Source: an uncultured virus (IMG/VR IMGVR_UViG_3300042273_000539) (taxonomy: Duplodnaviria; Heunggongvirae; Uroviricota; Caudoviricetes). Taken from it: a stretch of DNA of 64,000 nucleotides. The stretch is from the IMG/VR virus record IMGVR_UViG_3300042273_000539; one strand, written 5' to 3'. Positions 1 through 64,000 of the stretch are shown in pieces (positions within the stretch are counted from its first letter, which is position 1; every line of letters begins with the position of its first letter). Under the pieces are notes generated by a model. It ran no database searches. It worked only from the letters and a program-made list of their open reading frames with translations, and was not told the DNA's origin. The position numbers were made by a program, and so were the translations under genes.

Positions 1-703
1 TGAATACAAAGAAGAACTAGTATAACTATTATTTTTTTCATGCCCAGTACTCTGAAAAGCTATCTCTATTTTTAGCCCATTCATCAAATTGTTCATCACA
101 ATCATCATAACAGCAGTCAACAGCTTCTTCTAAATCTGTATATTTTTCTTTACAGTGAGTACATGAGTAAATAAAATATTCTTCTTCATCTTCATTTTCT
201 GGTATTATTTCTTCGGCTGTATCTATTATAAAATCCTCTTTTTCCTGTCTAGTAGAGAAAGGCAAATCAATAAATTCAGCATAAAGATTTCTCATAAATA
301 TCCTCTTTTTTCTTTTATTATAGCGTTTTTTTAATTTTTTGTCAAGAATTATTTTTTATAAAAGTATTAACTTTTTCCAAGAAAAAAGTGTAAGATCCAT
401 TAGAACACCCTCCGCAGTTTTGACAGTCAAATTGAGATCCGGTTATTTCATTTCCGTAGGTAGAACTAATTCTACAAATAACCTGTCTAAACATATTTAT
501 AGATTCATTAGTTGTTCCAGAGGTACTTAATAAAACCATTCTTTTTACTAAACCATTTAAATCTTTAATACGTACAGTTCTGTTCCTTTCTGTACTATGA
601 AAAGGGGACCTTTCAAATGTTTCGTTAATGTATTTTACTATTCTTGGATCTGAAATAGTATCATAATCTATTTTTTCTAAAAAAGCCATATTTTTCTCCT
701 TAA

Positions 704-775
704 AGCCCTTTACCGGAATTGAACCGATATCTAATGATTACGAAACATTTGTAATAGCCATTATACTAAAAGGGC
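704..775 (-). tRNA. tRNA-Thr(CGT)
   Basis: Cloverleaf with GCCCTTT/AAAGGGC acceptor, anticodon loop TTCGTAA, T-loop TTCAATT. Confidence 0.85.
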
Positions 776-783
776 AAAAATCG

Positions 784-1173
784 CTACTTTAATAAGTAGC
801 GACTATCATAGCGAATTAAATCACTAAACGGGATTTTTCTTACATCCTTTGCAGATGGCTTCCTGGTTAGCATATAAAACATATTATCTACCCCTACTGG
901 ATTAAGGGAGTGAATAATGATTTTATTGTAAATTCTTTCGCTTTTATATATCCATTCAGTTAATCTATACCCAGTGTTTTCTTTGAAACTATCTACATAT
1001 ATTTCTCCGTCTAAATCGTGGTCCAGGAACATAATATATGGGTTTCCATTATTTAAATACTCTATTGCATCTTTTACGTTATCTACAATAGTTAGTTCAT
1101 TTCCGTAGGCGAAGGTTTCTTTAAACCACTTAACTCTAAAAGGGCTATCTTCTAAAATAAATATTTCTTTCAT
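784..1173 (-). CDS. Stand-alone receiver-like domain (cyclic-phosphate-processing receiver type)
   Basis: IFILED, FLDHDL and IIHSLNPVG motifs; start taken at MKEIF (1173). Confidence 0.7.
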   Translation of the reverse strand: MKEIFILEDSPFRVKWFKETFAYGNELTIVDNVKDAIEYLNNGNPYIMFLDHDLDGEIYVDSFKENTGYRLTEWIYKSERIYNKIIIHSLNPVGVDNMFYMLTRKPSAKDVRKIPFSDLIRYDSRYLLK

Positions 1174-2203
1174 GCTACTTCCTATTTTTTTGTATCTCAC
1201 TGTGTTTTTTTGTATGGTTAAACTCGGTCATAAGTATTCTGCTCATACTATTTTTATGTGGGATACCACCCACATGATGATGTCCACTAACTTCCAGATT
1301 GCTAGTGGTAGTATCACAAAAAACCCTATAGCAAAAAATACTAATCCATCAAATGCGCTTTCTAATGCGTCCTTCATACGTCCTCCTCAAAGATTTTTAT
1401 TCCACGAAATCTTGGGCTGTTGTGTACTTTCCCAACTTTGCCCCAATCAACACATTCTTGAATAAATCCAGCTTCCAACGCTTCGTTAGTGATTCCAGCA
1501 CACGCATTAACACAAGCTACGATACGGTCGGCATTTGCTTCTGCTTGCTTCTTACCAACATGCAAGCCATCTGTTCCAGCAACAAACCCTTTGGACTCTG
1601 AAAAAATTTCAGTGTCTGTAAATCTATCAACATACCATGGTTCTTTCGTATGGTTCATATACTTATCCTTCGTTAGCTTCTTTATTTATCGTATTCAATC
1701 TTTTTTCGCATTCATAAATTTCATTATTGGTCATTTCAATTTTTGTTTTATATTCTTTTTCTTGTTTTGCAAAAGAAAAATCTAACCACTGAATCCTTAT
1801 CCTAAGATCTGCTATTCTACGTTCAATATATGTTTTTTCGTCAATCATATTATTCCTCAATATGTTCTTTAATATAGTCAGCAAGTAGCTTTGCTTCATT
1901 TTCTGTCATAATAACAGAACTATATTCGCCAAATTCATCTTCTTTGCTACTAATAGATAAAAGTATTTCCCCATTTGGATATTTTTCAAAACTTGCTTCA
2001 ATACTTCTTGTTCTTAATCCCATTTTATCACCTCAACTATGCTTTCCAGATACCAAAACCCTCTGCTGTTTCAGTAAATCCTATTCCTAATTTAAAAAAA
2101 CCTATATATACTATAAATGAAAAACCCTTTTCGTATAATATACCAAAACAAAATCTAGTCCATAAATAGTTTATAAAAAATTTATACTGATTCATAATAT
2201 TCC

Positions 2204-2878
2204 TCAACTATGCTCAAACTTAAAATATTCAACATTCTTATTTATAAGATTGTGCCAATAACAACGCATAAACATGCCCTCTTTTTGGTATGGTTCTTTA
2301 CTACTTCCGTCAGAACCAAAATTAAGGAGGTACATATAGATTTCATCACCTTCTAAACTTTTTAAAATATTTTCAATATATCTATCTATTGTTTCATCAG
2401 CAAATAAATTATAGCCTTCTGCCTTACCTCTCCAATAGTTTATATTTTCATTATAGTTAAAAATAAGTCCGTACCCAAGACTTCCTCCAAAAGAGGTATC
2501 TGGCAAAGATTCTATGTTGTTAAGCATTTCCATTTTTACTTCATTGTGAATTTCTTCGTACAACCAAGAATATTTATCCTTCAAAAGCTCTTCCCAGTTA
2601 TCTACAGCAAATGCAGATAAATTATAGTTATAATTTTCTGATTGTCTTACATCTTCAAACCTAGAACCATCAATAGAAGAAGCAATAGCACTGATGGCTG
2701 ATTTTAATGCTAACCCTATATCTGCTTTGCTCTCAAACTCATAAAAATCTTTTTCTCTAAATCTTTTTTCTGGCTTGAATAGTTGTCTCCAATCTTTTTG
2801 GCTTTTTAATGGCATAGCTGATATAATCAGGAAGCTACTGCTACTACTATTGCTTACAAAGCCATTTCTCATTTTCAT
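2204..2878 (-). CDS. SNSSS-motif protein 5 (224 aa)
   Basis: N-terminus MKMRNGFVSNSSSSSF shared with four neighbours. Confidence 0.85.
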   Translation of the reverse strand: MKMRNGFVSNSSSSSFLIISAMPLKSQKDWRQLFKPEKRFREKDFYEFESKADIGLALKSAISAIASSIDGSRFEDVRQSENYNYNLSAFAVDNWEELLKDKYSWLYEEIHNEVKMEMLNNIESLPDTSFGGSLGYGLIFNYNENINYWRGKAEGYNLFADETIDRYIENILKSLEGDEIYMYLLNFGSDGSSKEPYQKEGMFMRCYWHNLINKNVEYFKFEHS

Positions 2879-2879
2879 A

Positions 2880-3149
2880 TTAACCTCTCCATTCTATAAT
2901 GTTTTCATCTATTTTAAGAAGCTCTACTAAAAAATCTTCCATATTAAAATTATCCATCCAGGTATAACCTGTTATTTTAGTTTCATCTAATTTAATATCC
3001 CAAATGTCATTACAATTACTCATTCCAAGTATTCTTGCTATTTCTCCATGATTTACTATGGCTTGTATTTGAAGGTCAGTTAAGTTTTCTATTTCAATAA
3101 TAAAGCTACTGCTACTACTATTGCTTACAAAACCATTTCTAATCTTCAT
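2880..3149 (-). CDS. SNSSS-motif protein 4 (89 aa)
   Basis: N-terminus MKIRNGFVSNSSSSSF. Confidence 0.85.
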   Translation of the reverse strand: MKIRNGFVSNSSSSSFIIEIENLTDLQIQAIVNHGEIARILGMSNCNDIWDIKLDETKITGYTWMDNFNMEDFLVELLKIDENIIEWRG

Positions 3150-3543
3150 ATTGACCTACTTCCTTCTTTACAAACTCCGCTATATCATATGGCTCATGGT
3201 AATCTGCCTCTATGTTAAAAATTTCTATATCTTCCAAATCATCTTTGCTCATTTTGTTAAGAATTTCCTTCATAGATATAGGGCTTTCTTGCTCATAGAA
3301 AACTTCCCAGAAACTCCAGTCTGCATAGCTTAACAACTCTTCAAAGTAGTTATTAAATAAATCTTTGTGGTTTGCATAATTTAGATAATATAAACCATCG
3401 CTTCCCCATCTATTTGTTTCAGCTCTTATTGCTCCACCTTTTTTAAGAATTCTATGCACATCTTCCAGGCTACGCAATCTTCTCCCTACAACAATAAAAC
3501 TACTGCTACTGCTATTGCTCACAAACCCATTTCTCATTTTCAT
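3139..3543 (-). CDS. SNSSS-motif protein 3 (134 aa)
   Basis: N-terminus MKMRNGFVSNSSSSSF. Confidence 0.85.
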   Translation of the reverse strand: MKMRNGFVSNSSSSSFIVVGRRLRSLEDVHRILKKGGAIRAETNRWGSDGLYYLNYANHKDLFNNYFEELLSYADWSFWEVFYEQESPISMKEILNKMSKDDLEDIEIFNIEADYHEPYDIAEFVKKEVGQYED

Positions 3544-3544
3544 A

Positions 3545-3841
3545 TTAATAATCCTCCTGAATATAATCTAATTCAGCTTTTTCTAAAAAATGTATAAAAT
3601 CATCTATACCACTGTATTCCATGGTCATGAATACTGGTTTTACTGTAAAATCCTTTCTCTCAATTATATTGAATATAGTCTTTTGAAATTCTGTTTGATA
3701 ACCGTATTCAAGCTTATCTGTATCAAACCGTTCAAGTACAAATTCTTCTATATCATTTTTATTTATTTTAGTATATGAAGGGACAAATACAATAAAGCTA
3801 CAACTACTGCTATTACTTACAAATCCATTTCTAATTTTCAT
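3545..3841 (-). CDS. SNSSS-motif protein 2 (98 aa)
   Basis: N-terminus MKIRNGFVSNSSSCSF. Confidence 0.85.
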   Translation of the reverse strand: MKIRNGFVSNSSSCSFIVFVPSYTKINKNDIEEFVLERFDTDKLEYGYQTEFQKTIFNIIERKDFTVKPVFMTMEYSGIDDFIHFLEKAELDYIQEDY

Positions 3842-3844
3842 ATT

Positions 3845-4198
3845 TTAATGATCCATTCCACCATCAGTATGAAAAGAAATGTCTTTTTTAGAAAGAGAAG
3901 TTCCAAGCATTTCGTTTATTTGGTTAGCAGTTTCAATTTTCTCTTCTTTGATAGTTTTATTTTCATCAAGGCTTTTTACATGTTTCCCTATGACGTATAG
4001 TTCATAATATTCTTCAATCCCTCTGTAAACACAAATTTCACCATGGTTAGTATTTTCTAGTTCCCAAATGTCTTCACATAAGTCATCGGGGTGCTTTGAG
4101 TTCCAAAGCGATAACAAGTCATCTTCACTATAAACTATTCCAAGAATACAGAAGCTACTGCTACTGCTATTACTCACAAATCCATTTCTAATTTTCAT
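3845..4198 (-). CDS. SNSSS-motif protein 1 (117 aa)
   Basis: Start moved to ATG at 4198 (AGGAG SD just upstream) giving MKIRNGFVSNSSSSSF. Confidence 0.85.
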   Translation of the reverse strand: MKIRNGFVSNSSSSSFCILGIVYSEDDLLSLWNSKHPDDLCEDIWELENTNHGEICVYRGIEEYYELYVIGKHVKSLDENKTIKEEKIETANQINEMLGTSLSKKDISFHTDGGMDH

Positions 4199-4366
4199 AA
4201 TTTCTCCTATCGTTAGGTTCAAACCCTTTCTCTGAAAATTTTCCGAGGTCTTTTCCTCCCCATCTTTCTCCAAGGATTTCACCAGATGATTGCTCGTCAT
4301 AAAAAGTACACCTTACAACATGGTCTTCTCCATCTATTTTCACTATATACAAATTCCCTACTACTT

Positions 4367-4528
4367 TCACTTTTCAGCCTCTTCTCCGTCTTCAAATACA
4401 AATCCACAATTTGCACAGGTAGAGATTACGAAGAGCGCAAATTCGGTTTCTCCTAATGTTTTTTCTACGGTAAGTTCTCCGCAGTAAGGGCATCGGTATT
4501 TTTCTTTTAGCTCATCAACGGTAATCAT
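4367..4528 (-). CDS. Small zinc-ribbon protein (53 aa, below ORF-track cutoff)
   Basis: Hand translation MITVDELKEKYRCPYCG...CANCGFVF, two CxxC pairs. Confidence 0.65.
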   Translation of the reverse strand: MITVDELKEKYRCPYCGELTVEKTLGETEFALFVISTCANCGFVFEDGEEAEK

Positions 4529-4733
4529 TATATTCCCCCTGGCATAAGTGAGATAGATGAATACATATCATAAAACAGATAAACAAGTGTAACTATACAC
4601 CCTAATACAAACGCTGTTATAATAAAGACGAAAAAAAATTTATCAAACGTTACAGATAAAACTATAAGTGTGATTACTCCTAAAACTGTTAAAATGCTAT
4701 ATAATAAAATAATCCAATCCATTTTATTTTCCT

Positions 4734-5810
4734 TTAAATTTTATAAATAGGGCATTCCCTACAACCAAATTTATTACAAGACTTTGTAGCAAGAAGTTTA
4801 TTTCTAAATTGATAAACTCTTGGGCTATTCCAGACATTCTCTATGAAATTCTTATGTTCTATAACTGAAATACCAGTTTCCCATCCTTCTGTTCCTTCTG
4901 TAAAACTACATGGGAAAAACTCTGCATCTACATTAATATAAGAACTTTCCAAAGTGCTTTCACAAGGCATTATCATACCTTTATACATTTCATATTCTAC
5001 ATCATTGAGAGAATGGAAAAACTTCAAAGAAGAACAACTATCAAATCCATAATTTATCTCCTTTTCCTTACAAAGGGATACAAGAGTATTAAATTTTTCT
5101 TGCTCCAAGGCATGGAAACGTTCTCCTCTTCCCTTTGTTTTCAATGACAAAAATACAATAGCATTAAGATTAGAAAGGCGAGGGTCAGAAGAAATGTCTT
5201 TTACAGTTTCTAATGCTCTCTCAAAAGTTTCTTCTGAAATCATCATATGGATATTTATTTGGTTCATCCCTCTGTCGGTAAGTTTCTTTACAGAATCATA
5301 ACAAGCATCTTTGTTTGCATACCGAGAAATAGCAACAGCTCCACAGATTGAAGCAAGTTTATCTGCTGTCTCATCTGTTATTTGCGCTACGGTAATATTA
5401 GGAACAACTCCATTATCTCTTGCATACTGCATAATGGCAAAAGTGTCTGGATTAGTTTCTGCCTTACTATCTGCCCCAAAAGCAATTTGTGTCAAGGTTT
5501 TAGGAAGAGCTTCAAACACTTTTTTGAAAGTATCTAATGTCATGTGTTTGCCGTTAGGGTTATTAGATTTATAGCAGAAAGGACAAACCACACCATCTAC
5601 ACCAGTACAAGAAGTAGTTATTTCTATGTCAGCAATAGTGGGTCCTGGGAATAGTTCAGCGTCTTCTTCATGTGTCTTGCCCCAAGTAATCATATTTCCA
5701 TTTTTTTTGTTAAAAGAATAGTTAGCGTTTTCAGATTTTAGGACTTTCCCTCCATCACTTTCTACGACAGTAAAATCCTTATACCTATACACCCTTGTCT
5801 TTCCGTTCAT
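4734..5810 (-). CDS. Radical SAM protein with C-terminal SPASM/Twitch-like domain
   Basis: IEITTSC-x7-CPFC cluster motif; C-terminal PCES...FFPCSF...CxxxxCxxC; likely start MNGKTR at 5810, after the upstream stop at 5818. Confidence 0.85.
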   Translation of the reverse strand: MNGKTRVYRYKDFTVVESDGGKVLKSENANYSFNKKNGNMITWGKTHEEDAELFPGPTIADIEITTSCTGVDGVVCPFCYKSNNPNGKHMTLDTFKKVFEALPKTLTQIAFGADSKAETNPDTFAIMQYARDNGVVPNITVAQITDETADKLASICGAVAISRYANKDACYDSVKKLTDRGMNQINIHMMISEETFERALETVKDISSDPRLSNLNAIVFLSLKTKGRGERFHALEQEKFNTLVSLCKEKEINYGFDSCSSLKFFHSLNDVEYEMYKGMIMPCESTLESSYINVDAEFFPCSFTEGTEGWETGISVIEHKNFIENVWNSPRVYQFRNKLLATKSCNKFGCRECPIYKI

Positions 5811-5817
5811 ATTATAC

Positions 5818-7212
5818 CTACTTATAAATAATATAGTCAGTATCGTCAGCGATACTTTGATTTGTTCTTGTAAAAAATAATACGTTTCTACATTTTTCAT
5901 ATATCCCAGTTCTTTTAAATGGATAGAAAAAACCATCTGTAAGAACCACTACTAATGGCAGACTTTTTTCGTTTTCTACGTATAAATCCAAGTCGCCATT
6001 TTTCAAATGTATTCCGCTTTTTTCTTTATTATAGCATTTTTCTAGAATAAAGTCAAATATAGATTGTGGATTTGTTCCACCTCCTCCTATAAGAGGGGTA
6101 TTAGCCCAATCTCCTTGATTATAGAGTTTTATATCTCCATGAACAGCCCAATCCCATTGCATAAGATACACATTTCCTGTTTTTGTTTGTCTTAATTCTT
6201 TTGCTATGGCATCTATTTCCCTGAAAAAGTTTTCTGTTTCTTCTTTGCTAAAAAAACAAGAACCAGATGTATCAATGGCTAAAATAATAGCAGTTTCAAG
6301 ATTGTTTCTTTGCCTTAAAAAATGCGGAAAAATCATGTCGTTCCTGCTTTTAGGGTTCATTAAATAAGTAAGAAAACTTTTTTTCTTGCTATGCTTTGCA
6401 CTGTTTTTAGAAACATAAAAGTTTATTTTCTTTCTTAATTCCTTTTTCCAGTTTATTTCTGATTTTTTTAAACTTCTAATTTTTTTTGACATAGAGCCAG
6501 CATCTTTACCAGGAAGTTCACTTTCCATTTTCTCTGCTTGGCGAACCATACGCTCAATCATATTTTTAGTTTCTTGCTCTGATTGTTGACCGTCTCCCTC
6601 TTCTCCGCTATTTCCATCTTCTTCTGTTTCAACAGATTCCCCATCATACATGGTGTAAGTGATGGAGTAATTACTATCTTCCTGCGATAAAGAAACTTTA
6701 TCTCCTTTTTGCTCTGCTTGGACTTTATTTTCTTTTAACCAATGGTAGTATCTGATGGAAGAGTATCCATCTTCTTTGCTAATGTTTTTGTCATGCAAAA
6801 ACCATTTATAATCTTCAAGCACATATACTGCATCTGGCAAATACACTTTATCCAATGTAAGTTCTTTAAAATAAGAGAAATCAAACTCTTTTATCTCTTC
6901 GTTTATCATAGCATCAGTTGCTATGTTTATAAGCAACCTTTCGTTATCATCTTCCATTTTATTCTTGAAGGTATGAAGATGTTGTTTAAAGATATGTTGA
7001 GCTTCATGGGTTAGAATAAAATAGAGTTTTTCTATTGGCATTTCTAATATTCTATCGTGATAAAATATAGTTATCCCATTTTTAAAAGATACCCCTGCAA
7101 AAAAGTTCTCTGCTTCTACTTGCTTATAGTTAGCGTTAAGTAGAAACAGATACATAAGAGGTTCTTTATCACGCAAAAAAGCGATAAGTTTTGTTATTCT
7201 TTCTGGTCTCAT
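5818..7212 (-). CDS. HExxH metallopeptidase-like plus VWA domain protein (DUF2201-like)
   Basis: HEAQH, NIATDAMIN, MIDAS DTSGS, GGGGT, LTDG. Confidence 0.85.
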   Translation of the reverse strand: MRPERITKLIAFLRDKEPLMYLFLLNANYKQVEAENFFAGVSFKNGITIFYHDRILEMPIEKLYFILTHEAQHIFKQHLHTFKNKMEDDNERLLINIATDAMINEEIKEFDFSYFKELTLDKVYLPDAVYVLEDYKWFLHDKNISKEDGYSSIRYYHWLKENKVQAEQKGDKVSLSQEDSNYSITYTMYDGESVETEEDGNSGEEGDGQQSEQETKNMIERMVRQAEKMESELPGKDAGSMSKKIRSLKKSEINWKKELRKKINFYVSKNSAKHSKKKSFLTYLMNPKSRNDMIFPHFLRQRNNLETAIILAIDTSGSCFFSKEETENFFREIDAIAKELRQTKTGNVYLMQWDWAVHGDIKLYNQGDWANTPLIGGGGTNPQSIFDFILEKCYNKEKSGIHLKNGDLDLYVENEKSLPLVVVLTDGFFYPFKRTGIYEKCRNVLFFTRTNQSIADDTDYIIYK

Positions 7213-8618
7213 ATTTTACTAAAATCCGTATGTATCATATAGCTGTACGCCTCTGCGTATGCTTTATTCACCGATGATAGAGCAGAAGAAAATCCTTTTC
7301 CGTAAGTATTTCCTGCATTCATAGTAGAGATAAAAGCACTTATATCTTCAGCAGTAGCCCCGACATCATTAAAGAAAGTAGATACGTTTGCTACTTCTCG
7401 TAATGAAGTGTTATCAAATACGAATTCTGTTCCTTCTCCTTGTGTTTTTATATATTCTGCAAGTTCTACAATATAATAGGTTCTCATGCCAAACCCTTTC
7501 ACTACGTTTCTCATGCTTGATTGTATTTCGCTATAGTTATGAAAAATCTGGTCTGGTGTAATGTTATTGTCATAGTTAAATTTAAATGAAGCTATTATTT
7601 TTTCTGCTAAATTTTTTCCATTTAATCCAAGTTCATTTACGTTTCTTGTTAGAACATCCACTTGTTTATTAACATCCATAAAAGCAGAAACAGGGTTTTC
7701 ATAGTTTAATATGAAATCACTAATCATACTATTTGCCAAAAGGGTCCATGCTCTAGGCGACATAGTAGATGAAACTTCATATTCATTTTCCAGTGGTTTA
7801 GGTTCTAAAAACGGAGCATCTGGCTTCATAGTGTCTATGTAGACATTTATTAAATAGTTTAGTATGATGTTAGGTATTCTGGTTGGAAAGTCCAGCACGC
7901 GCCCGCTATGGAGCACTGGGTAAGGATTTAGAGCGAAGCTATCAAGCCAACTTGGTAAATCATATTTTAAATATAAAACTCTATGCCATCTTTCGGCTGT
8001 GGCTATATCAAAAGTATTTACTTGGTTTGTTTCAGTAGAACCGTCTTGCTCTCTCATGTTTCCGGCACCCACGATTACACATCTTTTAGGTAATCTGTAT
8101 TTTTCACTTTTCCCTGTCTTTTCATTAAAGTCAGCAAACCCACCAATCTCTCCATTAAGCACAAGGTTCATGATTGCCGCCATGCTCTCTGTATCTGCTT
8201 TGTTAAATTCATCCAGAAAAAGAACCCAAAGCCTTTCATCATCACTAGGAGGTAGAATAGTAGGACTAGCTAATTTAACTACCTTACTTCCATCATCTTT
8301 TGAATGTAGATAAGGGAATCCTTGGAGTTCTTCAATGGGAACTTTCTGTGGCTCTATTTTATGGAATATGGCTCCACTTTCTTCTGATATGCTTTTTACT
8401 ATCTCTGTTTTACCTATTCCGGTGGGTCCAAAGATAAACACAGATGGCCTGGTGCCATCCAGTGTGAGATTAGTTTTTGCTATATTAATAAGCCTTTTAA
8501 GTTCTTCTTTTAATTGAGAATAATTTACAGTTGTTTCAGGAATACTGTATTTTTTAAAACTATCATTTAAAATAAAACTCTTTCCAATTGCTTTTCTTGC
8601 TAATGTGATACTATCCAT
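7209..8618 (-). CDS. MoxR-like AAA+ ATPase
   Basis: Walker A GPTGIGKT, Walker B LFLDEFN, AGN sensor, SPRAW; overlaps the VWA gene by 4 nt. Confidence 0.85.
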   Translation of the reverse strand: MDSITLARKAIGKSFILNDSFKKYSIPETTVNYSQLKEELKRLINIAKTNLTLDGTRPSVFIFGPTGIGKTEIVKSISEESGAIFHKIEPQKVPIEELQGFPYLHSKDDGSKVVKLASPTILPPSDDERLWVLFLDEFNKADTESMAAIMNLVLNGEIGGFADFNEKTGKSEKYRLPKRCVIVGAGNMREQDGSTETNQVNTFDIATAERWHRVLYLKYDLPSWLDSFALNPYPVLHSGRVLDFPTRIPNIILNYLINVYIDTMKPDAPFLEPKPLENEYEVSSTMSPRAWTLLANSMISDFILNYENPVSAFMDVNKQVDVLTRNVNELGLNGKNLAEKIIASFKFNYDNNITPDQIFHNYSEIQSSMRNVVKGFGMRTYYIVELAEYIKTQGEGTEFVFDNTSLREVANVSTFFNDVGATAEDISAFISTMNAGNTYGKGFSSALSSVNKAYAEAYSYMIHTDFSKI

Positions 8619-8709
8619 TTGTTTTCCTTTTATACATTATATCTATATTCTACGCTTTTTCTAAATTTTTGTCAAGAATACGCCTCTGGGTGCTTGTAAA
8701 GATAATAGT

Positions 8710-9342
8710 ATGAATAATAGTGCCTTATTGATTAATGTAGAAAATATAACAAGGTGGAAAAACTACAGCATAGCAATAAAGGATTTCTTGGAGAAAAACT
8801 GTAATTTACCAGATATTTCCGAAGATAGAAATCTTAAAGTTGTTTACGCTACTCCATCTACTGCTTTTGCCAAGCACATTATTCCTATGATAAATGGGGA
8901 AACGACAAGACCTATAATAACTTTTACACTTTCAGGTGAAGAGGGAGTTCGGGAGATTTCTACTCCTTATCCTTTCTTTACACAGCCAGTCGGGACAGAA
9001 GGCGATATATTAAAATATCAAGTGCCTATTTCAAAGACCCTAACTTATAAATGCGATTTATTTACTACTACACAAACAGAAGCAGATACAATTCTTACAC
9101 AAGTAGAGGTTGGGGCGTGGGAACATAGGCCATATTATACAAAAGTTGATGGGCAAGCTACAGAAGTAATATCAAAAAATTTTGTTAATGAAAGTGTTTT
9201 AAACCCTTCTTCTGGCAAGAAAAAAGTAATTCATCATAGTTTTAATCTTATAGTTTTAAAAGCTATGATATTTGTTGTTAGAGAAGAGAAAATAGGAACA
9301 GTTAAAAAGATTAATACTTATATAAACTATAAGGAACAGTAA
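8710..9342 (+). CDS. Putative tail-associated (tail completion/terminator-like) protein
   Basis: 210 aa, directly upstream of the sheath on the same strand; function inferred from context only. Confidence 0.4.
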   Translation: MNNSALLINVENITRWKNYSIAIKDFLEKNCNLPDISEDRNLKVVYATPSTAFAKHIIPMINGETTRPIITFTLSGEEGVREISTPYPFFTQPVGTEGDILKYQVPISKTLTYKCDLFTTTQTEADTILTQVEVGAWEHRPYYTKVDGQATEVISKNFVNESVLNPSSGKKKVIHHSFNLIVLKAMIFVVREEKIGTVKKINTYINYKEQ

Positions 9343-9540
9343 TAATGATAAAGTATAAAATAATAAATAAAACCTTTTCAACTTTAAGGTTTTTAAAAGT
9401 AGGAACTATCCCAGCAAGGGGATATATAATAGTGGATAAAGTGCCTAATGAACTTAGGACTTTTCAAAAAAATAATCAAATTGATATTAAAAAAGTATCA
9501 GTTTAGAGTGTAGTAAAGTTAATAATGATTGGAGGAAATA

Positions 9541-11658
9541 ATGTATAAATCACCAAGTATAGAAATTTTTGAGAATGTGCAAAGGTCTATAGCGGTTCCA
9601 ACCGCTGGGACAGGATTTGCAACAGTAGGGTTTTCCACTAATGGCCCTATAAATAAATTAATGCAATTTAACAATTTAGCGGATTTTGAGAAATATATGG
9701 GAAGACCAGTAGCTAATTATGAATTTACCCATAATATGATTAATAGAGCAATGAATACAGGTTTCGGTGGGAGTTTGTATTTCATGAGGGTAGGTAAATT
9801 TACTGAAGAAGAAGATGGAAAAGCTTCTGTAGCTGTATCTAACTATACAGGCGGAACAAGTTATGATTTCTTCTTTAGTTCAGAGATACAAGAAAATAGA
9901 CTTTTAAAACCATGGTTTGTTGCACAAATTGATGATCTGTTTGAAGATGCCCCTGCTACAGCTGTTTACACTTTAAGCTTTGATTTAAATACAGATATAC
10001 CAATTAGTAAATCTTTCACATTAACAAAGTTAGTAGACCAGGTAGGCTTATATGATACTCAACCTAGTGCGATAGATGTATATGCCATATCTATAGATAA
10101 AATAGTGAGAGGGTTAAATAATGATAGGGATTTCTCTTCTTTAGCTACTGCTTATTCTATTTCCGAAGAAGGAGAATATGGTTTAAGGATAGTAGGAAAA
10201 GGAATAGGTTCAAGCTTCTCAATAAGCGGTTTTAGTTTTGCTTATGAGACTACTGGAGATACAGTTTTAGATGATAAATTTATTACGACTTATGAAGTAG
10301 AGATAGAAGGTTCACCTTCAGCAGAATATACTAATGAAGGTAATCAACTAATAGGCGAAGATGCTGTTTTAGATACAATTACCGCTTTTAGTATAATATC
10401 TAAAAACCCAGGGTCTTCAATGAACGGAGCTATGGTTAGAAAAGTATCTACTGTCAATCCATTTTCTGGTGAAGAAAGTTTTACTTTAAGCGTATATGCT
10501 AACTCAAATACAAGTTCTTTACTAGAAACTTTTGAAGAGTTGACTTTAGAAAATTTTGCAAGTAAAATAAACGATGCATCCTATGGTTCTGATTTTATTA
10601 CTATTGATGGATATGTGTATGAAGAAGGAGTATCAGAATTTAAAGATGGTTCTTATGTTCTTGGAGAAGGAGAGGTTTTACCAGACGGAAGTAAATTTGT
10701 GGCAACTGGAGATTATGAACCAATAGTAGGTACTGATGGTGTTCCAATGGATGGAGCTTCTAGTGGTATTGCAGAAGAAGAAGTAGTACAGCTTTTTGTT
10801 GATGCTTTGAGAGATTATTCCTTCAGAAATATGGATAATGTTGATTTCTCTATTATAGCTACTCCAGATAGCCAAGAGCCAGAAGTTCAAGATGCTGCTG
10901 TAGAGTTAGCTAGAAATAGAGGAGATTGTATTTACTTGGTAGATGTCCCTCTTGATTATATGGGAAGCAAAAGTAAAGTAGAACAAGCTATTGCTTGGCA
11001 TAATGGAAGCGAGGGAAGAGCTACTGCTATAGATAGTTCTTATGCAGCCATATATTACGGTTGGTTAACACAGAAAGATGCTTATGGCTCTAATAATCTT
11101 ATCCTTCCTCCTTCTGTATTTGTACTTCCTAAAATGTTGCAAATTGACTATACTCAAGGTCCTTCATTTGCTCCAGCTGGTTCAAATAGAGGAAGAATAG
11201 TTGCTTCTGATTATATGTATTCTCCTGATTTAGAGGATAGAGAAAAAATGTGTGGTGATTATAACTGTATTAACCCTATCATTTTCTCTAATACAAAAGG
11301 GCTTATGATATTTGCTCAAAAAACAGCAGATAGAAGCACTTCTCCTTTAAATAGGATTAATATTAGAAGAATGCTTAACGATATTAAGCGAAAAATGTAT
11401 GTATCTCTTGATGCAGTAAGGTTTGAGTTGAATAACCCTACTACTCAAGAAAGAGCAAGAAAAATCGTTAGTGATATACTTTATGTCTATAGGAATATAG
11501 AAGCATTACAGAGCTATTCTGTGAACGTAAGCTCTCCAGGCGGAGCTGAAGCAGATGTATTGAACATAGTAATAGATATGGTTCCATACGGATTGGTAGA
11601 GAGAATAAGAATTTACTTAAATGTTTCAGAAGCTGGTGCAGTAGTATCAGAGGCTTAA
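9541..11658 (+). CDS. Contractile tail sheath protein
   Basis: MYKSPSIEIFE N-terminus, GP(I)N, RGDCIYLVD, SSYAAIYYGW, FAPAGSNRG, INPI, RINIRR; GGAGG SD before ATG 9541. Confidence 0.92.
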   Translation: MYKSPSIEIFENVQRSIAVPTAGTGFATVGFSTNGPINKLMQFNNLADFEKYMGRPVANYEFTHNMINRAMNTGFGGSLYFMRVGKFTEEEDGKASVAVSNYTGGTSYDFFFSSEIQENRLLKPWFVAQIDDLFEDAPATAVYTLSFDLNTDIPISKSFTLTKLVDQVGLYDTQPSAIDVYAISIDKIVRGLNNDRDFSSLATAYSISEEGEYGLRIVGKGIGSSFSISGFSFAYETTGDTVLDDKFITTYEVEIEGSPSAEYTNEGNQLIGEDAVLDTITAFSIISKNPGSSMNGAMVRKVSTVNPFSGEESFTLSVYANSNTSSLLETFEELTLENFASKINDASYGSDFITIDGYVYEEGVSEFKDGSYVLGEGEVLPDGSKFVATGDYEPIVGTDGVPMDGASSGIAEEEVVQLFVDALRDYSFRNMDNVDFSIIATPDSQEPEVQDAAVELARNRGDCIYLVDVPLDYMGSKSKVEQAIAWHNGSEGRATAIDSSYAAIYYGWLTQKDAYGSNNLILPPSVFVLPKMLQIDYTQGPSFAPAGSNRGRIVASDYMYSPDLEDREKMCGDYNCINPIIFSNTKGLMIFAQKTADRSTSPLNRINIRRMLNDIKRKMYVSLDAVRFELNNPTTQERARKIVSDILYVYRNIEALQSYSVNVSSPGGAEADVLNIVIDMVPYGLVERIRIYLNVSEAGAVVSEA

Positions 11659-11659
11659 T

Positions 11660-11690
11660 AAAAAAGGGAGGTTAAGACCTCCCTTTTTTT
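11660..11690. terminator. Bidirectional intrinsic terminator
   Basis: AAAAAGGGAGGT-TAAG-ACCTCCCTTTTTTT between convergent genes. Confidence 0.85.
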
Positions 11691-12711
11691 ATAAATATTT
11701 GCTCGTTTCTCTTCTTAATTGGTCTAATAGAAAGTTTGCACAATCTGGGCATAGGTTTATATCCATACCGTTTTCTAGATAAACAGTTATAGCTGTTTCT
11801 CCAATATCGCTTTCTATTTCTTTATTACAAGAATCGCATTCTTCTGCGTTTCCATATACTTTATTAAAATAGAAATCATCATATTCATCAAAATAGCTTT
11901 CCTTATTTTTCTTGTTTTTATAGTATTTACCGCCATAATTCCAATAACTATAAAGGTCTTTTACTGGCGCTTCAAATTTCTCTTTAACTTCTTCAATTAT
12001 TCTTTCAGTAAAAAACAGAGCATTTTCAAGCGATAAGAGTTCTATCATTTCGTTTTTAGAGTGAGCATTAAAATAACCCACACTAAGGTTTGCTGTACTA
12101 ATAAATTCAGAAGTATAATCTGCATCTGAAAAAGTTCCAGTTGCTGGTTTATACATAAGGTCATGGTTTTTTGATACTTCTATTAAAGCATCTTCAAATT
12201 CTTTCGTACCATAATCGTTTTTTGTACATATAATATCAGAGTTTCCGTTTCTGTCTAGTACTAAACAATATAAACAATTTTCTTTTACTTTTTCTACGTT
12301 TTCAGGATTTCCGAAAAATTCCTGTATTCCTATACATCCAATTTCTTCATCTTTACTAAATACAAAATTTACTTTCTTATTACTTAACAATATTCTCATG
12401 GCGATGTAGATACCACATTTATCGTCCCCACCGATTATACTTCCGTTTACTATTAAGCCAGTATCATCAGGAAAAATAAATTGAGACATTCTTTCATCAG
12501 TTTCTCTCATTACAGTATCCATATGGGCAGATAAAAGAGGAACATCTTTTAAGTCAAGGTTATAAATATTCCCATATGAATCTTCATAATATGTTATACC
12601 ATTTAAATTAAAAACTTCCTTGATATATGTAGCTGTATCTTCTTGTGTAGCACATCTTAATAGGCTATATATGTTTGGGTGAATATTCATCTCTGGATAT
12701 ACTGATTTCAT
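11689..12711 (-). CDS. M20/M28-family zinc peptidase-like protein
   Basis: SAHMDTV, GGDDKCG, DEEIG, NLSVGYFNAH motifs; C-terminal CxxC pairs. Confidence 0.8.
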   Translation of the reverse strand: MKSVYPEMNIHPNIYSLLRCATQEDTATYIKEVFNLNGITYYEDSYGNIYNLDLKDVPLLSAHMDTVMRETDERMSQFIFPDDTGLIVNGSIIGGDDKCGIYIAMRILLSNKKVNFVFSKDEEIGCIGIQEFFGNPENVEKVKENCLYCLVLDRNGNSDIICTKNDYGTKEFEDALIEVSKNHDLMYKPATGTFSDADYTSEFISTANLSVGYFNAHSKNEMIELLSLENALFFTERIIEEVKEKFEAPVKDLYSYWNYGGKYYKNKKNKESYFDEYDDFYFNKVYGNAEECDSCNKEIESDIGETAITVYLENGMDINLCPDCANFLLDQLRRETSKYL

Positions 12712-12712
12712 G

Positions 12713-14569
12713 TTAGGAGATCTTTTCTTCTTTTTCACTATTTTCTTTTTCACAGTAAGGACACCCTCCTATTTCTTTTGAATAGAATCTCCCATGAGTA
12801 GAGCAGTAGTTATGAGTTTCAATACAATCCAAACATGCTCTAACAGAGGTTTTTTCATTTCCAACTGTTACCATATTTTCTGTTTCAAAATAACCACCAC
12901 AACTTTCGCATTCTTCTATTTCATTTTTCTTTATCATATCATTAAAACAATGTTCGCATATTTTTATATCCTCTACATCCATCATTTCTCCATTTTCATA
13001 CCACTCTTCACAATTTTCGCACTGTGTATAATTTCTGTTTAAACAATTTTCACACACAGTTCTTCCGCTTGCCGTGCATCCCGATATATCTCTATGCTCA
13101 TAATACCACTCTTCGCAGTCTTCACAAAAATAGAAATCAGGGTTATCATACATACAGTCTTCGCATACTTCTCCAATTCCGTTTACATAAGTAGTTGATT
13201 CGCGTGTTCTATTTCCACAGTGGTCACAATAATAAGCTCCAGAATTTTCGGATGCTTCTATTGCATCTTTACTATTTGCAATTAAGGAACTTAAATCATA
13301 ATCTGCACTTCTTAAAGATTCGCAGATATCATCAAGATTTCCACCATATAGGAACTTATCTTCTCCATCTGCTGTAAATCTTTCTAGGCTTGGCATTCCA
13401 GAGCTATTTCCGTTTATGTCTATTCGGACTTTACTCTTTGACTTTGATATTTTAATGTCATAGCAGTCAGCATAAATAAATGGAACTGTATTGTCTGTCA
13501 TATAAAAAGGCTTATACCAAGTTGATGCTTTTATAGTATCTTCTTGGGCTTTCCAATCATTGAATGACAGAACTAAATCTCCATTGTAAAAACTCTTGTC
13601 GGCTGAAACCCTTCCTCTAATATCATGAGGATACCAGTTTACTAGATTATATTTGTCATTATCTCCATGAATAGCCCAAGACCTTGTTACAATATGAGGA
13701 ACTTCAATTCCATAATATATTTTATTAGTTTTTTTACTTACCATAACCATTCCCCAGTCAGGACAAGCAAACAAACCTGTAAGTCCAAGACCATAACACA
13801 TATCGCTTTCTAACCCTATACAAGAACCCCAACTTTCGCCAGTAGAGGCTAGAAACCAATCAAAAAAGTTAAAGCTCAAATATGCTTCATAGCCATCTGG
13901 ATTGCTAATGTTTTTAGCCCCAAATATATCAGAAATAATATCTATCAATAGATTTATAGTTCTTGAAAGTTCATTCACGTCTTTGATAGGATGAGATATT
14001 TTTTCTTCGTATTTATTGATTTTAGACCTTAAAGAGGTTGTTCTAGTTCCAAGAGAATTTTTGTAGGAATTTGCTGAATATGTCATTGGTCCAATACAGA
14101 AATGAGGAACCTTTTCGTCTATAGTTATTTCTCCGTTTTCTTCTTTGAGAATGTGAGTAGCCATCTGAAATGACATAGACTTCAAGAATCTCCATAGCTT
14201 TCTTTCTTGTTTGAACATAATAAACTTATTTTCTTTTAGTAAGTCAATAGATATATTACATTCATTATTTAGACTTCTGTACTTTGGATATTCTTGAAAT
14301 AAAATATCGTTCAACATTTCTAAAGCCAAATAAGCTTCAGGAGGTGTTTCAGACTTTAATATTTTATCAATATCAAGAGGGATTCTGTAGTCAATTACTT
14401 TATCGCCATATTTTTCAATAAGACTTTTTGTCTTATCATTAAGAACTAACATAGGGTTATCTACATAAGAAACAAATTCTTTATATGAAGTGCCAGATAA
14501 AGAAAAAGAATTTTTTACTATGTTTTTTAGTTGTTCTGCGTTTTTGAGGTATGTTTCGGTAACAATCAT
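12713..14569 (-). CDS. Protein with C-terminal tandem CxxC zinc-binding repeats
   Basis: About 9 CxxC units after residue 445. Confidence 0.7.
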   Translation of the reverse strand: MIVTETYLKNAEQLKNIVKNSFSLSGTSYKEFVSYVDNPMLVLNDKTKSLIEKYGDKVIDYRIPLDIDKILKSETPPEAYLALEMLNDILFQEYPKYRSLNNECNISIDLLKENKFIMFKQERKLWRFLKSMSFQMATHILKEENGEITIDEKVPHFCIGPMTYSANSYKNSLGTRTTSLRSKINKYEEKISHPIKDVNELSRTINLLIDIISDIFGAKNISNPDGYEAYLSFNFFDWFLASTGESWGSCIGLESDMCYGLGLTGLFACPDWGMVMVSKKTNKIYYGIEVPHIVTRSWAIHGDNDKYNLVNWYPHDIRGRVSADKSFYNGDLVLSFNDWKAQEDTIKASTWYKPFYMTDNTVPFIYADCYDIKISKSKSKVRIDINGNSSGMPSLERFTADGEDKFLYGGNLDDICESLRSADYDLSSLIANSKDAIEASENSGAYYCDHCGNRTRESTTYVNGIGEVCEDCMYDNPDFYFCEDCEEWYYEHRDISGCTASGRTVCENCLNRNYTQCENCEEWYENGEMMDVEDIKICEHCFNDMIKKNEIEECESCGGYFETENMVTVGNEKTSVRACLDCIETHNYCSTHGRFYSKEIGGCPYCEKENSEKEEKIS

Positions 14570-15098
14570 GAAAGATTGCCTCCTTTTAAATTTGATTTTG
14601 TTTTTTGTTATACTTTATTATAAACTTTTTTTAAAATTTTGTCAATTTTATTCTGCCAGTTCAAATCCAGATTCTATTGCTGTTTTTTTAGCTATTTCTA
14701 AACTTTCTGCTAACAGCCCACGAAGAAATTCGGGGTTTTCATCTATTGCTTCTACGGTTACATCAAACTGCGCTTTGCCTTTTGCAGTAGTAGAAACATT
14801 AATCCTTATTCTTTGCTTCTGCATCAATTCGCTTTGATTCATCTTCTATCTCCTCTATTTTTTCATTAAGAATAACTATCGTATTTTCCAAGTTTTCTTC
14901 ATAGGTTCTTTTGTTATAGTATATTTGGTCAAAATAATGTTTTCCATTAAACACAAATCTTACTACTTTCCCTTTACTTAAAAAATCTTCATTAATCACA
15001 TTTATATCTGTGATATTCACTTCTGGACAACGAAGTGACAGGTCTTTGTACAATACGTCCATATGTTTTCCTCCACATAAAGAAAGAGAGGTAGTTTT

Positions 15099-15395
15099 CT
15101 ACCTCTCTTTTACCAAGTCAAGAATTTCTTCTCGTAGGTGCTTATACCTACCATCCTTTTTCCAGATGTTTTTTATTTTGCCGTCCAATTTGTTATGGCA
15201 AGCTCTGCACATAGGAACATACTTGCCATTTCCTACATCAGCCCAATCCTGGGCTTGATTTTCATGGCATTTAGAACACTTATATTGGCTTGCTTTGCCT
15301 CTTTTGGCTACTATGCGATAATGCATAGCCCTTCTGGATATTTTTTTTGTTCCTTTCCAGTTGGAATTTTTTTCACCGCTTCTACTTTTGTCCAT
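15099..15395 (-). CDS. HNH-like endonuclease / NUMOD-like protein
   Basis: SGEKNSNWKG, CSKC, CRACH. Confidence 0.55.
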   Translation of the reverse strand: MDKSRSGEKNSNWKGTKKISRRAMHYRIVAKRGKASQYKCSKCHENQAQDWADVGNGKYVPMCRACHNKLDGKIKNIWKKDGRYKHLREEILDLVKER

Positions 15396-15412
15396 ATAAG
15401 TATCTTTTCTTA

Positions 15413-15919
15413 TTACGGCAAGAAGTTAGCCCAAACCTCGTATGTTTCTTTATTAGAGTAAATTATTTCTCTTATAATTTCTCCTTTGCTTGGCATACGT
15501 GTAGGATATAAAGTGTGCATGTGAGCCTCTTCGGGAGTTCTACTTCCTTTTTTATTATTGCAATGAACACATGCTGTAATAAGGTTATCCCAAGTAAATT
15601 TACCTCCACGAGATTTAGGTATAATATGGTCTACGGTAAGCTCCCTTGGAGGGAACGTATTTCCACAGTACGCACACCTATTTTTATCTCTTTTTAGTAT
15701 ATTCCTTTTAGAAAGTTTGGCAGAAACGGGAATGCCAGAATAATCTAACAACCTTATAACCTTTGGAAAGTTTTTCATGTCAATATTTTTAAAACTAACT
15801 ATTGACATATCATCGTTTATTGCTTCGGCTTTCTTTTTAAATAACAACCTTATTGCTTTTTTTGCCGGTATAATCTGTATTGGAAAATAAGAGCGATTAA
15901 GCAATAAAACGTGGTGCAT
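15413..15919 (-). CDS. HNH endonuclease (McrA-like)
   Basis: RDKNRCAYCG, TVDHIIPKSRGG, NLITACVHCNNKKG. Confidence 0.9.
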   Translation of the reverse strand: MHHVLLLNRSYFPIQIIPAKKAIRLLFKKKAEAINDDMSIVSFKNIDMKNFPKVIRLLDYSGIPVSAKLSKRNILKRDKNRCAYCGNTFPPRELTVDHIIPKSRGGKFTWDNLITACVHCNNKKGSRTPEEAHMHTLYPTRMPSKGEIIREIIYSNKETYEVWANFLP

Positions 15920-16285
15920 AAGTTTTACACCTCAAACAGCAAAATTTTATTATCGGTTTGAATGAACGGTGTTTCTGTCTTAAACACATAATCAAAAAAT
16001 TCTTTGTCGGCACAGTGAACGGCTTTTCCTCCGACAAAATAAACCAAGTGGTACTCTCCGCTTAACTTATTCACTCCAAAATCTTCAATCATTGCTTCTG
16101 GAACATCAACAACAGTCCCTTTTGCTGTGGCTTGAACTTCATTCACAAACTTATGAAACCCTTGCTTACTCGTAACTTTTGCGAATGCCTTTCCTTCAAT
16201 AAACGCTGTCAAAGCATCCATGTTCTTTCTCTTTCTCATGTTTTATTCCACCTGAATAAAAAAAATAAAACCCTCACAAGAGGGA

Positions 16286-16356
16286 CAGGGATACAGGGAA
16301 TTGAACCCCAATACTCTGGTTCAGAGCCAGACGCATTACCATTATGCTATATCCCT
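16286..16356 (-). tRNA. tRNA-Gln(CTG)
   Basis: Cloverleaf, loop CTCTGAA. Confidence 0.9.
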
Positions 16357-16361
16357 ATATA

Positions 16362-16432
16362 CTACCTTACTTGGAATTGAACCAAGACCAAAAGATTCAA
16401 AATCTTTTGTGCTACCTTTACACCATAAGGCA
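16362..16432 (-). tRNA. tRNA-Gln(TTG)
   Basis: Cloverleaf, loop TTTTGAA. Confidence 0.9.
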
Positions 16433-16913
16433 ATCATATACTTATCTTGTTATAATACTATTATAATCTATCTTTACTTTTTTGTCAATATTATTTAAGT
16501 GTGTCAAATTTTTCAGTAAAAATTGCTTCTGTTAATTGTGAGAATATTATTTTGTCTTCTTTATTAAAAAACATCCAATCTCTGCAAAACCTACCATAAA
16601 ATGGGCAATTGTGACAACTAGTAGCACTACAAATAAATTTTCTTAAAAAATTAGCTCTATTTTCTTCCGAACTTAGTTTTAATAATATCTTTCTTAATTT
16701 AGTTATATTATCAGTTTTAAATGGACATTTTTCTTCTGCATCAGGATATATTGAGTCACATAATCCTTGCTTGTTTTCAATGCAGATAAGGTCTCCATTA
16801 TCATTTACAGAGTTATAGCATTTACCATATTTGTTTTTAAATTTTTTGTCTAACAATATATAAGATGAAATTTTCATGTTCTGTAGTAAATCCATAAATA
16901 CGTCCTTTAAAAA

Positions 16914-16938
16914 AAATAAGTGGGGTTTCCCCCACTTA
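16914..16938 (-). terminator. Intrinsic terminator after the DUF2828 gene
   Basis: TAAGTGGGG-AAA-CCCCACTTA followed by a T run on the minus strand. Confidence 0.75.
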
Positions 16939-18372
16939 CATGAAAAGTCTTTCTACTGGTGAATATCTTTCTCCGTTTATTACCTCAAGCATGAAGGTTT
17001 CTGGGGAGCACCCCTCGGAAACGGCAAACTTGAAAACAGAAGGAGAAGACCCAGAAACAAGAACTGTGTTGATTTCGTCCTTGGAAACTGGAACATTGTT
17101 TTGTCTAGAATTTACATTCCAGAATACAATTTTTGGTATAGTATAACCGGCAAGGGCATACTTTTCTTTGATTGCTTCATAGTTAGTAACAGAAAAGTTG
17201 CCTTTCCTTCCATAACTAGAACTAGTGGCTTCATCAAACTCCATATCAGATATGATATATATAGTTTCTGGCATTTCTTCTTGTGGAACTTTTTCAGCTA
17301 GACAGATAGAAAGAATAGTTCTGAAAGCCTTAATAAGGTCAGTATTCATATCCCAGTTTGCCCGAGATATATTCCTCATTTTTTCTCCCAAAGTTTTTCC
17401 TCTTACCTGTTCTACACTTGGGTTTCCACTGAAAGTCATAAAACTTCCGTTAAATCTTCCTTTGTTCCTTTCTGCAAAATACAAAGCCAAAGATATAGAA
17501 ACAGCTATTGGCAATCCAGCCATAGAACCAGATACATCTGCCATTACGATAGCATTTTTGCCATTGGTAAAGTCAGGCAAATTATCCCATAGAGCAGTTG
17601 CCTCTTTATCGTTTATTTTGCCTTCCATCAATCTGGTATAGATCTCATAAGGGTATAGTACAGAAGCATTTATTTTTGCCTCTCCACTCTTGACTTTATT
17701 GATATAAGCTCCAAATCTATCAGTATCATTTCTTCCAAAAGCCTTATTATAGTTAAGCATAGCCTTTGAAGGAACGTGTTCATAGTTGATTTCGTCCCAA
17801 TCTTTTGCACACATCTTGGTTTCTACAAGATTAAGTTTAGCCCGAAGAGCAGAAAGAGCCTTCCTGTATTGTCTTGGGGTAAGCCCCATATACCTTGCGA
17901 TTGCTTCAGCTTCTTTGTTAGAAGATCCACCAACAGAAGGCATATACTTTTCCAAAAGGGTAGGTGTTTTTTCTCTGATGTCTCTTTTGAAGACAGCAGA
18001 AACAAACTCTTCATATTCATCGTGAGTCATTACTTCAAATACATCCTTCCAAGAACCGTAATAAGACATTAGCTTAATAAGTTCAGCCTTTGGAGCATCT
18101 TTATATTTATTCAAAAGCCAGCGAGTAGCAACTCTGAAAAATCTCTTTTCTCCAAGTCCTCCCCTACAATCTCTGATATAGAAAAGGCACTTCATAGCAA
18201 GTTGAGGATTTTCTTTAAAAGCATTGGAAAACATATTGATAATTTCGCTATCTTGGCGAGTTCTCATAGAGCCTCCCATTGCGAACATATCAACCAAAGC
18301 GGATTTGGATGTGCTTCTTGTCAAAGCGCCATTTTCAGTAAGTGTAAAGTCATTAAGTGTTTTCCAGAACAT
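16936..18372 (-). CDS. TROVE/Ro60-like protein with VWA domain (DUF2828-like)
   Basis: TENGA, RDCRGGLGE, YGSWKD, LYPYEI, DVSGSM, SDMEFD, VFWNV motifs. Confidence 0.85.
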   Translation of the reverse strand: MFWKTLNDFTLTENGALTRSTSKSALVDMFAMGGSMRTRQDSEIINMFSNAFKENPQLAMKCLFYIRDCRGGLGEKRFFRVATRWLLNKYKDAPKAELIKLMSYYGSWKDVFEVMTHDEYEEFVSAVFKRDIREKTPTLLEKYMPSVGGSSNKEAEAIARYMGLTPRQYRKALSALRAKLNLVETKMCAKDWDEINYEHVPSKAMLNYNKAFGRNDTDRFGAYINKVKSGEAKINASVLYPYEIYTRLMEGKINDKEATALWDNLPDFTNGKNAIVMADVSGSMAGLPIAVSISLALYFAERNKGRFNGSFMTFSGNPSVEQVRGKTLGEKMRNISRANWDMNTDLIKAFRTILSICLAEKVPQEEMPETIYIISDMEFDEATSSSYGRKGNFSVTNYEAIKEKYALAGYTIPKIVFWNVNSRQNNVPVSKDEINTVLVSGSSPSVFKFAVSEGCSPETFMLEVINGERYSPVERLFM

Positions 18373-19912
18373 AGTTATCCTCCTACATTATTTATTATAA
18401 TGTGTTTTTATTGTTTTTTTGTTATACCTTATTATACATTTTTTTTAGTTTTTTGTCAAGGAAATATTTGACCGTTAAAATTAAAGTCCTGTTTGTAGTA
18501 TTTCATCGCTGTCAAAAAGACTTCCCTCTGTGAAATCATTTTCGTCTTCAGGCTCATTTTGAAATATTCCGAGAGAATCTAAATCTATACAACTATTTAT
18601 CCAACTTAAAATACCTGGAACTCTTATGTCATAAGTGCCAAGTGAATCTTGAAGTATTCTTGAAGTGTCATGGTCTATTTCAATATTCCATTGCCTTCCT
18701 GCTCTAATCCCTTCTACGTTATCAGAGTAGGAAGATAATACATCGTTAATATGTGTACTTCGGCATGGATTTTCACCATTTATTTCAATAGACCAAGTTT
18801 TATCTTCTTTGTCAATAACTGGAGCTTCTTTTTCTTCTTCTAAATCTTCTTCAGTTAAAGATAAAATAGTTTCAGCTATTTCTTTATTGCTATAATATAT
18901 GAAAATCATAGAATTTCTAGAGTTTTTTAAACTATTTTGAATAAATTTGAAATTTTTAATTTTTTTAGTATGGTACTCTTTTAATATTTGCCTTTTTATG
19001 CTTGAAAGGCTTCTTACCCTAAATTTACATCTTTGACACGTAGAATTCGGAAATCCAAAACTACACCCATGTGCTTGCCTAATCACAAATCCATTATCGT
19101 CATACATCAATAAAGAACATATAGAAAACATAGAACGATCTTTTATAACTTCTTTTACTGTTTTAACAGTTTCTTTAAATAAATCAGAATCTCTTTCTAA
19201 CATCTAATGCCCCCTGTAAAATTTTCTTCCATACATTTATTAATTTCTTCTTGAGTTATTTCTTGCAAATATTCAAATATTTCATCATCATCCCAATAGT
19301 ATAAATAGTCATGCTTATAGACATTAGTTAAATAGTCAATAATATAGCCATGGTCTTTACTTTTTATCGTGTTTTCTCTTATTATAATTTTCTTTATTTT
19401 TTCCAAAGAGTTTATACGCATAGGGCAATTATTACAACCACTATGAAAGATGCTATTGCAAGAGGATATAGCTCTCCCTTCAAAAATATATTTCTCACTC
19501 TCAAAAATACAATAAGCTTTTCTTCCAGAAATAATATATGAAGTTAACAATAAAAATTTTTTATATCTATTACTGCTCTTGTCAATCAAAGTTTTCTCCT
19601 TTTTCGTATATCACTATTATACTATTTTTTTAAAATTTTGTCAATTTTTTGTTAATAAAAAAAGAGTGGTAAAAACCACTCTATAAAGAAGAAAAATATT
19701 CTTCTATCTCTTTTAAGCTCTCAAGTATAATTTCTAAAGGTGTATTATAATATATAGGCATCAACAAAGATGCCTCTCCCTTTTCGTCAAACATGAGAGT
19801 TATTCTATTATCCATATATACATATGGCTCTTCAAAAAATATGTCTTGGAGGTCTTCTCCCCAAACGGCATTAGTAGCATCAAATTCACTTGCCATATGT
19901 AATCTCCTGTTG

Positions 19913-19981
19913 TGGAGTATGAGGGAGTTGAACCCTCGTCTTGGCTATTCTATAGAATACCAATCTAATCCAGTATACCCC
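19913..19981 (-). ncRNA. Minimal tmRNA-like tRNA-like domain (69 nt)
   Basis: GGGGTAT/ATACTCC-A acceptor with G3.U70, unpaired D region ACTGGATTAGA, short closed helix, GAC plus T arm GAGGG-TTCAACT-CCCTC. Confidence 0.7.
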
Positions 19982-20308
19982 GTTGTTTATAAACTTTCAA
20001 GATTTTTCATTAAGTTATAAAAGAACTTAACATGCTTTTCAAATTCTTCTGGTCGTTTTTCTTTTACTTCCTCTAACGATTTTATTAAAGAACTCCACCT
20101 CATTCCATCAAAATGCTCTTTTTTAGTTTTTACTATCTTTGCATCTTTTTTTTGAGCCTCATCCCAAATAGTATTTTCAATAGAAGAAGTTACACTGTCA
20201 ACAGTTTTCCACACTTCATAGGTAAACGGATTTTCTTTAAGTCGATCCATAGATTTTTTTAAAGACTTCCAACACATAGCGTAAATTTCGTCATAAGTGA
20301 TTTCCATA

Positions 20309-20998
20309 TTATTCTCCGATTCTTATAATATCATTATACAATAATCTAAAATTATTGTCAACTATTTCATCGGCATGAAAATGTCCGAAATACCATTTTT
20401 TGAAACCACCTTTTACTTGACGTTTAATCCCTTCAAGAGCAACTTCAGTAGGACAATGAAGGTTATATAACTTCTTACTCTTTATACGTCTCCGCACGGA
20501 AAACGGACAGGTGTGTGTAATGATGTAATCAACCGGCTGACTCTTAATAACATTTTCTGCCAATATTATTTCATCATCATTAGGAACTTCATCATACCAC
20601 CAGTTTATATTAGGAATTCTACTCATTCTATCAGTAGAGATAGCTCCTCCAAAAGTAAGCATAGTATCACCATTTATCACATAAGGTCTTCCCCTTCGTA
20701 AATGATAAATGCCCTCTCTTACTACACCAACTTCATTATCAAATCGGTATTCCATTTGAAGGTTTTTAAGCCTATCAAAGTTTTCATGGTTTCCATCCAC
20801 AAAGCAAATGGTACATCCATTAGTATTACTTTGGAGTTCATCAAGTCTTTCTTTTTCAAAAGAAGTTTCTTTCTCTGAAAATATATAACCAAAATCACCG
20901 CAGACAATAAGAAAATCATCTTTGGTAAATTCTGGTATGTTTTTTTTGTATAATGGAAACCTTCCATGTAAATCACCTGTGATGTATGTTTCTGCCAT
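20309..20998 (-). CDS. Calcineurin-like metallophosphoesterase
   Basis: GDLHG, GDFG, GNHE, THT, GHFH. Confidence 0.9.
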   Translation of the reverse strand: MAETYITGDLHGRFPLYKKNIPEFTKDDFLIVCGDFGYIFSEKETSFEKERLDELQSNTNGCTICFVDGNHENFDRLKNLQMEYRFDNEVGVVREGIYHLRRGRPYVINGDTMLTFGGAISTDRMSRIPNINWWYDEVPNDDEIILAENVIKSQPVDYIITHTCPFSVRRRIKSKKLYNLHCPTEVALEGIKRQVKGGFKKWYFGHFHADEIVDNNFRLLYNDIIRIGE

Positions 20999-21465
20999 TA
21001 TTTATCTGTTTCTATCTCTTCATCTTTTTGCTCTAAATCTTTTTGATGTTCTTCTGCTTCTTCAACAGAATCAAAATACACATTTACTGGAAATCTTTCC
21101 AGGGAATAAACAGTTCCATCTTCTAGAAAAATAGTGTTTGAAGAACCACCTTCGGGAATAGTTTCAATAACAAAGTTTTCCCCACTTTCAAAATGGCAGT
21201 TTCCTACAACTTCCACTTCTTCAATTTCGTATCGTTCGCCTTCTTCTTTTTTTACTTTTTTTGTATTTTCACATTGTGGGCAAATATAAGCAAGTTTTTT
21301 ATTTTCTTGTGTATATTTGTCAAATACTTCTACTTCTATATACCCTTTTGCTTTACAGTTAGGGCAATCTTCTTCAATTGAATATGGCTTTTTAGCCACT
21401 TTAAATTTCTTCATTTTTTCTCCTATACAAGTATATATGTATCTTTTCAAACAAAAAAGGCGCAC
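20998..21465 (-). CDS. DnaJ-type zinc-finger-containing hypothetical protein
   Basis: CPNCKAKG and CPQCE; the real start is probably the internal MKKFK. Confidence 0.55.
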   Translation of the reverse strand: MRLFCLKRYIYTCIGEKMKKFKVAKKPYSIEEDCPNCKAKGYIEVEVFDKYTQENKKLAYICPQCENTKKVKKEEGERYEIEEVEVVGNCHFESGENFVIETIPEGGSSNTIFLEDGTVYSLERFPVNVYFDSVEEAEEHQKDLEQKDEEIETDK

Positions 21466-21481
21466 TTAAAAAGTGCGCCTT
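21454..21481 (-). terminator. Intrinsic terminator ending the tRNA/ncRNA cluster
   Basis: AAGGCGCAC-TTTTTAA-GTGCGCCTT plus T run. Confidence 0.8.
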
Positions 21482-21484
21482 AAG

Positions 21485-21557
21485 GGTGAACGACGAGACT
21501 TGAACTCGCATCTACCAGCTCCACAACCTGGTGCATTACCATTATGCTACATTCACC
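21485..21557 (-). tRNA. tRNA-His(GTG)
   Basis: G-1:C73, loop TTGTGGA. Confidence 0.9.
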
Positions 21558-21568
21558 AAGAAATGATG

Positions 21569-21776
21569 CCTGAACCAGCGGAAAATAAAACAATCTCAAC
21601 TATTCTATTTACCTAGAGGTTTAAGGATATTCAGGCTTTACCTTAAACACGTATTAAACGCTTACTGCTGGATGTAAGTGTTTCCTATCCCTGAACCGTT
21701 TTTACTAATACAAATCTTCTTTTATTCAGGTTTTAGAAGATTGCTACACGCACTGGCTCAAACGGTAGAGGCGTGT
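21569..21776 (-). ncRNA. Two tandem double-pseudoknot RNA modules
   Basis: Each module has two hairpins whose loops complement a 3' tail ending TTCAGG. Confidence 0.55.
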
Positions 21777-21984
21777 CAAAACTTTGTACGGCAAGGATTT
21801 GAAGCCTTAGTAAGATTGGTGCCATTGGCATCACCGTAACCTTGCTTCCCCAAACAAGGTCTGCTGATTTTATTATGTGGCTCAACAGAAAAGCCAACCT
21901 TTACATTCCCACAAAATAAATAATACATTTATGGGACATCCCGAGTAAAGGCTCTTACCTCTATCTTACCAAGAAGTAAATAAT

Positions 21985-22135
21985 AATGAAGGTAGGGTTT
22001 AATACCTACATGAGCATTTAGGTTAACAGTGATACACTTAAGCTAGCTGTGTGTATTCTGTTATTTGGGATAGCCCCTGTTAATACAGTTTGCTCTATCC
22101 TTTTTCTACCTTGCGTCTGTTTCCGCCACTTCATT
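21985..22135 (-). ncRNA. tRNA-framed RNA with multi-hairpin insert (151 nt)
   Basis: AATGAAG/CTTCATT acceptor, D-like GCG-GAAACAGA-CGC, T-like GTAGG/CCTAC, no anticodon arm. Confidence 0.6.
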
Positions 22136-22140
22136 ATTAA

Positions 22141-22214
22141 TAGCAGAGGAGGGAGTCGAACCCTCGTGATTCGGCTTATGAGACCGAGCTGGAGCCTCTC
22201 CAGTCCACCCTGCG
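22141..22214 (-). tRNA. tRNA-Met(CAT), initiator-like
   Basis: Loop CTCATAA, C1xU72 mismatch. Confidence 0.8.
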
Positions 22215-22222
22215 ACGAATGC

Positions 22223-22282
22223 TGGATACTTTTCTTGGAATCGAACCAAATTTATCCTTATTAAGATTGCTGTAAGTATCCA
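22223..22282 (-). ncRNA. ACAGCAA-stem small RNA 1
   Basis: TGGATACTT/AAGTATCCA stem, ACAGCAA, T-arm-like TTGG-TTCGATT-CCAA. Confidence 0.7.
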
Positions 22283-22284
22283 AA

Positions 22285-22355
22285 TAGTCTATACCGGAAT
22301 TGAACCGATGTTTTCTGGCTGAGAACCAGGTGTCCTACCATTAGACGAATAGACC
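22285..22355 (-). tRNA. tRNA-Glu(CTC)
   Basis: Cloverleaf, loop TTCTCAG. Confidence 0.85.
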
Positions 22356-22608
22356 AAAATAAAAAGACAACAACATTTACAACGCCTTGCATCGGAAGGC
22401 TTTATTATCCCGATTCCCCCTCTCACTTGAGGTTACGCCATTTTTGTCCTGCGAAGACAAAGCCTTTGTTGTTGCTCGCTGACTAGATTCGCAGTCTTTG
22501 CCAGCACTAGCGCTACTTACCAGAGCTACTGGGGTAAGCGCATATAATACTTTAGTAGATGCTTTTTCGTTGCTAACGTTTTTTATCTACATAAGTTAAA
22601 ATTAAAAC

Positions 22609-22656
22609 TGGAAACTTTTAAAGCTACTCATTCAAGTTGTTTGCTGTTAGTTTCCA
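22609..22656 (-). ncRNA. ACAGCAA-stem small RNA 2
   Basis: TGGAAACT/AGTTTCCA stem with AACAGCAA. Confidence 0.65.
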
Positions 22657-22660
22657 AAGT

Positions 22661-22755
22661 GGTGTCGGTAGGATTCGAACCTACATAGCAGGATTGCAGA
22701 CGATGCCTGCACTCTCTTGGTCGTCTGCGGAGTTTGCCAATTTCTCTACGACACC
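22661..22755 (-). ncRNA. tRNA-like RNA with enlarged, possibly pseudoknotted anticodon arm
   Basis: GGTGTCG/CGACACC acceptor, normal D and T arms, 8-bp stem with 17-nt loop. Confidence 0.65.
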
Positions 22756-22758
22756 GTT

Positions 22759-22840
22759 GGACGATAAGGGAATTGAACCCTTATTTTAGTGGCTCCACTG
22801 TGGGTTTTACTACACTAACGCTACCATTGCTTAATCGCCC
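22759..22840 (-). ncRNA. tRNA-like RNA with enlarged anticodon arm
   Basis: GGGCGAT/ATCGTCC acceptor, T arm AAGGG-TTCAATT-CCCTT, TTAGTG/CACTAA stem enclosing 21 nt. Confidence 0.6.
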
Positions 22841-22845
22841 AAAAC

Positions 22846-22899
22846 TGGATGCTTTTTCTTTACACCAAAAAAGTACTTTTAAATTGCTGTTAGCATCCA
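22846..22899 (-). ncRNA. ACAGCAA-stem small RNA 3
   Basis: TGGATGCT/AGCATCCA stem, immediately downstream of a consensus promoter. Confidence 0.7.
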
Positions 22900-22913
22900 T
22901 TTGATTATACTTT

Positions 22914-22942
22914 ATTATACAATTTTTTTAGTTTTTTGTCAA
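22914..22942 (-). promoter_or_regulatory. sigma70-type promoter driving the tRNA/ncRNA cluster
   Basis: TTGACA-17 nt-TATAAT. Confidence 0.85.
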
Positions 22943-22956
22943 GTATTATCTTTACC

Positions 22957-24537
22957 TTACTTATCCATGAACATCATCATCATAAGTGGGTTAAATCCAT
23001 TTCCACTTTGATTTCCATTTCCCATCATTTGAGAAAACATCATCATCTTGAACATATCGTTCTTATCGCCCTTGCTGTCTCCCATCATAAGGAACATCAA
23101 AGGGTTAAAGCCATTAGGATTATCCATTCCACCAGAGAAAGAATCACCGAAGAAAGTGATAAGTTTCTTTACAGTAGGTGCATTGATAAATGCGTTCTTT
23201 GTGTCTACTTGGCTTTCTTCATTTCCGGTGTTAATATTTACTACCTTCAAAGAGGTAATACCATCTTCTCCAGAAACAATATCAGAAACAAAAGCCCATC
23301 CAAGTCCAGTATGGAGGATGTCTCCAATCTTTACTTGTTCCTTGTTTACTGGCATAACTGCACTAAATTCGTGTAGTTTATCTTGCCCAAATACAAGATT
23401 CATGTGATTTACCAGTGTTTTAGTTTCCTTATCAAAAGAAACATACGATTCATCTACTGCTTTTACTGCAATAGTTCCATTCATAGTAAGTGCAATCGTT
23501 CCACTTGGGATAGACGATGGCATAAATGCGTTGAGTGCTTTGTTCATTTTATTCTCCTTTTTATTATATAACTGTGAAATAATTTCTTTATCTATTTCTT
23601 CTCTAAATTCCTTAAAAGCATTATTAATAAGTATCTGCTCTGAATCTACTTTTTCTTCTGTAAGATCTTTAATCCAAGGAGGCATTTCCTCTGGCTGTAG
23701 TAAAAAACTACAAATGAAGTTTTTATTTGTTCTATTTTCAATTATCAGAAAATTTACATATTCATCATTTACTTCTAAATTTATACATCTTCCATATACA
23801 TCAAATAATGCTACACCATCTCTTGAAATCTTTATTCTTACATTTCCAGGAACAGAAGAATATATGCTTATAAGAGCTTTATCACTATAGCTTTTAAAGA
23901 TTTCATATATAGAATATTCTGACTTTATATATTCATTTGCTGTCAAATATTCATGTTCTCTTAAACTTTCTTCATACATAGATGCTTTAAAAGGCGTGCT
24001 TTCATCTAAAGAAAATTCAATGTTTTTTTTGTTGCTAAAACTTTCTTCTTTAAAATCATTAAAATGAATTAGTTTCATTCTTGCTTTTTTAAAATTACCT
24101 TCTAAACTATTTTCTTCATAATCATACACGTTGTCATTCTCCCTTTCTATTGGAATATAATACCCTAAATTTGAACCTTTAGCAAAAAAATCTCTTTTTA
24201 ATTCTACAAGTATGTAATCATCATGATATTTTCCTCTTTCTGAATTATTAATAAAAAATTTCTTCTTTATTCTACGGATAGAAAAAGTATTATCAGGGAT
24301 ATATTTAAGTCTATTATTGACCCCATAGTACGTTTCAAAAGAAAGGTGGTCATTATTAACACCTACAATAAAAGTAGTGATTCCAACGTCTTCACGTACT
24401 TCTCTGGCTCCATTATCATGCTCAATAACAATGTGAGAAGGGTTAAATTCATATTCTATAAAGTTTCCAGTTTTTTGAGGCTGACCTTCTCCTAGTAAAT
24501 TAAGTAAATCTAAAATTTGCTCTTTTGTACTTTTCAT
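22957..24537 (-). CDS. Hypothetical protein with a probable in-frame internal start at 23547
   Basis: Start at MKSTKEQ; internal AAGGAG SD before MNKALNAF; Met-rich NPLMMMM C-terminus. Confidence 0.65.
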   Translation of the reverse strand: MKSTKEQILDLLNLLGEGQPQKTGNFIEYEFNPSHIVIEHDNGAREVREDVGITTFIVGVNNDHLSFETYYGVNNRLKYIPDNTFSIRRIKKKFFINNSERGKYHDDYILVELKRDFFAKGSNLGYYIPIERENDNVYDYEENSLEGNFKKARMKLIHFNDFKEESFSNKKNIEFSLDESTPFKASMYEESLREHEYLTANEYIKSEYSIYEIFKSYSDKALISIYSSVPGNVRIKISRDGVALFDVYGRCINLEVNDEYVNFLIIENRTNKNFICSFLLQPEEMPPWIKDLTEEKVDSEQILINNAFKEFREEIDKEIISQLYNKKENKMNKALNAFMPSSIPSGTIALTMNGTIAVKAVDESYVSFDKETKTLVNHMNLVFGQDKLHEFSAVMPVNKEQVKIGDILHTGLGWAFVSDIVSGEDGITSLKVVNINTGNEESQVDTKNAFINAPTVKKLITFFGDSFSGGMDNPNGFNPLMFLMMGDSKGDKNDMFKMMMFSQMMGNGNQSGNGFNPLMMMMFMDK

Positions 24538-24549
24538 TTTTATATCCTT

Positions 24550-24620
24550 TGGGAAAGAAGGGAATTGAACCCTCACCAGAAAATTTAGAGTTTTCTGTGC
24601 TACCGTTACACCACAAACCC
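24550..24620 (-). tRNA. Amber-suppressor-type tRNA (anticodon CTA)
   Basis: Loop CTCTAAA in stem AGAAAA/TTTTCT; D arm as in the local Gln tRNAs; acceptor has three U-U mismatches. Confidence 0.7.
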
Positions 24621-24930
24621 ATTCTATTATACATGTATTTTTATATAATTGTCTTTGTCAATAATTATTTTAATATCGTTAGGATAATCCCATCCGTCTC
24701 CAGCATAGAAAGCAATACTTTCTATATCTTCATATTTTATAGAAGATAAAGAATTATCATCTATAATTAGCATCCTTTCCTTGTTAAAGTCAATTAACAA
24801 CCTTCCAATAGAGGCAGTTACTTCTTGATTTTCTCTGAAACGAACAGTATTTTTTCTAAAATATTGTTTAAAAGAACTTAATACTTCTTCTACTTTCATA
24901 AAACGAACCTCTTTACATAATATTCTTTTT

Positions 24931-25142
24931 AGAGAAGGTAGGATTTGAACCTACATTCATGCCTGACTCTTATCGTGCACGAAAGAGAGTATTATGTACA
25001 CTTAACTCTCTGATTTTGCTCTACGTCTTCTCCAGCGCCTAGCTGGCGACAGATATGGGTGTCTGCCAACTGGAGCTATGAATAAAGTCACCGCCTCTGC
25101 AGCGACCGACAACATAACTCCCGTATTTTTCACCACTTCTCT
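24931..25142 (-). ncRNA. tRNA-framed RNA with large structured insert (212 nt)
   Basis: AGAGAAG/CTTCTCT acceptor, T arm GTAGG-TTCAAAT-CCTAC, long GGAGTTATG/CATAGCTCC arm and three extra hairpins. Confidence 0.65.
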
Positions 25143-25204
25143 ACCCACTGTTTTGCATAGGCTGGCACAGCGAAACCGTCATCCCACTTTCGTGGGGCAA
25201 AGTC

Positions 25205-25243
25205 AAAAAAGGACTGGGAAGATGTTTGGCACCCTCCCAGTCA
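25205..25243 (-). terminator. Intrinsic terminator after the Pth2-like gene
   Basis: GACTGGGA...TCCCAGTC hairpin followed by a T run. Confidence 0.7.
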
Positions 25244-25247
25244 AAAA

Positions 25248-25631
25248 TCACAAAAGTCTAAACCTTTCAAGTTCCCGAAGCCCTTCGCAAGGACCTATTG
25301 CCAAGCAAGTTGCTTCTTCCTTTTCTATGCCATTGCTGTCATAGAATCCGTTGTCTATCATTACATAAAACGGTAATGATGTTTTCTTAACACTTTCTAC
25401 TACATTATAAAAATCAGTTTCCGAGTTTGCTGAAAGAACTACTTTTGTAAATGGCTATCCTTTCTTTAAATCATTAAGAATAGCATCCGGTAAGTGGGAG
25501 AAGGTTACTGTTTTGTCGTTCCACTCTCCACTTGATAAAAGACACATAATAGCGCTGTGCGCCACTTGAGAAGCAATCCTCCCTTTTGACATTCCCAAGT
25601 CTTTCCTTACCAAAAAATACTGTTTAAGCAT
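25248..25631 (-). CDS. pth2: Peptidyl-tRNA hydrolase 2-like gene with in-frame TAG at codon 59 (readthrough or pseudogene)
   Basis: Hand translation MLKQYFLVRKDLGMSKGRIASQVAHSA...KKG*PFTKVVL...IDNG...TCLAIGP; missed by the ORF track. Confidence 0.8.
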
Positions 25632-25974
25632 TATTTACCTCCTTTACGAAAGGATCAGAAGGCAAATTCCATTTTTCACAAAATTTTCTTATTTCACCGC
25701 CGTATAACTCATTTTTCTCCCGTATCTTGGGTTCAATCTGCTTATACGATTTTCCTTTTAATATAGAATATACTACATTAAAAATCCTAGCATTTCTTCT
25801 GTTATCATCAAGATGATATTTTACATTCATATAGTCAGGGTATACTCTTCCCCTGAGTAAATTCTTGTATTTTACTTTTTCCTCTCTTATGTTTGCAGAG
25901 AGTTCTTTGTAATAGTCTTTCATCATAGAAACCACATTTCTATAATCTTCAATCGTATCAAAAATCTTTTCCAT
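25624..25974 (-). CDS. Hypothetical protein translationally coupled to pth2
   Basis: 116 aa, AGGAG SD, stop overlaps the pth2 start region. Confidence 0.75.
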   Translation of the reverse strand: MEKIFDTIEDYRNVVSMMKDYYKELSANIREEKVKYKNLLRGRVYPDYMNVKYHLDDNRRNARIFNVVYSILKGKSYKQIEPKIREKNELYGGEIRKFCEKWNLPSDPFVKEVNNA

Positions 25975-25983
25975 TTTACTTTT

Positions 25984-26078
25984 CTCCTATAAGTATGTTG
26001 TTGTCAGTTTTTTCTTAAGAAACCGACTATACTTATGGAGGTAATGATAATCTAAACTACTTCATGGGCTTATCCTCC
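25984..26078 (-). promoter_or_regulatory. Leader peptide (M-K-amber-FRLSLPP-stop) and SD-sequestering hairpin
   Basis: GGAGG SD, ATG 26065, TAG 26057-26059, TAA 26033-26035; CTCCATAAGTAT pairs with ATACTTAT-A-GGAG. Confidence 0.7.
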
Positions 26079-26210
26079 TTTTAATGAATTTTAGTTCATT
26101 TTTTATTTTTCTTCTTTTCGTTATACCTTATTATACAATTTTTTTAGTTTTTTAGCAACTATTTTTTTGGGTTATATTTTACCATGTGGTTCAATATCAT
26201 TTATCCTTCT

Positions 26211-26816
26211 TTATTTTTCAAAACGCTCTTTAAGATAAAGAATATTTTCATCTATTCCTTTTACATAATCTTCAAGAACTCCATCCTCTTCAAGCGTCTT
26301 TTTTAGATTTTCTAAAAACTCTATTCTTCCGATTAAATATCTATAAGTGCTTTTGCTCTGAAATTCCTTTCTTATAAGATTTTCATTGACTAACTGGTAT
26401 CCGTTGTTATTTTTGTAATACCATAGCAAATCCGCCTTCATAAGTAAATCGTTTTCAGGGTCTCCTGTAAATCTATGATATTTTGTAGCAAGGATTAAGT
26501 CAAATACTTTATCTGAATCAACAGAGTTTAAATCTTCTTTGTTTATAAACAAAGAATCAACTAAACCACTTTCCCACATAGACTTGAAAAACACAGCAGA
26601 TGCTAATTCATTTTCTTCGCTACCAGTAATGATTATAACATCATGATATAATATTGCAAGAGCAACATTTACAGTAAAATCAGGTTCTTTTGAAGCAAAG
26701 TGCATCATATCTTGAATATGATATATGGTATGATAAAACCTTCCTTCCCAATCATACATTTTTCTTAAAATTTGAAACGGGAAACTTTCTTCATTTATTT
26801 GAAGGTTTTTAATCAT
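26211..26816 (-). CDS. HD-superfamily metal-dependent phosphohydrolase
   Basis: RFYHTIYHI, LYHDVI, NELASA, ADL. Confidence 0.8.
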   Translation of the reverse strand: MIKNLQINEESFPFQILRKMYDWEGRFYHTIYHIQDMMHFASKEPDFTVNVALAILYHDVIIITGSEENELASAVFFKSMWESGLVDSLFINKEDLNSVDSDKVFDLILATKYHRFTGDPENDLLMKADLLWYYKNNNGYQLVNENLIRKEFQSKSTYRYLIGRIEFLENLKKTLEEDGVLEDYVKGIDENILYLKERFEK

Positions 26817-26835
26817 TTTTTATCTCCTGTTATTA

Positions 26836-26907
26836 AGCACCCCATCGGATTTGAACTGACATCACCGAACTTACAAGGTTCGTGCATTACCATTATGCTA
26901 AGGGTGC
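26836..26907 (-). tRNA. tRNA-Thr(TGT)
   Basis: Loop CTTGTAA. Confidence 0.85.
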
Positions 26908-26960
26908 AAATACCAGTTGTTTACGGTACAACTGAAAACCCAAGTAAGTTATAAAATAAC

Positions 26961-27050
26961 TTACTTCACATCGCTTAATATTCTTAGCCATGTGATAACT
27001 GTTCCGAGAACAAGTCCGCTAATGGTAAGAACGGCAAACTGTGTAGTCAT
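26961..27050 (-). CDS. 29-aa hydrophobic peptide (type I toxin-like)
   Basis: AAGGAGG SD; MTTQFAVLTISGLVLGTVITWLRILSDVK. Confidence 0.6.
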   Translation of the reverse strand: MTTQFAVLTISGLVLGTVITWLRILSDVK

Positions 27051-27140
27051 AGTCAACCTCCTTATCGTAAAGCGGGCTAGAAGCTTTCCCTCTTCCAGTT
27101 TAAAGCAACGGTTTACCTTTTGGCACCTGTCGCTCCCTCA

Positions 27141-27211
27141 AGCAGATAGAGGGAATTGAACCCTCATTTCAACCTTGGCAAGGTCGTGTAATACCACTAT
27201 ACCATATCTGC
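27141..27211 (-). tRNA. tRNA-Gly(GCC)
   Basis: Loop TTGCCAA. Confidence 0.9.
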
Positions 27212-27217
27212 ATTTGC

Positions 27218-27340
27218 TGGCTACATCTTTTCTCCACGAGTGTCCTAACCCCTAGACGATATTCCCACGAATTTTGGGAACAGATGGATTTGAACCACCG
27301 TCTGTCGTTTTACACGGATTTTGTTTGCTGTTAGTAACCA
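27218..27340 (-). ncRNA. ACAGCAA-stem RNA 4 with circularly permuted tRNA domain (YrlA-like)
   Basis: Order: stem, ACAGCAA, T arm, loop-closed acceptor TGTTCCCA/TGGGAATA, D arm, stem. Confidence 0.75.
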
Positions 27341-27343
27341 AAG

Positions 27344-27415
27344 TGACGATGGTTGGAATTGAACCAACTAAATCAACCTTATGAGAGTTGCACCTAGCCA
27401 TTTGGTTTCATCGCC
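27344..27415 (-). tRNA. tRNA-Met/Ile2(CAT)
   Basis: Loop CTCATAA. Confidence 0.8.
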
Positions 27416-27423
27416 ATAAAAAA

Positions 27424-27975
27424 GGAACCAATAAAAATTATAGACCTTCATCTTACTATCCAATACTTCTTGAATATTAGGTTACTTGACGATAGAACCT
27501 GTGCTATGGGTAATTACTCCTTAGCATTTCTAAAGGGGATTTCTCCCGAACTCAAGGTGGGAATGGCTACCCACAAATTTCATCCGACTTTCAGGTTGTT
27601 AATCATCCAATATGTTTAAGAACCTGTGGAATTGGACTACTTTACGATTATGCACAACTTATACACAGATTTCTCTGTTTCAACCACAGTCCCTTCTTGC
27701 TTTTGACTTTTCCAGCAGTATCAAAGTTGTCAAGCCCGACTTACTGGATGGCTAGCGTATCGCCTATTGCGAAGGGGTCAGCATAATGACCTTTTCAAGC
27801 GTATTTTCAAGCACCTGTCTCTTGCTTTAACCTTTTTGAGGTTTATCCATCTAATCTTACGATTTTGACAGTTGGTTAAGTCAGCACGTATCCGTGATAA
27901 CTCACCAAAGCATTCAAGACAGTCCAAGCAAGGTTGTTAGCCTTCATACACTTGGGTATAACATTTAATGATTCC
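27424..27975 (-). ncRNA. Large ornate ncRNA (about 552 nt; ROOL/GOLLD-like context)
   Basis: ORF-free, own TTGACA/TATAAT promoter (27992-28020), pairing ends GGAATCA/TGGTTCC, many hairpins, within a tRNA cluster. Confidence 0.6.
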
Positions 27976-28028
27976 AAAAAACTTATACTTTATTATAACA
28001 AAATTCTAAAATTTTGTCAATTTTCAAA

Positions 28029-28100
28029 AGCACGTAGAGGGAGTTGAACCCTCGTCCTCAGCTTGGAAGGCTGTGGTAATAGCCGTTATACTATACGTGC
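28029..28100 (-). tRNA. tRNA-Gly(TCC)
   Basis: Loop CTTCCAA. Confidence 0.9.
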
Positions 28101-28105
28101 AAAAC

Positions 28106-28233
28106 TGGATACGTCCTTTTAAACGTGCTACCATTACACCATGTCCCTCATGAATTTAGGGAGGGACAATAGGATTTGAACCTATACCTCTACATCCTAA
28201 TTGTATTTGGTTTTAAATTGCTGTTCGTATCCA
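28106..28233 (-). ncRNA. ACAGCAA-stem RNA 5 with circularly permuted tRNA domain (YrlA-like)
   Basis: TGGATACG/CGTATCCA stem; T arm ATAGG-TTCAAAT-CCTAT, closed acceptor TGTCCCTC/GAGGGACA, D arm GTGTAATGGTAGCAC. Confidence 0.8.
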
Positions 28234-28426
28234 AAAAGTGATGCGTGGTAATGAACCACTCTATGAATAGAAGGAGATCAATTCTTCTATTTATAAGATT
28301 TCTTTTCACATCACTGCGTTGTACCCCATTTTCTGTTACAACTTGCGACCTACGATTCGTCATGTTTCCTTTTCTACTGATATAATATATCAGAGGAAGC
28401 TCTACGTCCTTCTCGTCAGAAGATTT

Positions 28427-28498
28427 TAGGCACGGACGGAGTTGAACCGTCATTTAAACTTTATCAGAGTTTTGTCTTCACCCTTGGACCACGCACCT
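28427..28498 (-). tRNA. tRNA-Ile(GAT)
   Basis: Loop CTGATAA. Confidence 0.85.
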
Positions 28499-28505
28499 AT
28501 AAAAC

Positions 28506-28619
28506 TGGCTACATTTGTAAGCGTTCTACCAATTGAACTATTGTTTATTTCTAAACAAGTTGGATTCGAACCAACAATTCTGGATTACAAGTCCTAAATT
28601 TTTTTGCTGTTAGTAGCCA
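28506..28619 (-). ncRNA. ACAGCAA-stem RNA 6 with circularly permuted tRNA domain (YrlA-like)
   Basis: TGGCTAC/GTAGCCA stem; anticodon-like GGA-CTTGTAA-TCC, T arm GTTGG-TTCGAAT-CCAAC, acceptor TTGTTTA-GAAA-TAAACAA, D arm GTTC-AATTGGTA-GAAC. Confidence 0.8.
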
Positions 28620-28622
28620 ATA

Positions 28623-28699
28623 TAGTCGAGGTGGGCTTCGAACCCACAAATGCCCTGTTTATAAGACAGGTAACTTCACCTGTTTGTTTCCACTCGACT
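28623..28699 (-). tRNA. tRNA-Ile(TAT)
   Basis: Loop CTTATAA. Confidence 0.8.
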
Positions 28700-28707
28700 G
28701 TAAATTC

Positions 28708-28768
28708 TGGATGCCTTGGTTAAAAAAGTTTACAGATTTTTTATTTTTTAAATTGCTGTTAGCATCCA
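28708..28768 (-). ncRNA. ACAGCAA-stem small RNA 7
   Basis: TGGATGC/GCATCCA stem directly after a consensus promoter (28783-28811). Confidence 0.7.
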
Positions 28769-28807
28769 TTTGATTATACTTTATTATACAAAATTTTTAG
28801 TTTTTTG

Positions 28808-29797
28808 TCAATTTTTTATAAAACACATAGTTAAATCAACTGTTTTTTTATTCTTGTTATTGTTTTGATTTGCCTGTCTTGATGAAGAAACTAAACCAAA
28901 TTCTTTATCTAAATGAAATCCGTTTTTCTCATGGATATTTTTAACGTCATCAATCAATTTATAGTTTCCTATGTTATGAGTATTCCAACAAGAAACACCG
29001 TCTTTTTTTAAAGCTTTTAAACTTTTTTCTATAACTAAAGTTAACCATCCATTAGCCCATTCTTCGTATGAAGAAAACATGTTTTCACTTTGTGTTTTTT
29101 CATCACTATAAACTTCTAAATCAAAATAAGGAGGAGAAGTAATTACTAAATCAAACTCTTCTTGAAAATTTATATTTTCGCTTCCGTTGTTGTATACAGT
29201 TGCTAAATTTTCAAGATTCAAATAATGTATTAACTCCAATAAATTATTATAAGTTTCTTTATTTGTTTCAAATCCAACGTATTCTATATTACCAGACGCT
29301 ACTCCTAATAATCTTCCACCCCATCCACTACATGGGTCTAAAACTCTTTTAGGTTTATAAAAATCACATATCATTTTTGCTATATGCGGTCTATACATAG
29401 TATTCTTTGTTAACCCATTACAAAAATAAACTCCTCTTCTTAATTCTGATAAGTATGGGGTTGAATGTGAAGACCTATTCCACTTTAATACTTTTTGTAA
29501 ATTTTCCTTATTCCAAAAATCATTAAAAGATTCACCTTTATTGTTTTTTATTTTAAAAAAGTTAGGAAAAAAATATTCACAAAGTTTCATTCCAACTCTT
29601 ACTGTAGAAGCTGTAAAAGCTTCTTCTGTTTCAAAATTTTTTAACTTATCCCAATCTTTTAAAAGTTCTTTGTCTGTGTAAAAATAATGATAATCTACAT
29701 TACTCAATTCCTCCGCCAGTGTCGGTAGTATTTTTTTAAAACTATCTTCTGATAAATTTCTTGTTGAGTTTTTTTTGTTTAAAAAATCTTCTACCAT
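28808..29797 (-). CDS. Amino (N4-C/N6-A) DNA methyltransferase
   Basis: VLDPCSGWGGR (motif I) and TSPPY (motif IV). Confidence 0.85.
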   Translation of the reverse strand: MVEDFLNKKNSTRNLSEDSFKKILPTLAEELSNVDYHYFYTDKELLKDWDKLKNFETEEAFTASTVRVGMKLCEYFFPNFFKIKNNKGESFNDFWNKENLQKVLKWNRSSHSTPYLSELRRGVYFCNGLTKNTMYRPHIAKMICDFYKPKRVLDPCSGWGGRLLGVASGNIEYVGFETNKETYNNLLELIHYLNLENLATVYNNGSENINFQEEFDLVITSPPYFDLEVYSDEKTQSENMFSSYEEWANGWLTLVIEKSLKALKKDGVSCWNTHNIGNYKLIDDVKNIHEKNGFHLDKEFGLVSSSRQANQNNNKNKKTVDLTMCFIKN

Positions 29798-30342
29798 TGA
29801 GAAATATCCTTCATTTCGTGTAGCATACTTATTAATTTATTTCCAGAGCACATATAATCATCATTTGACGATGAAGATCCTCCTTGCTGTGTGTTAAAGT
29901 AAGTATCTTTAAAATGCTTTATAAATTCATCCTTTGTAAAATACTTAAAGTAAAAACTTTCGTCAAGATTTATCCCTAAAAAGATAAGTCTATCCCAATC
30001 CTTCCCATAAGAAACGTGGTTTATGACAAAAGTATCTGGCTTTATACATTTATTTACGTTATCTGTTTGAGCCAAAGAAAATTTTATCTCTGTTTTGATA
30101 CCGTCTATAATAGCATCATATCCATCTGTTATTGATTTTCTTTCTTCAATAATATGTCCAGAATTTTTCATAAAAATCTTTACAACTTTTTCGCCAAAAT
30201 TTCCCTTTTGAACGTTATTTAGTTGCTTATACCCTTCAAATGGAGTTCCTTGCCAAGGATTAAATTGTTCAGAGTTTATTAAATCTTTTATGATTTCATC
30301 CTCTAATAGTTTCACGTAAATTTCCCTTTTGCATCTCTCCAA
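29791..30342 (-). CDS. Putative PD-(D/E)xK restriction endonuclease
   Basis: KGNFGE...YDAIIDGIKTEIKFS; overlaps the MTase gene. Confidence 0.55.
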   Translation of the reverse strand: MERCKREIYVKLLEDEIIKDLINSEQFNPWQGTPFEGYKQLNNVQKGNFGEKVVKIFMKNSGHIIEERKSITDGYDAIIDGIKTEIKFSLAQTDNVNKCIKPDTFVINHVSYGKDWDRLIFLGINLDESFYFKYFTKDEFIKHFKDTYFNTQQGGSSSSNDDYMCSGNKLISMLHEMKDISQW

Positions 30343-30636
30343 TATGCTTCTTCATAATAAAATTCATCCTCTTCCCATCTTTCTAAATCAATGGCTTCTT
30401 GAAGTTTTTCTTTATGAACAAGCATATCCAGTTCTTCTTCTGAAATATCCAACTGAAGGTCTGCTAAATCTCTTTGTTTCTTATCAAAGAAAGTTCTGTT
30501 TTCTACGCACCATTCACAAGTTCCATGGTTTCTACAAGTGCAGTCAAATGCCCTTGAATCATAGTATTTTTTTCTTCTTTCCTTTCTTCCTTTCCAGTTC
30601 TTACTATCCAAGAATTTTCCGAACAAATAAATCTCC

Positions 30637-31374
30637 TTATTTAAATCTTTCTAATGCTTCAATACAATATTTTTCTTCTTTTTCAATAGCTATCCATCTT
30701 CTATTTAAATTTTCACAAGCTAAAGCAGTAGTAAATGAACCAGCAGTATTATCAAGTATTAAATCTCCTTCATTGGAGTAAGTTTTTATAAAATATTCTA
30801 CTAAAAGTAAAGGTTTTTGTGTTGGATGATAAGTTTTTCCTTCACTTTCTGGAGTTTTAAAATATTGAACAGTTCTTGGGTATCTTAAGCCTGTATCATT
30901 TTTTACCGTAGTAACTGTTTGTTCTCTATAAACTTCGGTATTTCTCAAAGCTGTACCTTTATTATAAGGAGCCCCTTCTGTCATTTGAGGGTTATAAGTT
31001 GGTAGCTTTTTATAAAAAATGCAAATATCTTCATGTGCTTTTAAAGGCATTTTTTTACTATTTAAATATCCAGTGGCTTTTGACTTTTCCCATACCCAGC
31101 TATATTTAAACAACTTTGGATTGCTCATAATAAGATAAGAAGTAAAAGGTTGGGAAGCTGTAAATACCATTGCTCCGTTTTCTTTTATTACTCTTTCATA
31201 TTCTTTCCATAAATCATCAATTGGTATAATAGAGTCCCATTTACATTGAGTGGTTCCATATGGAAGGTCTACAAAAATCATATCTATTGAACCATCTTTT
31301 ATTTTAGGTAAAATATTCATACAATCATTATTGATTAATTTTCTTTCTTCTAAATCACGAACTATATTCATCAA
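30637..31374 (-). CDS. DNA methyltransferase (N6/N4 family, beta class)
   Basis: DLPYG, HPTQKP, LDNTAGS. Confidence 0.9.
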   Translation of the reverse strand: MMNIVRDLEERKLINNDCMNILPKIKDGSIDMIFVDLPYGTTQCKWDSIIPIDDLWKEYERVIKENGAMVFTASQPFTSYLIMSNPKLFKYSWVWEKSKATGYLNSKKMPLKAHEDICIFYKKLPTYNPQMTEGAPYNKGTALRNTEVYREQTVTTVKNDTGLRYPRTVQYFKTPESEGKTYHPTQKPLLLVEYFIKTYSNEGDLILDNTAGSFTTALACENLNRRWIAIEKEEKYCIEALERFK

Positions 31375-31950
31375 AAATACCTTTAATAAAATTAATATAA
31401 TTTTCTATTAACGTTTCATTAATCCTTTTCCAGCTTTCTTCTCTATAGATTCTTCTTTTAGATAATGAATTTCTTTTTCCATCTGCTATAAAAAATACTT
31501 TATCTACTCCATTCTCTTCTTCTAGAAAAAACTCTAAAGAATTTGTAGCTATGGAATCTTCTATAGAGAACACAACAGTATTTTTTATTTCTGTTGATTT
31601 TCTCATCAGGCGAAAGTCATCATTAGCTCTTTGCAAATACGGCTTGTCAAGATATGTTTTACATTCTATTGCTAGAACAAAAATATCATTTATGTAACAA
31701 TGAAGATCTACACTTTCATCTATATAGTTTTTCCCACTGTTTGAATAAACTCTTTTTTTATCATTATCGCCTTTTACTATATAACTTTTTAAGTTTACAT
31801 ATTTTTTTGATACTTCATCCCAGATAAATCTGTTTAGATTTTCAACCAACTCTCCACTTTTTTGACGAATAGACCCTCCATTAGTAAGAATATCTAATTC
31901 TTGAAAACCTGATTTTAACTGTTCTTTTAACTGTTCTTTTAATTGACTAA
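31355..31950 (-). CDS. Putative PD-(D/E)xK endonuclease, start uncertain
   Basis: SVDLH...AIECKTYLD; overlaps the MTase; no in-frame ATG near the 5' end downstream of tRNA-Val. Confidence 0.5.
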
Positions 31951-31978
31951 TTTTCTTTCCATCCTTATAAAAAAAATA

Positions 31979-32050
31979 TACAGGATAAGGGACTTGAACC
32001 CCCAACTTTCTCGGTGTAAACGAGACACTCTCCCATTGAGTTAATCCTGC
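31979..32050 (-). tRNA. tRNA-Val(TAC)
   Basis: Loop TTTACAC. Confidence 0.9.
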
Positions 32051-32056
32051 GTTGTT

Positions 32057-32129
32057 TGTTACGAGCCAGAATCGAACTGGCGACATTCAGGTTTTCAGCC
32101 TGGCGCTCTACCAACTGAGCTACCGCAAC
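32057..32129 (-). tRNA. tRNA-Phe(GAA)
   Basis: Loop CTGAAAA. Confidence 0.9.
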
Positions 32130-32271
32130 ATAAAACATGGGTGTGCACACCCAAGGTAGGTCTCGCTCTACTAGCGTTGGTTCCTGTAGCCACCAAAAAG
32201 CACACCATGTACGAAAGCGCTTTAAACGTCATGGGTTTCAGCGTAAAAGGGGTGTCCACAGTTACGCTTTG

Positions 32272-32348
32272 TGGACCGTGAGGGAATTGAACCCTCCTGA
32301 ATATCCTCGGTGCAAACGAGGCGACCACGCCTTGCAGTCCCACAGCCC
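32272..32348 (-). tRNA. tRNA-Ala(TGC)
   Basis: Loop TTTGCAC, G3.U70. Confidence 0.85.
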
Positions 32349-32623
32349 AAAATGAGGGGGTTCTGTACCCCTCCCTCTCTTTTCAAAATGGCTCAACGAG
32401 TCAAACCTACTAAGAAAAGACACCTTCTTTGCCTTATATTTACGAGTAGAAGTTAGGAGAAGTAACCCTAACGTTCAACAAGGCATATCCACTAATATTA
32501 TAAGGGGTGCTCTACACTTGATATGCTAAACGTTCTGTACAGGCGAGCGTAGGTTTTTTTAAAGAAACCAATAACTTTAAAATAACTCTTATACGAGAGA
32601 AAACTTTTAAGGTTTTCTTTTGT

Positions 32624-32696
32624 TGAGCAGTGTGGGTGTCGAACCCACCTAGGAAAGATTAAGAGTCTTTTGCAACAACCGCTTTGCTAACTGCCC
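32624..32696 (-). tRNA. tRNA-Lys(CTT)
   Basis: Loop CTCTTAA. Confidence 0.85.
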
Positions 32697-32859
32697 TTGA
32701 ACTCAATACTGCAACAATGTATATTTTTTTATTCCACTTAACTAAAACCAGCTTTATCCATTAGGTACTGTTAGTTCTATCGTTAGAATGTAAGGCAATA
32801 TACCGCCTAACTTACTCTCTTATTATACAAAATTTTTACTTTTTTGTCAACCAAAGTTA

Positions 32860-32944
32860 AGGGTAGTGAGGGATTTGAACCCTCGTCCTAAAAAGGATTG
32901 AACGATTTTGCAGACCGTCGGCTTAACCACTTACCTAACTACCC
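32860..32944 (-). tRNA. tRNA-Cys(GCA) with long variable arm
   Basis: Loop CTGCAAA, U73, extra TCCT-TTTT-AGGA arm. Confidence 0.8.
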
Positions 32945-32947
32945 ATA

Positions 32948-33020
32948 TGTCCATAATAGGATTCGAACCTATACTAAAACTTTAGAAGAGTCTTGTGCTA
33001 ATCCATTACACTATACGGAC
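32948..33020 (-). tRNA. tRNA-Arg(TCT)
   Basis: Loop CTTCTAA. Confidence 0.85.
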
Positions 33021-33401
33021 AAGTTCTATTTATATTCTTCGCTTATTTCACCATTTTCTGTATATATGCCTGTTTCTATAAGATATTTTCTAGCTTTTTC
33101 TACAGAAGATGATATTTCATCTGTATACTTTTTAAACCCTTTTAAAAAATTACGTACTCCATCTTTAAGACCTTCATTATAAGAGTTTTGACACTCTTCT
33201 TCTATATGGTCTTCCATTTCATCTTTTCCATCTTCAAAACCTTCGTTATAATATTCATCTGCTTTTCCGGTTTTTTCAAGTGCTTCATCTATATAATCAT
33301 TAAAATATTCTTGAAGATTGTCTAAAAAATGTTCATCATCAATAGAATTTTCTCTAATTTCTTTTACTTCTTTATGAAATATAAATCTTTCTTTATACAT
33401 A

Positions 33402-33770
33402 TTAATAATCAAACTTCCTTAACTTGTAATATATCTTACCATTTGAAATATCTTCAACAATAAATCCACAATATTCTAATATTTTTATACTTGCTATGTT
33501 TTCTTCACTGGTATATGCTCTCCAAATATCTATATCAAACATACATTCTTCTATAAATTGTTTGACATAATACTTTGACTTTTTTTGCCCTCTGTATTTT
33601 ACATGAGTTTTATAGCAAAGGTTTCCACATATTCCCCTTGAAAAATCCATACTTTGTAATCCGATATAGCCAAATTTATTATTATTTTCGTCTAAAACGA
33701 GAAAATAAATATCGTTACTGCTTTTTGCCCACCCTGGGGTTTTTATATGTTTAAAAGAAAAAGTACTCAT
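33402..33770 (-). CDS. GNAT (RimJ/RimL-like) acetyltransferase
   Basis: YRGQK and ENIASIKILEYCGF motifs. Confidence 0.75.
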   Translation of the reverse strand: MSTFSFKHIKTPGWAKSSNDIYFLVLDENNNKFGYIGLQSMDFSRGICGNLCYKTHVKYRGQKKSKYYVKQFIEECMFDIDIWRAYTSEENIASIKILEYCGFIVEDISNGKIYYKLRKFDY

Positions 33771-34047
33771 ATCATTATCAACTTTATATCATTGTCTTTT
33801 ATACATTCAGCTTTCATTATAAAATTTTCATTTATGAAATCAGCTATAAACCTTTTTACTACTGTGATATTACTACCCCTAAACCAATACCGAGAATCTG
33901 AATACCATCCAAGAACATCATCGTTTATGAAAATACCGAGATCTTTCATTTCTCCCATATTTTCAACTTGAAAATTTTCTCTTTTTATACCGTATCTTCT
34001 TTCTACATCTTCAAAACGAATGCCAAAAATAAACATAAATACCTCTT

Positions 34048-34119
34048 TACCCGAAAAAGGAATTGAACCTTTATCAAAAGTTTAGGAAACTCACATGTTA
34101 TCCATTACACCATTCGGGC
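34048..34119 (-). tRNA. tRNA-Arg(CCT)
   Basis: Loop TTCCTAA. Confidence 0.8.
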
Positions 34120-34125
34120 ATACTT

Positions 34126-34199
34126 CGCCTGTTGAGGGATTCGAACCCCCACTTAATAGTTTCGAAGACTACTGGCTTAATCCATTAGCCCAAACAGGC
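34126..34199 (-). tRNA. tRNA-Arg(TCG)
   Basis: Loop CTTCGAA. Confidence 0.85.
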
Positions 34200-34949
34200 A
34201 TTAACTTAACTTTGCTCCACAGATAGGACAAAACCTTATAGGGTGGCAAGATTCCTCTGTTAAAATCCCTTCTTTTGAAGTTTCTTTTAAATTAAGGCAA
34301 GAACAATCTCCGTTTATAGCCATTGTTAGTGTTGTGCCTTCTTCTGTGGTATATTCAAAATACTTTTTCTCTTTTCCTGCACAGCAAAAACTACACCTAT
34401 AATTTTCAGGGGTTCCAGTTCTCTCTAAAAAATCTTCTTCTGCCATTCCTTTCATAGTAAGTATGCCTTCATAAGAATCGTATTCATCTACATATTCTTC
34501 AAAAGAAATATGCTCATTCTCACTTAACATTCCCCATGCAGAAACTTCACTACCATAAATCACAAGATGGGAAACATAATAGGTTCCCAAACGTGTGTGG
34601 GATATGCAGATTCTCTCTACATTATTATCAAATAAATCTAACCATTCCATTTTACTTCCCTCTTTATAGAGAAAGTATATACCTTTTTTAATTTCTTGTC
34701 AACATTTATTCTTCCAAAATATACCCTGCAATATCAATAAGATTCTCTGGCGTAAGCCTTGACCCTTCTCTTGGGAGAAATACTTTCTCTTCATCAAATA
34801 AGCGAATAACACCTACCTTCACTTTTACCAAACGCTCTTCCCCACAAGGTAGAAGTTTATAAACTTCTATCCTTTTCTTTCTTTCATTATGACGAAATAG
34901 CATATTTCTCCCCTTATGAAGTAAATTCTTTTCAGCATGAGAAACGTAA

Positions 34950-34980
34950 CGAGTGCTAAAGGGATCGAACCCTTAACTTT
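34950..34980 (-). pseudogene. Orphan 3' half of a split tRNA-Trp
   Basis: T arm plus AGCACTC, complementary to GGGTGCT at 35520-35526. Confidence 0.7.
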
Positions 34981-34983
34981 ATT

Positions 34984-35056
34984 CGATGGCGGTAAGATTT
35001 GAACTCACATAACTTTCGTTTGGAGCGAAAGAGTTTACCATTTAACATACGCCACC
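34984..35056 (-). tRNA. tRNA-Trp(CCA)
   Basis: Loop CTCCAAA; 5' end overlaps the HNH stop region. Confidence 0.85.
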
Positions 35057-35464
35057 ATTATTTTCAAGATAGTGCAGTTCTTTATGACAATTAGAACACA
35101 AAACAGAACATTTATCTATTTCCTCTAATAAATATTTTTTAGAAGAAAGTCTTATCAATTGTGAAACTGACTCTTTTTTATCTGTAGGATCTTTATGATG
35201 AAATTCTAAAACATAAAATCTGCAATCTCCGCAAATCTCACATTTTAATTCTTTTTTGTATTCTTTGAACCAAAGCCTTAATTCTTTTGTTCTTTTACTT
35301 GCTCTTTTTTTATAAAGTTCTTTATTTTTTATATAATGATTTTTATTGTATTCTTTTCTGCACTTAATACAATCTGTTTGGTATCCATCTTTTCTTCTTA
35401 TATTTTTCCTAAAATAAGTTAATGGCAATTCTTTTTTACAAGTTCCACAAATTTTTGTTTCCAT
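35042..35464 (-). CDS. HNH homing endonuclease
   Basis: CxxC pairs, LEFHH, CSVLCSNCHKELH; start at ATG 35464. Confidence 0.85.
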   Translation of the reverse strand: METKICGTCKKELPLTYFRKNIRRKDGYQTDCIKCRKEYNKNHYIKNKELYKKRASKRTKELRLWFKEYKKELKCEICGDCRFYVLEFHHKDPTDKKESVSQLIRLSSKKYLLEEIDKCSVLCSNCHKELHYLENNGGVC

Positions 35465-35490
35465 GTTAGTCTCCAAATATATCTTTACAG

Positions 35491-35526
35491 TTGGAGACTC
35501 TTATGTTACCATTACACCAAGCACCC
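35491..35526 (-). pseudogene. Orphan 5' half of a split tRNA-Trp
   Basis: GGGTGCT-TG-GTGTAATGGTAACAT-AAGAGT-CTCCAA, then breaks off. Confidence 0.7.
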
Positions 35527-35571
35527 ATATATCATGTATAGTAAAATCAATTACTATACATGAATAATAAA

Positions 35572-36834
35572 TTATAATACATATTCTAACAATTCTTCTT
35601 TTGACGTAATGCCTTTGTTTATCTGTTTATCAAATAAATCATCAAGTATTATTTTGAATACTTTTCCAGGCTTCATTCCCAAAGCTATCAAATCATTTCC
35701 AGTTACCAAAGGAGCTACAAAGGTTTTTTCATCCTTACGAAGTTCCAGTATGGCATCTTTTATTTCAGTGTTCTTCTCTAATGCTTTTTCAGTCATGCTG
35801 TCTGCAACAGAAAGTTCTGCAAGTTTTACTGCTCTTTCGTCTTTTGCTAAAGCTATTCTCTTACTTTTTTTCATTTCAAGAAAATGCTTTACTTTCATAT
35901 GATTTTCAACTAACCATAGAATATCTTCTGCTTCCTTGTTGGAAACTTTAAGCATTTTTAATATAGGAAGAGCAAGCATAACAGAATCAGCTTCATGACC
36001 TTTAGAAGTTATTTTCCCATCTTCATTTTTAGTGGTAGTTAACTTTCCAAAGTCATGAAAAAGTCCAGCCAAGTTCAATACAAAATCATCAGTCTGTAGG
36101 TTTTTGATAACCTTCAAAGTATGAATCCATGTATCTCCCTCTGGGTGCCAAACAGCATCCTGTGGAACATTTTTCAAAGCAGAAGCATACGGAAAAATTT
36201 CATCTATAACATGTAAGTCATACAATAATTCTACAAATTTATGGAATTTATTTCCTGTTTTCTTTATCTCTGCCGTTATTCTTTCTGCACTAATGCTATG
36301 AAGTAAATGTTTGTTTTCTTTAATGGCAGAAACAGCCTCTTTATCAAGAGTAAATCCGTAAACAGAAGCAAATCTTATAGCACGTAGAATTCTTAAATGG
36401 TCTTCTAGAATTCTATCTTCTGCTTTTCCAATAAACCTTACAGTTCCAGTTTCTAAATCTTCAATTCCATAATGAAGGTCTATAATCTTATCTTTAATCG
36501 GGTCAAAATATAATGCATTAAAAGTAAAGTCCCTTCTGTTAGAGTCTTCTTCAAGAGAAGAACTAAAATGAACACTTTTAGGCTTTCTACCGTCATAAGA
36601 ACTTTCAGTTCTAAAAGTAGCTACCTCAACCCCGCTTACGAGAGATATGCCGAAACTTTCTCCCACAAAAAAAGAGGTTTCAAAAATTTTTGAAACCTCT
36701 TCAGGAGTAGCGGAAGTCACTACGTCAATATCTTTTGGAGGTTTCCTTAAAATCATATCTCTTACGCATCCACCTACGAAGTAGGCTTCAAATCCATTTT
36801 CTTGTAGTTTTTTTACGATGTCAATTTCTTTCAT
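35572..36834 (-). CDS. cca: CCA-adding tRNA nucleotidyltransferase with HD domain
   Basis: VGGCVRD, DIDV, RRDFTFNAL, EDHLRILRAIRF, HPEGD..HT, HDFGK. Confidence 0.9.
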   Translation of the reverse strand: MKEIDIVKKLQENGFEAYFVGGCVRDMILRKPPKDIDVVTSATPEEVSKIFETSFFVGESFGISLVSGVEVATFRTESSYDGRKPKSVHFSSSLEEDSNRRDFTFNALYFDPIKDKIIDLHYGIEDLETGTVRFIGKAEDRILEDHLRILRAIRFASVYGFTLDKEAVSAIKENKHLLHSISAERITAEIKKTGNKFHKFVELLYDLHVIDEIFPYASALKNVPQDAVWHPEGDTWIHTLKVIKNLQTDDFVLNLAGLFHDFGKLTTTKNEDGKITSKGHEADSVMLALPILKMLKVSNKEAEDILWLVENHMKVKHFLEMKKSKRIALAKDERAVKLAELSVADSMTEKALEKNTEIKDAILELRKDEKTFVAPLVTGNDLIALGMKPGKVFKIILDDLFDKQINKGITSKEELLEYVL

Positions 36835-36868
36835 TTTTATACCTTCTTTTTTTATTTAAACTACAATA

Positions 36869-36940
36869 CGACAACGGAGGGACTTGAACCCCCAACCCTC
36901 TGGTTAACAGCCAGATGCTCTACCGTTGAGCTACGAAGTC
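36869..36940 (-). tRNA. tRNA-Asn(GTT)
   Basis: Loop CTGTTAA. Confidence 0.85.
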
Positions 36941-37007
36941 ATTGAAAAGTTAGCAAAAATTCTAGAATTTCTACCGACTTGATACGTCAATAGTTTGCTA
37001 ACTTATA

Positions 37008-37081
37008 TCTCCCAGACAGGATTCGAACCTGCGAAATCTCCTGTTCCCAAAACAGGCGGTCTACCACTGACCTACTGAGAG
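37008..37081 (-). tRNA. tRNA-Pro(TGG)
   Basis: Loop TTTGGGA; 5' end overlaps the HNH stop. Confidence 0.85.
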
Positions 37082-37488
37082 TTGTTTTCTTCATAATGCA
37101 ATTTTCTATGGCAATTTGCACACAGAATTATGCATTTATTCGTTTCTTCAAGAATTCTTCTTTTGCTAAACCCTTGCTTAGCTGCATTACTAACATTAAA
37201 ATCTTTTGAAGTTTTATCCAAATGATGAAAGTCTAATGTTGCTATATGGCTTTCTCCACAAATCTCACATTTTAAAAAACTTTTATAGTCAAAAAACCAT
37301 TCTTTTATTGACTTTCTGCGGTCTTTTTTTTGTTTAGATATTTTTTCTTTATTTTCTTTATATCTAGCGTGGTCATATTCTTTAACACAAGATTTACACC
37401 AATTGTGATAGCCTCTTTTTCTTTTATTTTTTGAAAAATCTTCTACGCTCTTCCATTCCCCGCATTTTAAGCATTGTGTTTTTTCCAT
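37072..37488 (-). CDS. HNH homing endonuclease (paralog of 35042-35464)
   Basis: LKCEICG, LDFHH, CIILCANCHRKLH. Confidence 0.85.
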   Translation of the reverse strand: MEKTQCLKCGEWKSVEDFSKNKRKRGYHNWCKSCVKEYDHARYKENKEKISKQKKDRRKSIKEWFFDYKSFLKCEICGESHIATLDFHHLDKTSKDFNVSNAAKQGFSKRRILEETNKCIILCANCHRKLHYEENNSQ

Positions 37489-37660
37489 AATATATATATG
37501 ATTTGAAAAGCAAGTATTTTCAAATCAAGTTACACACTGAAATTTATATCATTTTTGAAATGAGTAAGATCTGCTTACTACGCTGAAGACTATTTCAGCC
37601 ACATATAGTCGGTCTCTCGTATAGTCCCATAAACCAACTAACAAATCAAAATGATATTTA

Positions 37661-37746
37661 CGGAGTAAGGAGGTTCCGACCCTCTGCCATCTATGATAAC
37701 CTCTTGCTTAGCAGGCAAGCGCATATCCCCTATGCTTCTCTACTCC
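37661..37746 (-). tRNA. tRNA-Ser(GCT)
   Basis: Loop CTGCTAA, long variable arm, G73. Confidence 0.75.
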
Positions 37747-37749
37747 ATT

Positions 37750-37821
37750 TGATCAGGGTGGGAGTTGAACCCACCTGGGACACATTAAAAGTGTGTTGCA
37801 AAACCGATTTGCTACCTGACC
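37750..37821 (-). tRNA. tRNA with TTA (ochre-reading) anticodon
   Basis: GGTCAGG/CCTGATC acceptor, ACAC-TTTTAAT-GTGT anticodon arm, GTGGG-TTCAACT-CCCAC T arm. Confidence 0.65.
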
Positions 37822-37962
37822 ATAATATACAGGTCGGAATTCAACCTGTATTATACCGATACATATAATCCCTCGTTGCAACGAGTCGGTCTTACGCACC
37901 GTCTTCGCATTCCGGTGTGTCACTAGCGGGTTTGTTTTACGTCTTTTGCTATCCGAGACATT

Positions 37963-38044
37963 TGCCCTCTGTGGGTATCGCACCCACCCAGCGTGTTGCA
38001 ACAGATTTACAGTCTGCCCCTCGTCTTTAGAGGATTAAGAAGGC
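37963..38044 (-). tRNA. tRNA-Tyr(GTA)
   Basis: Loop CTGTAAA, long variable arm. Confidence 0.8.
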
Positions 38045-38049
38045 GTTTC

Positions 38050-38121
38050 CGATGATACGGGGAATTGAACCCCGATTTGGAGATCGACAATCTCCCGTAA
38101 TAGCCATTATACCATACCACC
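38050..38121 (-). tRNA. tRNA-Asp(GTC)
   Basis: Loop TTGTCGA. Confidence 0.8.
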
Positions 38122-38252
38122 ATATTTTTTATTTTAATCGGAAAGCGTTAGCAGGACTTGTCATCTACTTAAACCTGAACGTTACTCGGTCAGTCCCCTC
38201 ATAAGTGTTATCCTAACGCTTCCCCATCTTACTCTTTTATTATACAATTTTT

Positions 38253-38804
38253 TTAGTTTTTTGTCAACTCTTTTATCTTACCCCTAATAACATCAACCAG
38301 CTTTTGTTGCGTGCCTGAAAGTTTTCTTCCTGATTCAAGTTTATTAAGGATAAATACTGTTTCTCTAATGTATCTATCTCTAAAATATTTATCAGCCACT
38401 TCTAAATCACTTACGTTGTCAAGTCTGTCTGCTAGTTTTATAACTAAAGCCCAATCAGACATACCAATCATTTTATCAGAAAGATACGTCTCTTTGCCTT
38501 TCTTCTTTATTTCTTCTCCATCAGAGGTAAGTTCTTTTACTAAAGAAGCCACTAAACCACCAAACAATTTCTCTAAATCTTCTTCTGTAGTATTTGTATC
38601 TTCAATAGTATCATGAAGTAAAGCAGAAGAAATAAGTTCATCAATTTTGTGACTGTCTTTGTATTTTCTTACAATTTCAGCAACTCTTTTAGGATGCTCC
38701 ACATAAGGGACTCCTTCAAATTTTCTTTTTTGCCCTTTGTGTTTTTCGGTAGCAAAATCTTTGGCTTTTTGTTCTATGCTTTCAAGAATTTCTTCTAATT
38801 TCAT
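38253..38804 (-). CDS. HD-domain (p)ppGpp hydrolase-like protein (SpoT/Mesh1 type)
   Basis: HKGQKRK, PYVEHP, LLHDTIEDT, KLADRLDN. Confidence 0.85.
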   Translation of the reverse strand: MKLEEILESIEQKAKDFATEKHKGQKRKFEGVPYVEHPKRVAEIVRKYKDSHKIDELISSALLHDTIEDTNTTEEDLEKLFGGLVASLVKELTSDGEEIKKKGKETYLSDKMIGMSDWALVIKLADRLDNVSDLEVADKYFRDRYIRETVFILNKLESGRKLSGTQQKLVDVIRGKIKELTKN

Positions 38805-39213
38805 TTTGCTACCTCCATTTGTTTAATATTTTTCGCCACAAACTACATAAAACCCAGTTTCCTTAGCTTCAAAATCAATAGCAGTTCCTTTTTCCCAAAA
38901 ATATCCATAATCTGCTATCATAGTCGGCTTTTTATCCTTCCAAATCCAGATTATAGATGCATCAGTAGATGTTAGAATATAATCTTTTTCTGTATCAAAC
39001 TCATACTCTAAACAAGTATCATCATTTGAACTAATAGGCTTTTCTTTTGAAAAATATACGCCAAAATCCAATGGATAATCTTCATTATACATTTCGTTTT
39101 TAAAAAAAGCATGTACAAAATTATCTGGACTTCCCATTTTAATAATCATTTAAAATCTCCTTATTGACTATACTTTATTATAGAATTTTTTTAATTTTTA
39201 AACAATTATTTTT

Positions 39214-39295
39214 TGCTCCGAGAGGGACTTGAACCCTCACGCCTTGCGGCAATAGCTTTTGAGGCTACCGTGTCTACCGTTTCCACCACCGAAAC
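39214..39295 (-). tRNA. tRNA-Leu(CAA)
   Basis: Loop CTCAAAA, long variable arm. Confidence 0.85.
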
Positions 39296-39301
39296 ATTAT
39301 T

Positions 39302-39385
39302 TGCTTCAAGAGGGATTTGAACCCTCACACCCGAAGGCACTAGTTCCTTAAACTAGCGTGTTTACCAATATTACACCACTGAAGC
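39302..39385 (-). tRNA. tRNA-Leu(AAG)
   Basis: Loop TTAAGGA. Confidence 0.85.
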
Positions 39386-39577
39386 ATAAAATATATAGAA
39401 CTTGGATATTTTATTACGTAATTATTTTTATCCTCATTCTATAAAATTTGTTAAATGACTTAATATCAAGAGTAGGATTCAAACCTCTGCACGGACGTCC
39501 TTAAAAGGTGTGCTTTTCTGGCATTTCCTTTAACTGTTGTATTTAAAGGCTCTTCCTGACATCACTTAACTAATTTT

Positions 39578-39661
39578 TGCTCCAGGAGAGATTTGAACTC
39601 TCACGCCTTACGGCACTAGTTCCTTAAACTAGCGTGTTTACCAATATTACACCACTGAAGC
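39578..39661 (-). tRNA. tRNA-Leu(AAG), second copy
   Basis: 5' half identical to the 39302-39385 copy. Confidence 0.85.
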
Positions 39662-39664
39662 ATT

Positions 39665-39713
39665 TACTCTGGGAGGGACTTGAACCCTCACTCCTTACGG
39701 CACTAGTTCCTAA
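39665..39713 (-). pseudogene. 3' half of tRNA-Leu(TAG) fused to the HNH 3' end
   Basis: TTAGGAACTAG, variable arm, T arm and acceptor strand; 5' half absent. Confidence 0.7.
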
Positions 39714-40176
39714 TTTTAGAACTAAAAGTATCGGTTTGAGAATGACAGTTAGGACATATTATTCTCAAATTTTCAAATCTATTGTCATTAAATATTCCAT
39801 TAATATGGTCTATTTGTAATGATAATTTTTTTCCATTCCATAAGCTACTTTGACCACAAACTTCACATTTATCTTCTTTTAAATTGAATTCTAATAGTTT
39901 TTCTTTTATTGCTTGATTTCTCCAACCAGTTCCTTCCTTTAAAACTTTTTCAATAAATGATTCTTTTGTATGCTTATTATATCCTTGTTTTCCCTTGCTG
40001 TGAGATTGACCTAAAAAATGATCCATACTTATTTCTGCATTTTTAATACATTTTTTTATATGTGAATAATTTCCACCAGTATTTTTTAAGTTAAGATCTT
40101 TTAACACACCAGCAATACTGATATTTTTTTCTACTATTGGTTTTAAAATCTCTTTTGTATATTTTGTTTTTGGCAT
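39703..40176 (-). CDS. HNH homing endonuclease
   Basis: CEVCG, LQIDHINGIFNDNRFENLRIICPNCH; start MPKTK at 40176. Confidence 0.9.
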   Translation of the reverse strand: MPKTKYTKEILKPIVEKNISIAGVLKDLNLKNTGGNYSHIKKCIKNAEISMDHFLGQSHSKGKQGYNKHTKESFIEKVLKEGTGWRNQAIKEKLLEFNLKEDKCEVCGQSSLWNGKKLSLQIDHINGIFNDNRFENLRIICPNCHSQTDTFSSKIRN

Positions 40177-40224
40177 AGGTAATAATCCTTTTATATTAAT
40201 ATCTTTACCAATATATAAAAGTAA

Positions 40225-40306
40225 TGCTCCTGGGGAGAGTTGAACTCCCAATCCTCTCGGCCAATGTTTCTAAGACACTGATGTATACCAATTCCAACAC
40301 AGGAGC
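40225..40306 (-). tRNA. tRNA-Leu(TAG)
   Basis: Loop CTTAGAA. Confidence 0.8.
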
Positions 40307-40685
40307 GTTTTCAATCTAATTTGTAATACCAGTCTTTTATTTCTCCTGGATAATAATATGCTTCATCTCTATCATTTTTTTTAACATATATTACAATTGT
40401 ATTTTTCTTTCTTAAAAAATGTTTAATTGTGACAACTGCTGTATAAACGTTTGATTCTTCTGATATTTTTACATTTTGAACATAGCAATCACTTAATTTT
40501 AATTCATTTTTTATTGATGCATTTAAACTGGTTTTAATATTTTCTACTATATTATTGTTTATATTTTTACGTAAATCATATTCATCATTTTTATTATAAC
40601 TGAAAGTAAATGATAATAACAAAAAAATTACAGTTAAAACACCAGCAATAAAAAGACCATCATTTTTCAAGATAAAACCCCACTT

Positions 40686-40769
40686 TACTCTGGGAGGGAC
40701 TTGAACCCTCACGCCCTAACGGGCAACAGGTTTTAAGCCTGTTGTGTCTACCTATTCCACCACCAGAGC
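40686..40769 (-). tRNA. tRNA-Leu(TAA)
   Basis: Loop CTTAAAA. Confidence 0.9.
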
Positions 40770-40946
40770 ATATGTTATACGTTTTCTTCTAACACTCCTA
40801 AAATTTCTGATACTATCAAAATTACAGAAGCCACTGGTGCCACTTTAAACAGAAATAAATACCCTGCTATCCTTAATACACTTTTAACCATAGAAACAAT
40901 ATAATGTTTCTTTACATCTGGTAGTTCCATACAAACTCCTTTTTTA

Positions 40947-41018
40947 TAGTCTATAGGGGAATTGAACCCGCCATCTTAAGGATGAAAACCTCACGTCCTA
41001 CCATTAGACGAATAGACC
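40947..41018 (-). tRNA. tRNA-Glu(TTC)
   Basis: Loop TTTTCAT. Confidence 0.8.
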
Positions 41019-41023
41019 ATTGT

Positions 41024-41095
41024 TAGTCGCTAGGGGAATTGAACCCCTGATTTGAGGATGAAAACCTCATGTCCTTACCACTAGACTAAGCGACC
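41024..41095 (-). tRNA. tRNA-Glu(TTC), second copy
   Basis: Loop TTTTCAT. Confidence 0.85.
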
Positions 41096-41311
41096 ATTGT
41101 TATCTCTTAATTTCTGTTACTTCTTCATCATATGTTTTAAAACATACAAGCCCTTTACCTTCTTCACTATTATAATATACTTCATATCCCTGACGAACCA
41201 AGGCAATGATTAAAGAATCTACATACTTTTCATCGGAAATTCTCAACGCAACTTCATGTTCTTTCATTTTCCCACCTTACTCTCTTATTATATCAATTTT
41301 TTAGTTTTTTG

Positions 41312-41689
41312 TCAATATAATCTTAAGTGTCCTGTTATGGCATCTATCTTGCTTGCTTCGGCAGGACCGATACCTACACAGGTATAAGTATGAACTCCAT
41401 TAAATTCTGTAAGCCCATTGTCTTTAATCAAAGAACAAGGCAACCCTGCTTTTTTTGCTTCATCATATACAGAAAGCAATTCTTCTTCACTTTCTACATA
41501 TACTACAATTTTAGTAAAAATACCATTAAACCATTCATCCATTTCATCGTTCAAGGGAATTTCCATTACATTGTTTTTTACTTTTGCTATATCAAAAAAC
41601 ACCTTCATAGAAGCGTGGGCGCATTGTGCTCCAATTTTCCCTTTTCTCATGTTTAAGTCTTTTCTTACTACAATCACTTGTTTAACCAT
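41312..41689 (-). CDS. pth2: Peptidyl-tRNA hydrolase 2
   Basis: KQVIVVRKDLNMRKGKIGAQCAHA, FTKIVV, DNGLTEF, TCVGIGP. Confidence 0.92.
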   Translation of the reverse strand: MVKQVIVVRKDLNMRKGKIGAQCAHASMKVFFDIAKVKNNVMEIPLNDEMDEWFNGIFTKIVVYVESEEELLSVYDEAKKAGLPCSLIKDNGLTEFNGVHTYTCVGIGPAEASKIDAITGHLRLY

Positions 41690-41708
41690 TTTTACGTATC
41701 CTTTTTTA

Positions 41709-41796
41709 CGGAAGCGGTGGGGGTCGAACCCACAAGGCAGTTACGCTCGGCTGTTTTCAAGACAGTTCCCGTCGCCAGCTATCGGGTTGCGCTTCC
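41709..41796 (-). tRNA. tRNA-Ser(TGA)
   Basis: Loop CTTGAAA, long variable arm. Confidence 0.85.
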
Positions 41797-41807
41797 ATTG
41801 TGCCATA

Positions 41808-42668
41808 TTAAATATGGCAATCTACTATTGAAACTGGCGTATCTAATGGCAAAGAAGTTATAAACTCCATAAACTCTTTGAACCATTCTTTATCAGAATA
41901 TTTGTCATTAGACATTCCAAACCAACCCATTTCTCCCTTTTCTCTCCAACCAGTTTTTTCACTTACATAAGCATAAGGAACAACTCCACCATAAATTCTT
42001 GCATCAACAAACTCTTCTTTGCTGACTAAATAATCTTCAAGTTTTTCATAGAAAGCCATGTAGCTATCTTCTTCAAGATATTTCATGTAAGCCTCTACTT
42101 CTGGCTGTTTATGGTATAATACTCTCTGTTTATCTATGGTAAGATTTTCCATTTCTAAAATTTCTTTCCAAGATTTAAAGTTTCCAGTATTTGCCTCGTT
42201 AAAAACTTTATTAACGTTTTCCCAATCTTCCTCTGCTTTCTTTTTATTTTCCTCTGCTTTGCCAAAGAAATCAATATCTGAAATAGTTAATACTGGTTTA
42301 GTATAGGCATCTGGTTTTAGCTTAAAGAAATCTTCAAATCTTCCCCCAATAGTATACCAGTCCCATTTTGAAAGAGGGTTATAAGTAGAATACTTGCACC
42401 ATATTCCGCCTTCTACTCTCCAGCTATCTCTATTCCAATCCATGCCAAACTCTTTATAAAGAGTTTCCATTTCTTCTTCTTTACTTAATCCGCTTTGAAA
42501 AGGACGCCCTTCTTTTTCAAGATGTTCTTTATAGTATTCTATAAAATCGTCTTTTTCTTCTTCTGAAACATCACCGACATAATATTCATCTACTTCAATG
42601 CCTTCATAATACGGTTCAAGCATTCTATCAACATTTTCACCAAAAGCTAATACAACAAAATGGCTCAT
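41808..42668 (-). CDS. Phage hypothetical protein
   Basis: MSHF N-terminus, NPLSKWDWYTIGGR, GEMGWFG, VDCHI C-terminus; AGGAG SD. Confidence 0.7.
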   Translation of the reverse strand: MSHFVVLAFGENVDRMLEPYYEGIEVDEYYVGDVSEEEKDDFIEYYKEHLEKEGRPFQSGLSKEEEMETLYKEFGMDWNRDSWRVEGGIWCKYSTYNPLSKWDWYTIGGRFEDFFKLKPDAYTKPVLTISDIDFFGKAEENKKKAEEDWENVNKVFNEANTGNFKSWKEILEMENLTIDKQRVLYHKQPEVEAYMKYLEEDSYMAFYEKLEDYLVSKEEFVDARIYGGVVPYAYVSEKTGWREKGEMGWFGMSNDKYSDKEWFKEFMEFITSLPLDTPVSIVDCHI

Positions 42669-42694
42669 TTTACGTTCTCCTTTACAATTTAATA

Positions 42695-42779
42695 CGGATA
42701 GTAGAGGATTTGAACCTCTGGAACTTTTACATCCTCTTGTTTTCTAGACAAGTGCAATAGACCACTCTGCCAACTATCC
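42695..42779 (-). tRNA. tRNA-Ser(AGA)
   Basis: CTTGT-CTAGAAA-ACAAG, long variable arm, G73. Confidence 0.85.
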
Positions 42780-42783
42780 ATTA

Positions 42784-42855
42784 AGCCTTCCAGCGGAATC
42801 GAACCGCTATCTAAACCATACCACAGTCTTGTAATGACCATTATACTAGGAAGGC
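42784..42855 (-). tRNA. tRNA-Thr(GGT)
   Basis: Loop GTGGTAT, GCCTTCC/GGAAGGC acceptor. Confidence 0.75.
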
Positions 42856-42858
42856 AAT

Positions 42859-42996
42859 AAAAAAACCCCTGTTTTCGCAGGGGCGGTATATATTAATCGC
42901 ATCTTATTAAGATACGCCTATTCCACCCCTGTTCCTATCTTCGGATGTTGAGAGATTACTTAAATTTTTATACAACGGTCTTAAATCTTTCTTCAT
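42859..42996 (-). promoter_or_regulatory. Terminator/antiterminator with overlapping 29-codon leader ORF
   Basis: Terminator CCCCTG-CGAAAA-CAGGGG-T7; alternative pairing of CAGGGGTGG (42923-42931) with CCGCCCCTG. Confidence 0.55.
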
Positions 42997-44724
42997 ATAT
43001 TTATATCTTACCACCTTATTAAAAAAGAGTCATTTATTATCGCATCCCTTAAAAAAGAAGCAAATGCAACAAATCAAAGCCAAATAAAGAACTACATATA
43101 CAGCAATCATATTGTTTATCTTTCCTCTATTATATAAAAATTTTAGTTTTTTGTCAACTATATTTTACACCCTATCAATCTTATCAGTTGTTATAACTTC
43201 TTGCTTTTTTTCTCCAACTAATGCAATAATAGCAATACCTATAAGACCTAGAAAAAACCCAAGGCAAAATCCACCAACAGTGCTTCTTCCTCTCTTTTCA
43301 CTCATTACAGCTCCAATGATGCCAGTAATAAGCCAAATAGCAATCATTAAAAGTGTTTGTCCATCCATTCTTTTTACTCCTTCACTGATTGCAGTTCTGG
43401 TGATAACTCACTTTTCAAAATACACCTTTTGCAAGTGGTGTCTCGCTTGTGTCCAAAAAAGATGTTACCACACACAACACAACGGTTCTCATATGTACCG
43501 TTACCTTCCTTGTCTGTATGTAAAATTTCATCAAGGTTTTTCATAAACTCGGTCATACATCCACCTTCATAAATTTGTACCTTCTGCCTGTTCCAACTTC
43601 TTCCCCTATAAAGGGATATTTTCTTGCTTTTGTATTAAACCCGACAAATTTAAGAATCTTCCCGTTATAGGTAAAAGTTTTACCATAATCTTCCGGCTTT
43701 TTGCCAAACATATTACAAAGACGTTTAAATTCTGCTTCTTCTCCTGAAATATCCCAATCTGAAATAAGCCCTTTTACTGGCATAGAAAATGACGAAGGGG
43801 TATATCTAATGGTTCCAGTAGTTAAAGTTATATTATATTTATCCTTCAAACCTTTAACTGCTTCATTAAAATCTGCTCTAAACGCATCCCAATCAATAGA
43901 CATTTTCTCCTCCTATTCTACAAATCCTTTAAAAATATATTCTGTCTTTTCTTTTATTTCGGCACTAAATCTGGTAGGATTATGTTTTGTTACTTCTACA
44001 TATCCAAGTTTATCAGAATCTATATTTAGTTCATAGGTTTCATAGTCATTAGTTTGCACAATAGTACGAGTTATTTCAACAGGCGAAGTATAATCAATTC
44101 CGAAGGAAACAGCACTTAATACTATTAACAAAATACCTATCCAAAAATAAGGTTCATCAAGCCCTTCCAAAATTCCGCCAAAAAACAAAATAAGACCCAG
44201 CACAATAAAAATCATAAACAAAAATAACCACATATATAAAACTCCTTTTTACTTCATAGAAAGAGAACAGCATTACCTAACAGCGTACTCACAAGAATTT
44301 CTTCTTGCTTATGGGTGTTTCAGGGTTCCTGGTTTGCAATGCCTACTACAAACCCTTTTTCGTTTTTGCTCTCTTATTGTTCAAAATCCGTTAATTTTTC
44401 TTCACACCACTTACATTCATCATTAAGTAGTATATCGTCCCCTGTATTTAAATAGGCACACCAGTTAAATTCTTCTTTTACTAAACCAAAAAACCTTTTA
44501 TGCCTTTTGAGATAGGGACAAGGTTTTGTTACGGTTATTCCTGTTTCCATGTCATGATGAATAGTTGTATAGCAATATTCACCCTCTGGAATTTCACTTA
44601 TGTCCTTTTTATCAATAGAAGAATATCTCATTTTGATAATAGGGTGAAAATCCATTAAGTGTATAAAAATTTTATTCATCATGTTCCCTTTACTCTCTTA
44701 TTATAGCTTTTTTTTAGTTTTTTG

Positions 44725-45891
44725 TCAAGTAGCTTTAAAGTTCCATATAGGTTTTAAAGTTCTTACAATTTCAACAGATGGCTCCAAGTACCTTATAATT
44801 TCTTCTGGGTCTTTATAAGCCATAGGTGATTCGTCAAGAGTGCTTAAACCTATACAAGAGGATTTAATACCTTTCATCTGCTCTTCAAACTCTTCCATAG
44901 AAAGCGTTTTCTTTGCTTCACTTCTTGACATTTTTCTACCAGCACCATGAGGAGCAGAAAAATTCCATTCTTCATTTCCTTTTCCAGTGCCTATGATAGC
45001 ACCATCTTTCATTGAAAGAGGTATTATAACTTTCTCTCCTTTTTGAGCAGAGATAGCCCCTTTGCGGATTATACCATTTTTCAAGTCAATATAGTTATGT
45101 ACAGACTCAACTATATTATCATAACCATACTTTTCTGATATATCTTCTATAATAATATTTCTATTTATAGAAGCATATTCCTGTGCTACCATCATATGCT
45201 CTAAATACTTTGAAAAATTATCACCTTCAAGCCATTCTAGACCGCTAGTAGTTTTAGGCAATGCTTCTATAGCAAGTCGCAATTCTTCGCCTGTATATTT
45301 CTGCTTCAAAGTGTCAATATCATTTTTTCTGTAGTTTATACTCTTTGCCATATCCTGATGAAATTCTGCTATTTTTTTGCCAAAATTTCTTGAACCAGTA
45401 TGAGCTAAAAGCCAAAATTTACCTTCATTATCTTCATCTATTTCAATGAAGTGATTTCCACCACCAAGAGTGCCTAAAGATTTCATAACCCTATGAAAAC
45501 CCTGTCCTGTTTCACGGCAAACTTTCAAAACCCTTTCGTGAAAATCTTTGTCAAATTTTCTTGCATCTTTATCTCTAACACTAGAACCAGTAGGAATATT
45601 TTCTTTTGTAAATTTCTCTATGTCGTCTAAATCAAATTTCTTTGACAGACGAACAGCCAAAACTCCACATCCAATATCTACTCCTATCAAGTTAGGCACA
45701 ACCTTATCAGTAAGTTTTGCAGTATACCCTATTACGCACCCAGCGCCTGCGTGAACGTCAGGCATTACCCTTACATGTGCGTCTTTTGCCATAGGCTGAT
45801 TCAATAAAGAGATTATTTGTGATATTGCTCCTTCTTCTGCAAAATCATTATAGATTATTGCGTTTTCATACTTTCCTTTTAACTCTATCAT
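44725..45891 (-). CDS. rtcB: RtcB RNA ligase
   Basis: MPDVHAG, GVDIGCG, GTLGGGNHFIE, HTGSR, HNY, RKGA, SAPHGAGR, DESPMAYK. Confidence 0.95.
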   Translation of the reverse strand: MIELKGKYENAIIYNDFAEEGAISQIISLLNQPMAKDAHVRVMPDVHAGAGCVIGYTAKLTDKVVPNLIGVDIGCGVLAVRLSKKFDLDDIEKFTKENIPTGSSVRDKDARKFDKDFHERVLKVCRETGQGFHRVMKSLGTLGGGNHFIEIDEDNEGKFWLLAHTGSRNFGKKIAEFHQDMAKSINYRKNDIDTLKQKYTGEELRLAIEALPKTTSGLEWLEGDNFSKYLEHMMVAQEYASINRNIIIEDISEKYGYDNIVESVHNYIDLKNGIIRKGAISAQKGEKVIIPLSMKDGAIIGTGKGNEEWNFSAPHGAGRKMSRSEAKKTLSMEEFEEQMKGIKSSCIGLSTLDESPMAYKDPEEIIRYLEPSVEIVRTLKPIWNFKAT

Positions 45892-47540
45892 TTTTAACCC
45901 CTTTATTTTATTATTATATCAATTTTTTAGTTTTTTGTCAAGTAGGTTTAATCAAACAATTCATCAAGAAAGTCATGAAAACCCTCTAACAAATAATCAC
46001 GAGTTTTAAAAAATTCTCCATAAGTTTGCTCTGCATACTCTAGCGTGGAATCTACTGAATGTCCTGCAGAATAATAGTTTGCAATATCTTCATAAATTTC
46101 CTTTATTGTTTTTTTCATACTGCCTCCTTATGGCATAAATTCTATTAAATCATTTATACCACTTGCCCTTAACTCATGGTTGAAAAAATCTTCTACTTCT
46201 GCCCAAGAAACTTTTTCATCACCTTCTAGGGTAGAGGGGTATTTTCTTTTTATCCTTAAAGCCTGTTTCATATCCCAAATAAATACAGCAAGGTCTATTG
46301 CTTTTAAAGCCACGGAAAAATCATATTCCTGTTCTGGTAGAGAAAACTCTAATGTTGCTTTACATTCCATATAAACCCCTAAATAGTTATGCCAACTAAT
46401 TTCATAAGAAAAAGCATGGGTGCTGTATAAATCATTATAACACTACTAAGGTAATGTATAAAAAGAAAAAATGAAGCAATACCAACACCACCTAAAAACG
46501 TCAAAACTATAACACAACCTTCTATTTCATCATCATCACTATTATTTAAATATTTAAATGTTTTAACAACAAAAATAGTAGAAATAACCAAGAATAAAAA
46601 AGCTACTGAAGTAAATATTATGTTTCTTATGCCATAAAATGAAAGTATCTGTTGTATCCAGATAGGAACATTTTCAGAAGCAAAATCAGCCCCTTGTTTA
46701 ACAATGTCTGTTAAATACACTAAAAGTGCATTAAAATTCTCTTTTAAAATGTCGTTCATTTTTTATTCCTTTTTTTTATTATTATATAAAATTTTTACTT
46801 TTTTGTAAATTACATTTAATCACACCAGTAATATACTGGTAAATCATTAAAATCAGAAAATAAGTCAATCAGCCTTTGAAACCATTTAATAAGCAGTCCT
46901 TTATTTTTATTGGCAAGAAACACAACTTCAACTTTTCTCCCTTCGTATTCTACTTCTTTCTTCTCAAAAGACTTAAGTTTTTCTAAAATTTTCTCACAAT
47001 GTTCTTTGGTAAATCTATGGTAAACACTTACGCCTCTACCACCCAACACTCCTTTTTTCATGTTATATTCTTCTTCTTTCGGTATGACACTAAATAACAT
47101 TTTTATCGTTTCATTATCCCAAGTGTCTAGACCAAATCCACTATTTTCGTCTGGATTTGATGTTATATTATTATCCTCTGAACCATCTACTACCAAAGAA
47201 CTCTTACCTAATGCTTGTGTCAGTTTCATTTTTTATTCCTTTTTTAGTTAGCCCATTCTTTTATAGATAGGCAAGTTTCAACAACTCTTTTATCCCCTTT
47301 AGCACGAACTAAAAAAGTTGAGGACAAAAATCCTTTAAATTCTTCAAAAGATGCTTCAAAGTCGGAATCCATCTGTTTTATTTCATTTATTATTTTACTC
47401 AAACTAACACGAATTGTTTTTCTTAAAAGTGCTCCTACTTCAAGTTCAAATGAAACATTATAGAAAACTACATAATCATTTTCTAAAAGTTCATTATAGT
47501 CTGGAATATCCTCACGTTTTTTATATAAAGTTGTATTCAT

Positions 47541-48389
47541 TTAAAAAAGCCTCCCGTAGTTTGACCCGTACCAAGTTGAAGCCATATGCCCATCTTCATA
47601 GTAAATCAAACTCCTTATATCATCTTCATTGTGAGAATCTTGAATACAATAATCAAAAAATGTACAAGAAACTCCATCCACCATATACAAACTTGCCCCA
47701 AAAGGCAAATCATACAAATGAATACCTTCATTTTTCAAATCCTGCTCGTAGTTCCAAATAAACACTTGTGCTTGCCCAGCATCAGCATTTTGTTTAATCC
47801 ATTCCTGTGTTTCTTTGCTTTCTTTTGTGTCAATAGCATGATTAGGAATAGTAATTCTACGGAACGAAAGTTGTTCTACATTATTTTCCTTACAATATGT
47901 CAAATACTTTTTGAAGGTCATAAACCTATGGTCGTCCATAAGTGCATTTACCAAATTTACGGTAAGCCGTACAGTCATTCCAGCTTCACTAATAAGGGTA
48001 AAAATATCCTTCATTTTGTCAAACTGTTCAGGACTATCCATAGAAACAGCAATAGTATTCACGCCAAGAGTATAAAGATCCCCTATCATCTTATGATTCA
48101 ACATAATACCATTAGTTTGAATTTCTATAGGGAAAACTTTAAACATATTACAAACTTTTTCTACAAAACTCATGTTCAAAAGAGGTTCAGTTTTCCCTGT
48201 AATAATAATAGAATTGACTTGTGCCATTTCCGCCATGTGTCTTGCCTTAATAAGATTATCAATAAAATTCATTTTATCAATCCTATTACTTCCTGTCATT
48301 TTTGACACACAATACGGACAATTTTTATTACAAAAAAAACCGCCCTCTACAATAGAGGGGATACAGATACTCATACTATTCGCTTTCAT
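47541..48389 (-). CDS. Radical SAM protein
   Basis: CNKNCPYC, ITGKTEP, IQTNG. Confidence 0.85.
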   Translation of the reverse strand: MKANSMSICIPSIVEGGFFCNKNCPYCVSKMTGSNRIDKMNFIDNLIKARHMAEMAQVNSIIITGKTEPLLNMSFVEKVCNMFKVFPIEIQTNGIMLNHKMIGDLYTLGVNTIAVSMDSPEQFDKMKDIFTLISEAGMTVRLTVNLVNALMDDHRFMTFKKYLTYCKENNVEQLSFRRITIPNHAIDTKESKETQEWIKQNADAGQAQVFIWNYEQDLKNEGIHLYDLPFGASLYMVDGVSCTFFDYCIQDSHNEDDIRSLIYYEDGHMASTWYGSNYGRLF

Positions 48390-51300
48390 TTCTTAAGTCC
48401 TTTAAAATCAATATAAAATTCTATTTACCCATTCAGGGTAGTTTTCATTTCCGCATATATCCCAAACAAGCATAACGATTAGTGCATTAAAATATATTGT
48501 TATTATAAAGCATAAAAAGCAAAAAAGTAGTGCAAGCAGAACGGTAAAAAAAATAAAAAATAAATCAATAAATAACATCATTTTATTACCCTATTTACCC
48601 ATTTAGGGCAATTTTTACCCCTAATATCTTGAATAAAAGCAATAAAATATGACAACATATGAGAAAAACCATAGAACAAAATAAAAAATAAACCAAACCC
48701 CCCTGTAATAGAGGCTAAAATTACCAATGGTTTCCATATAGCTTTTACAAGATATTCAAACATTTTATTACTTCCTATTCAAAAGGGTGTCCACCCTCGC
48801 TTTCTATATCAAGCTCATGATTTATACATTCTTCACTCAATTCTTGCTCTGTAATGGTTATAACATTTTTGCCATCAGATAGCCCTATATAACCATTTCT
48901 TTGCCAAATTATTTTCCACTTTTTATCAAAACAACATACTTCTTTACCTAACATTTTTCTTTTCCTCATATTTCTTGACAAATTCTGGAAATTTATCCTT
49001 AATAAGAGTTCTTTCATGACCTGCCATTCTTCCATCAATAAAATCATTAGCCATTTCTTTTCCAAGAAGTTCCTCAAAGGTATAATCTTTTGTTTCTAAA
49101 CCTATATCAGTGACAAAATCATACAATTTCATAGCCATTTCTTCATCATAAAACATGACAATACCAGAACCTCTGCTAAAAATATAATTTTCCATACCAA
49201 AGTCAAATTTATCTCTTGATATAAAAATAACTTCAACCATCTTTCCAGAAGTAATATTTGCTTCGGTATATCCTGCGTTATATGCCTTTTCAAAAGCACG
49301 TTCCAAATCTGACCTTGAAAAAGTCACATAATCATTATCGGGAAAAAAATCTTTTGCTTTCATCGTTCATCCTCATTGATATTTTATTATATCATTTTTT
49401 TAGTTTCTTGTCAAGCCCCAGTTAATATGTTTATATCTACAAACTATCTTCTATCCTCTCGTTTATAAAATATGCTAATTCTTCGGCACTTGATTTACCC
49501 ATAATAAAGACTATGGCATCAGCAATGCCGTCTAGCGAAGACATATCATCATTAGATGAATCCAATACGGCTTTAAGAACTTGAAAAGCTATCTCCGTTA
49601 AATTTCCATTAAAACAAGATTCTGGATGCGACCTATTTGCCATGTTATTTTTCCTTTATGCTATTGTAGCATTTTTTTAGTTTCTTGTCAAGCCCCTATA
49701 TCATTTACGCTCAAGACCATACTGTATGATATATTCAACTCTTTTCCTATTTCATAAATTTTTATTTCCTTTATGAACCGTGAAATAAGGTTATAGTTTT
49801 CTCCGTTTTCTACCATATCCCCTACCATATTTCGTATATTTAAAAGTAAAGCATCTTTAGTATAATAAACTTGTACCAATTCTTCGGTTTCGCTACACTC
49901 TCTCATTACATAGTAATGAAATTCTTCTGGAAACTCTACTGCATATTTCATTTTCATCTTTTCTTTCATTTGTATTTATTTTCTTCAATCATAACATCAA
50001 GAATTTCATCAACCATGAGAAAAATATCACTACTGATATTTTCTTCTTCAAAGAAGTTATGATTTTCTAAAGACATTTCAAGCAATTTTGAATAAACGCT
50101 AATCCATTCAGTTTCTTCGTAATTTATTTTATCAAAATAGCCATAAATGCAATAAATAAGGTTTTTATATTCTGGACTACCCTCTACAATGATACCTTCT
50201 TCGTTTAAAATTACTTCATCTATAAACTCCCTTGAATCCTCTCTAATGTTATCAATCCGTTCTTTTATTTCACCGATTATAAATGTATTATACAGATTAA
50301 GTATTCTATTTTCCCTTGAACTATCTTCAATGTAATAAACCTGTTCCCAGCTGTATGTGCTAAATAGTGTATTATCACCATTAGAAACAAATAAATTTTT
50401 ATCATTAAATGAAATAATAGTCCCTAGAAGTTTATGCCCGAAACCATAGACTACATATTTATCACATTCATTTAAAATACTCTTTAATCTTGACTGAATG
50501 TTTTCTACTTTACCGCTAAATGTTTCTCTAATGGCATTATAAGAGTTGTTAAAACTTTTATCTCCACCCCAAAAACCTCTACCGCCATTCATGCCATCAG
50601 CATATTCCAAATCGGCAACTTCCCTATTAAAAAATACTTCAGCATCAAGCATTTCTTCTTTTAAAGATTTAAGAGTATCCATCGTTTCATCCTTTCATGC
50701 CATCATTGTAGCATTTTTTTAGTTTTTTGTCAATCCTCTATGTTTAAAAGTTTAACAGAAAAAATCATATTAAGTTTTTCGCCTATTTCATAAATTTCAA
50801 TTTCTTTGGCAATTTCTATGACATTTTCCTCATTTTCCTCAACCATAGCATCTATTACATTTTGAATCCTACCGACTGCTTCTTCTTTTGAGATATAAAC
50901 TTGAGTAGCTTCACCATCTACAAAATAACTCATATCATCGGGATATTTTACTAAATACATTCCTCTCATTTTTTCAACTCCCCATCCCATGATAGCCTTC
51001 ATCTACAACTTTACAATCAACACTACAGTTTATGTTGCAGTATTTACCATTTTCCATAAACACTAAATGGGTAAAATCACCCCACTCATCAGACGATTTA
51101 TAAATAACTGGAATTACATTCCATTTCTTGATAAACTTTTCATAACTAATTTTAAAAGCCTTTTCTCTTTCCGAAATTCCATTCATGTTTCTATCCTTTA
51201 ACGCCAGTAATAACTAACATTTATAGTCTTTGTTTTTTCAAGTTTAATAGGTTTCTTCCCTATAAAGAAACAAGTAGCATCACCATTATTTACTTCACAC

Positions 51301-51565
51301 ATATAATCCTTTTTTGTATCAAAAATAATAAAAGGCAAATCAGTATCGTAAGTACTGATATAATCATCATCAAAGGCATAACTTTCACCTTCTTCTAGGC
51401 AAAATTGTTCTTCTTCTGGAAGCGTTTCATTATATCTAATAAGATTTTCAACAGCATTAGTGAATCTTTGATTTTCTTCGTTAATATCAAGCATTACTTT
51501 TACTTTCATGTTTCATCCTTTCATGCTATCATTGTAGCATTTTTTTAGTTTCTTGTCAAGAGGGT

Positions 51566-52042
51566 TTAACAAAACCCCTTGTTAAGAATAGGCAAGCAAC
51601 CAAACTTGCTAAAATATGTTTTAATAAAGGCGTCCTCTAATGATGCGGAACTCATGGGCATTACCATTGAACCGAAAGAGATTTCACCTTCTGGATAAAC
51701 AACATACAATTTTACTTTGCTATTACAATTCTTAAGATATTTCATAACAAAACCTTCAGTGCCTTCACTATTCCTGCCTTTGTTATAATCTTCCAATCGC
51801 TTAATAACAGTTCTATCAGTTTGCCCTATTTTTAGCACAAGATCTTTTACAACAAAGAAATATACCGCACCTTCTTTATAGTAAAAATCTAACATATCAC
51901 TTTTATCTCTAAAACATTCAGTCCTGCTCCAATCTAAAGTGCCGGATTTCTTTTTAACCAAATCCACTACCATGTATTCAAATCCGCTATTTTCCAAAAC
52001 TTCCGTAATAAGCCCCACTTTACAATCTCTTTCACGTTCCAT
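51566..52042 (-). CDS. GIY-YIG-like nuclease
   Basis: AVYFF...LKIGQT...RL..Y, LED, PILN. Confidence 0.55.
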   Translation of the reverse strand: MERERDCKVGLITEVLENSGFEYMVVDLVKKKSGTLDWSRTECFRDKSDMLDFYYKEGAVYFFVVKDLVLKIGQTDRTVIKRLEDYNKGRNSEGTEGFVMKYLKNCNSKVKLYVVYPEGEISFGSMVMPMSSASLEDAFIKTYFSKFGCLPILNKGFC

Positions 52043-53812
52043 TACGTTTCTCCTTTACGTTTCGTTTGATACCTTATGGTATCATTTTTTTAGTTTTTTG
52101 TCAAGCCCTATCATGTTTCATCTTTAAAGCCCTTTACGAGTTAAGTAAACGGCTTTAAACATAAAGCATAAAAAAAAACAAGAGAAATAACATCAGCCAT
52201 ACTAACAAATAAAACTTTAACTCCCATAGGGATATAGTTTTATCTCTATTCTGACATCTAGTTATTTCTCTTTTTCCTAATCAAACGTATTCAAATAATC
52301 CTACGTTTTGTAAGGTCTAGGTTATTATCCAAAAAATATTGTTATATTATATTAAATACCTTCTAGGGAGCGTCCCTTATTCGCATTGCGATTTACCTCC
52401 ATAACCTAACGTTAACTTATTATACTATTTTTTTAGTTTCTTGTCAAGCCCCAAATAAAGTTAGTTGGCTACACTGTGCGTATGCTCTAAAGACACATCA
52501 AGGACTACACCATACACCGAACTAATATAGCTAAATTTGTCTTACATTTTAGCTACATTTTCTATTATCCAGAACTTGCAAAAATCTAAAAGATTTAGAT
52601 ATAACGTTATCTAGAAACGACATATTTCACGCTTAAATATGTAAACTGCCTGCCTTGGACTTCTAATGTTTTTCAGTATTAAGGGTATAGCAAACTTATT
52701 TTCCCAGGCTAACACTATATCCCACAAAGTATTACGACACTTTGAATACGGAAAATCTGACGCTCATTCTGCGATATATCAATAGCGATATATAACTACC
52801 TATCCATTAACCTTGATAAGTTGAGGTGAGAAAAGTTTAAGTGAATCTCCCACTAGCCACAGTTTATTTTATTTCTGTCTACAAAAACCATAACTAAAAA
52901 ACATGCGACACCTTGCCTAGGATACGTTTGTTCAGTAAAACGGGCAAAAACCTACTCATTTGTTTTTTCTAGTAGGTAACAAGCAAAACCTATCCTGTCT
53001 TGTTTATTAAGGGAAAAAAGCAAAAACCTTTATAACAGCTTCACAGTGGTATCTACTATAGTAGACTTTTTTTCCGTTATTTTACAGAAAACGGTTTTAC
53101 ATCCTAGAAAACCACCGCACCTAATCACCTACTACACACCAGACAATGGAAGAACACAGGTAGGATAATGTTTCCATCCCCAGAATGGGAGTGGTGTGCA
53201 ACCTTGCTTTAACAAGGATATTATATTTTTAGTTTCTTGTCAAGAGGGGCAAAAGCCCCTCCGACATCCGACTCTACGCCAAGTCCACGAACCGGAACTT
53301 ATCCGCATACCTTTCGTGAGTTTCCCCATCAAAAGACTCGGAATACAACCGAAGGTTCTTTGCCTTTTCGGTTGGAACGGTCTTGACGGTAGCGTTAACC
53401 ACCTTATTCTTGTAAGAAACAAGAATTTCCGAACCCAACTTCAAAGAACCGGAAGCGATAAGCCCATTCACTCTAGCCACAGTAGCCTCTTGAGTTGCAG
53501 TAGCTTCAGCCTTGGCATCAGCTCTTGCACCTTTCTTCAAATCAGTCAGCAAAGTGCCAACTTCCAACAGCTCGTCATAAGACAGACCAGACAATACATT
53601 CTTAACATCTTCTCTCATTTTACGTTCTCCTTTACGTTTCGTTTGATACCCTATTGTATCATTTTTTTAGTTTTTTGTCAAGTAGGCAACGCTACTTGTT
53701 TTTTCATTCAGCGTTTCCGCTTTTCGTTAACTTATCATAGCATTTTTTTAGTTTTTTGTCAAGTAGGCAACGCTACTATCTAAAAACTAAACCTATTCCA
53801 TAAATCTGATTT

Positions 53813-53864
53813 AGCCTCATCAGTACCAGCATCACTGGTAGACCGCCCGAAAGCGGTTTCGGCT
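53813..53864 (-). ncRNA. Type II hammerhead ribozyme
   Basis: AGCC-GAAAC-CGC..GCG-GTC-TACCAG..CTGGTA-CTGATGA-GGCT. Confidence 0.9.
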
Positions 53865-56028
53865 TATATCCTATTATAGCATTTTTTTAGTTTCTTGTCA
53901 AGCCCCTATCCAATAATCAGCTTGATAAGAGCAGAAAATCCCCAAGTCATAAGAAACGCAATACAAGAAGCAATCATATCCTCTGCTGGAGTTTCGCTTG
54001 TATTTTTTTTTGAATATAACAAACCTAACACAAAAGAAATGCCAATCCAATGTGCCATTGTTATATCTACTTTGAAAACTTCATTCAAGGCAAACATAAC
54101 ATATATTTTAGTTATTACAAATGCTTTTAACAAAACATTAGGAATAAAAAGAACCAGCACCATCAAATTACTTTTCCATCTTTCCATTTTACATCCTCAT
54201 TATATCATTTTTTTAGTTTTTTGTCAAGCCCCCACCATACCTTCTGGTATTGATTTTATCCAAATATCATTCCATTTTCTTTTAGCATCTTCTAAAGTTT
54301 TCCCTTGTTTACAGACCTTATGCCAAGAATTACAACAGTATATTTCATAACCTTCATATGTATCATATTCATTTATAGGACAACATCTTTCCTTTTTAGG
54401 TATCTCAACTCTGTATGTTCTCTTTCCTATATAGGGATACTTACCGCATACTCCACAAGATTCCACACCGTCTTTTTCTTTCAATCTCATATCTTTTCCT
54501 CCGGTGCTGGTGGGATGGGGAACCAGCCAAGAATTGTGAAATTTCCATTTTACATCCTCATTATATCATTTTTTTAGTTTTTTGTCAATAGACCTCAAAA
54601 ACCATATTCTAACTTATATTTAGGACTATTCCTAACTGTTTCACTGGCAAATTCTCTTGCTTTTTCAAAATCATCTTCCACTAAATGAGCAGGTATTTCA
54701 ACTATAGCGTAAATTTTTGGTTCTACATTCCACTGTTTTCTGTATAAATTCCCTGCTTTTCTTGTTTCTGTTTTGTTCTTACACTTGAAGAAACAAAAAC
54801 TTGAAGGTGAAATATAACCAGTATCAAAACAAAGACCATAAATTTTATCCATTTTTTACCTCTTTTCTTTTGTGATACCTCATTATATCATTTTTTTAGT
54901 TTCTTGTCAAGTAGGTCTATCAAATGGATATTATCTATTCTCCTAAAACCACTATAACCCCCATTTAGAACGCTTAAATAACCCTGCCATATCTCTTTTA
55001 TGTTTATTACACCCCCTATTATGATTGCAATTGGTAAAGCAATAGTAGCAAAAAGTTTACCTAATATATTAACTTTCGTATAATACGCAAATCTTTTTTC
55101 TTCCGTTTCTTTTAGAAAATATCTTCCATTCTTAAAAATCTTTATTCTAGTAGGCAAAAGTTTGTTATGGTCTTTTCTTGACAACTTTACAATAGCATAA
55201 CCATTTTTTAACCAATATTCATCAGCAGATATTTTTTTAGTATCCATTGTTTCATCCTTTCATACCATCATCATAGCATTTTTTTAGTTTCTTGTCAAGT
55301 AGGCAGAAAATTCAGCTTCAAATTCTCTCATTCTATTGTTCTTGTGCGTATTAAGAAGTGGTAAAAGCCTTTCCTTTTCTTTGCTAAAGATATTCCATAC
55401 AATCCTTAAAACATTAGCCATATTTTCATAATCCTCAAAACAGACATCTTTATAATAAAGATAATAACTATCCTTCACGTTTATTCTCAACAGAAGATTG
55501 CCTATCTCTATCTTAGCCCACGATTTAAAGACAGTATTAGCTTCAAATACGGAAGTTTTTACCCCTTCTTTTCTACACGCTATACATATATCTATCACTT
55601 CGTGCGCTAGTTTGTTTAGTTCTTTATCAAAAAATCTTTTTTCTTTTCTTGTCATAACGCCTCTTTATTATAGCATTTTTTTAGTTTCTTGTCAAGCCCC
55701 TATCCAAGATGTTTAAAACATAAAATGACCCATATTGCCATAAGAATAGCAAATACACCTACTAACCACAACAACCATATACCTAACTGTACCATTTTTT
55801 TAGTTCCTTGTCAAGATGCTACAATGCCCATTTTTTCCAGAAAATTTTCCGTGTCCTCGTTTATTTGGTCTATTGCATTATAGATTGCTTCAAACTTACC
55901 CGCAACATCAAACGGTCGTATCACTTCTATTACTTTCATAAACGATTCCCACTTTGCAGAATTGATTGCCTCTTGATTCATACAGCCCCCTTGTCATGCC
56001 ATCATTGTAGCATTTTTTTAGTTTCTTG

Positions 56029-56406
56029 TCAAGCCCCTATTACTTTAAAAGGTTTGTCCCATTTCCCGATATGAATATCTACATACCACCCCACGTCAAA
56101 ATAATCTACCATAACATTAGAGTTGTCATGATTGCCAACCATCATAGCATTTCGGCAAGCCTGTAATAGTTCAGCGTTTCTACCCGTAAAATGACTATCA
56201 ATATGATATACATTCACGTCGTGCCTATCCCTATTTGGCATATCTTCAAGAAGATTCAAAGAACATTCCTGTATTGTCATAACAATGCTACTTCTATTGC
56301 GAACGCTATATGTTGCCTTAATCTTCACATCTGGAAATTGTTCCGCAAGCACTTTTTTGACATTTTCCACTAATACCTTTTTTCGTTCTTGGTTCATGTA
56401 AGCCAT
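56029..56406 (-). CDS. Early-type phage protein (possibly LPD29-like)
   Basis: HDNSNVMVDYFDVGWY motif, recalled from large polyvalent protein domains. Confidence 0.45.
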   Translation of the reverse strand: MAYMNQERKKVLVENVKKVLAEQFPDVKIKATYSVRNRSSIVMTIQECSLNLLEDMPNRDRHDVNVYHIDSHFTGRNAELLQACRNAMMVGNHDNSNVMVDYFDVGWYVDIHIGKWDKPFKVIGA

Positions 56407-56774
56407 ACAGCCCCCTTGTCATGCCATCATTATAGCATTTTTTTAGTTTCTTGTCAAGCCCCTATCTGCCGAACTCGGCAAGGGCAATACTTTCCGCTAG
56501 TTCATACGGATACCCTAAACTAATATACAAGTCTATTATTTCTTCAAATGTCATACTAGCACCTTACCATTTTTTTAGTTTCTTGTCAAGCCCCTAAAAT
56601 TCGTCATCATCAAAGAAATAGTCGTCAAAATCGTCAAAATCGTCAAACTCAACAGACACAATACTTTCCCATACTTCCATTCAAGAACCTCGCTTCATGC
56701 CATCATTGTAGCATTTTTTTAGTTTCTTGTCAAGTAGGTAATGTTTCCACCATTTGGATACACCACCCCTACTT

Positions 56775-56827
56775 AGCCATCGTCAGTACCAGTATCACTG
56801 GCAGACCGCCCGAAAGCGGTTTCGGCT
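56775..56827 (-). ncRNA. Type II hammerhead ribozyme, second copy
   Basis: Same layout, with CTGACGA core variant and one extra nt before stem II. Confidence 0.8.
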
Positions 56828-59492
56828 TATGTAGGATACCATTTTTTTAGTTTCTTGTCAAGAGGGACAAAGGGCGGATAAAGTCTTGTGATACAACACG
56901 CACAGAACGCCCGTTTTCTATACTGATTACAGCTTTCCCCTTGTCGTGTCGGTATTCCTCTACCTTGCAAGGAATAAGCACACCTTTCCCGCCTTTGGTA
57001 TGATAGCACGCAATACTTCCCACAGGACACAATTCTTCCGCATTTGTCACAGGGACACCATACGCCTTTACTCTATAATCAGGTTTTACCCTAGCATAAC
57101 TCTTTTTTCCAGTAGGACATACGTGTACCCCTAGTGGCTCATTACGATATTCTCCAGCCTTAACTTGTTCCAGTAAACCATAGTCAGTCATACAGCCCCC
57201 TTGTCATGCCATCATTATAGCATTTTTTTAGTTTCTTGTCAAGCCCCTAATCGGCAGAACCGACTAACGATTGACTCGCTCAAAATACCATTTTTTTAGT
57301 TTCTTGTCAAGCCCCTCTTGCCTTGCTTGGCAAGCGGAAACGACACGCTTAAAATACTATTTTTTTAGTTTCTTGTCAAGCCCCTTGCAAGTGTTTTCCT
57401 TGCAAGGCGTTGACCGCTTCATACCATTATTTTATCATTTTTTTAGTTTCTTGTCAAGCCCCTCGCACGTATTTTCTTATAAGGAAAACAGGCGGGCGTG
57501 CGTGCGGGCGCACGCCCACGCGATATATCATTATAGCATTTTTTTAGTTTCTTGTCAAGCGGGTAAAAAATTTTCGTAAATCCTTATAATATATAGAGTT
57601 ATTTATAATGTTTATTAGGGTATATACAAAAGTTAGAGGGGATTTAAATAGGCAAAACCCCTATATAATAGGGGTTTTGAGGCACTTTTTTTGTGGTGGT
57701 AGTGCGACACCGATATAGGTATTTTTTAGAAATTTTTTGCTTTTTTTATAAATTTTAGAAAAAATTTTTAGAAAATTTCAAAATTTTCCCAAAGAACTTT
57801 TTTCCCAGCTTTGTCTTTTTCGTAATCAAACAATCTTTGTATTCCAGTTTCAACATGGTAAAAAATTACATCACTGCCAGAACGAACTACACATTTTCCT
57901 TCATTATTTACTGATATTAAAACTATATGGGTTTTACTAACGAAGTTAGAATGACCCCAAGAACCTTTACCACTTTGGCTTATTTTGTATAATCTTTTTA
58001 CCAACTTTTCAGCGGCTGGTGATAAATATTTTTTCTGCTCTTTCTTTAGTTTGTCAATTTTTTCTTTTTTCTCTTTTCTTTCGGCTTCATCTTCGTCAAT
58101 GTCAAAATCTTTGTACTGATATTGTTTTCCGCCTACTGCCTTCATAAGTTTTGAAAACGTAGAATAAATTTTTGCCTTACTATCCAAAGAAGGTTTATTA
58201 AATTCTTCAACCTCTTCTGGTGTTTTAGATCCTGCGTAAAACGATTTGTCATTTACTTTATACACGTAAAGATTTTCGCCTTCCGTCCGGTGGGTTACTC
58301 TCGCCCCTACGAATGCGTTATCTTTTGTCAATTCCATATATACCTCCCAAGATTATATGATATGTTTTTCTTTTTTAGTAAAGTTTTCCTTTACTTGTAT
58401 TTTGTTTAATAAGTATCTTTTAGAAAAAATGTTTATAGAGCTTTCTTCTATACAATCCTTTGCGTACTGAACTGGATTTGCTTTTGCTAGCATAGCCATA
58501 GCCATCCATCCACATAACATTTCTTCTAAACATTCTTTAGGCATATTTTTACCATGCCAATATTCGTAATGGTGCTTTTCTTTTTCTTTATGTTCTTCTT
58601 CCAACAGCGACACTTTTTCAATAAGCCTCTGTGATATATTTTTACCTTTTCTTAATAGATGAATATATCTGGCAAAAAGAAAATAATGTTTAAAGAAAAA
58701 GTTATCCATTTGTCTCCAGTTACAAAAAAGTGAAAACTTCTTTGCAACACGTATTAAGTAAATTTTATATACAACTATAAATGCTAGAAACACCGCCTAT
58801 CCTTTTTTATTTTACAACAGATGCCTTATAATACGTATCAAGTTTACAATCACAATCTGTCTTTGTCATTGTAGCAGGAATTTGGTTTTTTGTCAACTCT
58901 TTTTTCTTCATGTCAACATATACATTAAATAATGCTCTAGATGCTTTTTCTTCTTCGGTGTCTATTTCTATTTTAATCTTCATAGGCTATATCTCCTGGT
59001 TTTACTGTTGTGTTAATGATTTGCCCTCCTTCTTCATAAGAAACGGAAACATATAGGACTTTTTCTTTGTTTTCTTCAAACGCTATAGGAACATATTGTA
59101 CCGTAGCATTATCTACTATCCTTGTAGTGGAGGAAGGGAAAACTCCCTTTCCTCCACATTTTGGGCAAGTCATGCGATATTCCTTTGCGACACGTATTTC
59201 TCTGTTTCCTTTACAGACAGGGCAAGTATCATCTGTTGGAACTTTTACACTAAATTTTTCTTTGAAAATAGATTTGTCTAATACTTTCTCTAAAAATTTA
59301 TCCATATTATAATTCTTCTACCATTTCCTGTATTTCTTCTTCTTTATCAAAAAATTCTTGCATTGCTTCGTCATACCATTCCCAAGCATCAACTCCTGAA
59401 TCTTCAAGTGCTTGGAGTTTTGCTTCTGCGAGAAGCAACTCCAAATACTCTTCTTTTGTTATTTCTACCATTTCTTTCATTACTTTCTCCTA

Positions 59493-62400
59493 TCAACCGC
59501 AAGTAGAATATCCACAACTGCTACAAACCGTACAGCCACCCTCAAAAACCATAGTTCCACCACATTCAGGGCATTCTGCTTTATTAGAAGAAATCATTTC
59601 TCCATCAGGTATATAATACTTCAATACCCTCGCAATGGCTTTTTGGAACGTCCCAAACTTCTTTACTTTATTCATCTGTGCGACAATAAACTCCAATGGA
59701 ACTTGATGCCTCATCAATAAAGAAAGCAATCTACACATAGAAGCATAATCATCATTAAACACCTCTGCTAAATTTTCTACTACTATCTTACTTCGCTTGC
59801 CTTCAATAAGCAAATCATATCTACTGGCTTTTTCAGCACCATCATATACCTTAACAATACTACCTTCTTTAAATCTCTTTAAATCAACTATATCATCATG
59901 ATTATCTGTATAGAAGATTTCATATGGTGCGTTATTGTAAGGTGAATCTGGATTTTTACCAACTAGGACAATAACAGGTTCTTTATTAACTGTAATATCA
60001 TAGATATCGCAAGGCAAGCTTTCTGGACGTTTCATAGCATTTTTCAATACCTCAATATTTCTCCATCCATCATCTTTCTTTGTAGAAAGAATACCATCCA
60101 TAGAAGCACCTTCATGAAAAGAAGTAACTCCCTTCAATCCCTTTTTCCAGGAATACATGAATATATCTTTATATTGCTCTAGTGTAGTTTCAAAAGGCAT
60201 GTTAATGGTTTTACTGATACTGTGGTCTATCCAGTATTGAAGTGCTGCCTGTATATCTATTCCTTCTGTAATAGATACATTATGGGATACCACTACATAA
60301 TCAGGAAGATCATTTCCTTCTTTGTATCCTGCGTACTCTATGTATTCCAGCCATCCATCATCATATACAGTTTGTGTTTTTGTGGTATCATCATCCTGTC
60401 TTATAGACCTATCATACTGCAAAGAGAAAATAGGCTCAATACCAGAAGAACAGTTATTTCCCAAAGACAAAGAAGTGGTGTTATGACTAACATATGAATT
60501 TGCAATATAAGTTCTTCCGTCTGGAACTTCCAAGTCTAAAGTGTAATTATTACTATCGCTTATAGCAACAACTTCATCAATAAACAATCCCTTTCCAAAA
60601 TAATCATTAAGATAATCTACTTTCTCTTTTAAATCTTTTTTAATATATCTCTTTGCTCTCTCTTCTCCGATAGAGCCATATTTTTTCCAATAAATCCTGT
60701 AAGATAAATTGTTTGAATAGCTACCTTCATCAAGAGATTTATCATAAACTGAAATAGATGAATTAATACCTACTGCTCTCATTATAATAGCTAATTGTTG
60801 AGCATTTTTTTCGGAATAAGTATCAATATACATTGTCCCTCTGCTGCTTGAACCATCACCATAAAAATATCCATCAATATAAGAAAGGATACTTTCTTTA
60901 GAAGATAATCTTACTGCTTTTGGAATTTCTATTCCTAATGCTTTATTTTTTATTAATCCATTAATTTCTAAAAAGTTAAGTAATCTTTGAGAAGAAATAT
61001 ACACACTGTCACAATTTTTACCATTATCAACAACTTTAGAATTCCAATTAAATAAATTCTTAATCAGTTCAACAACTTCTATTGATTCATTTGTTAAATG
61101 ATTTAAGTTAATTCTTATGCCTTTGTTGTGAGTGCTACCATCTGCATTATAAAGTCCTAAAAAGAAAGCAAATTCAGCGGTAATCTCTTCCGGTAATCTT
61201 ATATCTTTTTCATTAGGGTGTTTTGCATAATCTGGAAGTATAAGCCGTTTATTATCTTTCTTTTCATATCCTCCAATTTTATAAACTATATTATCTCCAA
61301 CAGATAGGTCTTCAAGTTTCTTCCAGTCAAACGAAGTTCCATTTAACACTTTAAACTTATGATTTGGAGTTCCTTCTAAATTTACACCACTCTTTGTAGA
61401 TATTTTTTTAGTAGGTTTAAATCCATTTATAAAAGTATTCCTTATTCCTTCGTACTTTTCATATTCGTTTAATGCTCCAAGATTTTCTTGTGGTATCCAA
61501 GTTCCATCTTCATAGTTTTTATAATTAGGAATTAATTCTTCCAATGTGTATAAACCATCGTTAGTTGATACAATACTTTCTGGAACAAGACATCCGGTTG
61601 GTGCCGTGGTTAATATACCAATGTTTCTTAACCCGACTTCTTGAATTCTTTTCTGTGTTCCTTCACTTAACCTTGTAATAAATCCAGAATGCCCAATATG
61701 ACTATCATAAGCAGGAAACGAGCCTTTTTGTAATGCTAAATCAACAGAAGCATTATACGCACTTTCTGCTAGGACATTTCCCATTTCATATACAAAATCT
61801 ACACTTTCTTTACTTCCATATCTAATCTTTAATTTCAACAAAGCATCGCCAAGTCCTGTAATTCCAAGACCAATCCTTCTCCATGCTTTTGATATTTTCT
61901 CAATTTTTTCAAGAGGATAATCAGTAGCATCCAAGACATTATCCAAGAACCTTACTCCAAGTCTTGCCATGTTTTTAAATTCTTCCCAATCAAATTCTGC
62001 ATTCTCTGTAAATTGATTTTTTACCAATTTAGAAAGATTGATAGAAGATAGACAGCAAAGAGAATAAGAAGGCATTACGATTTCCATCAGTTATTGTTAA
62101 GCTCTTTATCTTAACTCTCCGATTTTCACCGGAGTGTCGGACTATATCTTCACCCATAATATGGGGCAGGGCGCTCGTGGGAAAATTACCTACCGTTCTG
62201 GTATCGTTTCCTAGTCTCTGAACCTTGCAGAGTATTCCTACTCTACCTTGGATGCTGATTAGCATATTCTTTTTCAAGAATTTAGCTTTCCAGCAGTTCA
62301 CCCTGTTTTTTACTTGAGGCAAGATTATTTACCACAAGGATTGCATCTATCTACCTTAAAAGCGTGAGAAGCATTGTTTCCTGCTTCCACTGTATCAAGG

Positions 62401-63245
62401 AACAAAGCACCTGGCTCATTATACCACCAAGCCTGTTTAGTCATTCTTTCATACAAATCTTTTGCTCTTACAGTTTTATACACCTTTACTAAAATAAGAT
62501 CTGTGTCGTCAACAGTATATCCTTGGTCTATACAATATTGTAAATCAAAGTTGTTTTTAACCCATTTTGTTTTACAATTTTCTTCGCTTTCAAATTTCAT
62601 AAGAGGGAATACCAAATCCCAGTCTTCATCATTTTCAACTGCTCTCATAAACTCATCAGTAATACCTACTGAAATATTAAATTGAGTAAGTTTATTATTC
62701 TCTCTTCCTTTCTTATATTCAATAAATTCTTCAATATCTGGATGGTCTACATTAAGGATACAAATGTGCGCCCCTCTACGACCACCTCCTGTATGTATAG
62801 CTTTAGCAGAAGTATCAAATACCTCTATAAAACTCATAACGCCAGAACTTTCTCCGCCTTTGCTAATCAATGCGCCTTTAGGACGAAGTTTTGAAGCGTT
62901 AAATCCAACACCTCCACCCATTTGACCGATGATAGCATCTTCGCTTACTGGCCCATAAATGCCAGGCATTGAATCCTCTAAATCAATAGTAAAACAGTTG
63001 TTGTAGTTTTTCATTCTGGAATAAGGTCTAGCATTTGCCAATATTCTTCCCGCTGGGATAAATTTACCAGAAATCATAGCTTGATAGAAATACTCTTGCC
63101 AAATGTTTTTTAAATTATCATCCGGTTCTACAGACGCTATTTCTTCTGCTACTCCTTTTAAGATTTCTTCTACTGTTTTTTCTCCGTGAAGAGCATATTT
63201 TCTAAAAAATATCTCCCTTGAAATATCCTGTTTAAATTCAAACAC
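59493..63245 (-). CDS. nrdJ: Class II (B12-dependent) ribonucleotide reductase; exons 63245-62331 and 62084-59493
   Basis: PAGRIL, NCF, GGGVG, RRGA, NPCG|EI, RRIGLG, TAPTG..SSGIEP, ISKTIN, C-terminal CxxC..CG. Confidence 0.9.
60480..61592 (-). mobile_element. Intein with LAGLIDADG endonuclease (371 aa) in nrdJ
   Basis: APTG|CLVPES...TPNH...LGLYNADGS...GYFYGDGS...VSHN|TTS. Confidence 0.92.
62085..62330 (-). mobile_element. Group I intron (246 nt, no intact ORF) in nrdJ
   Basis: Exon ends in U with P1 partner GCCTCA, terminal G, AACTGCTGGAAA, AATCAGCA, TTCAGAGACTA, AAGATATAGTCC; splicing restores NPCGE. Confidence 0.92.
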
Positions 63246-63808
63246 TTTTTAAACTCCTTGTGTTCTATATATACGGTGTATCATATTTGAAAAAACATAA
63301 AAAAACCCTACATGTAGTAGGGTCTATGTTTCCTACTTATTTATACTGGGGAATTGTTTAAAAAATCCTTTAATGTATAAACAAATAGCTCTCCTTCATC
63401 ATCTTTATATATAATGTCGCCTTTATAGCAATTACTTGTTCCTTCTTTATTGGAAATCATATAGAAGCTTCCATCGTTATCACTATTAAATCTTTGAACT
63501 AAATCATTAAGCAATATAGCTTTCCCGTTAAGTTGTTCCAAAGAAAACCAAAGGGGTGGTGATTCATAACCAAATCTAAAATACTTTTTTTCTTCTTTGT
63601 TTCTCATTATTCTTCCTTATTCTTTATTAAAGTTTGATAAAATATTGTATCTTTAGGAGGTTTCATAGGACGCTCTTTAGGGTCTAGTTGAAGAAATTTT
63701 TCCATTTCTTCTCTTATTTCCTTTTTAGAGAAGAATTTAGCTTTTAAGCCGATAGATTTAGCAAATCGCTTCATTCTATACCTAAATATAAATTTATTAA
63801 TTTTATCC

Positions 63809-64000
63809 TTAATATATTTCTTCATACTCTATGATTTCTAATCCATGCCTTATAGATAAATCTTTCATGCTCGCTGTTCCTCTACCATCAGGGAAAAGGA
63901 TACAAACATTAGCATATTCAGCCATTTGTTTATTTCTTATAGGGCCAGCACTTTTACCATATTTAGCCCAGTTAGCTGGAAATGATTTTATTCTAATGTT
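63809..64000 (-). CDS. Partial SLOG/YspA (DUF2493-like) protein
   Basis: Hand translation FPANWAKYGKSAGPIRNKQMAEYA...FPDGRGTASM; truncated by the window edge. Confidence 0.75.
   Translation of the reverse strand, partial: NIRIKSFPANWAKYGKSAGPIRNKQMAEYANVCILFPDGRGTASMKDLSIRHGLEIIEYEEIY

Follow-up and report, generated by a model that had tools for sequence, protein, structure and literature searches.

A phage radical SAM enzyme linked to a large family of small proteins that share an N-terminal tag

Our analysis shows that a radical SAM enzyme of phages is regularly encoded beside genes for small proteins that share an N-terminal tag of 16 residues, and that the form of the tag follows the clade of the enzyme. 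On balance we think it probable that the two make up a widespread two-component phage system, in which many acidic small proteins, here called clients, are bound by the enzyme through their tag and probably modified there. An earlier reading, made from the letters of the 64-kb stretch of DNA analysed here (the window), had proposed a phage system with several client proteins sharing a recognition tag. Linkage, co-variation, a maturase-like enzyme fold and a low-confidence tail in the client model all support this proposal, with the modification putative. Nothing was found in support of its other suggestion, that the motif is a self-processing site.

The tagged genes and the enzyme in the window

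Five consecutive open reading frames on the minus strand (2204-4198), 89-224 aa long, begin with the common N-terminus MK(I/M)RNGFVSNSSS(S/C)SF. They lie downstream of the radical SAM gene and, as the earlier reading stated, on the same strand as that gene. In the direction of reading, the genes of this region are:

7209-8618, minus strand: MoxR-like AAA ATPase (Pfam AAA_5)
5818-7212, minus strand: DUF2201 metallopeptidase/VWA protein (Pfam PF13203, E 3.8e-13)
4734..5810, minus strand: radical SAM enzyme with Cys-rich C-terminal domain, 358 aa, putative maturase (phrog_7293, E 3e-106)
4528..4722, minus strand: hydrophobic small protein, 64 aa, between the enzyme and the clients
4367..4528, minus strand: zinc-ribbon protein, 53 aa (weak Pfam zinc-ribbon matches only)
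4188..4370, minus strand: ORF of 60 aa with a GTG start, read from the sequence
3845..4198, minus strand: client 1, 117 aa, tag MKIRNGFVSNSSSSSF, 'C-I-Y-G' subfamily, pI 4.71
3545..3841, minus strand: client 2, 98 aa, tag MKIRNGFVSNSSSCSF
3139..3543, minus strand: client 3, 134 aa, tag MKMRNGFVSNSSSSSF
2880..3149, minus strand: client 4, 89 aa, tag MKIRNGFVSNSSSSSF, 'LS.EQ...I.NH.E ... MDNFDM' subfamily
2204..2878, minus strand: client 5, 224 aa, tag MKMRNGFVSNSSSSSF

A six-frame regular-expression scan and a profile HMM built from 149 tags agree that these five are exactly the tag-bearing ORFs of the 64 kb; the HMM scores them at E 4e-14 to 4e-17 and the next best segment at E 0.35. The description of near-identical N-termini on dissimilar bodies is confirmed by alignment, where 14 of the first 16 columns are invariant and none in the bodies; the 26-32% identity of the window clients to the first sequence is mostly contributed by the tag. 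The tight coupling of the genes also holds, with TAA-T-ATG junctions at 3545/3543 and 2880/2878 and an 11-nt overlap between client genes at 3139-3149. Since synonymous sites vary among the five tags (the codons of Gly6 are GGA/GGA/GGG/GGT/GGC), conservation operates at the protein level. The observation that every Ser codon in the tags is AGY is correct for the window but does not extend to the family: in 250 tags at enzyme-anchored loci, 60% of the Ser codons are AGY and 40% TCN.

Client 1 starts at the ATG at 4198, after an AGGAG, the ORF listed to 4300 beginning further upstream; the TAG stop of the 60-aa ORF sits inside codons 3-4 of its tag. Its body alone has 33 relatives in other loci (jackhmmer; 34 rows including the query), and the alignment of its subfamily holds 32 sequences. 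For the body of client 4 the same search gave 24 relatives (25 rows with the query counted), and the tag is present in 21 of 22 further homologues of this body. For client 3 a word-indexed search gave near-identical relatives only; it has one body relative among the fetched loci, where a jackhmmer search with the body of client 2 alone found none; the match of client 2 to phrog_7397 (E 2.8e-5) is restricted to residues 1-34. Client 5 has no match in Pfam, PHROG or NCBIfam at the thresholds used, and its Atlas neighbours are viral clusters named 'hypothetical protein'. As to the other genes, the 64-aa hydrophobic ORF is lineage-specific, with BLAST matches only in the window and in a near-identical contig (L025), and so is the 53-aa zinc-ribbon protein, found only in the same two places. 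The DUF2201/VWA and MoxR-like pair (5818..8618) has homologues by the array in one other lineage only (L016) and is upstream context, outside the conserved system.

The enzyme, whose likely start is the ATG at 5810, where the region given in the earlier reading also ends, clearly has the radical SAM fold, a partial TIM barrel, to judge from its predicted structure. Its score of 17.8 bits against Pfam Radical_SAM (PF04055) falls under the gathering cut-off of 29.5, the sequence having diverged too far for that curated profile; against SPASM (PF13186) it reaches 18.3 bits, under the cut-off of 21.5. The AF2 model (pLDDT 97.2), in which the first 45 residues form four beta-strands and no helix, is matched best in Foldseek by SuiB (5v1t, E 1.9e-10, TMq 0.70), after which come SkfB (6efn, E 2.2e-9, fifth-ranked), CteB (5why, E 6e-9), TigE, EpeE, anSME and PqqE. 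At E <= 1e-3 there are 193 matching PDB chains, all of those listed being radical SAM enzymes; sequence identity to SuiB, SkfB and CteB is only 12-16%. Cys55/63/66 and Cys246/270/288/340 (numbering of a 345-aa query) are invariant in 73 homologues; the spacing of the SAM-cluster cysteines is CX7CX2C in the window's copy and the canonical CX3CX2C in many homologues. The sequence-only reading had called the enzyme radical SAM/SPASM-like. The radical SAM fold bears out the first part, but the seven-Cys motif of SPASM, with two auxiliary clusters, is not there: four invariant cysteines follow the barrel, enough for one auxiliary [4Fe-4S] cluster as in Twitch, and the enzyme thus seems more Twitch-like; SkfB, among its structural matches, is a Twitch enzyme. 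Searches of Pfam and NCBIfam found no RRE (PqqD-like) domain in the enzyme, no separate conserved small partner gene was found among 80 enzyme loci, and it matches no curated maturase family, its sole NCBIfam match being at E 0.063.

Enzyme and tag across phages

Linkage of motif genes to radical SAM genes elsewhere had been set as a test by the earlier reading, and we find it to be strong in both directions; the pairing is general and turns up in hundreds of phages. From 166 confirmed enzyme-anchored stretches we kept the best 80, and tagged genes occur within 10 kb at 72 of these 80 enzyme loci (71 by a stricter regular expression), with 1-13 per locus. When enzymes are clustered at 70% identity, tagged genes are found near 56 of 62 clusters. 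All 307 tagged genes of the 80 loci lie on the enzyme's strand, 274 downstream and 33 upstream. Starting from the tag, the enzyme is found within 8 kb in 24 of the 30 viral contigs fetched by the tag DNA pattern, and it accompanies all four of the tag matches among 185,579 species genomes. No other gene family widely co-occurs, the next best being present in 11 of the 80 loci. Eight enzyme loci have no tagged gene within 10 kb, and at least two of them (L060 and L080) end about 1-2 kb downstream of the enzyme. The system is found almost only on phage-like contigs. Of 50,697 records of cultured phages, 173 contain the enzyme and 175 a client orthologue, in the same host genera; E. coli phage RB16 and Klebsiella phages of the genus Slopekvirus carry the system.

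The family is large, as the tag profile retrieves 24,610 protein clusters, every source name read being 'hypothetical'. Four of the five window clients match phrog_7397, a PHROGs family without annotation, at E 2.8e-5 to 6e-3 over residues 1-18 to 1-34, in other words over the tag. A scan of 85 clients against Pfam at E 1e-3 gave no match apart from one weak zinc ribbon, and a literature search found no description of the enzyme-tag system. Among 349 unique N-termini the residues are K2 in 343, R4 in 346, F7 in 343, S9 in 344, N10, S11 and S12 in 347 each, and F16 in 327 with Tyr in 19 more; in 449 of the 459 tagged ORFs, Gly6 lies exactly five codons past the start codon. Client length has a median of 129 aa (range 19-390, with bodies of 60-370 aa); the proteins are acidic (median pI 4.5), and their bodies group into 53 unrelated sequence clusters.

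Beside the first form of the tag (G6/S9) there is a second, MKxRxDFVTNSSSSS(F/Y) (D6/T9); positions 6/9 are G/S in 308 of 515 unique clients, D/T in 185 and other combinations in 22. The second form was found at 72 loci, with the same enzyme family in 57, and the 219 tagged genes scored, which come from 56 of these 57, all lie downstream on the enzyme's strand. The enzyme tree has two deep clades (SH-aLRT 100 each). One, with 42 rows, has 41 with T9 tags only and one mixed, and the other, with 69 rows, has 62 with S9 tags only and 7 without a tag in range. Both tag forms occur inside 8 of the 53 body clusters, so in paralogues that predate the split the tag has changed along with the enzyme, and we read this tracking of enzyme clade by tag form as co-adaptation. 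Nine enzyme positions are clade-specific, including E50G, K68Q (beside the CxxC of the SAM cluster) and S272G (beside Cys270). Since the correlation of clade and tag comes from one deep split, it counts for the enzyme as one event only.

Possible roles of the tag

How could such a pairing work? In the explanation that we favour, one component would be a radical SAM enzyme dedicated to this system, folded like a peptide maturase and carrying a single auxiliary Fe-S cluster, and the other an array of small, mostly acidic clients that begin with the almost invariant M-K-x-R-x-G-F-V-S-N-S-S-S-S-S-F. The enzyme would bind the exposed N-terminal tail of each newly made client, a SAM-derived 5'-deoxyadenosyl radical would abstract a hydrogen within the tag, the likeliest site being around Phe7-Val8-Ser/Thr9-Asn10, and a modification would be installed there. 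Known chemistries offer an aromatic-to-beta-carbon crosslink, Ser/Thr oxidation and epimerisation as candidates. The variable bodies would then supply different effector functions, probably in host take-over or counter-defence.

Structure prediction is consistent with this picture. The AF2 model of client 4 (pLDDT 84.4) has a confident body, and residues 1-5 and 7-10 are below 50, so that the first 10 residues of the tag appear as a low-confidence tail on a confidently folded body. Residues 14-19 are modelled as a strand of the client fold, and part of the tag would therefore be structural. Complex prediction gave a median ipSAE of 0.59 (0.66, 0.49, 0.59), the best of three controls reaching 0.05, with a partner pLDDT of at least 51 and a contact agreement between runs of 67% or more. 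When the method was calibrated, 116 of 157 solved complexes and 2 of 215 mismatches attained the mark; 18 of those solved complexes and both passing mismatches lie at ipSAE <=0.60, and a value of 0.59 falls in a band that is more often wrong than right unless the pairing is already likely. The prediction lends weak support to binding of tagged clients by the enzyme.

It could be instead that the tag is a docking handle only and that each body delivers a different third party (host protein, nucleic acid or metabolite) to the active site, the clients serving as specificity adaptors. Linkage, co-variation and the predicted complex fit this equally well, and it suits the facts that the bodies are conserved, folded families with invariant residues of their own and that up to 13 different bodies accompany one enzyme. 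However, the near-total invariance of N10-S11-S12 and of F7 exceeds the usual needs of docking, and the clade-specific enzyme residues adjoin the cluster cysteines, which suggests that the tag sits in the active site. Moreover, we know of no enzyme among the top-matching solved radical SAM structures that works through exchangeable adaptor proteins. We regard a pure docking role as unlikely.

We give a small chance to the tag being an autonomous module, for example a beta-strand or an anchor to a common phage or host structure, with the enzyme linked to it through a shared pathway or regulation. Such a module would fit a complete phage genome with direct terminal repeats (the contig of L024), in which an intact tagged gene survives although the enzyme is reduced to a 66-aa remnant, which indicates that the tag can persist without the enzyme, at least temporarily. 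It would also fit Klebsiella phage Miro, where about 19-25 kb separate the enzyme from the two tagged genes, which flank a VWA protein, as well as the part of residues 14-19 in the client fold, and the internal proteins of T4 provide a precedent for conserved N-terminal targeting on diverse proteins. It leaves unexplained, however, the joint change of positions 6 and 9 with the enzyme clade, seen in at least 8 subfamilies, and the fact that no neighbour but the enzyme is conserved; the clients are acidic, unlike the DNA-binding internal proteins, and the tag has no cleavage site of the Glu type known from T4, with no conserved Glu in positions 1-24.

A leader of the RiPP type, which guides modification of the variable body and is then perhaps removed, seems to us very improbable. 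A conserved leader with a hypervariable remainder and one enzyme for many precursors is a known pattern, as in the prochlorosins, and the closest folds, SuiB, SkfB and CteB, are leader-guided. Against this, the bodies are 60-370 aa long and fall into unrelated clusters, the single body that was modelled folds confidently, and outside the tag there is no invariant residue even across the five window clients. Nor is there a conserved leader protease or exporter, no second family exceeding 11 of the 80 enzyme loci, or a conserved cleavage motif past the tag in the tag logo. Finally, co-inheritance of enzyme and tagged genes without functional link, in the variable accessory region of large phages, is scarcely credible: many contigs are related and accessory regions of T4-like phages are rich in small genes of unknown function, but the pairing persists in 56 of the 62 enzyme clusters while all other neighbour families are replaced, strand and order are fixed (307/307 and 219/219 on the same strand), and the tag form tracks the enzyme clade.

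Known systems and significance

SuiB/SuiA (streptide), SkfB/SkfA and CteB/CteA, whose enzymes are the best structural matches, resemble the phage system in having the enzyme gene beside genes with a common recognition sequence. In contrast to these, the phage enzyme has four invariant auxiliary cysteines rather than seven, its clients are folded proteins of about 80-390 aa rather than the short leader and core peptides of RiPP maturase systems, its tag is a nearly invariant extreme N-terminus with up to 13 clients per enzyme, and the system lacks a protease or exporter and is almost confined to phage contigs. The anaerobic sulfatase maturase anSME, which falls in the same structural group of radical SAM enzymes (4k36, E 1e-6, TMq 0.59), likewise targets whole proteins, modifying a Ser or Cys within a short motif close to their N-terminus, with many clients per enzyme; it differs in having two auxiliary clusters. 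We rejected an anSME-sulfatase pair as such, as the tag logo shows nothing of the substrate motif of anSME, (C/S)-x-(P/A)-x-R, and the 85 clients scanned have no sulfatase domain.

ProcM acts on many prochlorosin precursors through a conserved leader, and the likeness lies in one modifying enzyme with a large, diversified gene set whose N-terminal part is conserved. Its chemistry, however, is that of a lanthionine synthetase and its substrates are short peptides, whereas the phage clients join a conserved part of 16 residues to a folded protein. The T4 internal proteins, encoded in a hyperplastic locus, carry a lineage-specific capsid-targeting sequence that the prohead protease cleaves after Glu. 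They share with the clients a tandem arrangement of small, fast-evolving genes in T4-like phages and a short conserved N-terminus; a capsid-targeting sequence of this kind was set aside because the tag lacks Glu, hardly varies even between very different phages, shows co-variation with the enzyme and heads acidic proteins. In glycyl-radical enzymes the invariant Gly belongs to an R-V-x-G-(F/Y/W) loop close to the C-terminus. A glycyl-radical enzyme with its activase was likewise set aside, since Gly6 is replaced by Asp in 185 of 515 clients and the phage motif is N-terminal with the spacing R-x-G-F.

If the tag is modified, this would be a case of radical SAM maturation of whole folded proteins, with many clients per enzyme and almost only on phage-like contigs. 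It would cover tens of thousands of unannotated sequence clusters and open a first way into a large part of phage "dark matter", with clients recognisable from 16 residues. More tentatively, large lytic phages such as RB16 and Slopekvirus may run a general protein-tagging system, in which a radical SAM enzyme of its own places a novel modification on a universal N-terminal tag of 16 residues and so switches on, stabilises or directs exchangeable acidic anti-host effectors. The more than 24,000 clusters would then make up a superfamily that ranks among the largest without annotation in the virosphere, and for radical SAM enzymes with whole-protein substrates the chemistry would be new. The two matched forms of enzyme and tag make a natural specificity-swap pair, and protein engineering could profit from a short portable tag that one enzyme recognises. 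Since the system occurs in cultivable phages (RB16 and the Klebsiella phages), our hypothesis can be tested with standard genetics and mass spectrometry. The Klebsiella phage genus concerned includes isolates characterised for therapeutic use.

The tagged genes and the enzyme

Five consecutive genes of the window begin with the same 16 residues, MK(I/M)RNGFVSNSSS(S/C)SF, which we call the tag. We refer to the tagged genes and their products as clients, and to the neighbouring radical SAM protein, numbered by its 345-aa query, as the enzyme.

2204-2878, minus strand: client of 224 aa, tag at N-terminus
2880-3149, minus strand: client of 89 aa, tag at N-terminus
3139-3543, minus strand: client of 134 aa, tag at N-terminus
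3545-3841, minus strand: client of 98 aa, tag at N-terminus
3845-4198, minus strand: client of 117 aa, tag at N-terminus
between clients and enzyme, upstream of the clients, minus strand: three small lineage-specific ORFs
4734-5810, minus strand: radical SAM gene, on the strand of the clients

The sequence-only reading had described five tandem genes in which a common N-terminus is joined to dissimilar bodies, tightly coupled and on the strand of a radical SAM gene, and our analysis bears this out. An HMM of the tag (149 N-termini), run against six frames of the 64 kb, recovers those five clients only (E 4e-14 to 4e-17; next best segment, E 0.35), and in their alignment 14 of columns 1-16 are invariant and none of the later columns is. 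The clients are packed with TAA-T-ATG at two junctions and one 11-nt overlap. At 3139-3149 and 4188-4198 the TAG stop of the upstream gene is read from out-of-frame tag codons 3-4 (ATG AAR ATT AGA); since the tag codons thus supply the stop of the preceding gene, this built-in overlap would favour translational coupling. After Arg4, where trypsin would cut, the tag reads NGFVSNSSSSSF...

Within the window the tags differ synonymously at 8 of 16 codons, Gly6 being encoded by GGA, GGA, GGG, GGT and GGC, and therefore conservation acts on the protein rather than the DNA. Gene conversion as the sole source of tag identity is ruled out by the same differences, and a nucleotide-level motif by variation both at synonymous sites and in Ser codon class. 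The earlier remark that all tag serines use AGY codons is correct locally and fails as a family trait: over 250 tags from enzyme-anchored loci the serines are 60% AGY and 40% TCN, with both classes at every Ser position, and the AGY share in client bodies is 39%.

For the enzyme, Pfam yields Radical_SAM at 17.8 bits and SPASM at 18.3 bits, both below cut-off; the best NCBIfam match has E only 0.063, and a PDB sequence search gave no match. It belongs to phrog_7293 (E 3e-106), a PHROG family without assigned function. Its AlphaFold model (pLDDT 97.2) is closest among solved structures to the peptide maturases SuiB (E 1.9e-10, TMq 0.70), SkfB, CteB and TigE, followed by BlsE, EpeE, anSME and PqqE. 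Of the seven cysteines invariant in 73 homologues, three belong to the SAM cluster. The other four suffice for one auxiliary cluster, which would make the enzyme Twitch-like rather than a full SPASM protein; of the original "radical SAM/SPASM-like" label, the radical SAM part, with peptide maturases as nearest solved folds, is retained and the full SPASM part is not.

Pairing of tag and enzyme across phages

That the tag is linked to radical SAM genes elsewhere can be seen from both sides. A DNA pattern for NGFVSNSSS, with Ser codons restricted to AGY, matches 30 viral contigs, each with 1-13 tandem tagged genes, and 24 of these 30 carry an enzyme homologue (37-48% identity) within 8 kb. Among the other six, one has the enzyme farther off, and L007, only 16 kb long, closely resembles that contig and has the same tagged genes; the three remaining enzyme-less contigs are fragments, estimated to be 2-31% complete. 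The sixth, locus L024 (6247-6447 and 7989-8369), is in a complete genome with direct terminal repeats and has one intact tagged gene and a 66-aa enzyme remnant, the remnant being part of the C-terminal cysteine domain.

The opposite survey started from the enzyme. A single enzyme sequence as query retrieved the window's own contig only, and an alignment query was required; it gave 166 confirmed loci, of which the best 80 were analysed. Tagged genes lie within 10 kb of the enzyme in 72 of these 80 (71 with a stricter regular expression). In the best 80 of 166 loci all 307 tagged genes share the strand of the enzyme, with 274 lying downstream, and any other co-travelling family is limited to at most 11 loci. 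When near-copies are collapsed at 70% identity, 56 of 62 enzyme clusters keep the pairing.

The same AGY-restricted pattern matches four contigs among 185,579 cellular species representatives, all of them MAG contigs with the enzyme and a phage-like array. Among 50,697 cultured-phage records 173 carry the enzyme and 175 carry an orthologue of one client, with Klebsiella, Enterobacter, Cronobacter, Citrobacter and Escherichia as host genera common to both sets and the E. coli phage RB16 included. Searches of cultured phages with the region (blastn) and with the 98-aa client (tblastn) gave no match, the low-complexity filter probably masking the tag. In the Klebsiella phage Miro (genus Slopekvirus) about 19-25 kb separate the two tagged genes from the enzyme.

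The reach of the tag-enzyme system is unusually wide. An exhaustive HMMER search of 1.84 billion cluster representatives with a 38-position tag profile returned 24,610 at E <= 1e-3, of which 485 reach E <= 1e-10, and the match begins at residue 1 in nearly all of the 150 listed. The top-scoring matches, P0006-P0016, contain two tag matches each, some mid-protein, and could represent either a pair of neighbouring tagged genes merged in ORF calling or genuine tandem fusions. In the loci, start codon and Gly6 are separated by the same distance of exactly five codons in 449 of 459 tagged ORFs. Conservation over 349 unique N-termini, gathered by HMM and not by regular expression, is given in the table.

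Residues conserved in 349 unique tagged N-termini
K2: 343; R4: 346; G6: 334; F7: 343
V8: 331 (+16 I); S9: 344; N10, S11 and S12: 347 each
S13: 323; S15: 334; F16: 327 (+19 Y)

The client bodies fall into 53 sequence clusters, several of which are kept across many phages with invariant residues of their own. In a collection of 5.8 billion proteins, 21 of 22 homologues of the 89-aa client body carry the tag, and the exception looks truncated; hence the tag is not a part that is freely gained and lost. With a median pI of 4.5, and 83% below pI 5, client bodies are acidic; among other ORFs in the same loci the share is 21%, a crude background that includes spurious ORFs. Annotation says little about them: for the five window clients Pfam, PHROGs, NCBIfam and PADLOC gave, apart from noise under threshold, only a match to phrog_7397 that covers the tag alone, and for 85 larger clients of other loci Pfam gave no match at E 1e-3 bar one weak zinc ribbon. 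The client members scanned are without a Pfam family, and the source names read are all "hypothetical"; ESM Atlas look-ups returned viral "hypothetical protein" clusters only, and for the 134-aa client a word-indexed homologue search gave near-identical proteins only.

Co-variation and the proposed role of the tag

A second form of the tag, MKxRxDFVTNSSSSS(F/Y), turned up among the client body homologues. Its DNA pattern matches 72 viral contigs, 57 of which have the same enzyme family; the 219 tagged genes scored in 56 of these 57 all lie downstream on the enzyme's strand. Over 515 unique clients, positions 6/9 are G/S in 308, D/T in 185 and other in 22. In a maximum-likelihood tree, 111 enzymes divide deeply into two clades (SH-aLRT 100 each): clade 1 comprises 41 loci with T9 tags only and one mixed locus, and clade 2 comprises 62 loci with S9 tags only and seven without a tag in range. 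Both forms occur inside 8 of the 53 body clusters, which implies that in paralogues older than the enzyme split two tag residues changed along with the enzyme. The tree of one mixed-tag client subfamily needs three changes of form, of which the starred branches force at least one. Because synonymous sites vary freely, recent gene conversion cannot account for this. Such co-variation is hard to explain without direct interaction; the enzyme split is a single event, so this is no statistical proof. Nine enzyme positions are fixed differently between the clades, among them E50G, K68Q, which adjoins the SAM-cluster cysteines, R198F, and S272G, which adjoins Cys270; from their place in the sequence, some of these positions would be near the active site.

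Modelled with 23 homologues, the 89-aa client is confidently predicted to fold into a small alpha/beta domain (pLDDT 84.4), for which Foldseek found no PDB match at E <= 1e-3. Confidence drops below pLDDT 50 at residues 1-5 and 7-10, and an edge strand spans residues 14-19; thus in the model the first ten residues look like a free tail, with the end of the tag anchored in the fold. A PP-loop or other phosphate-binding loop does not agree with this model, in which a strand comes after a disordered tail instead of a strand-loop-helix. For the enzyme-client complex the prediction reads "weak support", with a median of 0.59 (0.66, 0.49, 0.59) against 0.05 for the best of three controls, and by the tool's own account a pass no higher than 0.60 is wrong more often than right where the guess was not likely beforehand. 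Partner pLDDT was at least 51, and the separate runs shared at least 67% of contacts.

The simplest interpretation has the enzyme binding the tag, which we consider very probable when models of the tag as substrate, handle or leader are taken together. As the leading single model we predict, with somewhat more belief than doubt, that the enzyme carries out radical chemistry on the tag itself. The most likely site would comprise the Ser/Thr that switches with enzyme clade and, two positions ahead of it, the residue that is always aromatic, and candidate chemistries would be an aromatic-to-beta-carbon crosslink, Ser/Thr oxidation or epimerisation, all of which are chemistries of known enzymes. 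This model is weakened because a complete genome that lost the enzyme still has a tagged gene, because tagged genes and enzyme are separated in Slopekvirus phages, and because the complex score is borderline.

How else could the pairing arise? The tag could be simply a handle by which adaptor proteins dock; we think this unlikely. An autonomous targeting or assembly module, for which the tag would act by itself, has to be set beside both the tagged gene that outlived its enzyme and the co-variation with enzyme clade, and seems to us more doubtful still. A RiPP-like leader that guides modification of the bodies is improbable. The phage system would work like leader-guided radical SAM maturases; in contrast to RiPP systems it has no short precursor, no detected RRE, and no protease or exporter. 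That enzyme and tagged genes have no functional link is barely credible beside a pairing seen from both sides.

The seven-cysteine motif of SPASM enzymes is absent from the phage enzyme, the substrate motif of anSME is missing from the tag, and the system has no glycyl-radical motif; a glycyl-radical site in the tag is also ruled out by Asp in place of Gly6 in the second form. A literature search found no description of the tag or of its pairing with the enzyme.

Apparent endonuclease insertions and neighbouring genes

Selfish endonucleases seem to insert often into the enzyme gene. Enlarged forms recur, one of 707 aa with a LAGLIDADG domain (P0217) and others of 619 aa and 778 aa (L124, 1458-3317; L150, 3587-5923). 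In a published Slopekvirus-type Klebsiella phage the enzyme gene is split at a GIY-YIG endonuclease gene (PMC9960720). An enzyme-client fusion was also sought; the one 707-aa match is the enzyme with its LAGLIDADG insertion, which is weak evidence of absence.

The window genome is that of a large myovirus, with genes for tail sheath, RtcB, tRNA nucleotidyltransferase, methyltransferases and ribonucleotide reductase. The large subunit of the latter is divided between two minus-strand ORFs (59493-62087 and 62325-63245), and the downstream one (864 aa) carries an insert, roughly 300 aa long, which has a match to an endonuclease family and looks like an intein or homing-endonuclease insertion. An RNA-repair-type set is also on the minus strand: an RNA-binding protein (phrog_850; 16936-18372), the tRNA nucleotidyltransferase (35572-36834) and the RtcB ligase (44725-45891). 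Directly upstream of the enzyme, and likewise in locus L016, are a DUF2201 metallopeptidase/VWA protein and a MoxR-like AAA ATPase (5818-8618), and in Miro (locus L036, 3991-6207) a 738-aa VWA protein is flanked by the two tagged genes. VWA proteins may be tied to the tagged clients, although few lineages show the arrangement.

Follow-up and report, generated by a model that had tools for sequence, protein, structure and literature searches.

The tmRNA-SmpB pair is the main ribosome-rescue and protein-tagging system of bacteria, and a phage RNA reduced to tmRNA's tRNA-like domain (TLD) would be its natural competitor. SmpB is reported to bind the elbow of the TLD, with helix 2 mimicking a long variable arm (PMC3968760, PMC3022190), and the identity elements for AlaRS are given as G3:U70 and A73 (PMC3968760). 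Laboratory TLD constructs are likewise reported to be bound by SmpB (PMC3022190, PMC3968760). In addition, PMC3895274 reports, after Shimizu and Ueda 2006, that kirromycin blocked peptidyl transfer when the acceptor was a tmRNA truncated to its TLD, which is taken to mean that such an RNA accepts the peptide when kirromycin is absent.

RNAs of the TLD-only kind are already in print for one phage, and the kind is little studied. ‘Mycobacterium phage DS6A (TLD only)’ is listed by Hudson, Lau and Williams 2014 (PMC4131195), and the entry is repeated in the 2025 update of the tmRNA database (PMC11915505); on the tmRNA Website it is tmID 11587 / Phage__Mycobacterium.9. The DS6A element occupies 28478-28557 of JN698994, a GenBank record with no RNA feature at that place. 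A DS6A-like molecule is described as strongly inhibiting tmRNA in E. coli, perhaps via titration of SmpB (PMC4131195 and PMC11915505, citing Mao et al. 2009). As cited by these later papers, the inhibition of Mao 2009 was seen ‘whether or not chargeable’.

Reduced tmRNAs are also known outside phages. CDS-less tmRNAs of ~65 nt occur alongside SmpB in jakobid mitochondria and in the plastids of Mallomonadaceae (PMC11915505). Among viruses, tmRNAs were annotated by ARAGORN in a survey of huge phages (PMC7162821), and a literature search found no paper describing TLD-only tmRNAs as common in phages.

A 69-nt gene for a tRNA-like domain

The window considered here is the whole stretch of 64,000 nt (64 kb) that was analysed, from an uncultured virus of the Caudoviricetes. 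Positions 19913-19981 hold a further member of the TLD-only kind, called mini-tmRNA in the following. Judged by its sequence, it is very probably the tRNA-like domain of a tmRNA, with alanine identity and without a tag frame. Its parts are:

19913..19981, minus strand: gene for the tag-less, TLD-only mini-tmRNA, of 69 nt with the discriminator A as its last base, matching Rfam tmRNA and model R2
19975..19981, minus strand: 5' strand of the acceptor stem, GGGGTAT, with G3 (of G3:U70) at 19979 and 7/7 pairs with 19914-19920
19964..19974, minus strand: stemless D-loop-like segment ACTGGATTAGA, aligning to the tmRNA consensus cuGGaUUCGA
19941..19963, minus strand: helix-2-like hairpin, folded as 5 bp, a bulged A, 4 bp and a UAUA loop
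19938..19940, minus strand: GAC linker preceding the T arm, aligning to the GGACG consensus of Rfam tmRNA
19921..19937, minus strand: T arm GAGGG-TTCAACT-CCCTC, a 5-bp stem with the loop UUCAACU
19913..19920, minus strand: 3' strand of the acceptor stem, ATACTCC, and A73, with U70 at 19916 and A73 at 19913

The minus strand thus runs GGGGTAT / ACTGGATTAGA / TTGGTATTC-TATA-GAATAGCCAA / GAC / GAGGG-TTCAACT-CCCTC / ATACTCC / A, exactly as parsed in the earlier note, and it carries every trait by which that note had recognized a tmRNA: G3:U70, A73, a stemless D-loop (here containing GG) and GAC ahead of the T arm. The D-loop, CUGGAUUAGA, departs from the consensus cuGGaUUCGA by a single change, C to A; it keeps the GG, and the D stem is absent. 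A helix-2-like hairpin stands in place of the whole mRNA-like domain and its pseudoknots, and because this entire inner arm measures 23 nt there is no room for a tag reading frame. The gene is continuous and in the standard, unpermuted order, and it lacks a 3' CCA, with CAA directly after the discriminator A.

Folding recovers the same architecture. The minimum free energy structure (-21.2 kcal/mol) consists of a 7-bp acceptor stem, a single central hairpin and the T arm; its z-score is -2.35, and 3/200 shuffled sequences equalled it. A search with tmRNA models (cmsearch), which the earlier note had named as a check, aligns positions 1-374 of RF00023, the Rfam tmRNA family, to 19910-19981 at 39.1 bits (E 2.9e-14, 501 bases searched), a score that falls short of the curated gathering cut-off of 47 bits. 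In this alignment 15 nt of mini-tmRNA replace 316 model positions. Within its Rfam clan, under E-value reporting, the best family is tmRNA and not tRNA. Because 39.1 bits lies below the cut-off, the element is missing from the gathering-threshold Rfam scan of the window, which returns 35 tRNA matches, one ROOL RNA and no tmRNA. ARAGORN reports no tRNA, tmRNA or tag peptide at 19913-19981.

Two covariance models were built from TLD-only RNAs. Model R2, made from 11 other such RNAs with the window sequence left out, scores mini-tmRNA at 55.4 bits (E 1.4e-11), the sole match in the window at E <= 1e-5. Because MAFFT misplaced the 5' acceptor strand where linker lengths differed, model R1 was made from a subset of seven sequences, the window element included, and realignment was model-based. 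R1 gives four held-out minis 62-66 bits, DS6A (excluded from R1) 46.8 bits, and the window element, itself a training sequence, 68.8 bits; the ordinary tRNAs of the window reach at most 27 bits, the phage tRNA-Ala 19.2 bits. Rfam, the leave-one-out score and the covariation described below all bear out the earlier note, which had assigned the element to an alanine-identity TLD of tmRNA that lacks a tag frame.

Three other identities were considered and rejected. A full-length tmRNA does not fit, as the element scores below the RF00023 gathering cut-off and lacks the mRNA-like domain, along with its resume codon, its tag ORF and stop codon and the pseudoknots. Nor does a two-piece permuted tmRNA, the gene being continuous and in standard order, with no permuted family at gathering score in the 64 kb. 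The earlier note had asked whether a separate coding piece might lie elsewhere in the genome; the 64 kb hold neither a permuted nor a standard tmRNA at gathering score, and the closest related fragment (G001, below) is without a full-length tmRNA. An ordinary tRNA (RF00005) is contradicted by the missing D stem, the 4-nt loop of the central hairpin, the lack of an ARAGORN call and the clan result in favour of tmRNA.

Comparison with the known molecules places mini-tmRNA closest in plan to DS6A. Both are phage-encoded and unpermuted, with a 7-bp acceptor stem, G3:U70, A73, a stemless D-loop, one helix-2-like arm and a T arm, neither has a tag frame or an encoded CCA, and both score under the Rfam tmRNA cut-off (43.2 bits for DS6A, 39.1 for mini-tmRNA). 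They differ in length, 69 nt against 80 nt for DS6A, and in the arm, in mini-tmRNA a simple hairpin of 9 bp, interrupted by one bulge and closed by a UAUA loop, which lacks the inner GAAAACC-hairpin element that DS6A and most of the 77-82-nt members possess. GGUCGA and CAC of DS6A correspond to UUAGA and GAC in mini-tmRNA, whose phage, tRNA-rich and with a low G+C of about 0.33, is unrelated to DS6A. The bacterial one-piece tmRNA (SsrA, RF00023) aligns with mini-tmRNA at both TLD ends and shares the AlaRS identity elements and the D-loop and T-loop motifs; 316 of its 374 model positions, taking in the pseudoknots, the resume codon and the tag ORF with its stop codon, are missing from the phage RNA, which is therefore unable to template a tag.

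The laboratory TLD constructs are made of the same elements (an acceptor stem, a D-loop, a T arm and a loop-closed stub of helix 2), but they are engineered truncations of bacterial tmRNAs, whereas mini-tmRNA is a natural gene for which SmpB binding is a prediction. Crystal structures of SmpB with the TLD are reportedly those of Gutmann in 2003 and Bessho in 2007. The CDS-less tmRNAs of jakobids and Mallomonadaceae are, like mini-tmRNA, natural genes reduced to the TLD. Those organellar RNAs substitute for the resident tmRNA, while the phage RNA comes on top of the full tmRNA of the host, so that competition, and not replacement, would be expected of it. The work of Jacob et al. in 2004 is said to be the one cited for the CDS-less organellar tmRNAs.

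Relatives, covariation and alanine identity

The nearest record is an IMG/VR fragment of 46.9 kb (G001), which carries an identical copy of mini-tmRNA with identical flanks and therefore contributes no variation. Positions 19600-20400 gave no blastn match among GenBank phages, and neither the protein of the 106-aa upstream ORF nor a strict RNA pattern retrieved anything but the near-identical G001. A looser pattern (TGGATTNGA, 15-45 nt, GACNNNGGTTCNANTCC) found 36 viral loci in IMG/VR. Among these, 26 are TLD-only RNAs, representing 11 distinct sequences of which one is the window's type; the remainder are permuted two-piece tmRNAs (5) and tRNAs or other sequence (5). Scored with Rfam tmRNA, the ten other viral minis lie above the cut-off, at 55.7-69.9 bits, and DS6A lies below it, at 43.2 bits.

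In genome and metagenome contigs, scans with the same pattern and a strict filter brought at least 28 more distinct TLD-only sequences, 61-81 nt long; a MAG contig supplied one of these, and metagenomes at least 27. The genome contigs yielded mostly archaeal and bacterial tRNAs, and among the 120 matches listed a single locus (L131) passed the TLD filter. A metallophosphatase encoded beside mini-tmRNA has 240 relatives on viral contigs, of which 80 were kept (34-42% identity, and 100% in G001). A TLD-type match occurs at 5/80 of these loci, namely G001, L054 and the trio L067, L069 and L072, whose coordinates and scores are identical, and synteny of the two genes is not claimed. Within flanks of about 300 nt, tRNA neighbours were found at 2/11 other family loci.

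The family used for tallies comprises 12 members: the window element, the ten viral minis and DS6A. Pairing is complete in the acceptor stem (84/84 cells), with compensatory changes in four of the seven pairs (positions 4-7), and in the T stem (60/60 cells), where 4/5 pairs show such changes. The three outer pairs of the central helix are held in 36/36 cells through U-A, C-G, A-U and G-C exchanges; helix 2 as a whole is 93.3% paired, and all five of its modelled pairs have changed on both sides. In a 12-row model alignment, 98.0% of cells are paired against 70.6% after shuffling, with 0/500 shuffles as good, and two-sided changes occur in 13/17 pairs. Sliding the partners by 1-3 columns lowers pairing to 39-57%. 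This alignment was fitted to the model and is hence biased to structure, and the anchor-based tallies, which are independent of the model, are concordant with it. Single-stranded positions are conserved as well: TGG, T and GA of the D-loop are invariant in 12/12 members, and the GAC linker is found in 11/12, with CAC in DS6A. Mini-tmRNA has UUAGA in its D-loop where most members have UUCGA.

Both identity elements for alanine, G3:U70 and A73, are present in 12/12 aligned family members. A wider set was collected on TLD spacing, at least 6/7 acceptor pairs and a 5-bp T stem, with no condition on positions 3:70 or 73. Among the 276 pattern loci listed, it contains 43 distinct candidates. G3:U70 is present in 40 of them and A73 in all 43, and of the three that lack G3:U70, two resemble other tmRNA forms read in the wrong register. 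Since G3:U70 is near-invariant while acceptor positions 4-7 vary freely, the pattern argues for selection on recognition by AlaRS, and thus that charging, through G3:U70 and A73, is under selection.

The transcription unit and its phage

The gene takes up most of the 90 nt that separate two same-strand ORFs, neither of known family, in a unit with clear predicted expression signals. The parts of this unit, and a CCA-adding enzyme encoded elsewhere in the window, are:

20333..20361, minus strand: sigma-70 consensus promoter TTGACA-17-TATAAT, with 12/12 hexamer matches, heading the mini-tmRNA unit
19987..20307, minus strand: upstream ORF of 106 aa, without known family, whose stop codon precedes the RNA gene by 5 nt
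19681..19896, minus strand: downstream ORF of 71 aa, no known family
19663..19682, minus strand: intrinsic-terminator-like hairpin of 8 bp followed by a T run, closing the unit
35572..36834, minus strand: CCA-adding enzyme (tRNA nucleotidyltransferase), with Pfam PolyA_pol 1.1e-32, PolyA_pol_RNAbd 1.1e-11 and HD 8.5e-6

The ribosome-binding site of the 71-aa ORF, AGGAG at 19904-19908, begins 4 nt past the RNA gene. For the 106-aa ORF no credible family was found, the searches giving one marginal Pfam match below the cut-off and none in PHROGs. Perfect copies of TTGACA-17-TATAAT number 25 in the window, all on the minus strand, against 0.04 expected. With the unit bounded by a perfect promoter and a terminator-like hairpin, the RNA is predicted to be released, in the manner of phage tRNAs, from a short ORF-RNA-ORF message under strong transcription.

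Near-identical DNA is present in wastewater metagenome runs, four of which were compared over 19000-21000. A DNA contig of one run (X9) covers the whole interval at about 95% identity. A relative of about 88% identity in another run (X10) joins 19989 to 20286, so that the 106-aa ORF is gone and the side of the RNA gene is kept. An RNA-library contig (X23, from Logan) corresponds to 19940-20196 with one difference, a weak hint of transcription, since carry-over of DNA is possible in such a library and contigs are blind to RNA ends.

The phage is of low G+C (about 0.33 over the window), with 80/97 ORFs on the minus strand. ARAGORN finds 34 tRNA genes in the window, and three further tRNA matches come from Rfam only. 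None of the 34 encodes CCA (0/34). The CCA-adding enzyme, which also matches tRNA nucleotidyltransferase in PHROGs (1.3e-77), is the likely source of the 3' CCA that mini-tmRNA lacks. Alongside it, the window encodes RtcB, a cREC_REC protein, an HD_4 protein, DNA methylases, an intein-bearing ribonucleotide reductase and a Ro-like DUF2828/DUF7788 (vWA) ‘RNA-binding protein’ (phrog_850, 4.4e-137). The 98 window ORFs scanned yielded no match to the SmpB, RF-1-domain (ArfB), Pth or integrase families. SmpB was not found in the 46.9 kb of G001 either, which extend the inspected sequence by about 20 kb, nor was a full-length tmRNA, and mini-tmRNA is the sole such element of that fragment.

Two further observations concern the tRNA genes of this phage. 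It carries a CUA suppressor tRNA; in a check for stop-codon recoding, no stop codon stands out when taken as sense. It also has an odd 83-nt tRNA-like gene, whose pattern relatives are ordinary tRNAs at 6/39 other loci, the six examined, and for which ARAGORN makes no call at the locus in G001 itself.

Proposed competition for SmpB and its alternatives

Two explanations account best for mini-tmRNA: a decoy of SmpB and trans-translation, which is favoured by analogy, and a tag-free donor of alanine. The preferred reading, to which somewhat better than even odds are given (a probability of about 0.55), is that mini-tmRNA is a functional phage gene whose RNA would be alanylated, bind host SmpB and compete with host tmRNA, lowering ssrA tagging. 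All of its steps are inferred from sequence determinants and from the published behaviour of similar molecules. Transcription would be early, from the consensus sigma-70 promoter and within the short ORF-RNA-ORF transcript, from which mini-tmRNA would be excised in tRNA fashion. Its CCA would be added by the phage or the host CCA-adding enzyme, and host AlaRS would charge it with alanine via G3:U70 and A73. The RNA would be bound by host SmpB and, once charged, by EF-Tu, and would compete with host tmRNA for SmpB as well as for the ribosomes that have stalled on non-stop mRNAs. As there is no resume codon or tag frame, any chain that it accepted would be lengthened by a single alanine and would lack the ssrA degradation tag. 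Overall, host trans-translation and tagging would be damped in infection.

Points that weigh against the preferred reading are the Rfam tmRNA score under the cut-off and the A of the D-loop (UUAGA in place of UUCGA), a change that may bear on SmpB binding. A difficulty for simple titration is the alanine identity. If inhibition occurs whether or not the RNA is chargeable, as Mao 2009 is cited, plain titration of SmpB leaves the conservation of that identity unexplained. The conserved elements suggest that the RNA reaches the ribosome, where it can add one alanine without a tag, the outcome being either a dead-end complex or productive tag-free rescue. They may point to the latter, the main rival, which is nevertheless regarded as unlikely. 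Under this alternative, charged mini-tmRNA together with SmpB would free stalled ribosomes to the benefit of the phage, at the price of a single added alanine; the peptidyl-RNA would be released by host ArfB-type release or by drop-off and peptidyl-tRNA hydrolase, the ribosomes would be recycled and the chains would be left unmarked for ClpXP-type proteolysis. The frequencies of G3:U70 and A73 among the listed candidates (40/43 and 43/43) imply a charging step that plain titration does not need, acceptance of a nascent chain by a TLD-only RNA in vitro is inferred from the kirromycin block (PMC3895274), and CDS-less tmRNAs persist with SmpB in jakobid mitochondria and some plastids (PMC11915505). 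However, no termination route is known that dispenses with both resume and stop codons, the 98 window ORFs scanned include no ArfB/RF-1-domain or Pth gene, and the sole experiment on such a molecule, as cited in PMC4131195, gave inhibition of tmRNA.

The lesser rivals assign mini-tmRNA a role outside rescue, or none. As part of the phage's RNA-repair kit, it could be a decoy for host anti-phage or RNA-turnover factors that read tmRNA or tRNA-Ala-like shapes, such as tRNA/tmRNA-cleaving toxins, the SmpB-like sensor domains of CoCoNuT systems or RNase R. The kit itself (RtcB, cREC_REC, the CCA-adding enzyme, the Ro-like protein, ROOL RNA and at least 34 tRNAs) is suggestive, as are the reports that CoCoNuT systems have SmpB-like domains and that tmRNA is the commonest reported RtcB target (PMC11090510). 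This is improbable nonetheless: mini-tmRNA has no specific tie to any defence gene, conservation of G3:U70 and A73 is not obviously needed, and within flanks of about 300 nt tRNA neighbours accompany two of the 11 other family loci. A functionless origin, as a degenerate derivative of tRNA-Ala or a decaying remnant of a full phage tmRNA, is more improbable still. It would account for the T arm, 16/17 bases of which are the same as in the phage tRNA-Ala(UGC) at 32271-32348, for the blastn matches of the element to the 3' halves of tRNA-Ala genes from T5-like phages (93-94%) and for the Rfam tmRNA score under the cut-off. It does not agree with D-loop and GAC motifs of tmRNA type, with a best clan family that is tmRNA and not tRNA, or with the 19.2 bits that tRNA-Ala scores with the mini-tmRNA model, where the element, one of its training sequences, reaches 68.8 (55.4 under the model made without it). 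Moreover, the three helices are intact, the acceptor and T stems are free of mismatches, the gene fits tightly between two ORFs in a promoter-terminator unit, and the architecture recurs with compensatory changes in dozens of unrelated lineages. Least probable of all is that the RNA is a Y-RNA-like partner of the Ro-like protein, whose gene lies on the same strand 1.5 kb downstream, or a piece of host ssrA of attP type used for integration, even though phages often integrate at ssrA 3' ends (PMC11590407, PMC9004378). No Y RNA family matches even at E <= 10, the RNA has the two TLD halves, linked by a designed-looking hairpin, and is not a 3' fragment, and no integrase family occurs among the 98 ORFs scanned.

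A broader reading of the class is offered as a tentative possibility. Tag-less mini-tmRNAs may be widespread early phage RNAs that are charged with alanine and enter stalled ribosomes, leading to tag-free or dead-end trans-translation; they would then serve viruses as a general defence against proteolysis directed by ssrA, or against host responses linked to rescue, and not as a passive sponge for SmpB. On such a reading they would have been missed by annotation because ARAGORN and the Rfam cut-off both skip such RNAs. The breadth of the class can be gauged from a single restrictive pattern, which produced 11 distinct sequences in IMG/VR and at least 27 more from metagenomes.

To the DS6A precedent, mini-tmRNA adds a very compact example (69 nt, with a plain-hairpin arm) that belongs to the minimal size class, clear expression signals in the form of a predicted promoter and terminator, and the company of a phage CCA-adding enzyme and an RNA-repair kit. 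With G3:U70 and A73 near-invariant and charging apparently selected, decoy and tag-free rescue become directly testable against each other with simple mutants. If the reading of a widespread class is true, the 69-nt form would be near the natural minimum for AlaRS, SmpB, EF-Tu and entry into the ribosome.

Promoters and ribonucleotide reductase genes

The perfect promoter sequence TTGACA-N17-TATAAT occurs 25 times between positions 317 and 57558 of the window, always on the - strand, against an expectation of 0.04. Most of these sites share the extended motif TTGACAAAAAACTAAAAAAAT..TATAAT, and together the 25 look like a family of early phage promoters. Three examples, found by sequence match, include the one that heads the unit of the mini-tmRNA and its 106-aa upstream ORF.

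18431-18459, - strand, perfect promoter
19616-19644, - strand, perfect promoter
20333-20361, - strand, perfect promoter of the mini-tmRNA unit

The large subunit of ribonucleotide reductase is split into two ORFs separated by approximately 240 nt, the downstream part containing an intein with a LAGLIDADG domain.

59493-62087, - strand, ribonucleotide reductase large subunit, one of two ORFs
62325-63245, - strand, ribonucleotide reductase large subunit, the other ORF

Relatives in other phages

Run X10, a landfill metagenome, contains a related phage in which the positions corresponding to 19989 and 20286 are joined, with 14 other nucleotides between them; the 106-aa ORF that precedes the RNA gene is missing from it. 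Related RNAs are also found on other tRNA-rich viral contigs.

L067, 5043-5461, full tmRNA with tag AVEDTPEKQFSL* (ARAGORN)
L054, 8087-8210, 124-nt RNA of the tRNA-like-domain type, no tag called, 63-nt inner insert
L011, a small contig, 90-380, permuted two-piece tmRNA

tRNA, ROOL and RNA repair genes

The tRNA region of the phage holds a full-length ROOL RNA (236.2 bits, model positions 1-574) adjoined by a tRNA that only Rfam calls. It also encodes an amber suppressor tRNA, which ARAGORN labels Pyl. Within the window, TAG read as sense is not conspicuous beside TGA or TAA read as sense, and recoding, if any, is therefore not visible there. The phage tRNA-Ala(UGC) has an unusual D region, and its T arm is identical to that of the mini-tmRNA at 16 of 17 positions. 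Five - strand genes scattered across the tRNA region constitute, as judged from their predicted products, an RNA repair and processing kit.

27422-27979, - strand, ROOL RNA
27344-27415, tRNA (Rfam)
24549-24621, - strand, tRNA with anticodon CUA
32271-32348, - strand, tRNA-Ala(UGC), 78 nt
784-1200, - strand, cREC_REC (cyclic-phosphate processing receiver) protein
16936-18372, - strand, Ro-like DUF2828/DUF7788/vWA 'RNA-binding protein' (phrog_850)
35572-36834, - strand, CCA-adding enzyme
38253-38804, - strand, HD_4 hydrolase
44725-45891, - strand, RtcB ligase

A second candidate alanine acceptor

Two adjoining tRNA-like genes match the Rfam tRNA model and receive no call from ARAGORN. In both, the anticodon loop is replaced by approximately 21-22 nt.

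22758-22840, - strand, 83-nt tRNA-like gene, 33.6 bits
22660-22755, - strand, tRNA-like gene, 43.8 bits

The 83-nt gene carries G3:U70 and A73, the alanine identity, and scores 27.3 bits under R1, the covariance model built from seven mini-tmRNAs. Its inner arm motif, UAAAACCCACAGUGG, resembles the inner arm of the 77-82-nt mini-tmRNAs. A pattern scan matched its long form solely in G001, a near-identical 46.9-kb fragment (six of the 39 other loci were checked, and these are ordinary tRNAs). The 83-nt gene may encode a second anticodon-less alanine acceptor.

Follow-up and report, generated by a model that had tools for sequence, protein, structure and literature searches.

The tRNA clusters of bacteriophages have long been known to carry extra stable RNAs, such as RNAC and RNAD of phage T4, and the ornate ROOL RNA is found in the same places. 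The part of the T4 literature considered here describes RNAC and RNAD as small, stable non-tRNA RNAs that are encoded and transcribed in the phage tRNA region and whose role is unknown. The RNA analyzed here resembles them in being a non-tRNA RNA encoded between co-oriented phage tRNA genes, but it is larger (with a core of ~420 nt), and the double-pseudoknot module that it contains is not described for RNAC or RNAD in that part of the literature, the comparison being one of descriptions only. With ROOL (RF03087) and GOLLD, it shares the character of a large, structured, phage-carried RNA of unknown function; a ROOL copy lies in the same tRNA array (27422–27979, 236.2 bits), but the ROOL model has no match on the modules, and both size and architecture differ.

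Strings of H-type pseudoknots, in which the nucleotides of a hairpin loop pair with a strand outside that hairpin, occur in tmRNA (PK1–4) and in the tobamovirus upstream pseudoknot domain, which precedes a histidine-accepting tRNA-like end. These systems are similar to our locus in placing consecutive pseudoknots beside a tRNA or tRNA-like element, but they are built from single hairpin-loop knots, unlike the two-loop modules discussed here. The T-shaped structure (TSS) of turnip crinkle virus (TCV), as presented in the portion of the source drawn on, is an internal element in which hairpin loops pair with nearby strands to form two pseudoknots and a compact fold (PMC5336357); however, it is a translation enhancer of a plant RNA virus that binds ribosomes, it has three hairpins, and, in that same portion, no single strand serves both of its pseudoknots. 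In sequence, this element is unrelated to the modules.

The window analyzed here is a stretch of 64,000 nt of DNA from an uncultured virus (IMG/VR IMGVR_UViG_3300042273_000539). An earlier note on this stretch had described a tandem pair of RNA modules with double-pseudoknot topology, and reading the sequence confirms both modules, with every hairpin, loop, and tail that it listed on the minus strand in place (Table 1). Each module contains a single strand of 11–12 nt that is complementary to both preceding hairpin loops, and all four loop–tail pairs are complementary over 5–7 bp with Watson–Crick pairs only. This strand could therefore staple both loops to give two H-type pseudoknots on one continuous strand; judged from the sequence and from what is generally known of such knots, the loop lengths are suitable. 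M2 H1 includes one A·C mismatch (21679:21660), and the M2 linker forms an extra 12-bp hairpin (21610–21583) that includes three G·U pairs. In M1 and M2 alike, the arms of H2 form a perfect 8-nt inverted repeat separated by 14 nt, and the observation that the copies share their topology while differing in stem letters holds: seven of the eight H2 pairs are changed on both sides between the modules, and all 16 H2 pairs are Watson–Crick. The letters common to both reach beyond those given in the earlier note, comprising UAAARCCUGAAUA in loop 2 and GGUUCAGGSAU in the tail (10 of 11 identical); in addition, CCAG is present in both loop 1 sequences and GG-UUCAGG in both tails.

Table 1. Features of the RNA-only unit and of the two modules, listed 5′ to 3′ along the minus strand, on which all of them lie.
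Feature	Position	Sequence or length	Basis and remarks
Promoter-like site	22914–22942	TTGACA-17-TATAAT	12/12 of the sigma-70 consensus; consensus match only
Two tRNA-like genes	22758–22840, 22660–22755		Rfam tRNA model, 33.6 and 43.8 bits; no ARAGORN call
tRNA-Glu (CUC)	22284–22356		Rfam tRNA model and ARAGORN
Weak tRNA-Met-like gene	22141–22214		33.7 bits; ARAGORN tRNA-Met(CAU); absent from some strains
Variable 5′ spacer	21981–22140		Folded (z −3.07); dispensable between strains
Conserved 5′ domain of the non-coding RNA	21777–21980		Closing helix 21974–21963 : 21816–21805
Module 1 (M1)	21776–21690		Two hairpins and tail, from sequence
M1 H1	21776–21771 / 21751–21746	ACACGC / GCGUGU	Sequence
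M1 loop 1	21770–21752	19 nt	Contains CCGUUU (21765–21760)
M1 H2	21742–21735 / 21720–21713	AAUCUUCU / AGAAGAUU	Sequence
M1 loop 2	21734–21721	14 nt, AAAACCUGAAUAAA	
M1 linker	21712–21702		
M1 tail	21701–21690	AAACGG+UUCAGG	
Module 2 (M2)	21683–21569		Two hairpins and tail, from sequence
M2 H1	21683–21674 / 21665–21656	AAACACUUAC / GUAAGCGUUU	Sequence
M2 loop 1	21673–21666	8 nt, AUCCAGCA	
M2 H2	21648–21641 / 21626–21619	GUUUAAGG / CCUUAAAC	Sequence
M2 loop 2	21640–21627	14 nt, UAAAGCCUGAAUAU	
M2 linker with hairpin	21618–21580		
M2 tail	21579–21569	GCUGG+UUCAGG	
Spacer, M2 tail to G-1 of tRNA-His	21558–21568	11 nt	Sequence and tRNA-His coordinates
tRNA-His (GUG), G-1 encoded	21484–21557		61.5 bits and ARAGORN
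Intrinsic-terminator-like hairpin and U run	21457–21481	11 pairs, 6 G-C, then TTTTGTTTGA	Consensus match only

The modules do not stand alone but form the 3′ domain of a structured non-coding RNA, whose conserved core (21980–21558, minus strand) measures ~0.42 kb. This RNA is part of an RNA-only unit, which reads, in order, consensus promoter, two tRNA-like genes, tRNA-Glu, an optional tRNA-Met-like gene, the non-coding RNA, tRNA-His, and terminator, such that the gap holding the modules sits between the tRNA-Met-like gene and tRNA-His, among co-oriented tRNA genes. In total, the window holds 34–36 tRNA genes (by Rfam and ARAGORN) and the ROOL RNA, all on the same strand. The virus is a large uncultured myophage, in keeping with the myophage-like character of the window, and it also encodes an RtcB ligase, a CCA-adding enzyme, and a TROVE-like DUF2828 protein, the gene for the latter (DUF2828/DUF7788) lying 3.2 kb downstream of the modules. 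A coding reading of the modules is disfavored, as the short frames would be broken by strain indels.

We assessed how readily such modules arise by chance using a topology-plus-energy scan, in which helix energies were scored on both strands of the window. The DNA is AT-rich, and in it the lenient topology is itself frequent, with 54 raw hits on one strand and 67 on the other, while TTCAGG shows no enrichment as a hexamer (26 observed vs 30.1 expected). Once scored, M2 (−25.7) and M1 (−20.8) rank first and second among 37 distinct places, with the third at −12.3, and these top two places are adjacent, co-oriented, and have loop and tail letters in common. None of the 25 whole-window dinucleotide shuffles reached the score of either module: their best scores ranged from −8.7 to −18.4, and their second best never passed −14.0. 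The place ranked third, at 32268 in the interval from tRNA-Ala to tRNA-Phe, shows no folding advantage over its shuffles (z −0.77).

The fold of the wider region points in the same direction. For 21985–21558, the minus strand gives a minimum free energy (MFE) of −122.7 kcal mol–1 (z −3.85, with 0 of 100 shuffles as good), compared to −98.2 kcal mol–1 for the plus strand (z −2.10, 4 of 100 as good). Taken together with the G·U pairs and a strain variant that turns an A-U into a G·U pair, this supports the minus strand, as originally assigned. The conserved 5′ domain folds well on its own (z −3.24, with 1 of 200 shuffles folding equally well), with pair probabilities of ~0.9 in its closing helix. 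Divergence of the M1 and M2 stems with retention of pairing, loop lengths, and loop and tail cores would be hard to obtain without selection, and we consider it very probable that this is a real structured RNA. That both loop–tail helices form together as drawn is only slightly more probable than not; in the nested ensemble, the probability is low for M1 H1 (0.19) and for M2 H2 (0.07).

RNA libraries and strain variants bear on the same question. In all three RNA libraries examined, which come from three studies, contigs cover the modules wholly or partly (X17, 21568–21986; X15, 21657–22279; X20, 21648–21953), although neither the strand nor the ends or level of an RNA can be read from such contigs, and being found in an RNA library does not prove transcription. 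The X17 contig ends one base beyond the M2 tail, at 21568, while the other two stop inside M2, at 21657 and 21648. Contig depths are 75, 133.5, and 3.25, which give no basis for ranking expression, and the neighboring protein genes (21000–21480) have no RNA contig of the same organism in X15 or X17, which says nothing about their silence or relative abundance. Among the strain variants itemized, pairing is kept in both of the two that fall at MFE-paired positions, namely A21681G, which changes A-U to G·U at 21681:21658 in M2 H1, and U21809C, which changes U·G to C-G in the closing helix. The strain breakpoints at 21980 and 21986 fall just outside this helix: the X17 contig has 60 other letters in place of 21987–22207, and one X10 contig skips 21981–22137. 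Within the core, X15 shows zero differences over the stretch covered and X17 shows three substitutions and one indel over 419 nt, while for X10 contig 2 none are itemized in 21528–21980, compared to six substitutions and one indel in 21467–21527. A low-depth, more divergent X10 contig (landfill) has 10 substitutions and three gaps over 21713–21806, and then diverges.

The RNA belongs to no catalogued family, in line with the earlier failure to recognize one. Rfam 15 at gathering thresholds gives 36 matches across the whole window, none of which fall within 21569–21776; at E ≤ 10, there are 12 matches in 21400–22300, of which a single one falls on the modules (sroH, 17.8 bits; gathering score, 80). 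Neither the tRNA covariance model (to E ≤ 10) nor ARAGORN finds a tRNA or tmRNA on the modules, while the flanking tRNA-His and tRNA-Met-like genes are both detected, and ARAGORN detects no tmRNA. Two further candidates were rejected. ToxI-like repeats of a type III toxin–antitoxin system do not fit, as hardly any stem letters are common to the two copies, which are followed by tRNA-His and a terminator; no toxin-type PADLOC family is found among the 11 neighboring proteins. A Y RNA of a Ro-type RNP would suit the TROVE-like gene, but no Y RNA-type Rfam match is found in the window or on the modules.

Homologues beyond near-identical strains were found in none of the collections searched. Synteny searches of IMG/VR with three proteins (the 138-aa neighbor, the tail sheath, and the 526-aa neighbor) each retrieved only the near-identical record. 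In 38 foreign loci with DUF2828 relatives, totaling 580,566 nt, 24 places score ≤ −14, none with the module architecture; in 79 foreign loci with metallophosphoesterase relatives (630,026 nt in all), 10 places score ≤ −16, none alike. The pattern TAAARCCTGAATAN{25,55}TTCAGG matches 28 stretches in IMG/VR, with the stems in the near-identical record only, and CCTGAATAN{23,53}GGTTCAGG matches at least 119, which among the matches listed are mostly one conserved coding gene. The pattern TAAARCCTGAATAN{23,53}GGTTCAGG matches 25 stretches in metagenome contigs and 28 in genome contigs, with the hairpin in none. In two loci (L018 and L026), the loop is enclosed by a stem of 9 bp, which was dismissed because it lies antisense inside a 222-aa open frame. 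The 18-mer of M1 loop 2 occurs in two stretches (the near-identical record and one chance match), blastn against 50,697 phage records returns tRNA matches only, a further 20.5 kb of record G001 contains no added module (best score −6.9) and no similarity, and nothing similar is found in the gaps 5′ of tRNA-His in four foreign loci.

This narrows what can be drawn from the covariation between copies that the earlier note had read as the sign of a real fold. The paired changes stand, as do the module scores that none of the 25 shuffles reached, but with near-identical strains the only homologues found, phylogenetic covariation is absent, and the "covariation" is that of two paralogous copies aligned by eye. 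A structural alignment of M1 with M2 by MAFFT fails, and a covariance model built from M1 alone (R1) gives 16 matches in the whole window at E ≤ 10, from which M2 is absent, with local search yielding fragments only.

Taking these observations together, the explanation we put first, at roughly even probability, is that of a stable, structured phage RNA that is freed by tRNA processing and whose 3′ end is locked by the knots. A nuclease-resistant RNA was among the earlier suggestions and is the one we favor, a preference drawn solely from position, because the M2 tail ends 11 nt before the cut expected from RNase P at tRNA-His. The primary transcript would be cut by tRNA-processing enzymes, and cleavage at tRNA-His, as expected from the established behavior of RNase P, would leave the RNA with a 3′ end ~11 nt past the M2 tail. 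The knotted 3′ domain could then hide this end from 3′-to-5′ exonucleases, allowing the RNA to persist. Protection of the 3′ end as the role of the knots is a more tentative proposal, less likely than not, and it accounts for M2 alone, since the tail of M1 is internal. An analogy in mechanism, and in mechanism only, is offered by MALAT1, where, in the parts of the sources used here, RNase P cuts at the downstream tRNA-like mascRNA to make the 3′ end, which is then protected by the ENE triple helix (PMC13170383, PMC8457004). MALAT1 is eukaryotic and nuclear and relies on a U·A-U triple helix, whereas the module RNA has a genuine tRNA-His downstream and a strand that would pair with two hairpin loops.

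Among the alternatives, the one that survives best, while still unlikely, is a switch between alternative pairings, in which the loop–tail helices would be mutually exclusive and the M2 tail (21580–21568) would pair either with the 3′ half of M1 loop 1 (21763–21751) or with its own loops, giving a two-state RNA. The 13-bp helix of the first of these states is, at −18.5 kcal mol–1, the strongest single helix of the 428-nt RNA, and its nested-ensemble probability (~0.50) is close to that of the M2 loop 2–tail helix (~0.48); in addition, M1 loop 1 is complementary to its own tail at 10 of 12 positions as a single stretch. Such a strength is reached in only 7 of 200 shuffles, which is nevertheless marginal, and four of the 13 pairs of this inter-module helix are G·U. 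The helix could also be a relic of duplication, given the CCAG and GG-UUCAGG that recur in both loops 1 and both tails. Furthermore, the changes itemized in the divergent low-depth contig fall exactly in the M1 loop 1 segment, which fits an unconstrained segment unless the tail has changed too, and no trigger for a switch is evident.

Assembly in trans, in which pairing of loop 2 with a tail between modules or between molecules would give oligomers, as for ROOL and GOLLD, is conceivable because M1 and M2 have the same loop 2 and tail letters: CCUGAAU of either loop 2 fits GUUCAGG of either tail equally well (−7.6 each). The tRNA array also contains ROOL, at a distance of 5.6 kb, and one study reports the structures of GOLLD and of further large, ornate RNAs from bacteria (10.1101/2024.12.08.627333). 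However, loop 1 and its matching part of the tail are module-specific, which favors pairing in cis. The modules resemble ROOL neither in sequence nor by model, and nothing in our analysis speaks for intermolecular pairing; this reading is improbable.

We regard as similarly improbable a tRNA-shaped decoy, in which hairpins and pseudoknots would build an L- or T-shaped tRNA mimic that occupies a tRNA-binding factor, for instance, a tRNA-cutting defense nuclease of the host. The location in the tRNA array of a phage with an RtcB ligase, a CCA-adding enzyme, and a TROVE-like protein would suit such a role, and the ribosome-binding TCV TSS is described, in the portion of the source used, as hairpins H4a, H4b, and H5 with two pseudoknots (PMC5336357). 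Against this, the modules match no tRNA or tRNA-like model by either method described above and have no CCA-like end, and PADLOC finds no defense or anti-defense family among the 11 neighboring proteins, save for one weak PDC-S10 match on the phosphoesterase.

There is equally little to recommend a functionless spacer, that is, a duplicated and decaying piece of the tRNA-operon leader in which the hairpins are neutral or mere aids to processing. Restriction to one phage lineage, as all homologue searches were negative, and the gain and loss of parts of the same gap between strains are consistent with this account, but although the two copies have hardly a stem letter in common, their pairing is still perfect, their loops are equally long, and the cores of loop and tail are the same, and there are few core differences in the strain contigs X15, X17, and X10 contig 2.

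Least probable of all is a pair of self-cleaving ribozymes, one of the earlier suggestions, which the compact double-pseudoknot topology in a phage would suit: the two RNA contigs from two studies that end 9 nt apart (21657/21648) near the M2 H1–H2 junction are a weak hint at most, a third RNA contig runs across this region, there is no conserved core beyond the paired loop and tail, the helix order of HDV-like, twister, and pistol folds, as usually described, differs from that of the modules, and no Rfam model of a self-cleaving ribozyme (hammerhead, twister, twister-sister, pistol, hatchet, HDV-like, or glmS) has a match on 21400–22300 at E ≤ 10.

To the stable RNAs of phage tRNA clusters, this locus, which is found in RNA libraries from several habitats, adds a compact, well-defined motif in which a single strand can staple two loops and which occurs in two copies of differing sequence; in effect, these copies are a compensatory-mutation experiment provided by nature. 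The placement of the modules directly 5′ of tRNA-His offers a testable idea for how the 3′ end of a phage RNA may be both made and protected. In its broadest and distinctly unlikely form, the stapled double pseudoknot, with one strand and two adjacent loops, would be a new modular cap for RNA ends, placed before a tRNA such that RNase P yields a pre-knotted, exonuclease-resistant 3′ end; if true, this would be a bacterial-virus counterpart of the MALAT1 triple-helix and mascRNA arrangement. If the 3′-end idea holds, the module could serve as a small RNA-stabilizing element.

Every element that the earlier note had described is present on the minus strand, as read directly from the sequence: two adjacent modules (module 1, 21776-21690; module 2, 21683-21569), each with two hairpins (H1 and H2) and a tail of 11-12 nt complementary to both loops of its own module, the loop-tail helices being putative pseudoknots. 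In both modules, the 5' part of the tail is Watson-Crick complementary to a loop 1 segment, and the second part complements CCUGAA of loop 2. Common to the two are the letters UAAARCCUGAAUA in loop 2 and GGUUCAGGSAU in the tail (10 of 11 identical), whereas the loop 1-tail helix is wholly replaced (CCGUUU:AAACGG vs CCAGC:GCUGG). H2 is in each case a perfect 8-bp inverted repeat with arms exactly 14 nt apart, and seven of its eight pairs are changed on both sides between modules.

Elements of the two modules, their RNA-only unit and further features of the window
Feature	Position	Strand	Details
Module 1 H1, ACACGC/GCGUGU	within 21776-21690	-	19-nt loop including CCGUUU
Module 1 H1-H2 junction		-	3 nt
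Module 1 H2, AAUCUUCU/AGAAGAUU		-	14-nt loop AAAACCUGAAUAAA
Module 1 linker and tail		-	11 nt, then AAACGG-UUCAGG
Module 2 H1, AAACACUUAC/GUAAGCGUUU	within 21683-21569	-	ten positions, one A.C mismatch; 8-nt loop AUCCAGCA
Module 2 H1-H2 junction		-	7 nt
Module 2 H2, GUUUAAGG/CCUUAAAC		-	14-nt loop UAAAGCCUGAAUAU
Module 2 linker		-	39 nt, contains 12-bp hairpin with three G.U pairs
Module 2 tail		-	GCUGG-UUCAGG
Promoter-like site (sigma-70), TTGACA-17-TATAAT	22942-22914	-	perfect consensus; consensus match only
tRNA-like gene	22758-22840	-	83 nt; Rfam only, 33.6 bits
tRNA-like gene	22660-22755	-	96 nt; Rfam only, 43.8 bits
Weak tRNA-Met-like gene	22141-22214	-
tRNA-His	21484-21556	-	encoded G-1 at 21557
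Strong terminator-like hairpin	21481-21457	-	consensus match only
ROOL RNA (RF03087), full-length	27422-27979	-	236.2 bits, E 2e-52
tRNA, anticodon CUA	24549-24621	-	ARAGORN label 'Pyl'
Metallophosphoesterase	20309-20998	-	just downstream of RNA-only unit
DUF2828/DUF7788 vWA protein	16936-18372	-	phrog_850 'RNA-binding protein', TROVE-like; 3.2 kb downstream of modules

The topology alone is weak proof, because a lenient search for it returned dozens of places in the window DNA (33% G+C) and the TTCAGG hexamer is not enriched there (26 matches vs 30.1 expected). When 37 distinct places on both strands were scored by the summed energies of their two hairpins and two loop-tail helices, module 2 ranked first (-25.7) and module 1 second (-20.8), with the third place at -12.3; when the whole window was shuffled 25 times with dinucleotides preserved, top scores ran from -8.7 to -18.4 and no second-ranked place went beyond -14.0. 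The two outliers are adjacent and co-oriented, with common loop and tail letters, and their stapled-loop design is non-random. The modules also belong to a larger structured core: the 244-nt stretch spanning both has a folding z of -3.03, and the minus strand of 21985-21558 (428 nt) reaches -122.7 kcal/mol (z -3.85), with none of 100 shuffles as good. The plus strand reaches -98.2 kcal/mol (z only -2.10), and this better minus-strand folding, together with the G.U pairs, establishes that the minus strand is the RNA strand.

The window derives from a large tailed phage encoding a tail sheath (merely 27-33% identical to sheaths of cultured T4-like and other myophages), an RtcB ligase, a CCA-adding enzyme, a ribonucleotide reductase and the DUF2828/DUF7788 'RNA-binding' protein. 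All of its 34-36 tRNA genes lie on the minus strand, and the same array includes the ROOL RNA, which is flanked by tRNA genes and lies 5.6 kb upstream of the modules. The modules themselves sit in a 584-nt gap between the tRNA-Met-like gene and tRNA-His, in which no credible reading frame was found. This setting is RNA-only from the promoter-like to the terminator-like site, which bracket the two tRNA-like genes (neither called by ARAGORN), tRNA-Glu, the tRNA-Met-like gene, the gap and tRNA-His, in that order, and the stretch is present in RNA libraries. The 303-nt gap that follows the two tRNA-like genes (22357-22659) has a z of -1.96 and is partly covered by an RNA contig (run X17). A 50-aa ATG frame (21776-21928, minus strand), with no evident ribosome-binding site, runs across the RNA's 5' domain, its stop reaching the opening base of module 1; of the two strain substitutions that fall within this frame, one is synonymous and the other changes Cys to Tyr.

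Among other features of the window, the CUA tRNA looks like an amber suppressor, and reading TAG as Gln gave no obvious frame lengthening in 51.5-58 kb. Foreign IMG/VR loci with relatives of the DUF2828/DUF7788 protein carry tRNA genes within the fetched flanks in 24 of 38 cases, mostly on the same strand, and 39 of the 79 foreign loci with metallophosphoesterase relatives have tRNA genes at most 4 kb away, often beginning directly after the gene. The large-subunit ribonucleotide reductase (59493-63245, minus strand) is split into frames of 306 and 864 aa, the latter including an endonuclease-like part, which suggests an inserted mobile element. Minus-strand frames of at least 60 aa are absent from 52043-53239 (1197 nt), 24900-25623 (724 nt) and 57192-57767 (576 nt).

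All or part of the stretch occurs in 20 public runs, six of them RNA libraries, and we compared contigs from three RNA runs of three studies (X15, X17 and X20) and one landfill DNA run (X10); such contigs reveal neither strand, ends nor level, and DNA may occur in RNA libraries. The X15 contig (623 nt, 21657-22279) has zero differences from the window over the covered part, and the X20 contig (306 nt, 21648-21953) has one substitution. A single 850-nt X17 contig covers 21568-21986 and 22208-22577, with 60 other letters in place of 21987-22207, ends one base past the module 2 tail, and differs by three substitutions and one indel in 419 nt (itemised: two substitutions and the indel). Since an X10 contig likewise omits 21981-22137, the sequence 5' of ~21980, tRNA-Met-like gene included, is optional, and ~21980-21558 is the conserved core. 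The segment replaced in X17 comprises that gene and ~150 nt beside it, a cassette-like polymorphism within the RNA-only unit. We note that the X15 and X20 contigs end 9 nt apart around the module 2 H1-H2 junction, and that the third RNA contig and one DNA contig read through 21648-21657.

The core is nearly invariant among the compared strains: over 21528-21980 (~450 nt), one X10 contig has zero itemised differences (two substitutions and one gap are un-itemised), while tRNA-His and the terminator (21467-21527) have six itemised substitutions and a 2-nt insertion, and the tRNA-His cassette looks to have been swapped in this strain. A21681G turns an A-U pair of module 2 H1 into G.U (the opposite strand would give a C.A mismatch), U21809C converts a U.G pair to C-G within the long-range helix closing the 5' domain, G21792A falls on a base unpaired in the MFE structure, and the indel is one extra A in the A run of the module 1 linker. 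A more divergent X10 contig (depth 2.3) aligns only over 21713-21806, where it has 10 substitutions and three gaps; six of its seven itemised differences fall in the H1-H2 junction or the 3' half of module 1 loop 1, the seventh removes the outermost A of H2, and six further substitutions are un-itemised. Variation on this scale is too little for a covariation test.

The strongest single helix of the 428-nt RNA lies between the modules rather than inside one, pairing the 3' half of module 1 loop 1 (GUUUGAGCCAGUG, 21763-21751) with the module 2 tail (CGCUGGUUCAGGC, 21580-21568) over 13 positions, four of them G.U, at -18.5 kcal/mol. This helix may act as a switch, be left over from the duplication or have arisen by chance; one at least as good arises in 7 of 200 shuffles. 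In the pseudoknot-free ensemble, it has a probability of ~0.50 vs ~0.48 for the module 2 loop 2-tail helix, and, because the modules do not differ in loop 2 and the tail core, loop 2-tail pairings that are swapped or intermolecular fit equally well. The complementarity network is real, and we lean slightly towards both loop-tail helices forming together as the predicted pseudoknots.

The family, which the earlier note did not recognise, is indeed uncatalogued: Rfam 15 has no match at the modules at gathering thresholds or up to E = 10 (the sole overlap is sroH, 17.8 bits vs a gathering score of 80), ARAGORN finds neither tRNA nor tmRNA there, and the 11 neighbouring proteins match no toxin-type defence family. 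The homologue search which that note proposed found none at the sensitivity of the searches used. Against 50,697 phage records, blastn matched only the flanking tRNAs; one IMG/VR record is 100% identical across the region, and it alone emerged when relatives were sought through three neighbouring or structural proteins. No similar module lies near relatives of two protein families (38 and 79 foreign loci), and searches of viral, metagenome and genome collections with four sequence patterns gave, besides the near-identical record, chance matches only among the matches listed. A single phage lineage is known to carry the modules; because a covariance model from module 1 alone fails to retrieve module 2, remote homologues whose loop letters differ would escape detection.

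By setting, the nearest known systems are RNAC and RNAD of the T4 tRNA region, their roles given as unknown (PMC3014915 and PMC9697503), and ROOL/GOLLD (10.1101/2024.12.08.627333 reports structures of GOLLD and further large RNAs from bacteria). By proposed mechanism, it is the MALAT1 3' end, with RNase P cleavage and a protective triple helix (PMC13170383 and PMC8457004), and by architecture assemblies of hairpins with pseudoknots, among them the TCV T-shaped structure (PMC5336357). None of the tests run placed the modules in the RNAC/RNAD, ROOL/GOLLD, MALAT1-type or TCV-type class.

Going by established tRNA maturation, an RNase P cut at tRNA-His would free the RNA upstream of it, whose 3' end would then lie ~11 nt past the module 2 tail, and a tail locked in two loops would offer 3'-to-5' exonucleases little unpaired sequence and block their progress. 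Given such an end and such a tail, the modules are best read as a putative knotted 3' domain, through which a by-product of tRNA-operon processing would persist as a stable RNA. However, the module 1 tail is internal and two RNA contigs end within module 2 (21657 and 21648), and we consider end protection a rather doubtful role for the loop-tail helices. The structured RNA itself is very probably real. The earlier interpretation, a real fold that could be a ribozyme, a nuclease-resistant RNA or a protein sponge, is supported in part: the structured RNA is real, belongs to no catalogued family and contains an unusual motif in two copies, while function and exact fold remain predictions. It is a variant of an already known kind, the additional structured RNAs encoded within phage tRNA clusters.

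What the first reader, a model, noticed from the sequence alone, without database searches (positions are those of the whole stretch)
25984..26158. Amber-readthrough-gated leader: M-K-UAG-FRLSLPP-stop overlaps an SD-sequestering hairpin
Seen: a promoter (26130-26158) precedes a strong GGAGG SD and ATG AAG TAG TTT AGA TTA TCA TTA CCT CCA TAA. The Pro-Pro-stop codons form the 5' strand of a long hairpin whose 3' strand contains the AGGAG SD of the next gene. Known: Pro-Pro-stop impairs termination, and stalled ribosomes can open inhibitory hairpins. Inference: only ribosomes that read through UAG (suppressor tRNA or low RF1) reach PP-stop and expose the SD, so the operon (116-aa protein plus Pth2) acts as a stop-codon-readthrough sensor.
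Basis: partly seen in the sequence, partly recalled or inferred. Interest (0 to 1): 0.88.

Follow-up and report, generated by a model that had tools for sequence, protein, structure and literature searches.

The report
Amber-codon leader before phage Pth2 operon
A large phage places a tiny upstream reading frame, interrupted by a UAG stop codon, in front of a hairpin that hides the ribosome-binding site of a two-gene operon, so the operon may be switched on only when the phage's own UAG-reading tRNA is working, though this is untested.

Summary
The anatomy is real and lies on the minus strand. A repeated phage promoter (26158-26130) is followed by AAGGAGG, 8 nt, and ATG AAG TAG TTT AGA TTA TCA TTA CCT CCA TAA. 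A -17.7 kcal/mol hairpin (z -4.1) has CUCC-AUAAGUAU, the Pro-Pro-stop codons, as its 5' arm. Its 3' arm holds the GGAG of the 116-aa gene's ribosome-binding site.

The downstream Pth2 gene has an in-frame TAG at a Gln that is invariant in its four closest homologues. A tRNA with anticodon CUA lies 0.65 kb further on. The phage otherwise uses the standard code: terminase, portal and major head genes have no in-frame TAG. Masking a ribosome footprint in the fold leaves the site paired at AUG or UAG (0.80) and frees it at UAA (0.04-0.40).

The one independent relative with readable sequence keeps the whole leader. It has only two wobble-preserving changes in the stem, so neither the TAG nor the Pro-Pro is tested by natural variation. 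CCUCC is also what any anti-Shine-Dalgarno arm needs. The tRNA has three U-U mismatches in its acceptor stem.

Verdict: observation confirmed. Amber-gated unmasking is the best single reading (about 0.4) but is unproven. It would be a new variant of known leader-peptide and amber-gating themes.

The parts
26130..26158 (-). Sigma-70-type promoter TTGCTA-17-TATAAT, one copy of a repeated phage promoter consensus
   Evidence: conserved in L002 with TTGTCA as the -35 hexamer
26083..26100 (-). Small 5'-UTR stem-loop, AAUGAA/UUCAUU with a 6-nt loop, just before the first ribosome-binding site
   Evidence: Read. The only change in L002 is in the loop. A similar small hairpin precedes AGGAGGATAA..ATG of the gene at 18372
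26074..26080 (-). First Shine-Dalgarno sequence, AAGGAGG, 8 nt before the ATG
26057..26065 (-). Two-codon mini-ORF ATG AAG TAG as read by the standard code
26033..26065 (-). Ten-codon leader ORF if UAG is decoded: M-K-(UAG)-F-R-L-S-L-P-P-UAA
   Evidence: identical in L002
25984..26040 (-). Hairpin that pairs the second ribosome-binding site; its 5' arm contains CCU CCA UAA and its 3' arm contains GGAG
   Evidence: -17.7 kcal/mol, z -4.12
25984..25988 (-). Second Shine-Dalgarno sequence, AGGAG, of the 116-aa gene, 9 nt before its ATG
25624..25974 (-). 116-aa all-helical protein of unknown function; no internal TAG; overlaps the Pth2 start by 8 nt
   Evidence: (six homologues, all 116 aa, 70-98% identical)
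25248..25631 (-). Pth2 peptidyl-tRNA hydrolase, 127 codons, with its own AGGAGG site (25643) and an in-frame TAG at codon 59
   Evidence: (PF01981, one stretch 2-116, E 5.7e-19)
25455..25457 (-). In-frame TAG of Pth2, aligned to an invariant Gln (GQPFTK) of the four closest homologues
25212..25242 (-). Terminator-like hairpin with a T-run, directly after the Pth2 stop codon
24550..24620 (-). tRNA with anticodon CUA and anticodon loop CUCUAAA; three U-U mismatches in the acceptor stem

Best explanation
This is the 5' leader of a phage operon encoding a 116-aa helical protein and Pth2. A strong consensus phage promoter drives a transcript whose first translation start (AAGGAGG-8-AUG) opens a frame that the standard code closes after two codons (M-K-UAG). 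Ribosomes that stop there sit 17 nt upstream of a stable hairpin that pairs the ribosome-binding site of the 116-aa gene, so that gene stays poorly translated. If UAG is decoded by the phage's tRNA(CUA), the ribosome goes on for seven codons to Pro-Pro-UAA, which lies inside the 5' arm of the hairpin. A ribosome terminating there, probably slowly because C-terminal Pro-Pro impairs termination, melts the stem, frees the ribosome-binding site and allows initiation on the 116-aa gene. Pth2 has its own strong ribosome-binding site but carries an internal UAG at a conserved Gln. Both genes of the operon would therefore depend on amber suppression, by two different routes. Shown here: the sequence anatomy, the stability of the hairpin, the Pth2 amber codon, the tRNA and the standard-code background. 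Inferred: that the leader is translated, that UAG is read through, and that this controls the output.
For: The first AGGAGG+ATG is of the type that otherwise opens real genes, and it sits behind the same promoter as real genes. In the footprint-masked folding, mean pairing probability of the second ribosome-binding site is 0.80 when free, 0.80 with a ribosome at AUG or with UAG in the A site, and 0.04-0.40 with UAA in the A site. The Pth2 TAG is spanned by a single PF01981 stretch. It aligns to Gln in PDB chains 1xty and 2zv3 and in 4 of 4 close homologues, P0007-P0010. tRNA-CUA lies 0.65 kb downstream. The code is otherwise standard: 0 in-frame TAG in terminase (913 aa), portal (672 aa), protease and major head protein (577 aa), and Pth2 is the only mid-gene TAG backed by homology in the 64-kb window. 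No other strong ribosome-binding-site/ATG pair with an early TAG exists in the window. The leader is conserved in a relative (L002) whose upstream gene differs and whose 116-aa protein is 75% identical. There are 0 changes in the 48 nt from the first ribosome-binding site to the TAA, and 10 changes in the 195 aligned leader columns overall. The two stem changes (C26025>U, A26004>G) both keep a G-U pair. The joint chance of a TAG stop plus a well-placed second stop is about 0.06-0.12. C-terminal Pro-Pro arrests termination in E. coli (PMC3834316, passages read). Stop-codon read-through is a documented regulatory input of a leader ORF in PepNL (PMC11890864, abstract read).
Against: There is no experimental or expression evidence. 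Only one independent sequence (L002) could be read, and it is identical across the mini-ORF, which has roughly a 9% chance at the local 5% divergence, so conservation is weak evidence. Pro-Pro follows automatically from an in-frame CCUCC anti-Shine-Dalgarno arm. TAG alone (24-33%) and the open frame alone (23-36%) are unremarkable. The tRNA-CUA has only 4 of 7 standard acceptor pairs, the lowest of the 34 tRNAs, so its activity and amino-acid identity are uncertain; its overall similarity does not single out tRNA-Gln. P0007, 91% identical, has a sense Gln codon at the Pth2 site, so that amber codon may be a recent neutral change tolerated under suppression, as in the model of Borges et al. (bioRxiv 10.1101/2021.08.26.457843, passages read). 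TAG still ends about 10 of 68 long ORFs. Both amber codons are followed by a pyrimidine, which from memory of E. coli work is a poor context for suppression.
Confidence: 0.4

Rival explanations
1. The hairpin is a translational damper or operator, and the mini-ORF is an unrelated ribosome-loading site. The hairpin simply lowers translation of the 116-aa gene, or is opened by temperature or by a protein, possibly the 116-aa product itself. The strong ribosome-binding site with a two-codon ORF near the 5' end holds ribosomes that protect the mRNA from 5' decay, as strong Shine-Dalgarno sites do in Firmicutes. TAG is just its stop codon, and the frame behind it has no meaning.
For: The hairpin is real, but several other gene starts in the window also have paired ribosome-binding sites. 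Pro-Pro is the reading of the CCUCC arm. TAG and the open frame are each unremarkable. Ribosomes initiating at a strong Shine-Dalgarno site block RNase J1 on B. subtilis hbs mRNA (PMC5737220, abstract seen in the listing). A weak PHROG hit (E 0.0068, 'transcriptional regulator') and a weak HTH hit in one distant homologue leave room for an autoregulator.
Against: It does not explain why the stop is TAG in the only operon with a verified in-frame TAG, next to a tRNA-CUA. It also does not explain why the second stop falls exactly where a terminating ribosome would melt the stem. The host is unknown, so RNase J-type decay is an assumption.
Confidence: 0.33
2. The first ribosome-binding site, ATG and a few codons are an evolutionary relic: the stump of an earlier gene start behind this promoter, left when the hairpin and 116-aa/Pth2 cassette was joined to it. 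It has no regulatory role.
For: The 5' UTR design (promoter, small hairpin, AGGAGGATAA, ATG) is the same as at the real gene at 18372. The gene upstream of the module differs between the window (a 201-aa phosphohydrolase-like protein) and L002 (two small ORFs), which shows recombination around it.
Against: The stump is kept without a single change in a lineage whose 116-aa protein is 75% identical. An active strong start site that makes nothing useful would be expected to decay.
Confidence: 0.12
3. A bar-like minigene coupled to Pth. AUG-AAG-UAG is a two-codon minigene that yields fMet-Lys-tRNA by drop-off, as the lambda bar minigenes do. Either it loads the cell with peptidyl-tRNA while the phage supplies its own Pth2, or it reports on peptidyl-tRNA turnover.
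For: A two-codon ORF behind a strong ribosome-binding site, in the leader of a peptidyl-tRNA hydrolase operon. Minigenes are known to sequester tRNA as peptidyl-tRNA and to act as regulators (PMC2490762 and PMC8708949, abstracts seen in the listing; lambda bar details recalled from memory).
Against: No evidence beyond the juxtaposition. A ribosome at UAG does not touch the hairpin, so no link to downstream translation follows from it.
Confidence: 0.06

Closest known systems
Translation-attenuation leaders (ermC/ermB, cat, cmlA type), details recalled from memory; also the E. coli uORF upstream of topAI-yjhQ (PMC12121999, abstract seen in the listing)
   Same: A short leader ORF with its own ribosome-binding site. 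The downstream gene's ribosome-binding site is sequestered in a hairpin that overlaps the end of the leader ORF. A ribosome held in the leader opens the hairpin.
   Different: In those leaders the input is drug-induced stalling. Here the proposed input is whether a UAG at codon 3 is decoded at all, and the stall site would be a constitutive Pro-Pro-stop.
PepNL leader of E. coli pepN (PMC11890864, abstract read)
   Same: A leader ORF whose regulatory state depends on read-through of its own stop codon by a tRNA.
   Different: PepNL arrests at UGA through a folded nascent peptide, and near-cognate Trp-tRNA read-through relieves the arrest. Here read-through by a dedicated suppressor tRNA would carry the ribosome into a hairpin.
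Stop-codon recoding and suppressor tRNAs in phages (Borges et al., bioRxiv 10.1101/2021.08.26.457843, passages read)
   Same: A phage-encoded TAG suppressor tRNA; an in-frame TAG at a Gln position; the idea that in-frame stops delay expression until the suppressor acts; standard-code phages that have acquired a suppressor tRNA as a first step.
   Different: This phage is not recoded in its head genes. The amber codons sit in a tRNA/translation-maintenance operon rather than in lysis or structural genes. One of them lies in a non-coding-length leader rather than in a protein.
RF2 (prfB) autoregulatory frameshift site (recalled from memory)
   Same: An early in-frame stop codon acts as a sensor of how efficiently that stop is read.
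   Different: prfB uses a +1 frameshift within its own coding sequence and senses RF2. Here there is no frameshift and no release-factor gene in the window (one search found none among the 45 ORFs scanned).
Pth2 genes of tRNA-rich jumbo phages such as XacN1, Atu_ph07 and phiM7
   Same: A PF01981 Pth2 encoded by a large phage with many tRNA genes. tblastn with homologue P0009 matched 27 phage records at 36-39% identity among the 15 listed, all annotated as peptidyl-tRNA hydrolase.
   Different: The annotation of those hits shows no interruption. No close relative is in the phage collection.

Membership tests
Translation-attenuation leader (leader ORF plus a hairpin sequestering the ribosome-binding site) | Leader ORF with its own ribosome-binding site upstream of the regulated gene | tested here: met
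   AAGGAGG-8-ATG at 26080-26063
Translation-attenuation leader (leader ORF plus a hairpin sequestering the ribosome-binding site) | Ribosome-binding site of the regulated gene paired in a stable hairpin | tested here: met
   -17.7 kcal/mol, z -4.12; mean pairing probability 0.80
Translation-attenuation leader (leader ORF plus a hairpin sequestering the ribosome-binding site) | A ribosome paused in the leader ORF overlaps and opens the hairpin | tested here: inconclusive
   Met only if UAG is decoded. With UAA in the A site pairing falls to 0.04-0.40; with UAG in the A site it stays at 0.80. This is a model, not a measurement.
Translation-attenuation leader (leader ORF plus a hairpin sequestering the ribosome-binding site) | Output responds to the stalling signal | not testable with these tools
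   Needs reporter or toeprint assays
TAG-recoded ('code 15') phage | In-frame TAG in many genes, especially structural and lysis genes | tested here: not met
   0 in-frame TAG in terminase, portal, protease and major head genes. One homology-backed case (Pth2) in the 64-kb window, and no long ORF with an in-frame TAG in the extra 20 kb. Only about 84 kb of an estimated 220 kb was seen (completeness 21%).
TAG-recoded ('code 15') phage | Phage-encoded suppressor tRNA(CUA) | tested here: met
   (56 bits), but with three U-U mismatches in the acceptor stem
TAG-recoded ('code 15') phage | TAG not used as a terminator | tested here: not met
   About 10 of 68 long ORFs end in TAG, though some of these overlap tRNA genes and are doubtful
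Pth2 (PF01981) | Profile match above the curated cut-off over the whole domain | tested here: met
   68.9 bits against a cut-off of 23, residues 2-116, read with TAG=Q; PDB Pth2 chains match at E 1e-8
Lambda bar-type minigene | Two- to three-codon ORF with a ribosome-binding site | tested here: met
   ATG AAG TAG behind AAGGAGG
Lambda bar-type minigene | Peptidyl-tRNA accumulation and Pth-dependent toxicity | not testable with these tools
   Needs expression in a Pth-limited strain
5' mRNA stabiliser by ribosome binding (STAB-SD / hbs type) | A strong ribosome-binding site near the 5' end that does not serve the main ORF | tested here: met
5' mRNA stabiliser by ribosome binding (STAB-SD / hbs type) | Host with 5'-exonucleolytic decay (RNase J) and an effect on mRNA half-life | not tested
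   Host unknown; no genome is held for this window

The most novel reading that the evidence does not exclude
The leader is a sensor of amber suppression. It lets a standard-code phage switch on a translation-maintenance operon (an unknown 116-aa protein plus Pth2) only after its own tRNA(CUA) has begun to override UAG. The 116-aa gene is gated through a UAG-interrupted leader peptide that must reach a Pro-Pro-stop inside a hairpin sequestering the ribosome-binding site. Pth2 is gated through an internal UAG at a conserved Gln. The Pro-Pro-stop pause would also make the output sensitive to how fast termination and peptidyl-tRNA turnover run, which would amount to a feedback loop on the enzyme that the operon encodes.
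Probability: 0.35. Interest if true: 0.8.

Novelty: new variant of a known kind. Interest (0 to 1): 0.58.

Why it matters
If true, this would be a natural riboregulator whose input is the decoding state of a stop codon. It would give phages a way to time genes by their own suppressor tRNA without recoding the proteins themselves. It would also give a compact part for reporting amber suppression or RF1 activity in cells. It further shows an early stage of phage code change: a suppressor tRNA plus one or two amber codons on a standard-code background, sited in a translation-repair operon rather than in lysis genes. If false, it is an ordinary hairpin over a ribosome-binding site behind a spurious or stabilising mini-ORF.

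Tried and rejected
1. General TAG recoding was rejected. ORF totals under TAG-sense are no better than under TGA-sense, head genes have no TAG, and TAG ends some genes.

2. Two other mid-gene TAGs (14799-15395 and 43553-44233) were examined. No family match spans the TAG, and each has an ATG a few codons after it, so I read them as adjacent genes.

3. Other early-TAG frames (starts at 2908, 5999, 19236, 30686, 51023) have no ribosome-binding site and are spurious.

4. More relatives were sought without success. The phage collection gave no DNA match. IMG/VR returned only the contig that is identical to the window. GTDB genomes gave no relative of the 116-aa protein and only distant archaeal or bacterial Pth2. 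Relatives of a virus record cannot be drawn. No genome is held for the window.

5. Laying contigs of four runs showed relatives in runs labelled bovine, mixed-culture and sludge metagenomes and a gut metatranscriptome. The table of differences was cut (31 rows hidden), so it cannot show that the leader TAG or the Pth2 TAG is kept. The only listed change in the leader is 26000 G>A (plus strand), in all four runs. X11's 5 changes over 25868-26097 match L002-type changes by kind. One RNA-library contig spans 25318-26066, but DNA carry-over cannot be excluded.

6. The 58-aa N-terminal Pth2 piece found no homologue among short proteins.

7. Function of the 116-aa protein remains open: no Pfam family, an AlphaFold model with pLDDT 82 that is all-helical, no PDB fold match at E<=0.001, and 28 distant homologues of which the 15 scanned carry no significant Pfam family.

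8. The hairpin as a repeated element was rejected: it is unique in the window. As a terminator it was rejected: no T-run follows it.

9. The mini-ORF and the 116-aa ORF are in different frames (91 nt apart) with several stops between them, so this is not an N-terminal extension.

10. Earlier notes of this scan were searched by place and by sequence and gave nothing.

Full report
**What is there.** The finding lies on the minus strand.
- A sigma-70-type promoter, TTGCTA-17-TATAAT, occupies 26158-26130.
- Its extended -10 region recurs 4 times in the window with at most 3 mismatches, against 0 expected. At two of the other three copies it is followed, some 45-50 nt later, by AGGAGG and the ATG of a long gene (618 and 478 codons). 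The third runs into a tRNA region.
- In the leader the same layout is present: a small stem-loop (26100-26083), AAGGAGG (26080-26074), an 8-nt spacer and ATG (26065).
- The frame then reads ATG AAG TAG (26059-26057) TTT AGA TTA TCA TTA CCT CCA TAA (26035-33).
- From 26040 to 25984 the RNA folds into a two-part hairpin. The outer stem is CUCC-AUAAGUAU paired with AUACUUAU-(A)-GGAG. The inner stem is GUCGGUUU paired with AAACUGAC.
- The hairpin has an MFE of -17.7 kcal/mol, z -4.12, and 0 of 200 shuffles fold as well.
- The GGAG of the 3' arm is the core of the ribosome-binding site (AGGAG, 25988-25984) of the 116-aa gene, whose ATG is at 25974.

**How special it is.**
- The hairpin sequence is unique in the window.
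- Its upstream fold ranks 5th of 64 candidate gene starts by MFE, with pairing probability 0.80 for the ribosome-binding site. It is unusual but not unique as a paired site.
- AGGAGG followed by a start codon is a good predictor of real starts here. Of the 16 minus-strand AGGAGG sites, 11 have a start codon 3-11 nt downstream. Apart from the 2-codon leader these open frames of 29-618 codons. None of the 8 plus-strand sites has a start. Ribosomes very probably load on the leader AUG.
- The TAG is not improbable by itself: TAG is 24% of stop triplets on this strand, and 33% of the stops that close ATG-frames of 3 or fewer sense codons.
- The next stop falling in the 5' arm is not improbable either (23-36%). 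The joint chance is about 0.06-0.12.
- Pro-Pro is the in-frame reading of CCUCC, the sequence that any anti-Shine-Dalgarno arm needs.

**Context.** The window belongs to a large tRNA-rich phage.
- It holds 34 tRNA genes by ARAGORN and a ROOL RNA at 27422-27979.
- It also encodes a CCA-adding-enzyme-like protein, an RtcB ligase, HD-domain proteins and a ribonucleotide reductase.
- An IMG/VR contig identical over the region (G002, 46.9 kb, completeness estimate 21%) extends 20 kb beyond the window.
- That extension carries terminase large subunit, portal, head protease and major head protein genes with no in-frame TAG.
- TAG ends about 10 of 68 long ORFs.

The phage therefore uses the standard code in the 84 kb seen.

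**The operon.**
- The 116-aa gene (25974-25624) has six homologues, all of 116 residues and 70-98% identical. It has no Pfam family. Its model is all-helical (pLDDT 82) with no significant fold match.
- Pth2 (25631-25248) overlaps it by 8 nt and has its own AGGAGG.
- Pth2 is interrupted by TAG at codon 59.
- Read through, it gives one PF01981 stretch over residues 2-116 (68.9 bits).
- The TAG aligns to Gln in two solved Pth2 structures and to an invariant Gln (GQPFTK) in the four closest full-length homologues, which are 91, 61, 58 and 54% identical.
- A terminator-like hairpin follows the Pth2 stop.
- A tRNA with anticodon CUA and loop CUCUAAA lies at 24620-24550.
- Pth2 is the only mid-gene TAG in the window that homology supports. 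The leader TAG sits in the same operon.

**Does the proposed mechanism fit the geometry?** I folded the leader from about the expected transcription start to +30 of the gene, forcing a ribosome-sized stretch (-12 to +11/13/15 of the P site) to be unpaired.

| Ribosome position | Mean pairing probability of the second ribosome-binding site |
|---|---|
| None (free RNA) | 0.80 |
| AUG in the P site | 0.80 |
| UAG in the A site | 0.80 |
| UAA in the A site | 0.04-0.40 |

Only a ribosome that has passed the UAG can open the stem. C-terminal Pro-Pro is documented to arrest termination in E. coli (PMC3834316, passages read), which would prolong the open state. The 116-aa ORF has no TAG of its own, and Pth2 has its own ribosome-binding site. 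The leader would therefore gate the first gene and the internal TAG the second, which removes the objection that the two gates are redundant. This is inference from sequence and from a folding model.

**Comparative evidence is thin.**
- One independent relative could be read: L002, a 2.2-kb metagenome contig.
- It is syntenic upstream (tRNAs and the ROOL region). Two small ORFs replace the 201-aa gene, and its 116-aa protein is 75% identical over the 75 residues present.
- The module from promoter to ATG is kept, with 10 changes in 195 aligned columns. None lies in the 48 nt from the first ribosome-binding site to the TAA.
- Three changes lie in the hairpin. One is in the internal loop. Two are in the inner stem (C26025>U opposite G, A26004>G opposite U) and both keep a wobble pair.
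- The first 100 nt of the coding region are equally conserved (4 changes), so the leader is not more conserved than its surroundings. No variant tests the TAG or the Pro-Pro.
- Contigs of four runs laid on the region show further relatives. One RNA-library contig spans Pth2, the 116-aa gene and the leader up to 26066.
- The difference table was truncated (31 rows hidden), so it supports no claim about those codons. Among the rows shown, none changes the Pth2 TAG in the two runs that cover it.

**Points against.**
- The tRNA-CUA has three consecutive U-U mismatches in its acceptor stem, which gives it the fewest standard acceptor pairs of the 34 tRNAs.
- Its D-arm is nearly identical to the phage tRNA-Gln(UUG), but overall similarity does not single out Gln. 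Its activity and identity are therefore open.
- The 91%-identical Pth2 (P0007) has a sense Gln codon. The Pth2 amber is lineage-specific and could be a neutral CAG/CAA>TAG change tolerated under suppression. Borges et al. propose exactly this as the first step towards recoding (bioRxiv 10.1101/2021.08.26.457843, passages read).
- The same could hold for the leader: an ordinary 10-codon coupling uORF whose Gln codon became TAG.

**Rivals.**
- (a) The hairpin is a plain damper or an operator, and the strong ribosome-binding site with its mini-ORF stabilises the mRNA by holding ribosomes. The B. subtilis hbs mRNA is a precedent (PMC5737220, abstract seen in the listing).
- (b) The first ribosome-binding site and ATG are the stump of an earlier gene start.
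- (c) AUG-AAG-UAG is a bar-like minigene linked to Pth. PMC2490762 and PMC8708949 were seen as abstracts in the listing; the lambda bar details are recalled from memory.

I put amber-gated unmasking at about 0.40, (a) at 0.33, (b) at 0.12 and (c) at 0.06.

**Comparison with what is known.**
- It works like erm/cat-type translation attenuation (recalled from memory), with a different input.
- PepNL shows that read-through of a leader's stop codon can be a regulatory signal (PMC11890864, abstract read).
- prfB shows an early stop codon used as a sensor (recalled from memory).
- The phage is not a member of the recoded ('code 15') phages, because that test was run and not met for head genes and for TAG terminators.
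- Earlier notes of this scan describe amber codons at codon 4 of small genes beside phage suppressor tRNAs in other standard-code phages (e1-4040081, e1-4046024, e1-4046722, e1-5749954). These are unchecked leads, not evidence, but they suggest that early-codon amber gating is a recurring theme.
- My searches of the held papers turned up no description of a UAG-interrupted leader peptide coupled to a hairpin over a ribosome-binding site. That is no proof that none is in print.

**Verdict.** If true it is a new variant of known kinds. Interest is moderate to high because it can be tested directly with a handful of reporter constructs.

Noticed in passing
window 24550-24620 (-): The tRNA(CUA) has three consecutive U-U mismatches in the middle of its acceptor stem (GGGUUUG/CUUUCCC) yet scores 56 bits as a tRNA. 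It is the only one of 34 tRNAs with just 4 of 7 standard acceptor pairs.
   Followed up: partly
window 24925-25205 (-): A roughly 280-nt, more GC-rich, strongly structured RNA lies between the Pth2 terminator and the next ORF (MFE -99 kcal/mol, z -4.4). Its 3' end looks like a tRNA T-arm plus an acceptor strand that pairs with TAGAGAAG about 200 nt upstream. ARAGORN calls a tRNA-like gene only at a lowered threshold and with a 125-nt insert, and Rfam gives only a weak tRNA hit of 22 bits. Its nature is unknown.
   Followed up: partly
window 62117-62368 (-): A group I intron (Rfam RF00028, 74 bits) splits the ribonucleotide reductase large-subunit gene between profile positions 213 and 214. The downstream exon also carries an intein with a LAGLIDADG domain.
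   Followed up: partly
window 27422-27979 (-): A full-length ROOL RNA (236 bits) sits among the tRNA genes and is conserved in the relative L002.
   Followed up: no
window 5818-7212 and 29791-30342 (-): Two genes that end in TAG have a TAA one to three codons further on in frame. These are possible back-up stops in a phage that carries an amber suppressor.
   Followed up: no
window 35572-36831 and 44725-45888 (-): A CCA-adding-enzyme-like protein (PolyA_pol head plus HD domains) and an RtcB tRNA ligase lie within the tRNA region. Together with Pth2 they form a tRNA-maintenance set.
   Followed up: no
window 26211-26816 (-) versus L002 1383-1756: The gene upstream of the promoter-leader module differs between relatives: a 201-aa phosphohydrolase-like protein here and two small ORFs in L002. 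The break lies exactly at the start of the conserved module.
   Followed up: partly
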